DNA from: a virus | Taxonomy: Duplodnaviria; Heunggongvirae; Uroviricota; Caudoviricetes | Direction: 5' to 3' (one strand) | DNA: 4,458 nt | IMG/VR virus record: IMGVR_UViG_2671180458_000009 | Notes under the pieces: generated by a model | The model's database searches: none | Told to the model about the DNA's origin: nothing | What the model saw: the letters and a program-made list of their open reading frames with translations, nothing else | Part shown: piece after piece, positions 1 through 4,458 of the stretch | Position numbering within the stretch: position 1 is the first letter of the stretch | How the letters are laid out: each line of letters opens with the position of its first letter | Translations under genes and position numbers: made by a program

Positions 1-186
1 GAAACCATGGCATTTCTGAACCAGTTAATGCTGTACTTCTGGACGGTGGGCTGTGTTCTGTATCGTCTTTCGGGTGGGTACAGGGCAGTGCGCGATTGCT
101 GGCGCAGGCAGATTGATAAAAGGGCCGCAGAGAAAATCAGCGCCAGTCAGTCAGCCGGAAGCAAACCCGAAGAGCCGCTCATTTAG
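1..186 (+). CDS. Possible 3' end of an upstream gene, or a 59-aa small membrane protein if it starts at ATG 7 (MAFLNQLMLYFWTVGCVLYRLSGGYRAVRDCWRRQIDKRAAEKISASQSAGSKPEEPLI)
   Basis: Frame 1 is open from base 1 to TAG at 184-186. It is absent from the ORF track, probably because it is just under the length cut-off. One hydrophobic helix-like segment (FLNQLMLYFWTVGCVLY) is followed by a basic/charged tail. No upstream context is available to judge a ribosome-binding site. Confidence 0.3.
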   Translation, partial: ETMAFLNQLMLYFWTVGCVLYRLSGGYRAVRDCWRRQIDKRAAEKISASQSAGSKPEEPLI

Positions 187-226
187 CGGCAACTTTCTTA
201 ACAACCCTTTTCAACGAGAAAATCCC

Positions 227-472
227 ATGTCAGAAATCACATCCCTGGTCACTGCAGAGGCAGTGAAGGAAGTCCTGCGCTCTGAAGAAGTCCTGAGCGC
301 ACTGAAACAGAAACTTCGCCATAACCTGGAAGCGCGTCTTGATGCAGAAGTGGATGCCATTCTGGATGAACTGCTGGGCGCACCGGCAGCTCCGGAGCCG
401 GAAGGCATCGCGGGTGAGGGGAGTGCTTCAGATAGCGGTGAACCCGCACCTGACAGCGACATGATGATGTAA
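227..472 (+). CDS. Hypothetical small acidic protein, 82 aa: helical N-terminal part and Asp/Glu/Pro/Gly-rich C-terminal tail ending DSDMMM
   Basis: First ATG of the 53-472 frame lies downstream of the competing frame-1 ORF; a weak GAGA sits ~10 nt upstream. The tail ([29 protein letters not shown]) is strongly acidic and low-complexity. It is co-oriented with, and 76 nt upstream of, the holin. I recognise no family. Confidence 0.45.
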
Positions 473-548
473 GCATGCGCAAGGGACCATCGGTGTGTGC
501 CGGTGGTCTTTATATTGTTGTGAGCTTCCGGATTGCGGGAGACGGGGT

Positions 549-764
549 ATGTACCAGATGGAAAAAATCACAACAGGTGTGTCATACACCACGTCAGCGG
601 TGGGAACGGGCTACTGGTTCCTGCAGTTGCTGGACAGGGTTTCCCCGTCTCAGTGGGCGGCAATAGGCGTTCTGGGGAGTCTGCTGTTTGGGCTGCTGAC
701 ATATCTGACGAACCTGTATTTCAAAATCAAAGAGGACCGGCGTAAGGGCGCCCGGGGAGAGTGA
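549..764 (+). CDS. S: Class II holin (pinholin), phage 21 S21-like, 71 aa with an alternative internal start at 558 (68 aa)
   Basis: The translation [71 protein letters not shown] closely matches my recollection of phage 21 S21 (two TMDs, C-terminal KIREDRRKAARGE-like tail). GGGAGA lies 6 nt upstream of ATG 549. Met1 and Met4 form a dual-start motif. The ORF-track start at 495 is an upstream in-frame extension and unlikely to be the real start. Confidence 0.9.
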
Positions 765-767
765 ATA

Positions 768-1090
768 ATGAACCATGAAGAAATGAATCAGCGCTTCAGT
801 CGCCTGGAAAATGAAATTGCTGAACTGAATNNNNNNNNNNNNNNNNNNNNNNNNNNNNNNNNNNNNNNNNNNNNNNNAAGAACAATAAAAAACAGGGGCT
901 GATGCAGCGCATTGGTCGTTGCATGGGGTATCTGCAGGTAGCCGCTGAGATTGAAGCGCTGGCCAGTGGTGCGGACAAGGATTCAGTTGTGCGGGAGGCA
1001 CTTCTTCGTGATTTTGATCATCCGCCCTTTAAAAAAGTGCCGGCTTACTGGCTTCATCCCGGACTGACTTATCTGAAAGTGCGTATTTAG
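768..1090 (+). CDS. Uncharacterised protein between holin and endolysin, possibly YdfR/DUF1327-like, ~107 aa; reading frame interrupted by a 47-nt N-run
   Basis: ATG at 768 is 3 nt after the holin stop; 21 codons (MNHEEMNQRFSRLENEIAELN) run exactly to the N-run at 831. After the gap an open frame from 878 (KNNKKQGLMQRIGRCMGYLQVAAEIEALASGADKDSVVREALLRDFDHPPFKKVPAYWLHPGLTYLKVRI) ends at 1090. The two parts are out of frame by 1 with the N length as given, so the N-run is probably a gap or mask of arbitrary length. The same holin/endolysin-flanked position is occupied by ydfR in the E. coli K-12 Qin prophage as I recall; homology is inferred from position and size only. Confidence 0.5.
831..877. 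other. Run of 47 ambiguous bases (assembly gap or masked sequence)
   Basis: Directly visible as n characters in the sequence. It creates artefactual X-containing ORFs on both strands (594-1001 minus, 796-978 minus). Confidence 0.99.
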
Positions 1091-1126
1091 TGGGCCTGGG
1101 ACAGCGGCTGAATATTTAATATATCC

Positions 1127-1660
1127 ATGAACACAAAAATCAAATACGGCCTGTCGGCTGCCGTTCTGGCGTTGATTGCCGCAGGGGCTTCTGCGCCTGA
1201 AATCCTCGACCAGTTTCTGGATGAAAAAGAAGGTAACCACACCACGGCATACCGTGATGGTGTGGGTATCTGGACCATCTGCCGTGGAGCCACCCGGGTG
1301 GATGGTAATCCTGTGATTCCTGGCATGAAGCTGTCGAAGGAAAAATGCGACCAGGTTAACGCCATTGAACGGGATAAGGCGCTGGCATGGGTGGAGAAAA
1401 ACATCAGAGTGCCACTGACTGAACCCCAGAAAGCGGGTATTGCGTCATTCTGTCCTTACAACATTGGCCCGGGTAAGTGTTTCACGTCGACGTTTTATAA
1501 ACGAATTAATGCAGGAGATCGCAGGGGAGTGTGTGAAGCGATTCGCTGGTGGATTAAGGACGGTGGCAGAGACTGCCGTATTCGCTCAAATAACTGTTAT
1601 GGTCAGGTATCCCGTCGTGACCAGGAGAGCGCGCTGGCGTGCTGGGGAATCGACAGATAA
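1127..1660 (+). CDS. R: SAR endolysin, phage 21 R21-like lysozyme (T4-lysozyme / GH24 fold), 177 aa
   Basis: The N-terminal Gly/Ala-rich weakly hydrophobic segment (YGLSAAVLALIAAGASAPEIL) is typical of a signal-anchor-release domain. The catalytic triad spacing E35-(9)-D44-(6)-T50 within EGNHTTAYRDGVGIWT matches T4 lysozyme E11/D20/T26 and R21. Overall it is close to my recollection of E. coli Qin RrrQ (177 aa). An in-frame stop lies immediately upstream of ATG 1127. Confidence 0.93.
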   Translation: MNTKIKYGLSAAVLALIAAGASAPEILDQFLDEKEGNHTTAYRDGVGIWTICRGATRVDGNPVIPGMKLSKEKCDQVNAIERDKALAWVEKNIRVPLTEPQKAGIASFCPYNIGPGKCFTSTFYKRINAGDRRGVCEAIRWWIKDGGRDCRIRSNNCYGQVSRRDQESALACWGIDR

Positions 1661-1858
1661 GCAGAATATTTTGCTGAAAAATGACGTTGGTCAACGCGGA
1701 CGGATAACACGAAATCCTGCGAACTGGCAAAACCTAAGTGAATAAAAGTAAAAAAACCGTTTGTTAGCAGCAGGTGGGGTTTTGTGTTTCCTGACTCCGG
1801 AAAAGTCAAAGGAGAAAGTGTGTTTGATTTTAGCAAACTGATTCGGGAGATTTGAGTG

Positions 1859-1957
1859 ATGGCTGAAAAATTATCCACCTGGAAGTTCATCCTTATCTGG
1901 CTGGTGTTTGTGATTATGGCCCCCGGTTATTTCATCGGTCAGATACGCTGGTGGTGA
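1859..1957 (+). CDS. Candidate 32-aa hydrophobic mini-protein ([32 protein letters not shown]), translationally coupled to Rz
   Basis: ATG at 1859 is preceded by GGGAGA with ~8 nt spacing. A single predicted TM helix has aromatic/basic flanks. The TGA stop at 1955-1957 sits 1 nt before the Rz ATG at 1959. It is too short for the ORF track; coding status is unproven. Confidence 0.35.
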
Positions 1958-1958
1958 A

Positions 1959-2426
1959 ATGAACCGCGTTCTGTGTGTGGTCATCATTGCCCTGCTGGTG
2001 GCCTGTGGTGCGCTTAGTCTGGGGCTGAATCATTACCGCGATAACGCCATCACCTACAAAGAGCAGCGCGATAAAAAAGCCAGAGAGCTGGAGCTGGCAA
2101 ACGCAACCATTACTGATATGCAGCAGCGCCAGCGCGATGTTGCTGCGCTCGATGCAAAATACTCGAGGGAATTAGCCGATGCGAGAGCTGAAAATGAAAC
2201 TCTGCGTGCTGATGTTGCCGCTGGTCGTAAGCGCCTGCGGATCAACGCCACCTGTCCAGGCTCCGTGCGTGAAGCCCCCACCACCTCCGGCGTGGATAAT
2301 GCAACCGGCCCCCGACTGGCAGACACAGTTGAACGGGATTATTTCACCCTCAGAGAGCGGTTGATGATGATGCAGAAGCAGCTGGAAGGGGCGCAGGAAT
2401 ATATCCGCACTCAGTGCCTGAAATAA
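1959..2426 (+). CDS. Rz: Spanin inner-membrane subunit (i-spanin) Rz, 155 aa
   Basis: N-terminal TMD ([18 protein letters not shown]) followed by coiled-coil-like periplasmic sequence. Strong similarity to recalled lambda Rz ([59 protein letters not shown]...[43 protein letters not shown]). Confidence 0.93.
2179..2364 (+). CDS. Rz1: Spanin outer-membrane lipoprotein subunit (o-spanin) Rz1, 61 aa, fully embedded in the +1 frame of Rz
   Basis: [61 protein letters not shown] has a lipobox (VVSAC), a proline-rich stretch and the conserved [14 protein letters not shown]...[13 protein letters not shown] motif of lambda Rz1. The embedded architecture is the classic lambda arrangement. Confidence 0.9.
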
Positions 2427-2678
2427 GTTTTGCTGATGCGCCGTATCGTCGCCGTATTCCCGTATTAACAGAGACCGCAGCCCGACAGGGAGACTCCTCT
2501 GCGAGAGTGTGCGGGGATAATCAAAAACGATACACACCGGGGTTTACCGCGTTAACGGAGCGCGGCGTTGTCCCCTCATAGTCGCCTGTCCGGTGCGATG
2601 GTGGAAGAAACTGGATTTGTTGCAACTGATAACCATTATCATTTTCTCGGGTCCTTTCCGGCATATGGACCCGTTACG

Positions 2679-2690
2679 GGGCGGCGACCT
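2679..2690. promoter_or_regulatory. cosN: 12-nt cohesive-end site GGGCGGCGACCT (terminase nicking site)
   Basis: Exact match to the lambda left cohesive end, followed by CGCGGGTTTTCGCTATTTATGAAAATTTT, which matches the first bases of the lambda genome as I recall them. It lies ~180 bp upstream of Nu1, as in lambda. Confidence 0.85.
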
Positions 2691-2866
2691 CGCGGGTTTT
2701 CGCTATTTATGAAAATTTTTCGGGAAAAAGCATGTCAGTTCTTCTTGTTGTTAACCTATTGTTTTTAAAGAAATAATCATCAAGAAAGAAACGACATCAG
2801 AACGCTGAAAAATCTGTCTTTTTTGGCATTTCATGTCGTAACTGATTTTTGATAAGGAATTGCTGA
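2691..2866 (+). promoter_or_regulatory. cosB-like terminase small-subunit binding region (R3/I1/R2/R1-type elements) between cosN and Nu1
   Basis: Position and length match lambda cosB. Putative R-element relatives: GTTCTTCTTGTTG (~2738-2750, cf. lambda R3 GTTCTTCTTCG), AGAAAGAAACGACAT (~2784-2798, cf. inverted lambda R2 GAAAGGAAACGACAG), CTGTCTTTTTTGG (~2814-2826, cf. R1 CTGTCGTTTCC). An AT-rich segment (TTAACCTATTGTTTTTAAAGAAATAAT) sits in the I1/IHF position. The elements diverge from lambda, in line with a different (21-like) Nu1 specificity. Confidence 0.6.
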
Positions 2867-3415
2867 ATGAATGTTAATAAAAAGAAGCTTGCTGAAATCT
2901 TTAATGTCGATATACGCACTATTGATCGCTGGCAAACTCAGGGGCTCCCTCAGATATCTGGTGGAGGAAAAGGTGTTGAGGTCATCTTTGATTCTGCGAA
3001 GGCGATCGAATGGTATGCTCAGCGCGAAGCTGATATTGAAAATGAAAAACTCCGTAAAGAGGTCGAGGATTTGAGGGCGGCCAGCGAATCAGACCTTCAG
3101 CCCGGCACCATTGATTACGAACGTTACCGACTGACGAAGGCACAGGCAGATGCACAGGAACTGAAAAATGCCCGCGACAGTGGGCAGGTCATTGATACAG
3201 GGTTTTGCCTTTTTGCTCTGGGAAGACTGGCACAGGAGATCTCTGCCATTCTTGACTCCATTCCATTGTCCATGCAGAGACAGTTTCCGGCACTGACGCC
3301 CGCTATGCTTGATTTCCTGAAAACCGATATAGCAAAGGCGGCAAACCGATGCGCATCAACGGCAGAGAAGTTACCGGAGATGCTGGATGAATACCTCAGA
3401 GAAGCAGCTAAATAA
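2867..3415 (+). CDS. Nu1: Terminase small subunit gpNu1 (cos-binding, winged-HTH N-terminus), 182 aa
   Basis: [105 protein letters not shown]... aligns along its length with recalled lambda Nu1 (MEVNKKQLADIFGASIRTIQNWQEQGMPVLRGGGKGNEV...). AAGGA lies 8 nt upstream of the ATG. The 3' end overlaps the A start by 29 nt, as in lambda. Confidence 0.95.
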
Positions 3416-4445
3416 CTTTGCTGTTGTTTGTGGAGTGGCACTTCGTGGGCTTTTACGCCCACTGCCTGTAACCACCGTTGAATGGGCCGATCAAAATTAT
3501 TATTTGCCCCCGGAGTCCTCTTATCTTGCTGGGCGGTGGAAGACGTTGCCCTTTCAGGTGGCAATAATGAACTGCATGGGTAATGACCGGATCCGCACAA
3601 TTAATCTTATAAAATCAGCTCGAGTCGGTTACACCAAAATGCTGATGGGCGTTATTGGTTACTTTATTGAGCATAAAAACCGTAACAGTCTTCTGTTTCA
3701 GCCTACGGATTCTGCCGCTGAAGATTTTATGAAGTCTCATGTGGAGTCAACATTACGGGATGTTCCCTGTCTGAAAATTCTTTCCCCTTGGCTGGGGCGT
3801 AAGCACCGGGATAACACACTGACATTAAAAAGATTCACGTCCCGTGTGGGGTTCTGGTGCCTGGGTGGTGCTGCCGCCAAAAACTACCGTGAAAAATCAG
3901 TGGATGTGGTCTGCTATGACGAACTTTCCTCATTCGAGCCGGATGTCGAAAAAGAGGGCTCGCCAACCCTGCTGGGGGATAAGCGTATTGAGGGCTCGGT
4001 ATGGCCAAAATCCATTCGCGGCTCGACGCCAAAAATAAAAGGCTCCTGCCAGATCGAAAAAGCGGCCAACGAGTCGGCACATTTCATGCGTTTTTATGTG
4101 CCCTGCCCGCACTGTGGGGAGGAGCAGTATCTGAAATTTGGCGATGAATCCACGCCTTTTGGCCTTAAATGGGAGAAGGACAGCCCCGAAAGCGTTTTCT
4201 ATCTCTGTGAACATCATGGCTGCGTGATCCATCAGTCTGAGCTTGACCAGAGCAACGGGCGGTGGATCTGTGAAAACACGGGCATGTGGACCCGTGACGG
4301 CCTGACGTTTTTCAGCGCTGCGGGTAATGAAATTCCGCCGCCGCGCTCCATCACTTTCCATATCTGGACGGCGTACAGTCCGTTCACCACCTGGGTACAG
4401 ATAGTCTATGACTGGCTGGATGCACTGAAAGATCGTAAGCGTTAA
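3387..4445 (+). CDS. A: Terminase large subunit gpA, N-terminal 352 aa only (ATPase region with Walker [10 protein letters not shown] and [10 protein letters not shown]); ends at TAA 4443-4445, possible truncated gene or pseudogene
   Basis: Collinear with recalled lambda gpA from residue 1 (MN..., [96 protein letters not shown]). After IVYDWL the sequence diverges from lambda (IVKDWMKTKGDTGKRK...) and hits a stop 13 nt before the window ends. Lambda gpA is 641 aa as I recall. Confidence 0.88.
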
Positions 4446-4458
4446 CGGAGTGCCGTAT

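What the first reader, a model, noticed from the sequence alone, without database searches (positions are those of the whole stretch)
227..472. 82-aa protein with a strongly acidic, disordered C-terminal tail immediately upstream of the lysis cassette
The translation has a helical N-terminal part and a tail rich in Asp/Glu/Pro/Gly/Ser (…[29 protein letters not shown]). Small highly acidic phage proteins are often DNA mimics or protein-interaction decoys (anti-restriction, anti-defence, or regulators of host DNA-binding proteins). The late-operon slot just before the holin is a known site for accessory (moron) genes. I recognise no family, so the function is open.
Basis: partly seen in the sequence, partly recalled or inferred. 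Interest (0 to 1): 0.45.

Follow-up and report, generated by a model that had tools for sequence, protein, structure and literature searches.

The report
Known DUF826 gene in a two-gene prophage cassette
The small acidic-tailed protein is real but already catalogued (Pfam DUF826, function unknown): it is one half of an optional two-gene cassette that always follows a sialic-acid esterase gene in E. coli prophages, and nothing supports the idea that it is a DNA mimic.

Summary
The ORF at 227-472 is a real gene under purifying selection. It encodes 81 aa (not 82): two confident helices (residues 2-50) and a disordered, Pro-rich tail of 30 residues with 7 Asp/Glu and no Lys/Arg. The family is almost confined to Escherichia/Shigella prophages and occurs in about 18% of complete E. 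coli genomes.

New here:
- DUF826 never occurs without the upstream membrane protein DUF1378 (window 7-186).
- The pair is optional: 37 of 74 prophages with a 97% or more identical holin lack both genes.
- Where flank allowed a check, the pair always follows a NanS-p-type esterase gene. In Mu-like prophages the trio sits far from any lysis gene and is still under purifying selection.
- The tail varies in length and sequence but keeps its acidity and a hydrophobic C-terminus (MMM/MML/TML).

Best reading: a late-expressed cytoplasmic adaptor paired with DUF1378. Its target is unknown. The DNA-mimic or anti-defence reading has no support. This is an ordinary conserved hypothetical gene, now with sharper context.

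The parts
227..472 (+). DUF826 gene (81 aa plus stop), the finding itself
   Evidence: Pfam PF05696 E 4.9e-39 over 1-75/75. phrog_311 E 1.3e-36. 100% identical to the RefSeq gene in NZ_CM143728.1. pN/pS 0.32 in the N-domain.
227..379 (+). Conserved helical N-domain (residues 1-51; helices 2-17 and 20-50). The invariant core is R31, N33-L34-E35, R37-L38-D39-A40-E41-V42-D43 and I45-L46.
   Evidence: AlphaFold2 pLDDT 93-98 for residues 21-50. Invariant columns in the 24-sequence alignment. The core is kept in 37-43% identical relatives.
380..469 (+). Disordered acidic Pro/Gly/Ser/Ala-rich tail (residues 52-81) ending in the hydrophobic tripeptide MMM
   Evidence: pLDDT 40-55. 7 D/E, 0 K/R, 5 Pro. 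Across the family the tail is typically 30-45 aa with 6-12 D/E. It has no K/R in 56 of 59 tails and ends in MMM, MML, TML, AMM or TTL in 56 of 59.
7..186 (+). DUF1378 gene (59 aa), the obligate partner. It has an N-terminal hydrophobic segment, an invariant SGGY motif and a basic helix (RAVRDCWRRQIDKRAAEK).
   Evidence: Pfam PF07125 E 4.3e-33. Present next to DUF826 in 90 of 90 loci with flank. Both genes present in 37 and both absent in 37 holin-anchored loci, never one alone. Alignment.
482..511 (+). GC-rich hairpin followed by a T tract (intrinsic-terminator-like) between the DUF826 stop and the holin start. It closes the esterase-DUF1378-DUF826 unit.
   Evidence: 13-pair stem plus T tract. 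Fold of 470-548 is -30 kcal/mol, z = -2.4. Present at the same place in 30 unique sequence variants with compensatory stem changes, and also in loci that lack the cassette.
174..190 (+). Small hairpin spanning the DUF1378 stop codon (GCCGC-TCATTTA-GCGGC). Its significance is unknown.
   Evidence: Consensus scan only. Same sequence in L001 and L002. Not analysed further.

Best explanation
Shown:
- 227-472 is a bona fide member of the catalogued but uncharacterised family DUF826.
- It is the soluble half of an obligate two-gene cassette. Upstream is DUF1378, a 59-aa protein with one N-terminal membrane segment and a basic helix predicted to face the cytoplasm.
- The cassette is optional cargo. 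It always sits directly downstream of a NanS-p-type sialate O-acetylesterase gene, which a 2026 preprint identifies as a capsid-decorating protein in phage phi24B.
- The cassette lies inside the late transcription unit, which ends at a conserved terminator-like hairpin just before the holin.

Inferred:
- DUF826 is made late in lytic growth and stays in the cytoplasm.
- Its invariant acidic helix (E35, D39, E41, D43; net about -4 over residues 31-50) may dock on the basic cytoplasmic helix of DUF1378 (net about +4 over residues 25-45). That would place it at the inner face of the membrane.
- The flexible acidic tail then presents the conserved hydrophobic C-terminus as a short docking motif for a third, unidentified partner.
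- Linkage makes the esterase, or a late-stage process it takes part in, the most likely area of action. The lysis machinery and host defence systems are less likely.
For: Family membership.

Pairing with DUF1378:
- 90 of 90 loci with flank have DUF1378 next to DUF826.
- Among holin-anchored loci, 37 have both genes and 37 have neither; none has one alone.
- The same pairing holds in every divergent context examined.

Linkage to the esterase:
- 68 of 68 loci with at least 2.5 kb of upstream flank have the esterase.
- Two sublineages of Mu-like E. coli prophages carry esterase-DUF1378-DUF826 between the tail-fibre assembly gene (with or without an invertase gene) and com/mom, with no holin nearby.
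- Between those two sublineages pN/pS is 0.23 for DUF826, 0.41 for DUF1378 and 0.37 for the esterase, at pS 0.5-0.8.

Optional status: the esterase stop codon lies about 139 bp from the holin in 30 loci that have no intervening ORF.

Architecture: conserved helices, variable acidic tail and conserved hydrophobic C-terminus down to 37% identity.

Late unit:
- No promoter-like site on the + strand between the esterase gene and the holin.
- A hairpin plus T tract follows DUF826 in both lambdoid and Mu-like contexts.

The esterase as a capsid decorator: bioRxiv 10.64898/2026.04.10.717836.
Against: - No physical interaction was tested. Charge complementarity is read from the sequences only.
- Linkage to the esterase could be inheritance of a contiguous block rather than shared function.
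- The esterase works without the cassette. One esterase clade (26 loci) never has it. L136 has a C-terminal domain 92-97% identical to the one next to this window's cassette, yet has no cassette.
- Esterase homologues in other taxa exist without any DUF826 or DUF1378, since both families are almost confined to Escherichia/Shigella.
- The loci sampled from IMG/VR are not phylogenetically independent.
- The promoter scan is a simple sigma-70 consensus match and cannot exclude a weak or non-canonical promoter.
Confidence: 0.4

Rival explanations
1. The DUF1378/DUF826 pair modulates lysis. It would tune the timing or completeness of pinholin/SAR-endolysin lysis, much as accessory antiholin factors do: a small membrane protein plus a small cytoplasmic helical cofactor.
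For: In lambdoid prophages the cassette sits directly upstream of the P21-type holin (81 of 86 loci). DUF1378 is a small single-pass membrane protein and DUF826 is a small helical cytoplasmic protein. Dispensability fits an accessory modulator. From general knowledge, Mu also lyses with a SAR endolysin, so both host phage types share that lysis mode.
Against: In Mu-like prophages the trio lies at the far right end, next to com/mom and away from any lysis gene, and is still under purifying selection. Half of the phages with a 97% or more identical holin lack the cassette. A terminator-like hairpin separates it from the holin. There is no similarity to any PHROG lysis family.
Confidence: 0.2
2. 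The cassette is a lysogenic-conversion moron. It would be expressed from the prophage and benefit the lysogen, for example through exclusion of other phages, envelope physiology or gut fitness, independently of the esterase.
For: The cassette is optional, mobile between unrelated phage types and confined to E. coli/Shigella. There are up to 6 copies per genome, and about 18% of complete genomes carry it. It lies in the region that also carries stx, TerB and IraM-type cargo. A terminator-like hairpin lies downstream.
Against: No promoter-like site was found upstream of the cassette. It has not been found away from the esterase. There is no match to PADLOC defence models.
Confidence: 0.15
3. One reading: the acidic protein is a DNA mimic or decoy that neutralises restriction or other defence systems, or a host DNA-binding protein.
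For: Net charge is -12.4 in 81 aa. An acidic stripe on helix 2 (E35, D39, E41, D43) is invariant. No other function is known.
Against: - The tail is disordered, Pro-rich and variable in length and sequence, so it is not a rigid DNA-like charge array.
- The folded part has a net charge of only about -5.
- The late-operon position is wrong for a protein that must act on incoming DNA.
- It is not detected in phi24B virions, so it is not a packaged anti-restriction protein.
- The obligate pairing with a membrane protein is unexplained by this model.
- There is no structural or sequence match to any solved protein.
Confidence: 0.06
4. The real product is the longer 139-aa ORF from GTG 53, as annotated in VT2-Sakai (orf43) and phi24B (vb_24B_24). 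The acidic tail would then belong to a larger protein.
For: The frame is open from position 53 in the window. Older phage records annotate it this way. phrog_8301 has 139 positions.
Against: The Pfam domain starts exactly at the Met of ATG 227. The upstream open stretch varies from 8 to 67 codons among homologous loci and is absent in divergent ones. The extension overlaps the conserved DUF1378 gene in another frame. RefSeq annotates the 81-aa form.
Confidence: 0.03
5. DUF826 imitates the eukaryotic ribosomal P-stalk proteins, which have a helical N-domain, an Ala/Gly/Pro/Glu hinge and an acidic C-terminus ending in hydrophobic residues. The P-stalk is the docking site of the Shiga toxin A1 chain, so DUF826 would bind Stx.
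For: There is only an architectural resemblance, recalled from general knowledge of P1/P2 (...SDDDMGFGLFD) against ...PDSDMMM. In the sampled loci stx was found only upstream of cassette-positive esterases (25 of 89 against 0 of 29).
Against: hhalign probability against human P2 is 0.2%. Most cassette-positive loci, this window's prophage and all Mu-like prophages carry no stx. From general knowledge, Stx is exported to the periplasm, whereas DUF826 has no signal peptide. The stx association is probably a lineage effect.
Confidence: 0.02

Closest known systems
Pfam PF05696 (DUF826) / PHROG phrog_311 and phrog_8301, conserved hypothetical proteins of Stx and other lambdoid prophages (e.g. VT2-Sakai orf43, phi24B vb_24B_24, ArgO145 gp75)
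   Same: Full-length match far above threshold. Same size, same position between DUF1378 and holin S, and 91-100% identical alleles in hundreds of phage and E. coli records.
   Different: Nothing: this is a member. The family has no assigned function. The only paper found that names it does so in a single sentence (PMC10462455).
T4 RIII with RI, or other accessory lysis-timing factors (small cytoplasmic helical cofactor plus small membrane protein); recalled from general knowledge
   Same: A small helical cytoplasmic protein encoded beside a small single-pass membrane protein in a phage. Dispensable. Adjacent to a holin in the lambdoid context.
   Different: No sequence relationship was detected to any PHROG lysis family. 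The cassette is retained far from lysis genes in Mu-like prophages. No phenotype is known.
Proteins with an acidic disordered tail ending in a hydrophobic docking tip (E. coli SSB C-terminus DDDIPF, T7 gp2.5, ribosomal stalk P1/P2); recalled from general knowledge
   Same: A folded oligomerisation or binding domain, then a variable flexible acidic linker, then a conserved short hydrophobic C-terminal motif.
   Different: No homology (hhalign against P2 gives 0.2%; there are no PDB sequence or fold hits). There is no OB fold or stalk domain. The partner of the tip is unknown.
   Same: Small size and strong net negative charge.
   Different: Those proteins display acidic side chains on a rigid folded surface and act at DNA entry (general knowledge). 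Here the charge is largely in a disordered, Pro-rich, variable tail. The gene is late and is obligately paired with a membrane protein.

Membership tests
Pfam DUF826 (PF05696) | Score above the curated gathering threshold over the whole model | tested here: met
   132.8 bits against a cut-off of 25, E 4.9e-39, residues 1-75 on model positions 1-75 of 75.
Pfam DUF826 (PF05696) | Typical genomic setting: enterobacterial prophage, just downstream of DUF1378 | tested here: met
   DUF1378 at 7-186. The same order holds in 90 of 90 loci with flank and in annotated phages.
DNA-mimic anti-restriction proteins (Ocr/ArdA type) | Acidic side chains displayed on a rigid folded scaffold that imitates the DNA backbone | tested here: not met
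   7 of the 18 acidic residues lie in a tail with pLDDT 40-55 that is Pro-rich and variable in length. The folded part has a net charge of about -5. There are no fold or sequence hits to solved structures.
DNA-mimic anti-restriction proteins (Ocr/ArdA type) | Present at the moment of DNA entry, through early expression or packaging in the virion | tested here: not met
   The gene lies in the late operon downstream of Q, tRNAs and esterase, with no promoter-like site of its own. No peptides or ORF entries for it appear in the phi24B virion proteome, though the gene is present. The negative proteomic evidence is weak because the protein yields few tryptic peptides.
DNA-mimic anti-restriction proteins (Ocr/ArdA type) | Relief of restriction or defence in vivo | not testable with these tools
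   Needs plating assays.
Phage lysis cassette component (holin/antiholin accessory) | Constant genetic linkage with the holin/endolysin genes | tested here: not met
   Both genes are absent from 37 of 74 loci with a 97% or more identical holin. They are present without a neighbouring holin in Mu-like prophages.
Phage lysis cassette component (holin/antiholin accessory) | Effect on lysis timing | not testable with these tools
   Needs lysis curves of isogenic phages.
Moron (autonomous accessory transcription unit in a prophage) | Own promoter upstream and terminator downstream; expression in the lysogen | tested here: inconclusive
   A terminator-like hairpin lies downstream. No sigma-70-like site was found on the + strand between the esterase gene and the holin. 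The scan is crude, and expression data were not found in the literature.
Head completion protein (label given in three phage records) | Homology to lambda gpW/gpFII-type head completion proteins, or presence in virions | tested here: not met
   hhalign against the gpW-like protein of the same prophage gives probability 0.4%. The prophage already encodes its own head-tail joining proteins. The protein is not in the phi24B virion proteome. The label appears without support.

The most novel reading that the evidence does not exclude
DUF1378 plus DUF826 form a previously unrecognised two-protein device: a membrane anchor plus an acidic-tailed adaptor with a C-terminal docking motif. It would control what happens to the capsid-decorating sialate esterase late in infection. 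For example, it could hold the esterase at the membrane, set the split between virion-bound and free enzyme, or prevent premature self-cleavage. The device would be specific to E. coli/Shigella phages, including the Shiga-toxin phages.
Probability: 0.12. Interest if true: 0.55.

Novelty: already known. Interest (0 to 1): 0.27.

Why it matters
On its own the finding is an ordinary, already catalogued conserved hypothetical gene. The context has some value. The gene sits in the stx-nanS-p-lysis stretch of Shiga-toxin phages, a medically important region, and about one complete E. coli genome in five carries it, often in several copies. It helps to know that it is half of an obligate pair, that the pair is dispensable, and that it travels with the esterase gene rather than the lysis genes. 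A recent preprint reports that the esterase decorates the phi24B capsid. Together these points turn 'unknown ORF' into a small set of cheap experiments: deleting two small genes in phi24B or 933W, and a binary interaction test.

Tried and rejected
- **Structure search.** Foldseek of the AlphaFold2 model against PDB gave no hit, and against BFVD nothing better than E = 1.8. A two-helix model carries too little information.
- **Profile against PDB sequences.** Only chance matches at E 0.4 or worse.
- **Other libraries.** NCBIfam, PADLOC and Rfam gave nothing.
- **Species-representative genomes.** Scanning one genome per species (GTDB) with the family patterns found no relative. This fits a family confined to some E. 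coli/Shigella strains.
- **Are DUF1378 and DUF826 tandem paralogues?** MAFFT kept aligning them collinearly. hhalign probability is 0.7%, so this is rejected.
- **Folding a natural DUF1378-DUF826 fusion (P0073, P0236, P0238) to test for an interface.** Abandoned. MAFFT misplaced the DUF1378 rows, and the structure tool returns no contact or PAE information, so the result could not have been judged.
- **'Head completion protein' label in three records.** No support.
- **Ribosomal P-stalk mimic idea.** No homology, and most carriers lack stx.
- **Literature.** Searches for DUF826, DUF1378 and locus tags gave one passing mention and no functional data.
- **Antisense ORFs** (211-462 and 249-482, minus strand) and the internal +3 ORF at 339-464 have no family. 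They are shadows of the coding frame.

Full report
**What is in the window.** The 4,458 bases are the late region of an E. coli lambdoid prophage. They match the chromosome NZ_CM143728.1 at 99.7% identity. The gene order on the + strand is:
- DUF1378 (7-186)
- the ORF in question (227-472)
- a P21-type class II holin with a dual start (549-764)
- an ORF interrupted by a run of N
- a SAR-type lysozyme (1127-1660)
- Rz with embedded Rz1
- lambda-type cos
- Nu1 and the start of gpA

In the matching genome the genes upstream are Q, a methyltransferase, three tRNAs, TerB, DUF3927, IraM on the opposite strand, and a 658-aa DUF6645 (NanS-p-type) esterase that ends about 150 bp before the window begins.

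**The observation.**
- The ORF runs from ATG 227 to TAA 470-472 and encodes 81 residues, not 82.
- Net charge is -12.4. The last 30 residues hold 7 Asp/Glu, no Lys/Arg and 5 Pro.
- AlphaFold2, using a 24-sequence alignment, gives helices 2-17 and 20-50 (pLDDT 93-98 for residues 21-50) and a tail with pLDDT 40-55.
- The gene is under purifying selection. Over 58 unique alleles, pN/pS is 0.32 for codons 1-51 and 0.62 for the tail.
- ATG 227 is the conserved start. The Pfam domain begins exactly there inside the longer GTG-53 ORF.
- The upstream open stretch varies from 8 to 67 codons between loci, and it overlaps the conserved DUF1378 frame.
- Older records (VT2-Sakai orf43, phi24B vb_24B_24) annotate the long form. 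RefSeq annotates the 81-aa form.

**The family.**
- An exhaustive HMMER pass over 1.84 billion cluster representatives found only 31 representatives.
- Word-indexed searches found 106 clusters with the single sequence and 255 with a profile. All named ones are Escherichia or Shigella, apart from one from Citrobacter farmeri.
- One genome per species across GTDB gave nothing.
- The gene is in 1,002 of 5,426 complete E. coli genomes, with a median of 2 and a maximum of 6 copies. It is in 306 of 50,697 phage records, all Stx, Escherichia or Shigella phages.
- The literature holds one passing sentence on it (PMC10462455).

**Architecture across the family.**
- The N-domain is strongly conserved. 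The core R31, N33-L34-E35, R37-L38-D39-A40-E41-V42-D43 and I45-L46 is invariant among the 24 aligned members of the main lambdoid lineage, and most of it persists in the more divergent relatives.
- The tail varies in sequence and in length, typically 30-45 residues, down to 37% identical relatives.
- The tail always stays acidic: 6-12 D/E, and no K/R in 56 of 59 tails.
- It ends in a hydrophobic tripeptide: MMM, MML, TML, AMM or TTL.
- This is the pattern of a folded binding domain, a flexible acidic linker and a short C-terminal docking motif. It is not that of a rigid DNA-like surface.

**Neighbourhood: the main new result.** I fetched 80 IMG/VR loci by DUF826 and 77 by the holin, and scored the neighbours with tblastn.
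- With enough flank, DUF826 is preceded by DUF1378 in 90 of 90 loci. It is preceded by a NanS-p-type esterase in 68 of 68, and followed by the holin in 81 of 86.
- Among 74 loci anchored on a 97% or more identical holin, DUF826 and DUF1378 are both present in 37 and both absent in 37. Neither ever occurs alone. All 60 loci with 3 kb of upstream flank have the esterase.
- In cassette-less loci the esterase stop lies about 139 bp (30 loci), 275 bp or 372 bp from the holin, with no credible ORF in between.
- Presence follows esterase clade. One clade (26 loci) never has the cassette and 13 clusters always have it. One cluster is mixed: it includes L136, whose esterase C-terminal half is 92-97% identical to the one beside this window's cassette.
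- So the cassette is optional, and the esterase does not strictly need it.

**A natural experiment.** A 39% identical DUF826 (P0121, listed in 910 index blocks) and a 74% related sister (P0270) sit in Mu-like E. coli prophages. These carry baseplate and tail-fibre genes, Gin-type invertase in one lineage, then esterase-DUF1378-DUF826, then com/mom and the host junction.
- No holin is nearby. The next ORF is not a holin.
- A terminator-like hairpin again follows DUF826 directly.
- Between the two Mu-like sublineages pN/pS is 0.23 for DUF826 (N-domain 0.18, tail 0.29), 0.41 for DUF1378 and 0.37 for the esterase, at pS 0.5-0.8.
- The trio is therefore kept intact by selection where it has no link to the lysis cassette. 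The conserved association is with the esterase gene, not with the holin.

**Transcription context.**
- No sigma-70-like site lies on the + strand between the esterase gene and the holin.
- A 13-pair hairpin plus T tract (482-511) lies between DUF826 and the holin.
- The hairpin is present at the same spot in 30 sequence variants with compensatory stem changes. These include cassette-less loci, where homology with the window begins at the hairpin.
- The cassette thus belongs to the transcription unit that ends just before S. It is presumably read by Q-modified polymerase during lytic growth (inference).

**The esterase.** A 2026 preprint (bioRxiv 10.64898/2026.04.10.717836) reports that the phi24B homologue, gp84, is an abundant capsid-decorating protein.
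- It is anchored by its DUF1737 N-domain as hexamers on face-centre hexons, and it cleaves itself after release.
- phi24B carries the cassette.
- The held part of the virion proteome table shows no ORF from that interval and no DUF826 or DUF1378 peptides.
- This is weak evidence that the two proteins are not structural, because DUF826 yields few tryptic peptides.

**Interpretation.**
- Shown: a real gene, a DUF826 member, an obligate pair with DUF1378, optional, esterase-linked, in the late unit, with the conserved architecture described above.
- Inferred: DUF826 is cytoplasmic because it has no signal peptide or membrane segment.
- Inferred: DUF1378 has an uncharged hydrophobic N-terminus followed by SGGY and a basic helix, so by the positive-inside rule its basic part faces the cytoplasm.
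- Inferred: the invariant acidic face of DUF826 helix 2 and the basic DUF1378 helix have complementary charges. I therefore propose a membrane-tethered heterocomplex whose acidic tail presents the hydrophobic C-terminus to a third partner. The target is unknown. I rank the esterase, or a late process connected with it, first (overall confidence 0.4).
- The decoy idea fits poorly with the disordered variable tail, the late position, the absence from virions and the membrane partner.
- Three other ideas were tested and rejected. Paralogy of the two cassette genes gave hhalign 0.7%. The 'head completion' label gave 0.4%. Relatedness to ribosomal P-stalk proteins gave 0.2%.
- stx occurred only upstream of cassette-positive esterases in my sample (25 of 89 against 0 of 29). 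Most carriers have no stx, so I treat this as a lineage effect.

**Verdict.** This is an already catalogued conserved hypothetical gene of E. coli prophages. The DNA-mimic reading is unsupported. The useful additions are the obligate DUF1378-DUF826 pairing, its optional nature, its linkage to the esterase gene rather than to lysis, and the conserved tail logic. Interest is modest.

Noticed in passing
window 482-511 (and the same position in L001, L100, L113 and others): A GC-rich hairpin plus T tract about 40 nt upstream of the pinholin start. It is conserved in 30 sequence variants with compensatory stem changes, whether or not the DUF1378/DUF826 cassette is present. It looks like a conserved intrinsic terminator that insulates the holin from upstream cargo transcription unless Q-modified polymerase reads through.
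   Followed up: partly
window 831-877: The run of 47 N stands for 282 bp in the 99.7% identical genome. It hides the middle of a 185-aa ORF (L002 12768-13325, 'hypothetical protein') between holin and lysozyme. The window's ORFs 768-902 and 902-1090 are its two ends, and the C-terminal part matches phrog_26186/phrog_1085.
   Followed up: partly
window 4435-4458: The last 24 bases diverge from the otherwise matching genome and cut gpA short at 352 aa. They contain GCGTTAACGGAG, which also occurs at 2549-2560 near cos. This may be an assembly or contig-end artefact.
   Followed up: partly
window 1856-1957: A 33-aa hydrophobic ORF ([33 protein letters not shown]) matches phrog_6632 (E 7.8e-20, unknown function). 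Its stop overlaps the Rz start (ATGA). It may be an unannotated small membrane protein of the lysis region.
   Followed up: no
window 549-764; 2179-2364; 2679-2690: The holin has the dual-start motif MYQM typical of S21 (71- and 68-residue forms). Rz1 is embedded in Rz in the +1 frame and has a lipobox (LVVSAC). The lambda-type cosN core GGGCGGCGACCT lies at 2679.
   Followed up: no
L003-L006, L173, L185-L188 (Mu-like E. coli prophages): The NanS-p-type esterase in Mu-like prophages has a different N-terminal domain in place of DUF1737, the capsid-binding domain in phi24B. [quoted passage not shown]
   Followed up: partly
P0073, P0236, P0238, P0110, P0112, P0095 (database proteins): Several singleton database entries fuse DUF1378 to DUF826, and one fuses the holin N-terminus to DUF826. 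These probably arise from frameshifts or deletions. They explain why phrog_8301 weakly matches DUF1378, and they are probably pseudogenes or sequencing errors rather than true fusions.
   Followed up: no
IMG/VR and other loci: In the sampled loci stx genes were found only upstream of esterases that are followed by the cassette (25 of 89 against 0 of 29). This is probably a lineage effect, but it was not corrected for phylogeny.
   Followed up: partly
L013 51-290: A distant DUF826-like ORF on a 1.4-kb contig has only an 8-residue tail and no hydrophobic C-terminus. It lies next to a glycosyltransferase family 25 gene on the opposite strand. It is the only member seen outside the esterase context, but the contig is too short to judge.
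   Followed up: no

What the first reader, a model, noticed from the sequence alone, without database searches (positions are those of the whole stretch)
768..1090. Uncharacterised ~107-aa gene wedged between pinholin and SAR endolysin, interrupted by an N-run
The holin stop (764) and the endolysin start (1127) are separated by a complete ORF that starts 3 nt after the holin stop. In canonical phage 21 I recall S and R as adjacent. The K-12 Qin prophage has ydfR (function unknown) in this same slot, so this is probably that family. Its conserved placement inside a pinholin/SAR-endolysin cassette suggests a role in lysis control or a moron carried by the cassette, and to my knowledge none has been shown. 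The N-terminal part (MNHEEMNQRFSRLENEIAELN) looks coiled-coil-like. The 47-nt N-run hides about 16 codons and leaves the two halves out of frame by 1.
Basis: partly seen in the sequence, partly recalled or inferred. Interest (0 to 1): 0.45.

Follow-up and report, generated by a model that had tools for sequence, protein, structure and literature searches.

The report
Lysis-cassette gene, longer than it looks

Summary
The ORF is real. It starts at 768, 3 nt after the phage-21-type holin stop, and ends at 1090, 36 nt before the SAR endolysin. The 47-N run (831-877) leaves its halves out of frame.

The window is collinear with E. coli prophages that are 100% identical across the visible ORF parts. 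They carry 282 nt where the window has 47 N, giving one 558-nt, 185-aa frame. No sampled complete genome has 47 nt there.

The protein has no DUF1327 match and no BLASTP similarity to K-12 YdfR. It is instead 82-91% identical to the C-terminal ~180 aa of 287-296-aa "YdfR family" proteins, which are DUF1327 plus this module. It is a targeting-domain-less isoform:
- It is predicted soluble.
- It has a helical hairpin and an alpha/beta C-domain, with no match in the two structure libraries that could be searched (PDB, BFVD).

The slot is mosaic: it can be empty, hold DUF1327 only, or hold pseudogenes. Salmonella relatives sit upstream of the holin. dN/dS is 0.23-0.40, against 0.02-0.15 for its neighbours.

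Best reading: a dispensable late-operon accessory protein, not a core lysis component. Its function is uncharacterised. Interest is modest.

The parts
549..764 (+). Phage-21-type class II holin (pinholin family), 71 aa. It has a possible dual start (Met1 and Met4: MYQM...).
   Evidence: Pfam PF04971 Phage_holin_2_1, E 1.7e-32, 111.6 bits. RefSeq annotates the collinear CDS as 'class II holin family protein'.
754..761 (+). Shine-Dalgarno-like GGGGAGAG inside the 3' end of the holin gene. GGAG lies 8 nt upstream of the ORF's ATG.
   Evidence: Read directly from the sequence.
768..830 (+). Visible 5' part of the slot gene: codons 1-21 (MNHEEMNQRFSRLENEIAELN).
   Evidence: ORF list. 100% identical to L001 4229-4291.
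831..877 (.). Run of 47 N. In near-identical genomes it stands for 282 nt, which are codons 22-115 of the gene.
   Evidence: Offset jump of 235 nt between window and L001 across the run. Record span is 826 versus a query of 591 in all top hits.
878..1090 (+). Visible 3' part of the slot gene: codons 116-185 plus TAG. It holds the most conserved block of the family (GRCMGYLQVAAEIEA ... DFxxPPFK ... W..PG..YLK.RI).
   Evidence: 100% identical to L001 4574-4786. phrog_26186 E 5.7e-46 and phrog_1085 E 1.6e-40. Invariant columns in A1, A3 and A4.
1127..1660 (+). Endolysin (T4-lysozyme family), 177 aa. Its Gly/Ala-rich hydrophobic N-terminus looks like a SAR anchor.
   Evidence: Pfam PF00959, E 8.9e-25. 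RefSeq annotates 'lysozyme'. The N-terminal sequence GLSAAVLALIAAGASA and the E-8-D-5-T motif were read from the translation.
1959..2426 (+). Rz-like i-spanin. The embedded Rz1 lipoprotein ORF is at 2179-2364.
   Evidence: phrog_13 Rz-like spanin, E 5.5e-77. The embedded ORF has the lipobox LVVSAC.

Best explanation
The slot holds a genuine 558-nt gene, of which the window shows 63 nt and 213 nt on either side of an assembly-gap placeholder.

What the protein is:
- It is a soluble 185-aa protein with three parts: an N-terminal antiparallel helical hairpin (aa 3-62), a short acidic disordered linker, and a conserved three-strand plus four-helix C-domain (aa ~76-185, pI 8.75).
- The C-domain matched no structure in the two libraries that could be searched (PDB and BFVD); the AlphaFold database could not be searched.
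- It is the DUF1327-less isoform of the modular 'long YdfR' family. The ancestral architecture is a DUF1327-like N-domain, a coiled coil or linker, and this C-domain.

How it is expressed (inferred from anatomy): it is co-transcribed from the late promoter with the holin and the endolysin. Its Shine-Dalgarno sequence lies inside the holin gene's 3' end, so it appears in the cytoplasm at the time of lysis-gene expression.

What it probably does (inferred): it is a dispensable accessory late protein rather than a structural part of the holin/endolysin/spanin machinery. The most likely mode of action is protein binding.
- In full-length relatives the DUF1327 domain docks on the catalytic half of RNase E. 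This was shown only for K-12 YdfR residues 1-72 (PMC13232886). The C-domain would be the delivered payload.
- The window's isoform keeps the payload and a putative oligomerising hairpin, but has lost the RNase E tether.

Confidence differs by step. The identity and architecture statements are near-certain. 'Accessory, not core lysis' is likely (about 0.7). The RNase E-linked payload idea is speculative (about 0.25).
For: Gene length and frame:
- Window and L001 are collinear, with 282 nt under the N-run and one 185-aa frame.
- The same 826-nt span is seen in all top hits.

Family:
- phrog_1085, E 8e-111, matching profile positions 117-296 of 296.
- 82-91% identity over 98% of its length to the C-terminal part of 287-296-aa PF07041-containing proteins (alignment A1).
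- Salmonella proteins of 245-338 aa share the C-domain. Their N-domain aligns to DUF1327 by hhalign at 90% probability, E 1.7e-6.

Structure:
- AF2 with 49 sequences gives pLDDT 82 and pTM 0.57, with the C-domain at pLDDT 85-96.
- No transmembrane segment: the maximum Kyte-Doolittle 19-residue mean is 0.76.

Expression:
- Intergenic gaps are 3 nt and 36 nt.
- No promoter-like or terminator-like site lies between 511 and 1757 on the + strand.

Accessory status:
- The slot is empty in L015.
- It holds only a 114-aa DUF1327 protein in O157 and ST131 prophages.
- It holds pseudogenes in L013 and L010.
- Relatives lie upstream of a different holin family (PF16080) in Salmonella prophages.
- dN/dS is 0.23-0.40, against 0.02-0.08 for the holin and 0.08-0.15 for the lysozyme at similar dS.

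RNase E link of the partner domain: BACTH and pull-down of K-12 YdfR residues 1-72 with the RNase E N-terminal half, plus RNA co-purification (PMC13232886).
Against: - The hidden 282 nt are inferred from other genomes and are not read in this window. A private deletion or frameshift cannot be excluded.
- No experiment exists for the C-module.
- The RNase E data concern a domain that this protein lacks. In that paper, YdfR overproduction barely changed the transcriptome.
- The tight adjacency to the holin in hundreds of E. coli prophages could still reflect a lysis-linked role.
- Fold searches gave no functional lead.
Confidence: 0.6

Rival explanations
1. Soluble lysis-timing regulator. The protein would bind the cytoplasmic tail of the pinholin or the membrane-tethered SAR endolysin and tune when lysis fires. 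This would be analogous in logic to the P1 antiholin LydB, encoded just downstream of holin lydA, or to the cytoplasmic T4 RIII. Both analogies come from my own knowledge of those systems.
For: - In E. coli the gene sits immediately after the holin stop codon and 36 nt before the endolysin, in hundreds of prophages.
- It is co-transcribed with them, and its Shine-Dalgarno sequence lies inside the holin gene.
- It is a soluble helical-hairpin protein.
Against: - The cassette exists without it (L015), with only DUF1327, and with pseudogenised copies.
- Distant relatives lie upstream of the holin, separated from it by other ORFs, and next to a different holin family.
- It evolves 3-5 times faster than the nearly invariant holin, so there is no sign of co-evolution.
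- It has no Pfam, PHROG or NCBIfam similarity to any lysis family.
Confidence: 0.2
2. Conflict gene (anti-defence, or exclusion of other phages). It would be carried in the highly expressed zone between Q and the lysis genes, and its mosaicism would reflect an arms race.
For: - The architecture is highly mosaic, with swapped N-termini and middle segments and 46-98% identity within one species.
- dN/dS is elevated relative to its neighbours.
- The taxonomic range is narrow: 42 representatives in 1.84 billion proteins, from Escherichia/Shigella, Salmonella, and metagenome assemblies of unknown source.
Against: - No PADLOC hit.
- No own promoter, so it is probably silent in the lysogen. RNA-seq found almost no ydfR reads in K-12 (PMC13232886).
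- No known anti-defence fold was found.
Confidence: 0.15
3. In this particular genome the gene is broken. Under this reading the N-run is length-true, so a 235-nt deletion leaves two out-of-frame fragments of 21 and 70 codons.
For: - As written, the halves are out of frame.
- Pseudogenised copies of the family exist elsewhere.
Against: - Both visible parts are 100% identical to an intact 185-aa gene.
- No sampled genome has a 47-nt spacing.
- Draft assemblies often break inside this gene: many 'partial' proteins sit on contigs under 500 nt.
- The window has the look of a short scaffold with a ragged end.
Confidence: 0.07
4. One reading: a ~107-aa member of the YdfR/DUF1327 family.
For: It occupies the same slot as ydfR in K-12 Qin. 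RefSeq names long relatives 'YdfR family protein'.
Against: - No PF07041 match.
- No BLASTP alignment to K-12 YdfR.
- Its length is 185 aa in collinear genomes.
Confidence: 0.02

Closest known systems
Long 'YdfR family' proteins of E. coli prophages (287-296 aa; e.g. P0034, P0005; phrog_1085)
   Same: - They occupy the same slot between the class II holin and the lysozyme.
- Their C-terminal ~180 aa are 82-91% identical to this protein.
- They share the same coiled-coil segment and the same conserved C-terminal motifs.
   Different: They carry an N-terminal DUF1327 domain of about 100 aa (PF07041, 138 bits), which this protein lacks entirely. This protein starts with its own Met (MNHEEMNQR...) at the coiled coil.
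K-12 Qin YdfR (b1555, 103 aa, DUF1327)
   Same: It has the same genomic slot (essQ-ydfR-rrrQ). It is the other half of the same ancestral two-module protein.
   Different: - No detectable sequence similarity.
- K-12 YdfR is essentially the DUF1327 module alone.
- Its reported RNase E binding maps to residues 1-72 (PMC13232886), which have no counterpart here.
Salmonella enterica prophage hypothetical proteins of 245-338 aa (e.g. P0169, P0129, P0133)
   Same: - They share the C-domain, with the invariant motifs HRD..II, GRxMGLLQVAAEIEA, DFDNPPFK and W..PG..YLK.RI.
- They lie in the late operon downstream of Q.
   Different: - Only about 30-45% identical.
- They have a divergent DUF1327-like N-domain (hhalign 90%).
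- They lie upstream of the holin, which belongs to another family (PF16080), not between holin and endolysin.
Soluble antiholins or lysis modulators encoded next to holins (P1 LydB, T4 RIII), as a functional analogy only, from my own knowledge
   Same: They are small soluble proteins co-expressed with a holin. For LydB, the gene lies immediately downstream of the holin gene.
   Different: No sequence or fold relationship was found. This gene is dispensable for cassette organisation, and its position relative to the holin is not conserved in distant relatives.

Membership tests
YdfR / DUF1327 (Pfam PF07041) | Match to PF07041 at or above the gathering score (25 bits) | tested here: not met
   The 185-aa protein and the visible 62-aa C-terminal part have no PF07041 hit even at E<=1. 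The positive control P0034 scores 138.4 bits over residues 1-100.
YdfR / DUF1327 (Pfam PF07041) | Sequence similarity to the archetype, K-12 YdfR | tested here: not met
   BLASTP finds no local alignment with E<=100.
YdfR / DUF1327 (Pfam PF07041) | Gene located between the phage-21-type holin and the lysozyme of a lambdoid prophage | tested here: met
   Window 768-1090 lies between the holin (549-764) and the lysozyme (1127-1660). K-12 has essQ-ydfR-rrrQ. Slot survey.
YdfR / DUF1327 (Pfam PF07041) | Binding of the RNase E N-terminal half through residues 1-72 (reported for K-12 YdfR, PMC13232886) | not testable with these tools
   This is a wet-lab property. The residues concerned have no counterpart in this protein.
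C-terminal module of long YdfR-family proteins (phrog_1085) | Significant full-length match to the family profile | tested here: met
   phrog_1085, E 8e-111, residues 1-185 against profile positions 117-296 of 296. The visible C-terminal part alone gives E 1.6e-40.
C-terminal module of long YdfR-family proteins (phrog_1085) | Conserved C-domain motifs (GRCMGYLQVAAEIEA, DFxxPPFK, W..PG..YLK.RI) | tested here: met
   All are present in window 878-1087. They are invariant or nearly invariant columns in A1, A3 and A4.
C-terminal module of long YdfR-family proteins (phrog_1085) | One uninterrupted reading frame through the middle of the gene in this window | tested here: inconclusive
   The bases are masked by N (831-877). 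Collinear genomes have 282 nt in frame, but this window itself cannot be read.
Holin / antiholin or other known lysis protein families | Transmembrane domain, or match to a known lysis-protein profile | tested here: not met
   Maximum Kyte-Doolittle 19-residue mean is 0.76. No lysis family is found in Pfam, PHROGs or NCBIfam.
Moron (autonomous transcription unit inside a prophage operon) | Own promoter and terminator flanking the gene | tested here: not met
   Intergenic gaps are 3 nt and 36 nt. No promoter-like or terminator-like site lies between 511 and 1757 on the + strand. This is a consensus scan only.
Known anti-phage defence systems (PADLOC-DB) | Match to a PADLOC protein model | tested here: not met
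   No hit for P0001, P0169 or P0133. P0034 gives only a chance-level hit at E 0.018.

The most novel reading that the evidence does not exclude
The conserved C-domain (aa ~76-185) would be a new, Pfam-less protein domain with a fold not represented in the PDB or BFVD. It would act as the effector half of a phage late protein whose other half (DUF1327) docks on RNase E. The 185-aa isoform in this window would be a natural 'effector-only' version. Either it acts on late mRNA turnover, or it is a soluble regulator of pinholin/SAR-endolysin lysis. Either outcome would add a previously unrecognised player to the lambdoid late programme.
Probability: 0.15. Interest if true: 0.6.

Novelty: new variant of a known kind. 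Interest (0 to 1): 0.3.

Why it matters
Practical point: the N-run is not length-true. Reading it literally gives a wrong gene size (107 aa instead of 185 aa) and a false frameshift.

Biological points:
- 'YdfR family' as used in annotation covers two unrelated modules. The C-terminal one has no Pfam model, no match in the PDB or BFVD, and no published function.
- That module sits next to the lysis genes in thousands of E. coli prophages, including Stx phages (4225 of 5426 complete genomes match this holin-lysozyme cassette).
- Natural isoforms exist with only one module or the other. These are ready-made dissection tools for asking what each half does, now that an RNase E interaction has been reported for the DUF1327 half.

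The gene is dispensable for cassette organisation and is often decayed, so a large phenotype is not expected.

Tried and rejected
- First AF2 run with a shallow, E. coli-only alignment (24 sequences): pLDDT 52, unusable beyond the N-terminal hairpin. I replaced it with a 49-sequence alignment that includes Salmonella relatives.
- Profile search against PDB sequences: only chance-level hits, the best at E 0.0057 to the PARP1 BRCT linker region.
- NCBIfam: no model for any family member. PADLOC: none. Rfam on the whole window: none.
- The genome-contig scan returned only 3 loci, from Escherichia and Shigella, because the collection holds one genome per species.
- Contexts of the most divergent relatives (P0153, P0134) sit on ~1-kb contigs and are uninformative.
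- Literature searches (ydfR, DUF1327, YdfR family, essQ/rrrQ, pinholin plus SAR endolysin) gave one relevant paper, PMC13232886. Nothing was found on the C-module.
- I considered and rejected a minus-strand ORF (594-1001) as the real gene. It runs through the N-run, has no homolog support, and the plus-strand frame is the one that is conserved.
- I considered that the short form is a recent deletion of the long form, and rejected it. The short forms have their own conserved N-terminus (MNHEEMNQRFSRLENEIAELN), which differs from the equivalent long-form segment (KDDIESRIEKLENSVVELN).

Full report
**1. What is in the window**

The window is the late region of a lambdoid prophage. In order it contains:
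- two small ORFs typical of the zone between Q and S (7-186 and 227-472; phrog_494 and phrog_311/8301);
- a phage-21-type class II holin (549-764; PF04971, E 1.7e-32);
- the ORF in question (768-1090);
- a T4-lysozyme-family endolysin whose N-terminus looks like a SAR anchor (1127-1660; PF00959);
- Rz with embedded Rz1 (1959-2426 and 2179-2364);
- a lambda-type cos region;
- the small terminase subunit (2867-3415);
- the 5' part of the large terminase subunit (3387 onward).

**2. Checking the observation**

- The holin stop is at 762-764.
- The ATG is at 768, preceded by GGGGAGAG at 754-761.
- There is one N-run of 47 bases, at 831-877.
- The stop is at 1088-1090, and the endolysin start is at 1127.
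- As written, the 21 codons to the left and the 70 codons to the right of the N-run are out of frame by -1.

**3. What the N-run hides**

The window is collinear with a prophage of E. coli CFIAFB20190157 (NZ_CM143728, locus L001).
- The coordinate offset is 3461 on the left of the N-run and 3696 on the right.
- Outside the last 24 nt there are only 12 mismatches, and none within the visible parts of the ORF.
- The jump of 235 nt means that L001 has 282 nt where the window has 47 N. With them, the gene is a single 558-nt frame of 185 aa, annotated in RefSeq as a hypothetical protein.
- All 25 best complete genomes show the same 826-nt span for the 591-nt query.
- In a spread sample of 60 records, the spans with both flanks present were 826, 863, 745, 1160 and 1258, and never 591.

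Several observations point to a draft scaffold:
- Database copies of this protein are often 'partial' on contigs of 360-460 nt.
- The matching region occurs in a median of 2 and up to 14 places per genome.
- The window's own last 24 nt match no complete E. coli genome.

I therefore read the N-run as a scaffold-gap placeholder of arbitrary length in a short draft scaffold. The '~107 aa' size and the 'frameshift' are artefacts. A private deletion in this genome cannot be formally excluded; I put it at about 7%.

**4. Family assignment**

The 185-aa protein is not a DUF1327 protein.
- It has no PF07041 hit even at E<=1.
- It has no NCBIfam hit.
- BLASTP against K-12 YdfR gives no alignment at all.

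It does match phrog_1085 at E 8e-111, covering only profile positions 117-296 of 296. A search of 5.8 billion proteins explains this:
- Proteins of 287-296 aa, named 'YdfR family' or 'DUF1327 domain-containing', consist of an N-terminal DUF1327 domain (138 bits in P0034) followed by a region 82-91% identical to this protein.
- K-12 YdfR (103 aa) corresponds to the DUF1327 part alone.
- The window's protein corresponds to everything behind it.

The short forms (185-221 aa) share their own conserved N-terminus, MNHEEMNQRFSRLENEIAELN. They differ in inserted middle segments, so the family is a mosaic.

**5. Wider distribution**

An exhaustive profile search of 1.84 billion cluster representatives found only 42 proteins at E<=0.001. 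The divergent ones that carry a source name are Salmonella enterica hypothetical proteins of 245-338 aa. They share the C-domain, with these invariant motifs:
- H103;
- GR(C)MG(L/Y)LQVAAEIEA;
- DF(D/N)xPPFK;
- W..PG..YLK.RI.

Their N-domain is not recognised by Pfam, but hhalign aligns it to DUF1327 at 90% probability, E 1.7e-6. The two-module architecture is therefore ancestral. The DUF1327-only form (K-12) and the C-module-only form (this window) are both derived.

In species-representative genomes only Escherichia and Shigella loci were recovered.

**6. Genomic position**

Within E. coli the slot between this holin and the lysozyme is highly variable:
- a 558-nt insert (this 185-aa form);
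- about 890 nt (296-aa long form);
- about 810 nt (268 aa);
- about 360 nt (114-aa DUF1327-only form, in O157:H7);
- about 650 nt (ST131: the 114-aa form plus a remnant);
- a pseudogene (L013);
- nothing, with the holin stop 4 nt from the lysozyme start (L015).

In the Salmonella-type relatives, the gene lies downstream of the Q antiterminator but upstream of the holin and separated from it by other ORFs. In two of three loci that holin belongs to another family (PF16080).

The conserved feature is therefore 'late operon, next to the lysis genes', not 'between holin and endolysin'.

**7. Selection**

The gene is under purifying selection, but a weak one.
- Nei-Gojobori dN/dS is 0.23-0.40 for unsaturated E. 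coli pairs (dS 0.11-0.39).
- The flanking holin has 0.02-0.08 and the lysozyme 0.08-0.15 at comparable dS.
- One copy (L010, in Shigella flexneri and E. coli) has a C-terminal frameshift.

**8. The protein**

With a 49-sequence alignment, AF2 gives pLDDT 82 and pTM 0.57. The model has:
- helices 3-27 and 31-62, forming a hairpin;
- a disordered acidic linker at 62-71;
- strands 79-83, 88-92 and 95-97;
- helices 101-117, 123-144, 151-161 and 176-184, at pLDDT 85-96.

The protein has no hydrophobic segment (maximum Kyte-Doolittle 19-residue mean 0.76). The hairpin is acidic (pI 5.4) and the C-domain mildly basic (pI 8.75).

Fold and profile searches gave no functional lead:
- Foldseek against the PDB and BFVD gave nothing at E<=0.001.
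- A profile search against PDB sequences gave chance-level hits only.
- The AlphaFold database library was unavailable, so it could not be searched.

**9. Expression**

The intergenic gaps are 3 nt and 36 nt. A Shine-Dalgarno-like sequence lies inside the holin's 3' end. No promoter-like or terminator-like site lies between 511 and 1757 on the + strand. The gene is therefore part of the late lysis transcript and not an autonomous moron.

**10. Literature**

Only one relevant paper was found. PMC13232886 (RNA Biol 2026) reports the following:
- K-12 YdfR, through residues 1-72, interacts with the catalytic N-terminal half of RNase E, shown by two-hybrid and pull-down assays.
- YdfR co-purifies with RNA.
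- Its overproduction hardly changes the transcriptome.

This concerns the module that the window's protein lacks. Nothing was found on the C-module.

**11. Interpretation**

Shown:
- the gene's true length in collinear genomes;
- its modular relationship to long YdfR proteins;
- the absence of DUF1327;
- solubility, predicted from hydropathy, and a confident two-domain model;
- co-transcription anatomy;
- the dispensability and variability of the slot.

Inferred:
- It is an accessory late protein rather than a component of the holin/endolysin/spanin machinery (about 0.7).
- It works by protein binding. In full-length relatives the C-domain would be the payload of an RNase E-docking protein, and this isoform would be an untethered version (about 0.25).

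Rivals:
- a soluble lysis-timing regulator, as with P1 LydB or T4 RIII, by analogy from my own knowledge (0.2);
- a phage-conflict gene (0.15);
- a broken copy in this genome (0.07);

**12. Verdict**

The family assignment is half right: the slot and the annotation umbrella are correct, but the domain is wrong.

The gene is already catalogued as a hypothetical protein in RefSeq and as phrog_1085. What is new here is the domain-level dissection. Interest is modest, at 0.3.

Noticed in passing
window 4435-4458: The last 24 nt diverge from the collinear prophage (L001) and from every complete E. coli genome searched. The large-terminase ORF (3387-4445) therefore ends prematurely at 352 aa. This looks like a ragged or chimeric scaffold end, or a rearrangement junction.
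   Followed up: partly
window 1859-1957: A 32-aa hydrophobic ORF ([32 protein letters not shown]) has its stop overlapping the Rz start. It matches phrog_6632 (E 2.9e-19, unknown function) and is not annotated in the collinear RefSeq genome. It may be an extra small membrane protein of the lysis cassette.
   Followed up: partly
window 2679-2690: GGGCGGCGACCT, followed by CGCGGGTTTTCGCTATTTATGAAAATTTT, is the lambda-type cohesive-end (cosN) sequence as I recall it. It lies between Rz and the small terminase gene.
   Followed up: no
window 482-511: A 13-bp stem-loop (AGGGACCATCGGTGTGTGCCGGTGGTCTTT) lies about 40 nt upstream of the holin start. The scan flagged it as terminator-like. It could be a regulatory structure of the late transcript.
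   Followed up: no
window 549-560: The holin begins MYQM..., with two in-frame Met codons (549 and 558). This is a possible dual-start (antiholin/holin) motif, as in S21.
   Followed up: no
L013 430-765; L010 4001-4630: Copies of the slot gene are decayed in other genomes. RefSeq marks a 'YdfR family' pseudogene in E. coli EE72d. A copy found in Shigella flexneri and E. coli ECMA0423 has a C-terminal frameshift (it ends ...PPLRKSLMTGSSRG).
   Followed up: partly
L015 301-1054: In E. coli O2:H6 PG20180057 the same holin is followed after 4 nt directly by the lysozyme. The slot is empty, so the cassette is organised without any slot gene.
   Followed up: yes
L007 831-1103 (minus strand); L014 2154-2468 (minus strand): In ST131 JJ1886 and in an Stx2a phage, annotators call an opposite-strand hypothetical ORF between the slot gene and the lysozyme. 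The window has no counterpart. I did not check whether these are real genes or remnants of the C-module.
   Followed up: no
window 1-65: Five of the six left-flank mismatches to L001 cluster in the first 65 nt (positions 10, 42, 50, 57 and 65). This is either a recombination boundary or low-quality scaffold-end sequence.
   Followed up: no

What the first reader, a model, noticed from the sequence alone, without database searches (positions are those of the whole stretch)
1661..1958. Extra ~300-bp segment between endolysin and Rz carrying a 32-codon hydrophobic mini-ORF coupled to the spanin gene
In lambda and phage 21 as I recall them, R and Rz are essentially adjacent. Here about 200 bp of non-coding DNA (1661-1858) follow the endolysin stop, then a 32-codon ORF (1859-1957, [32 protein letters not shown]) with a plausible GGGAGA ribosome-binding site. 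Its stop lies 1 nt before the Rz start, which looks like translational coupling. The peptide is one TM helix with aromatic and basic flanks, the architecture of small membrane-active proteins such as type I toxins or lysis modulators, but I recognise no known family. A minus-strand ORF (1603-1890) also covers the spacer, so the coding strand is unsettled. If real, it is an uncharacterised extra member of the lysis cassette.
Basis: partly seen in the sequence, partly recalled or inferred. Interest (0 to 1): 0.55.

Follow-up and report, generated by a model that had tools for sequence, protein, structure and literature searches.

The report
Antisense-RNA-guarded small membrane protein cassette
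The "mini-ORF" is the surviving tail of a conserved 45-codon phage membrane-protein gene, cut here by a stop codon, and it travels as a mobile cassette whose 5' end appears to hold a small antisense RNA gene built like the classic sar RNA of phage P22.

Summary
The coordinates and sequence are correct: ORF 1859-1957, GGGAG 9 nt upstream, stop 1 nt before Rz. But the ORF is not a 32-codon gene. Most relatives carry a 45-codon gene (phrog_6632, function unknown) that starts at GTG 1820 behind a strong AAGGAG. This window carries a minority allele, about 8% of E. coli copies, with TGA at codon 12 (1853-1855).

The gene is under purifying selection and the plus strand is the coding strand. It is not specific to lysis. 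The same cassette sits between endolysin and spanin in at least five unrelated lysis cassettes, and also inside tail and head operons across Enterobacterales.

The "non-coding" DNA contains two covarying hairpins. Codons 3-13 have frozen synonymous sites whose minus strand reads TGnTAAnAT, an extended -10. The layout copies P22 ant/sar: promoter inside codons 3-12, RNA start at the start codon, about 75 nt, terminator.

I infer a cis-antisense sRNA that represses the long form, and possibly a switch to a short form that starts at the conserved Met14. No expression data were found. The window copy looks decayed: stop codon, weakened hairpin, S35P. It is a new variant of a known kind.

The parts
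1127..1660 (+). Endolysin (context). Phage_lysozyme with a hydrophobic N-terminus typical of a SAR-type endolysin.
   Evidence: Pfam PF00959, E 8.9e-25. ORF.
1661..1744 (.). Spacer next to the endolysin. It is not part of the cassette. It is shared with lysis cassettes that carry a different insert (Sakai Sp15, between endolysin and ant) and partly with Salmonella L006.
   Evidence: Alignments and sequence. Similarity to Sakai stops at about AATAAAGT, which marks the left edge of the cassette.
1745..1790 (.). Hairpin 1 with an A-tract upstream and a T-tract downstream, so it looks like a terminator on both strands. In this window the stem is degraded.
   Evidence: Terminator-like call at 1757-1777. 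In the two-hairpin element as a whole, 8 of 17 pairs (15 sequences) and 12 of 17 pairs (46 sequences) change on both sides, with 0 of 500 shuffles as high. Window stem energy is -7.5 (+) and -2.2 (-) kcal/mol, against -14 to -29 in intact relatives.
1792..1808 (.). Hairpin 2: a 5-bp stem with a 7-nt loop, directly abutting the Shine-Dalgarno sequence of the long ORF.
   Evidence: Stem sequences vary while pairing is kept: TGACT/AGTCA here, CCTTG/CAAGG and CGTTA/TAACG elsewhere. Non-Watson-Crick cells are G-U on the minus strand in 21 cases and on the plus strand in 1.
1809..1814 (+). Shine-Dalgarno AAGGAG for the long (45-codon) reading frame.
   Evidence: Read directly. Conserved as AAGGAG or GGGAGAA 5-7 nt before a GTG or TTG start in all loci.
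1820..1855 (+). First 11 codons of the ancestral 45-codon gene (M/V-FDFSKLIREI), ending at the allele-specific TGA at 1853-1855. That codon is CGA (Arg12) in 20 of 24 clusters.
   Evidence: Allele counts.
1827..1855 (-). Predicted promoter of the antisense RNA. The extended -10, TGcTAAAAT, is the complement of 1835-1827. A 17-nt spacer follows. The -35 is TCAAAT (complement of 1855-1850), which is TCGAAT or TCGCAA in relatives. The C-to-T change that creates the stop codon also removes the G of the -35.
   Evidence: TGnTAnnnT is present in the same register in 23 of 24 clusters. Ser5 is always AGC (23 of 23) and the third base of codon 4 is T in 23 of 24. The P22 Psar promoter is annotated in the same position, within ant codons 3-12, with TTGCTATACT.
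1748..1820 (-). Predicted cis-antisense sRNA of about 73 nt. Order of parts: 5' anti-start and anti-SD (CUUUCUCCUUU), hairpin 2, A-rich ARN linker (GGAAACACAAAA), hairpin 1, U-tail. Its terminator is probably crippled in this copy.
   Evidence: Covariance model R1 scores 73.5 bits on the window at 1740-1822 (-). It scores 42-96 bits in about 50 other loci, including untrained ones. Sub-threshold Rfam hits to sar (28.6 bits) and ctRNA_pGA1 (30.5 bits) fall at the same place and strand in relatives. No expression data.
1845..1849 (+). Internal Shine-Dalgarno GGGAG, formed by codons Arg9-Glu10, 9 nt before ATG 1859.
   Evidence: An SD-like motif lies 5-13 nt before codon 14 in 23 of 24 clusters. 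Glu10 is GAG in 23 of 23, while Glu16 is GAA 13 to GAG 2.
1859..1957 (+). It encodes a transmembrane helix with a G36xxxG40 motif and an RWW end. This copy carries S35P.
   Evidence: phrog_6632, E 7.8e-20, profile positions 13-45 of 45. pS 0.5-0.88 against pN 0.05-0.29. AF2 model: helix 4-17, kink, helix 20-44, pLDDT 79.7. S35P.
1959..2426 (+). Rz i-spanin (context). Rz1 o-spanin is embedded at 2179-2364. The Rz start lies 1 nt after the small-ORF stop, and GGTGGT at 1950-1955 is a possible SD.
   Evidence: Pfam PF03245, E 2.9e-49. ORFs.

Best explanation
Positions from about 1745 to 1957 are one copy of a mobile mini-cassette found in temperate phages of Enterobacterales. Here it is inserted between the endolysin and Rz.

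The cassette encodes a protein of about 45 aa (phrog_6632): a cytoplasmic amphipathic helix, a kink, one transmembrane helix, and a short RWW tail.

Its 5' 'head' appears to contain a convergent gene for an antisense sRNA of about 75 nt. The sRNA promoter lies inside codons 3-13 of the protein gene. Transcription would start opposite the start codon. The RNA would carry an anti-Shine-Dalgarno stretch, a small hairpin, an A-rich linker and a terminator hairpin. This is the same layout as sar RNA and ant in phage P22.

Inferred mechanism. The plus-strand message exists only as read-through late transcript. The sRNA pairs with SD1 and the GTG start and blocks synthesis of the 45-aa form until late mRNA outnumbers it. 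The conserved internal SD2 and Met14 lie outside the duplex, so a 32-aa form containing only the transmembrane helix may still be made. That would resemble the sas/sieB-esc switch of P22. In lysis-cassette copies the ORF ends 1 nt before Rz, so its translation may also feed spanin translation.

The protein's own activity is unknown. My best guess is a membrane-active late protein that is harmful if made too early. It would behave like a toxin or a modulator of lysis timing.

The copy in this window is damaged in three ways: R12 changed to a stop codon (the same base change also weakens the antisense -35), a destabilised terminator hairpin, and S35P.

Shown: gene family, purifying selection, mobility, covarying hairpins, frozen synonymous sites, architectural match to P22. 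Inferred: sRNA expression, repression, dual start, protein function.
For: Protein gene:
- phrog_6632 match.
- 35 homologues by word search and 40 representatives at 50% identity.
- Codons 14-45 have saturated synonymous sites with a low dN/dS ratio of about 0.05-0.2.
- The plus frame is intact in every homologue; the minus frame is broken.
- RefSeq annotates the 45-aa form as WP_000459345.1.

Mobility:
- The cassette occurs with five different holin/endolysin/spanin combinations, and also in tail, baseplate and head operons.
- It is absent from Qin in K-12, where rrrQ and rzpQ overlap.
- Sakai carries a different insert at the same site.

Antisense RNA:
- Synonymous sites of codons 2-13 are frozen, with pS 0-0.44 (0.70 in one pair) against 0.5-0.88 downstream.
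- AGC for Ser5 in 23 of 23 clusters; TGnTAnnnT on the minus strand in 23 of 24.
- The same -10 box recurs in a different reading frame in P22 ant, and in front of unrelated small ORFs of phrog_12997 and phrog_4493.
- In the P22 record, Psar lies in ant codons 3-12, sar starts next to the ATG, and the terminator follows.
- Hairpin covariation: 0 of 500 shuffles reach the observed value.
- G-U pairs in hairpin 2 favour the minus strand, 21 to 1.
- Sub-threshold Rfam hits to antisense RNA families fall exactly there.
- Model R1 finds untrained copies, including a second tandem cassette in E. fergusonii.

Internal start:
- Met14 in 24 of 24 clusters and SD2 in 23 of 24. Glu10 is always GAG, whereas Glu16 is mostly GAA.
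- Serratia carries a natural 32-aa form.

Decay of this copy.
Against: - I found no transcript, Northern blot, transcription-start or ribosome-profiling data for this locus.
- The Hfq-CRAC catalogue of strain Sakai lists nothing here, but the two Sakai R-Rz regions I examined (Sp10, Sp15) carry a different insert, so that result is uninformative.
- Rfam gives no hit in the window. The best sar score in a relative is 28.6 bits against a threshold of 43.
- My own model matches P22 sar only over the terminator, at 16.9 bits and E 0.11. Homology to sar is therefore not established; only the architecture matches.
- The -35 element is weak, 3 of 6.
- The generic promoter/terminator scanner flags neither element in intact relatives. 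It also misses the proven P22 elements.
- Frozen synonymous sites near a start codon can have other causes, such as initiation-region structure or the internal SD.
- Hairpin 1 shows no strand bias.
- No plus-strand promoter for the protein gene was found, and a terminator sits just upstream of it. That is odd for a gene that must be expressed in phages without antitermination.
- Met14 is replaced by Ile in one distant homologue, P0059.
- Alignment A12 was fitted to the model, which inflates the pair counts.
Confidence: 0.62

Rival explanations
1. A free-standing 32-codon gene with its own GGGAGA ribosome-binding site is a dedicated extra member of the lysis cassette, translationally coupled to Rz. 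It would act as an antiholin, a spanin modulator or a lysis modulator.
For: - The ATG and SD are conserved family-wide.
- The stop-N-ATG junction with the spanin is present in every lysis-cassette copy, even where the spanin families are unrelated: PF03245 and PF10721.
- Serratia has a 32-aa form.
- Two other, unrelated small transmembrane ORFs also sit immediately before Rz: Sakai ECs_1966 (phrog_4906) and the first cassette of E. fergusonii.
Against: - The normal gene has 45 codons, with conserved N-terminal residues and a strong SD at GTG1.
- The 32-codon state arises here from a minority nonsense allele.
- The cassette is equally at home between tail, baseplate and head genes, with no spanin nearby.
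- It matches no holin family.
Confidence: 0.15
2. There is no antisense RNA. Hairpin 1 is simply a plus-strand intrinsic terminator or insulator carried with a moron. The frozen synonymous sites in codons 2-13 reflect constraints on translation initiation and the internal SD. The small protein is an ordinary late or moron membrane protein, for example a superinfection-exclusion factor like HK97 gp15.
For: - The T-rich tail after hairpin 1 on the plus strand is conserved.
- Hairpin 1 is as stable on the plus strand as on the minus, or more so, in several loci, and it shows no G-U strand bias.
- AT-rich early codons are common in genes generally.
- Small membrane-protein morons in tail operons are a known kind. 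The HK97 gp15 example is from my own knowledge.
Against: - It does not explain exclusive use of AGC for Ser5, or CGA for Arg12 in 20 of 24 clusters.
- It does not explain the same TTGCTAnAnT box at the same distance from the start codon in P22 ant, in another reading frame, and in front of unrelated ORFs.
- It does not explain the conserved A-tract upstream of hairpin 1, which serves as a U-tail only on the minus strand.
- It does not explain the minus-strand G-U bias of hairpin 2.
- A moron would need a plus-strand promoter, and none is visible.
Confidence: 0.2
3. The cassette is a genuine type I toxin-antitoxin module. The 45-aa peptide depolarises the membrane, and the antisense sRNA is its antitoxin. 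The module would serve prophage stabilisation or abortive infection rather than lysis.
For: - A small, single-transmembrane, hydrophobic peptide.
- A predicted cis-antisense RNA covering the SD and start codon.
- Up to 12 places per genome match the R-cassette-Rz query.
- Pseudogenised copies are frequent, and in the nonsense-allele copies examined the terminator hairpin is also weakened.
Against: - There is no independent toxin promoter, so the toxin message would exist only in cells already committed to lysis. That leaves no scope for addiction.
- It matches no PADLOC defence model and no known type I toxin family in Pfam or NCBIfam.
- Toxicity has not been tested.
Confidence: 0.2
4. The real gene is the 95-codon minus-strand ORF at 1603-1890.
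For: It is open in this window and in some E. coli relatives, and CP-1639 annotates it.
Against: - Stops interrupt the equivalent frame in H-19B and in nearly all other homologues.
- It matches no family in Pfam, NCBIfam or PHROGs.
- It runs through the hairpin and into the antisense strand of the endolysin gene.
Confidence: 0.01

Closest known systems
P22 sar RNA / ant (immI region; Rfam RF00262)
   Same: The layout matches point by point. An extended -10 promoter of the form TTGCTAnAnT lies inside codons 3-12 of the target gene. The RNA starts opposite the start codon. It is about 70 nt long, with an anti-SD stretch near the 5' end and a hairpin terminator lying in the upstream intergenic DNA. 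The terminator sequence is similar (CCCTGACTGTT...GGGG). A sub-threshold sar hit falls at the right place in Edwardsiella. Published role: the mnt and arc repressors and the antisense RNA sar control expression of the antirepressor gene ant (PMC2629481).
   Different: The target here is a 45-aa membrane protein, not the 300-aa antirepressor. Scores are below the Rfam threshold (28.6 against 43), and there is no hit in the window. My model matches only the terminator of P22 sar. There are no Arc/Mnt repressors and no dedicated plus-strand promoter. The cassette lies in late operons.
P22 sas RNA / sieB-esc translational switch
   Same: An antisense RNA is combined with two in-frame start sites in one membrane-protein gene. 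The RNA would shift output from the long to the short product. [quoted passage not shown]
   Different: There is no sequence relationship. The gene is much smaller. The dual start here is inferred only from conservation of Met14 and SD2. The sRNA here overlaps the first start rather than lying inside the gene.
Type I toxin-antitoxin systems (hok/sok, symE/symR, ibs/sib)
   Same: A small hydrophobic single-pass peptide, with a cis-encoded antisense RNA that covers the ribosome-binding site. There are many copies in prophages and decay is frequent.
   Different: No toxin promoter was found and no toxicity data exist. It matches no known toxin family. It is embedded in phage late operons and, in lysis cassettes, sits 1 nt from the next gene.
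Phage morons encoding small membrane proteins (for example HK97 gp15), and the Sakai ant + ECs_1966 insert at the same R-Rz site
   Same: Extra DNA present in some members of a phage group and absent in others, inserted between conserved late genes and encoding a small membrane protein.
   Different: Classical morons carry their own sense promoter and a downstream terminator. Here the terminator is upstream and the only predicted promoter faces the other way.
PasB sRNA of EPEC E2348/69
   Same: An 83-nt, Hfq-dependent sRNA validated by Northern blot. It is transcribed antisense within a prophage tail operon and ends at a terminator placed just after the upstream gene (PMC8550237 Table S6).
   Different: It is not homologous: model R1 gives no hit. 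No conserved small membrane-protein ORF is attached.

Membership tests
phrog_6632 small phage protein (function unknown) | Significant match to the family profile | tested here: met
   The 33-aa window peptide scores E 7.8e-20 over profile positions 13-45. The 45-aa form of relatives scores E 1.2e-29 over positions 1-45.
phrog_6632 small phage protein (function unknown) | Full-length open frame of about 45 codons from the GTG/TTG start | tested here: not met
   TGA at 1853-1855 replaces Arg12. This is a minority allele.
sar RNA (Rfam RF00262) | Covariance-model score at or above the gathering threshold (43 bits) | tested here: not met
   No hit in the window at E up to 1. The best relative scores 28.6 bits.
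sar RNA (Rfam RF00262) | Promoter inside the first codons of the target gene, RNA start next to the start codon, about 70 nt, ending at a terminator hairpin | tested here: met
   Comparison with the annotated P22 record, and motif conservation in 23 of 24 clusters. This is prediction only; no transcript data.
sar RNA (Rfam RF00262) | Target is the antirepressor gene ant, within an immI region containing arc and mnt | tested here: not met
   The downstream gene is a 45-aa membrane protein. No arc, mnt or ant genes are in the window.
Type I toxin-antitoxin | Small (<60 aa) hydrophobic membrane peptide | tested here: met
   Sequence, plus AF2 model with helix 20-44.
Type I toxin-antitoxin | Antisense RNA antitoxin that is actually expressed and represses the toxin | not testable with these tools
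   Only a predicted promoter and terminator and covariation are available. No expression data were found in the papers searched.
Type I toxin-antitoxin | Toxicity on overexpression | not testable with these tools
   Requires an experiment.
Type I toxin-antitoxin | Independent promoter for the toxin mRNA | tested here: inconclusive
   No plus-strand promoter-like site was found between the endolysin and the ORF. The scanner also misses proven promoters.
Holin / antiholin or other dedicated lysis-cassette protein | Match to a holin family | tested here: not met
   No Pfam or NCBIfam hit.
Holin / antiholin or other dedicated lysis-cassette protein | Consistent residence in lysis cassettes | tested here: not met
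   The cassette also lies between baseplate genes (Yersinia, Pantoea, Serratia), after a 965-aa ORF of unknown function (Brenneria, Symbiopectobacterium), between tail genes M/L and after K (L045), and among head genes (L042).
Moron | Present or absent between conserved neighbouring genes in related phages | tested here: met
   Qin has no insert. Sakai has ant plus a 48-aa ORF instead. E. fergusonii has two tandem cassettes.
Moron | Own sense-strand promoter and a downstream terminator | tested here: not met
   The terminator-like hairpin is upstream of the ORF. In lysis cassettes the ORF runs straight into Rz.

The most novel reading that the evidence does not exclude
A large, so far undescribed class of phage mini-cassettes exists. 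In it, a portable regulatory 'head' is fused to interchangeable small membrane-protein genes: phrog_6632, phrog_12997, phrog_4493, and ant in P22. The head consists of a sar-like antisense sRNA gene that overlaps the SD, start codon and first dozen codons of its target. In the phrog_6632 family the sRNA would act as a threshold timer and isoform switch (45 aa to 32 aa) for a membrane-active late protein. In Stx and other lambdoid phages it would thereby also gate translation of the spanin gene immediately downstream, and so the timing of lysis and toxin release.
Probability: 0.3. Interest if true: 0.75.

Novelty: new variant of a known kind. Interest (0 to 1): 0.6.

Why it matters
- The R-cassette-Rz segment has matches in 2072 of 5426 complete E. 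coli genomes. In 871 genomes the match covers at least 80% of the query, with up to 12 places per genome.
- It matches 317 phage records, most of them Shiga-toxin-converting phages. In those phages it sits inside the cassette that times lysis, and lysis timing bears on toxin release.
- Annotation pipelines either skip the gene or call it hypothetical. No RNA family covers the conserved hairpin element.
- If the antisense RNA is real, P22 sar stops being a textbook one-off and becomes the founding member of a widespread, modular control device for small membrane proteins of phages.
- It would also add a testable RNA layer to the control of spanin translation, lysis timing, or both.
- The natural nonsense allele in this window is a ready-made knockout of the long form for such tests.
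- If the antisense RNA is not real, the result is still useful. It corrects the gene model to 45 codons with a GTG start, and it shows that the element is a mobile insert and not a lysis gene.

Tried and rejected
- Known EHEC prophage sRNAs (AgvB, AsxR, Esr41, STnc100, Pas sRNAs). Rfam finds none of them in the window. PasA and PasC lie between the esterase gene and the holin, not here.
- Hfq-CRAC catalogue of strain Sakai (Tree 2014, Table S2). EcOnc11 maps downstream of Rz, at roughly window 2501-2550, not to the R-Rz spacer. EcOnc05/08/21/42 map to the PR' moron site. The two Sakai R-Rz regions I examined (Sp10, Sp15) carry ant plus a different 48-aa ORF instead of this cassette, so the data set says nothing about it.
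- PasB as a family member: rejected, no hit with model R1.
- An antisense promoter inside the transmembrane codons (CTGACC-18-CATAAT, 1942-1913): rejected, because Salmonella and E. fergusonii do not conserve it and synonymous sites there are saturated.
- Homology between the phrog_6632 protein and the other small ORFs found before Rz (Sakai ECs_1966, E. fergusonii cassette 1): hhalign probability below 1%.
- Full-text search for the peptide sequence in papers: no hits.
- A search for sar-like elements in the literature was unproductive.
- The search for related loci with the broad alignment failed for lack of a conserved stretch. Sub-alignments worked.
- The generic promoter/terminator scan is uninformative, since it misses the proven P22 Psar promoter and sar terminator.
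- No fold search was attempted. A helix-kink-helix of 45 aa would give meaningless matches.
Full report
**Setting**

The window is a lambdoid, Stx-phage-type late region. In order it contains:
- a DUF1378/DUF826-type pair of small ORFs;
- an S21-type class II holin at 549-764 (PF04971), starting MYQMEK;
- an ORF interrupted by a run of N at 831-877;
- a phage lysozyme with a hydrophobic N-terminus at 1127-1660 (PF00959);
- the segment in question;
- Rz at 1959-2426 (PF03245), with Rz1 embedded at 2179-2364;
- the small and large terminase subunits.

The 401 bases around the finding match 317 phage records, mostly Stx-converting phages. They also match 2072 of 5426 complete E. coli genomes, 871 of them over at least 80% of the query, with up to 12 places per genome.

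**Checking the observation**

ATG is at 1859 and the stop at 1955-1957. GGGAG is at 1845-1849. The Rz ATG is at 1959. A minus-strand ORF runs 1603-1890.

A 32-codon ORF alone means little, because the window has 63 ORFs of at least 25 aa. Aligning the window with H-19B, CP-1639 and Stx2_EH2201 shows CGA where the window has TGA at 1853-1855. That gives a 45-codon ORF starting at GTG 1820, five bases after AAGGAG. CP-1639 annotates this form, and RefSeq annotates it as WP_000459345.1 in strain E2865.

The 45-aa sequence matches phrog_6632, a 45-position profile of unknown function, at E 1.2e-29. The window peptide matches positions 13-45 of that profile. Pfam, NCBIfam and PADLOC give nothing.

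Exact 45-mers centred on the SNP count the alleles in complete E. coli genomes. The TGA allele occurs at 80 places in 73 genomes. The CGA allele occurs at 905 places in 742 genomes. The window therefore carries a minority nonsense allele of a 45-codon gene.

**Is it a gene, and on which strand?**

Homologues of 45-50 aa occur in many genera. They include E. albertii, E. fergusonii, Salmonella, Citrobacter, Edwardsiella, Yersinia, Izhakiella, Sodalis, Brenneria, Pantoea, Symbiopectobacterium, Serratia and Trabulsiella, plus many viral contigs.

The consensus is M-x-D-[FI]-SKLIRE[LI]R-x-M-x-E-K-L-[PS]-x-W-[KR]-F, then a transmembrane helix containing G-Y-[FL]-I-G, often ending in RWW. AlphaFold gives helix 4-17, a kink at 18-19 and helix 20-44, with mean pLDDT 79.7.

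Pairwise Nei-Gojobori counts for codons 14-45 give pS 0.5-0.88 and pN 0.05-0.29. That is clear purifying selection on the plus frame. The plus frame is intact in every homologue examined. The frame equivalent to the window's minus-strand ORF contains stops in almost all of them, H-19B included. The coding strand is plus.

**Not a lysis gene but a mobile cassette**

The ORF lies between the endolysin and the i-spanin, one base before the spanin ATG, in cassettes built from unrelated parts:
- S21 holin + T4-type lysozyme + Rz (this window);
- Phage_holin_2_3 + lysozyme + Rz in a P22-like Salmonella prophage;
- Phage_holin_8 + GH19 endolysin + DUF2514 spanin in E. fergusonii;
- two further combinations, in Citrobacter and Edwardsiella.

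The same ORF, with the same upstream DNA, also occurs well away from any lysis genes:
- between baseplate genes in Yersinia, Izhakiella, Pantoea and Serratia;
- after a 965-aa ORF of unknown function in Brenneria and Symbiopectobacterium;
- between tail genes M and L, and again after K, in viral contig L045;
- among Mu-like head genes in L042.

K-12 Qin has no insert, and its rrrQ and rzpQ overlap. Sakai Sp10 and Sp15 carry a different insert at the same site: an antirepressor gene plus an unrelated 48-aa membrane ORF, phrog_4906. The first 85 nt or so after the endolysin stop are shared between the window and Sakai. This places the cassette's left edge near position 1745.

**The 'non-coding' DNA**

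Every copy is preceded by the same two-hairpin element. Hairpin 1 reads AAAGCCCCG...CGGGGCTTT, with an A-tract before it and a T-rich tract after it, so it looks like a terminator on both strands. Hairpin 2 has a 5-bp stem that abuts the SD. Its stem sequences differ between lineages: TGACT/AGTCA here, CCTTG/CAAGG and CGTTA/TAACG elsewhere.

On 15 hand-chosen sequences, 8 of 17 pairs show changes on both sides, and no shuffle out of 500 reaches the observed covariation. On 46 distinct sequences aligned to my covariance model, 12 of 17 pairs do so, again with 0 of 500. That second alignment was fitted to the structure, which inflates the counts.

The non-Watson-Crick cells of hairpin 2 are G-U on the minus strand in 21 cases and on the plus strand in 1. 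Hairpin 1 shows no such bias.

**Frozen synonymous sites and an antisense promoter**

Codons 2-13 behave differently from the rest of the gene. Their pS is 0-0.44 (0.70 in one pair), against 0.5-0.88 downstream. The sequences fall into 24 clusters that differ by more than 10% in codons 14-45. Across those clusters:
- Ser5 is AGC in 23 of 23, never AGT or TCN.
- The third base of codon 4 is T in 23 of 24.
- Arg12 is CGA in 20 of 24.
- Glu10 is GAG in 23 of 23, whereas Glu16 is GAA 13 times and GAG twice.

Read on the minus strand, codons 3-6 spell TTGCTAAnAT. That is an extended -10 (TGnTAAnAT), present in the same register in 23 of 24 clusters. Codons 11-13 supply a weak -35 (TCGCAA or TCGAAT) after a 17-nt spacer. 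Transcription from there would begin opposite the start codon and end at hairpin 1. The product would be an RNA of about 72-79 nt with, in order, an anti-SD stretch (UUCUCC), hairpin 2, an ARN-rich linker (AGAAACAGAAAA), the terminator and a U-tail.

This is the architecture of the P22 sar RNA. In the curated P22 record, ant starts at 15091 and sar runs from 15090 to 15021. The sar promoter occupies 15097-15125, which is ant codons 3-12, and the terminator occupies 15021-15058. The P22 -10 box is TTGCTATACT, six bases from the complement of the ATG.

The same box recurs in front of unrelated small membrane ORFs. It lies at the same distance from the start codon but in whatever reading frame the gene happens to use:
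- TTGCTAGACT before a 50-aa phrog_12997 ORF, which forms a second tandem cassette in E. fergusonii;
- TTGCTATACT before a 50-aa phrog_4493 ORF in L042;
- TATAAT before a divergent member in L045.

Rfam gives sub-threshold hits to antisense RNA families at exactly the predicted place and strand. These are sar at 28.6 bits (threshold 43) in Edwardsiella and ctRNA_pGA1 at 30.5 bits (threshold 45) in a MAG. My model R1, built from 15 sequences, finds the element upstream of the ORF in about 50 further loci. These include copies it was not trained on, such as the second E. fergusonii cassette at 58.7 bits.

The limits of this evidence need stating:
- R1 matches P22 sar only over the terminator, at 16.9 bits and E 0.11. 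I claim the same design, not proven homology.
- The window itself has no Rfam hit.
- The simple promoter/terminator scanner flags nothing in intact relatives. It also misses the experimentally established P22 elements.
- I found no expression data. The two Sakai R-Rz regions I examined (Sp10, Sp15) lack the cassette, so the Hfq-CRAC catalogue is uninformative.
- PasB of EPEC is an analogous, experimentally validated antisense sRNA inside a prophage tail operon, but it is not a member of this family.

**A second start?**

It is present in 24 of 24 clusters and in all but one of the more distant proteins. An SD-like motif lies 5-13 nt upstream in 23 of 24 clusters. The motif survives amino-acid changes at position 9: CGG GAG, AGG GAG, AAG GAG, ATG GAG, or CGC GAG GTG. 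Serratia has a natural 32-aa form that starts at this Met and overlaps the stop of the upstream gene.

The predicted sRNA duplex would end at the first start codon, leaving SD2 and Met14 free. An RNA-controlled choice between a 45-aa and a 32-aa product is therefore plausible. It would parallel the published sas/sieB-esc switch of P22 (PMC13397905, PMC5415839). This step is inference only.

**State of the copy in this window**

The window copy has three changes that point the same way:
- The C-to-T change at 1853 creates the stop codon. On the other strand it also turns the -35 from TCGAAT into TCAAAT.
- Hairpin 1 has lost stability. It folds at -7.5 (+) and -2.2 (-) kcal/mol, against -21 and -14 in H-19B. 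Other TGA-allele copies are intermediate, at -15.9 and -9.4.
- The transmembrane helix carries S35P.

Decayed copies are common elsewhere too, with frameshifts, early stops, or heads lacking an ORF. The 32-aa product could still be made here, perhaps by reinitiation, because the TGA lies three bases before the ATG. Even so, this copy is more likely a relic than a specialised gene.

**Function**

What is shown:
- a conserved small membrane protein;
- a mobile cassette;
- a conserved, structured 5' element;
- nucleotide-level constraints that match a sar-type antisense promoter.

What is inferred: the sRNA keeps the protein, or its long form, off until late transcripts outnumber it. The protein would then be a late, membrane-active factor that is harmful if made too early. 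In lysis cassettes its translation may feed into Rz.

A dedicated lysis role, a plain moron protein with no antisense RNA, and a genuine type I toxin-antitoxin module remain rival explanations. They are scored separately in this report.

Noticed in passing
window 831-877: A run of 47 N lies inside the ORF between the holin and the endolysin. The near-identical STEC1590 locus has a 185-aa hypothetical protein there, and its holin-to-lysozyme spacing is about 235 nt longer. The N run therefore hides missing sequence.
   Followed up: partly
window ~2501-2550, minus strand: This stretch matches, with a few mismatches, the Sakai segment that holds the Hfq-CRAC peak EcOnc11 (homologues EcOnc10/12). 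That peak is one of the most abundant Hfq-bound prophage RNAs in Tree et al. 2014, and it lies just downstream of Rz.
   Followed up: partly
window 1661-1744: The roughly 85 nt after the endolysin stop are conserved independently of the cassette. They also occur before the ant insert of Sakai Sp15 and partly in Salmonella. They contain the inverted repeat GGATAACACGAAATCC. Function unknown.
   Followed up: no
L026 825-971 and L029 1249-1395 (Sakai Sp10, Sp15): At the same R-Rz site, Sakai carries an antirepressor gene followed by an unrelated 48-aa membrane ORF (phrog_4906), whose stop lies 7 nt before the Rz start. A small membrane ORF immediately before Rz is a recurring theme.
   Followed up: partly
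L010 3675-3907; L042 4050-4282; L045 2348-2581 and 4826-5063: The same regulatory head (hairpins, SD and minus-strand -10 box) is fused to other small membrane ORFs: phrog_12997, phrog_4493 and divergent phrog_6632. Some phages carry two cassettes. E. fergusonii has two in tandem, with a duplicated TGATATG junction.
   Followed up: partly
L130 1462-1544 (E. coli E2348/69, PasB): PasB is an 83-nt, Northern-validated sRNA. It is antisense within a tail operon, directly after the tail assembly gene. Its 5' part is complementary to an AAGGAG plus a 15-codon ORF on the sense strand. This layout is analogous to the cassette studied here but not homologous to it.
   Followed up: partly
window 549-560: The holin starts MYQMEK, with two Met codons three codons apart. 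This resembles the dual-start (holin/antiholin) motif of S21 (the S21 comparison is from my own knowledge).
   Followed up: no
L005 6350-6435, minus strand (K-12 Qin, between ynfS and ydfT): Model R1 gives a weak hit here, 20.1 bits and E 0.02. It may be only a terminator-like hairpin. Not examined further.
   Followed up: no
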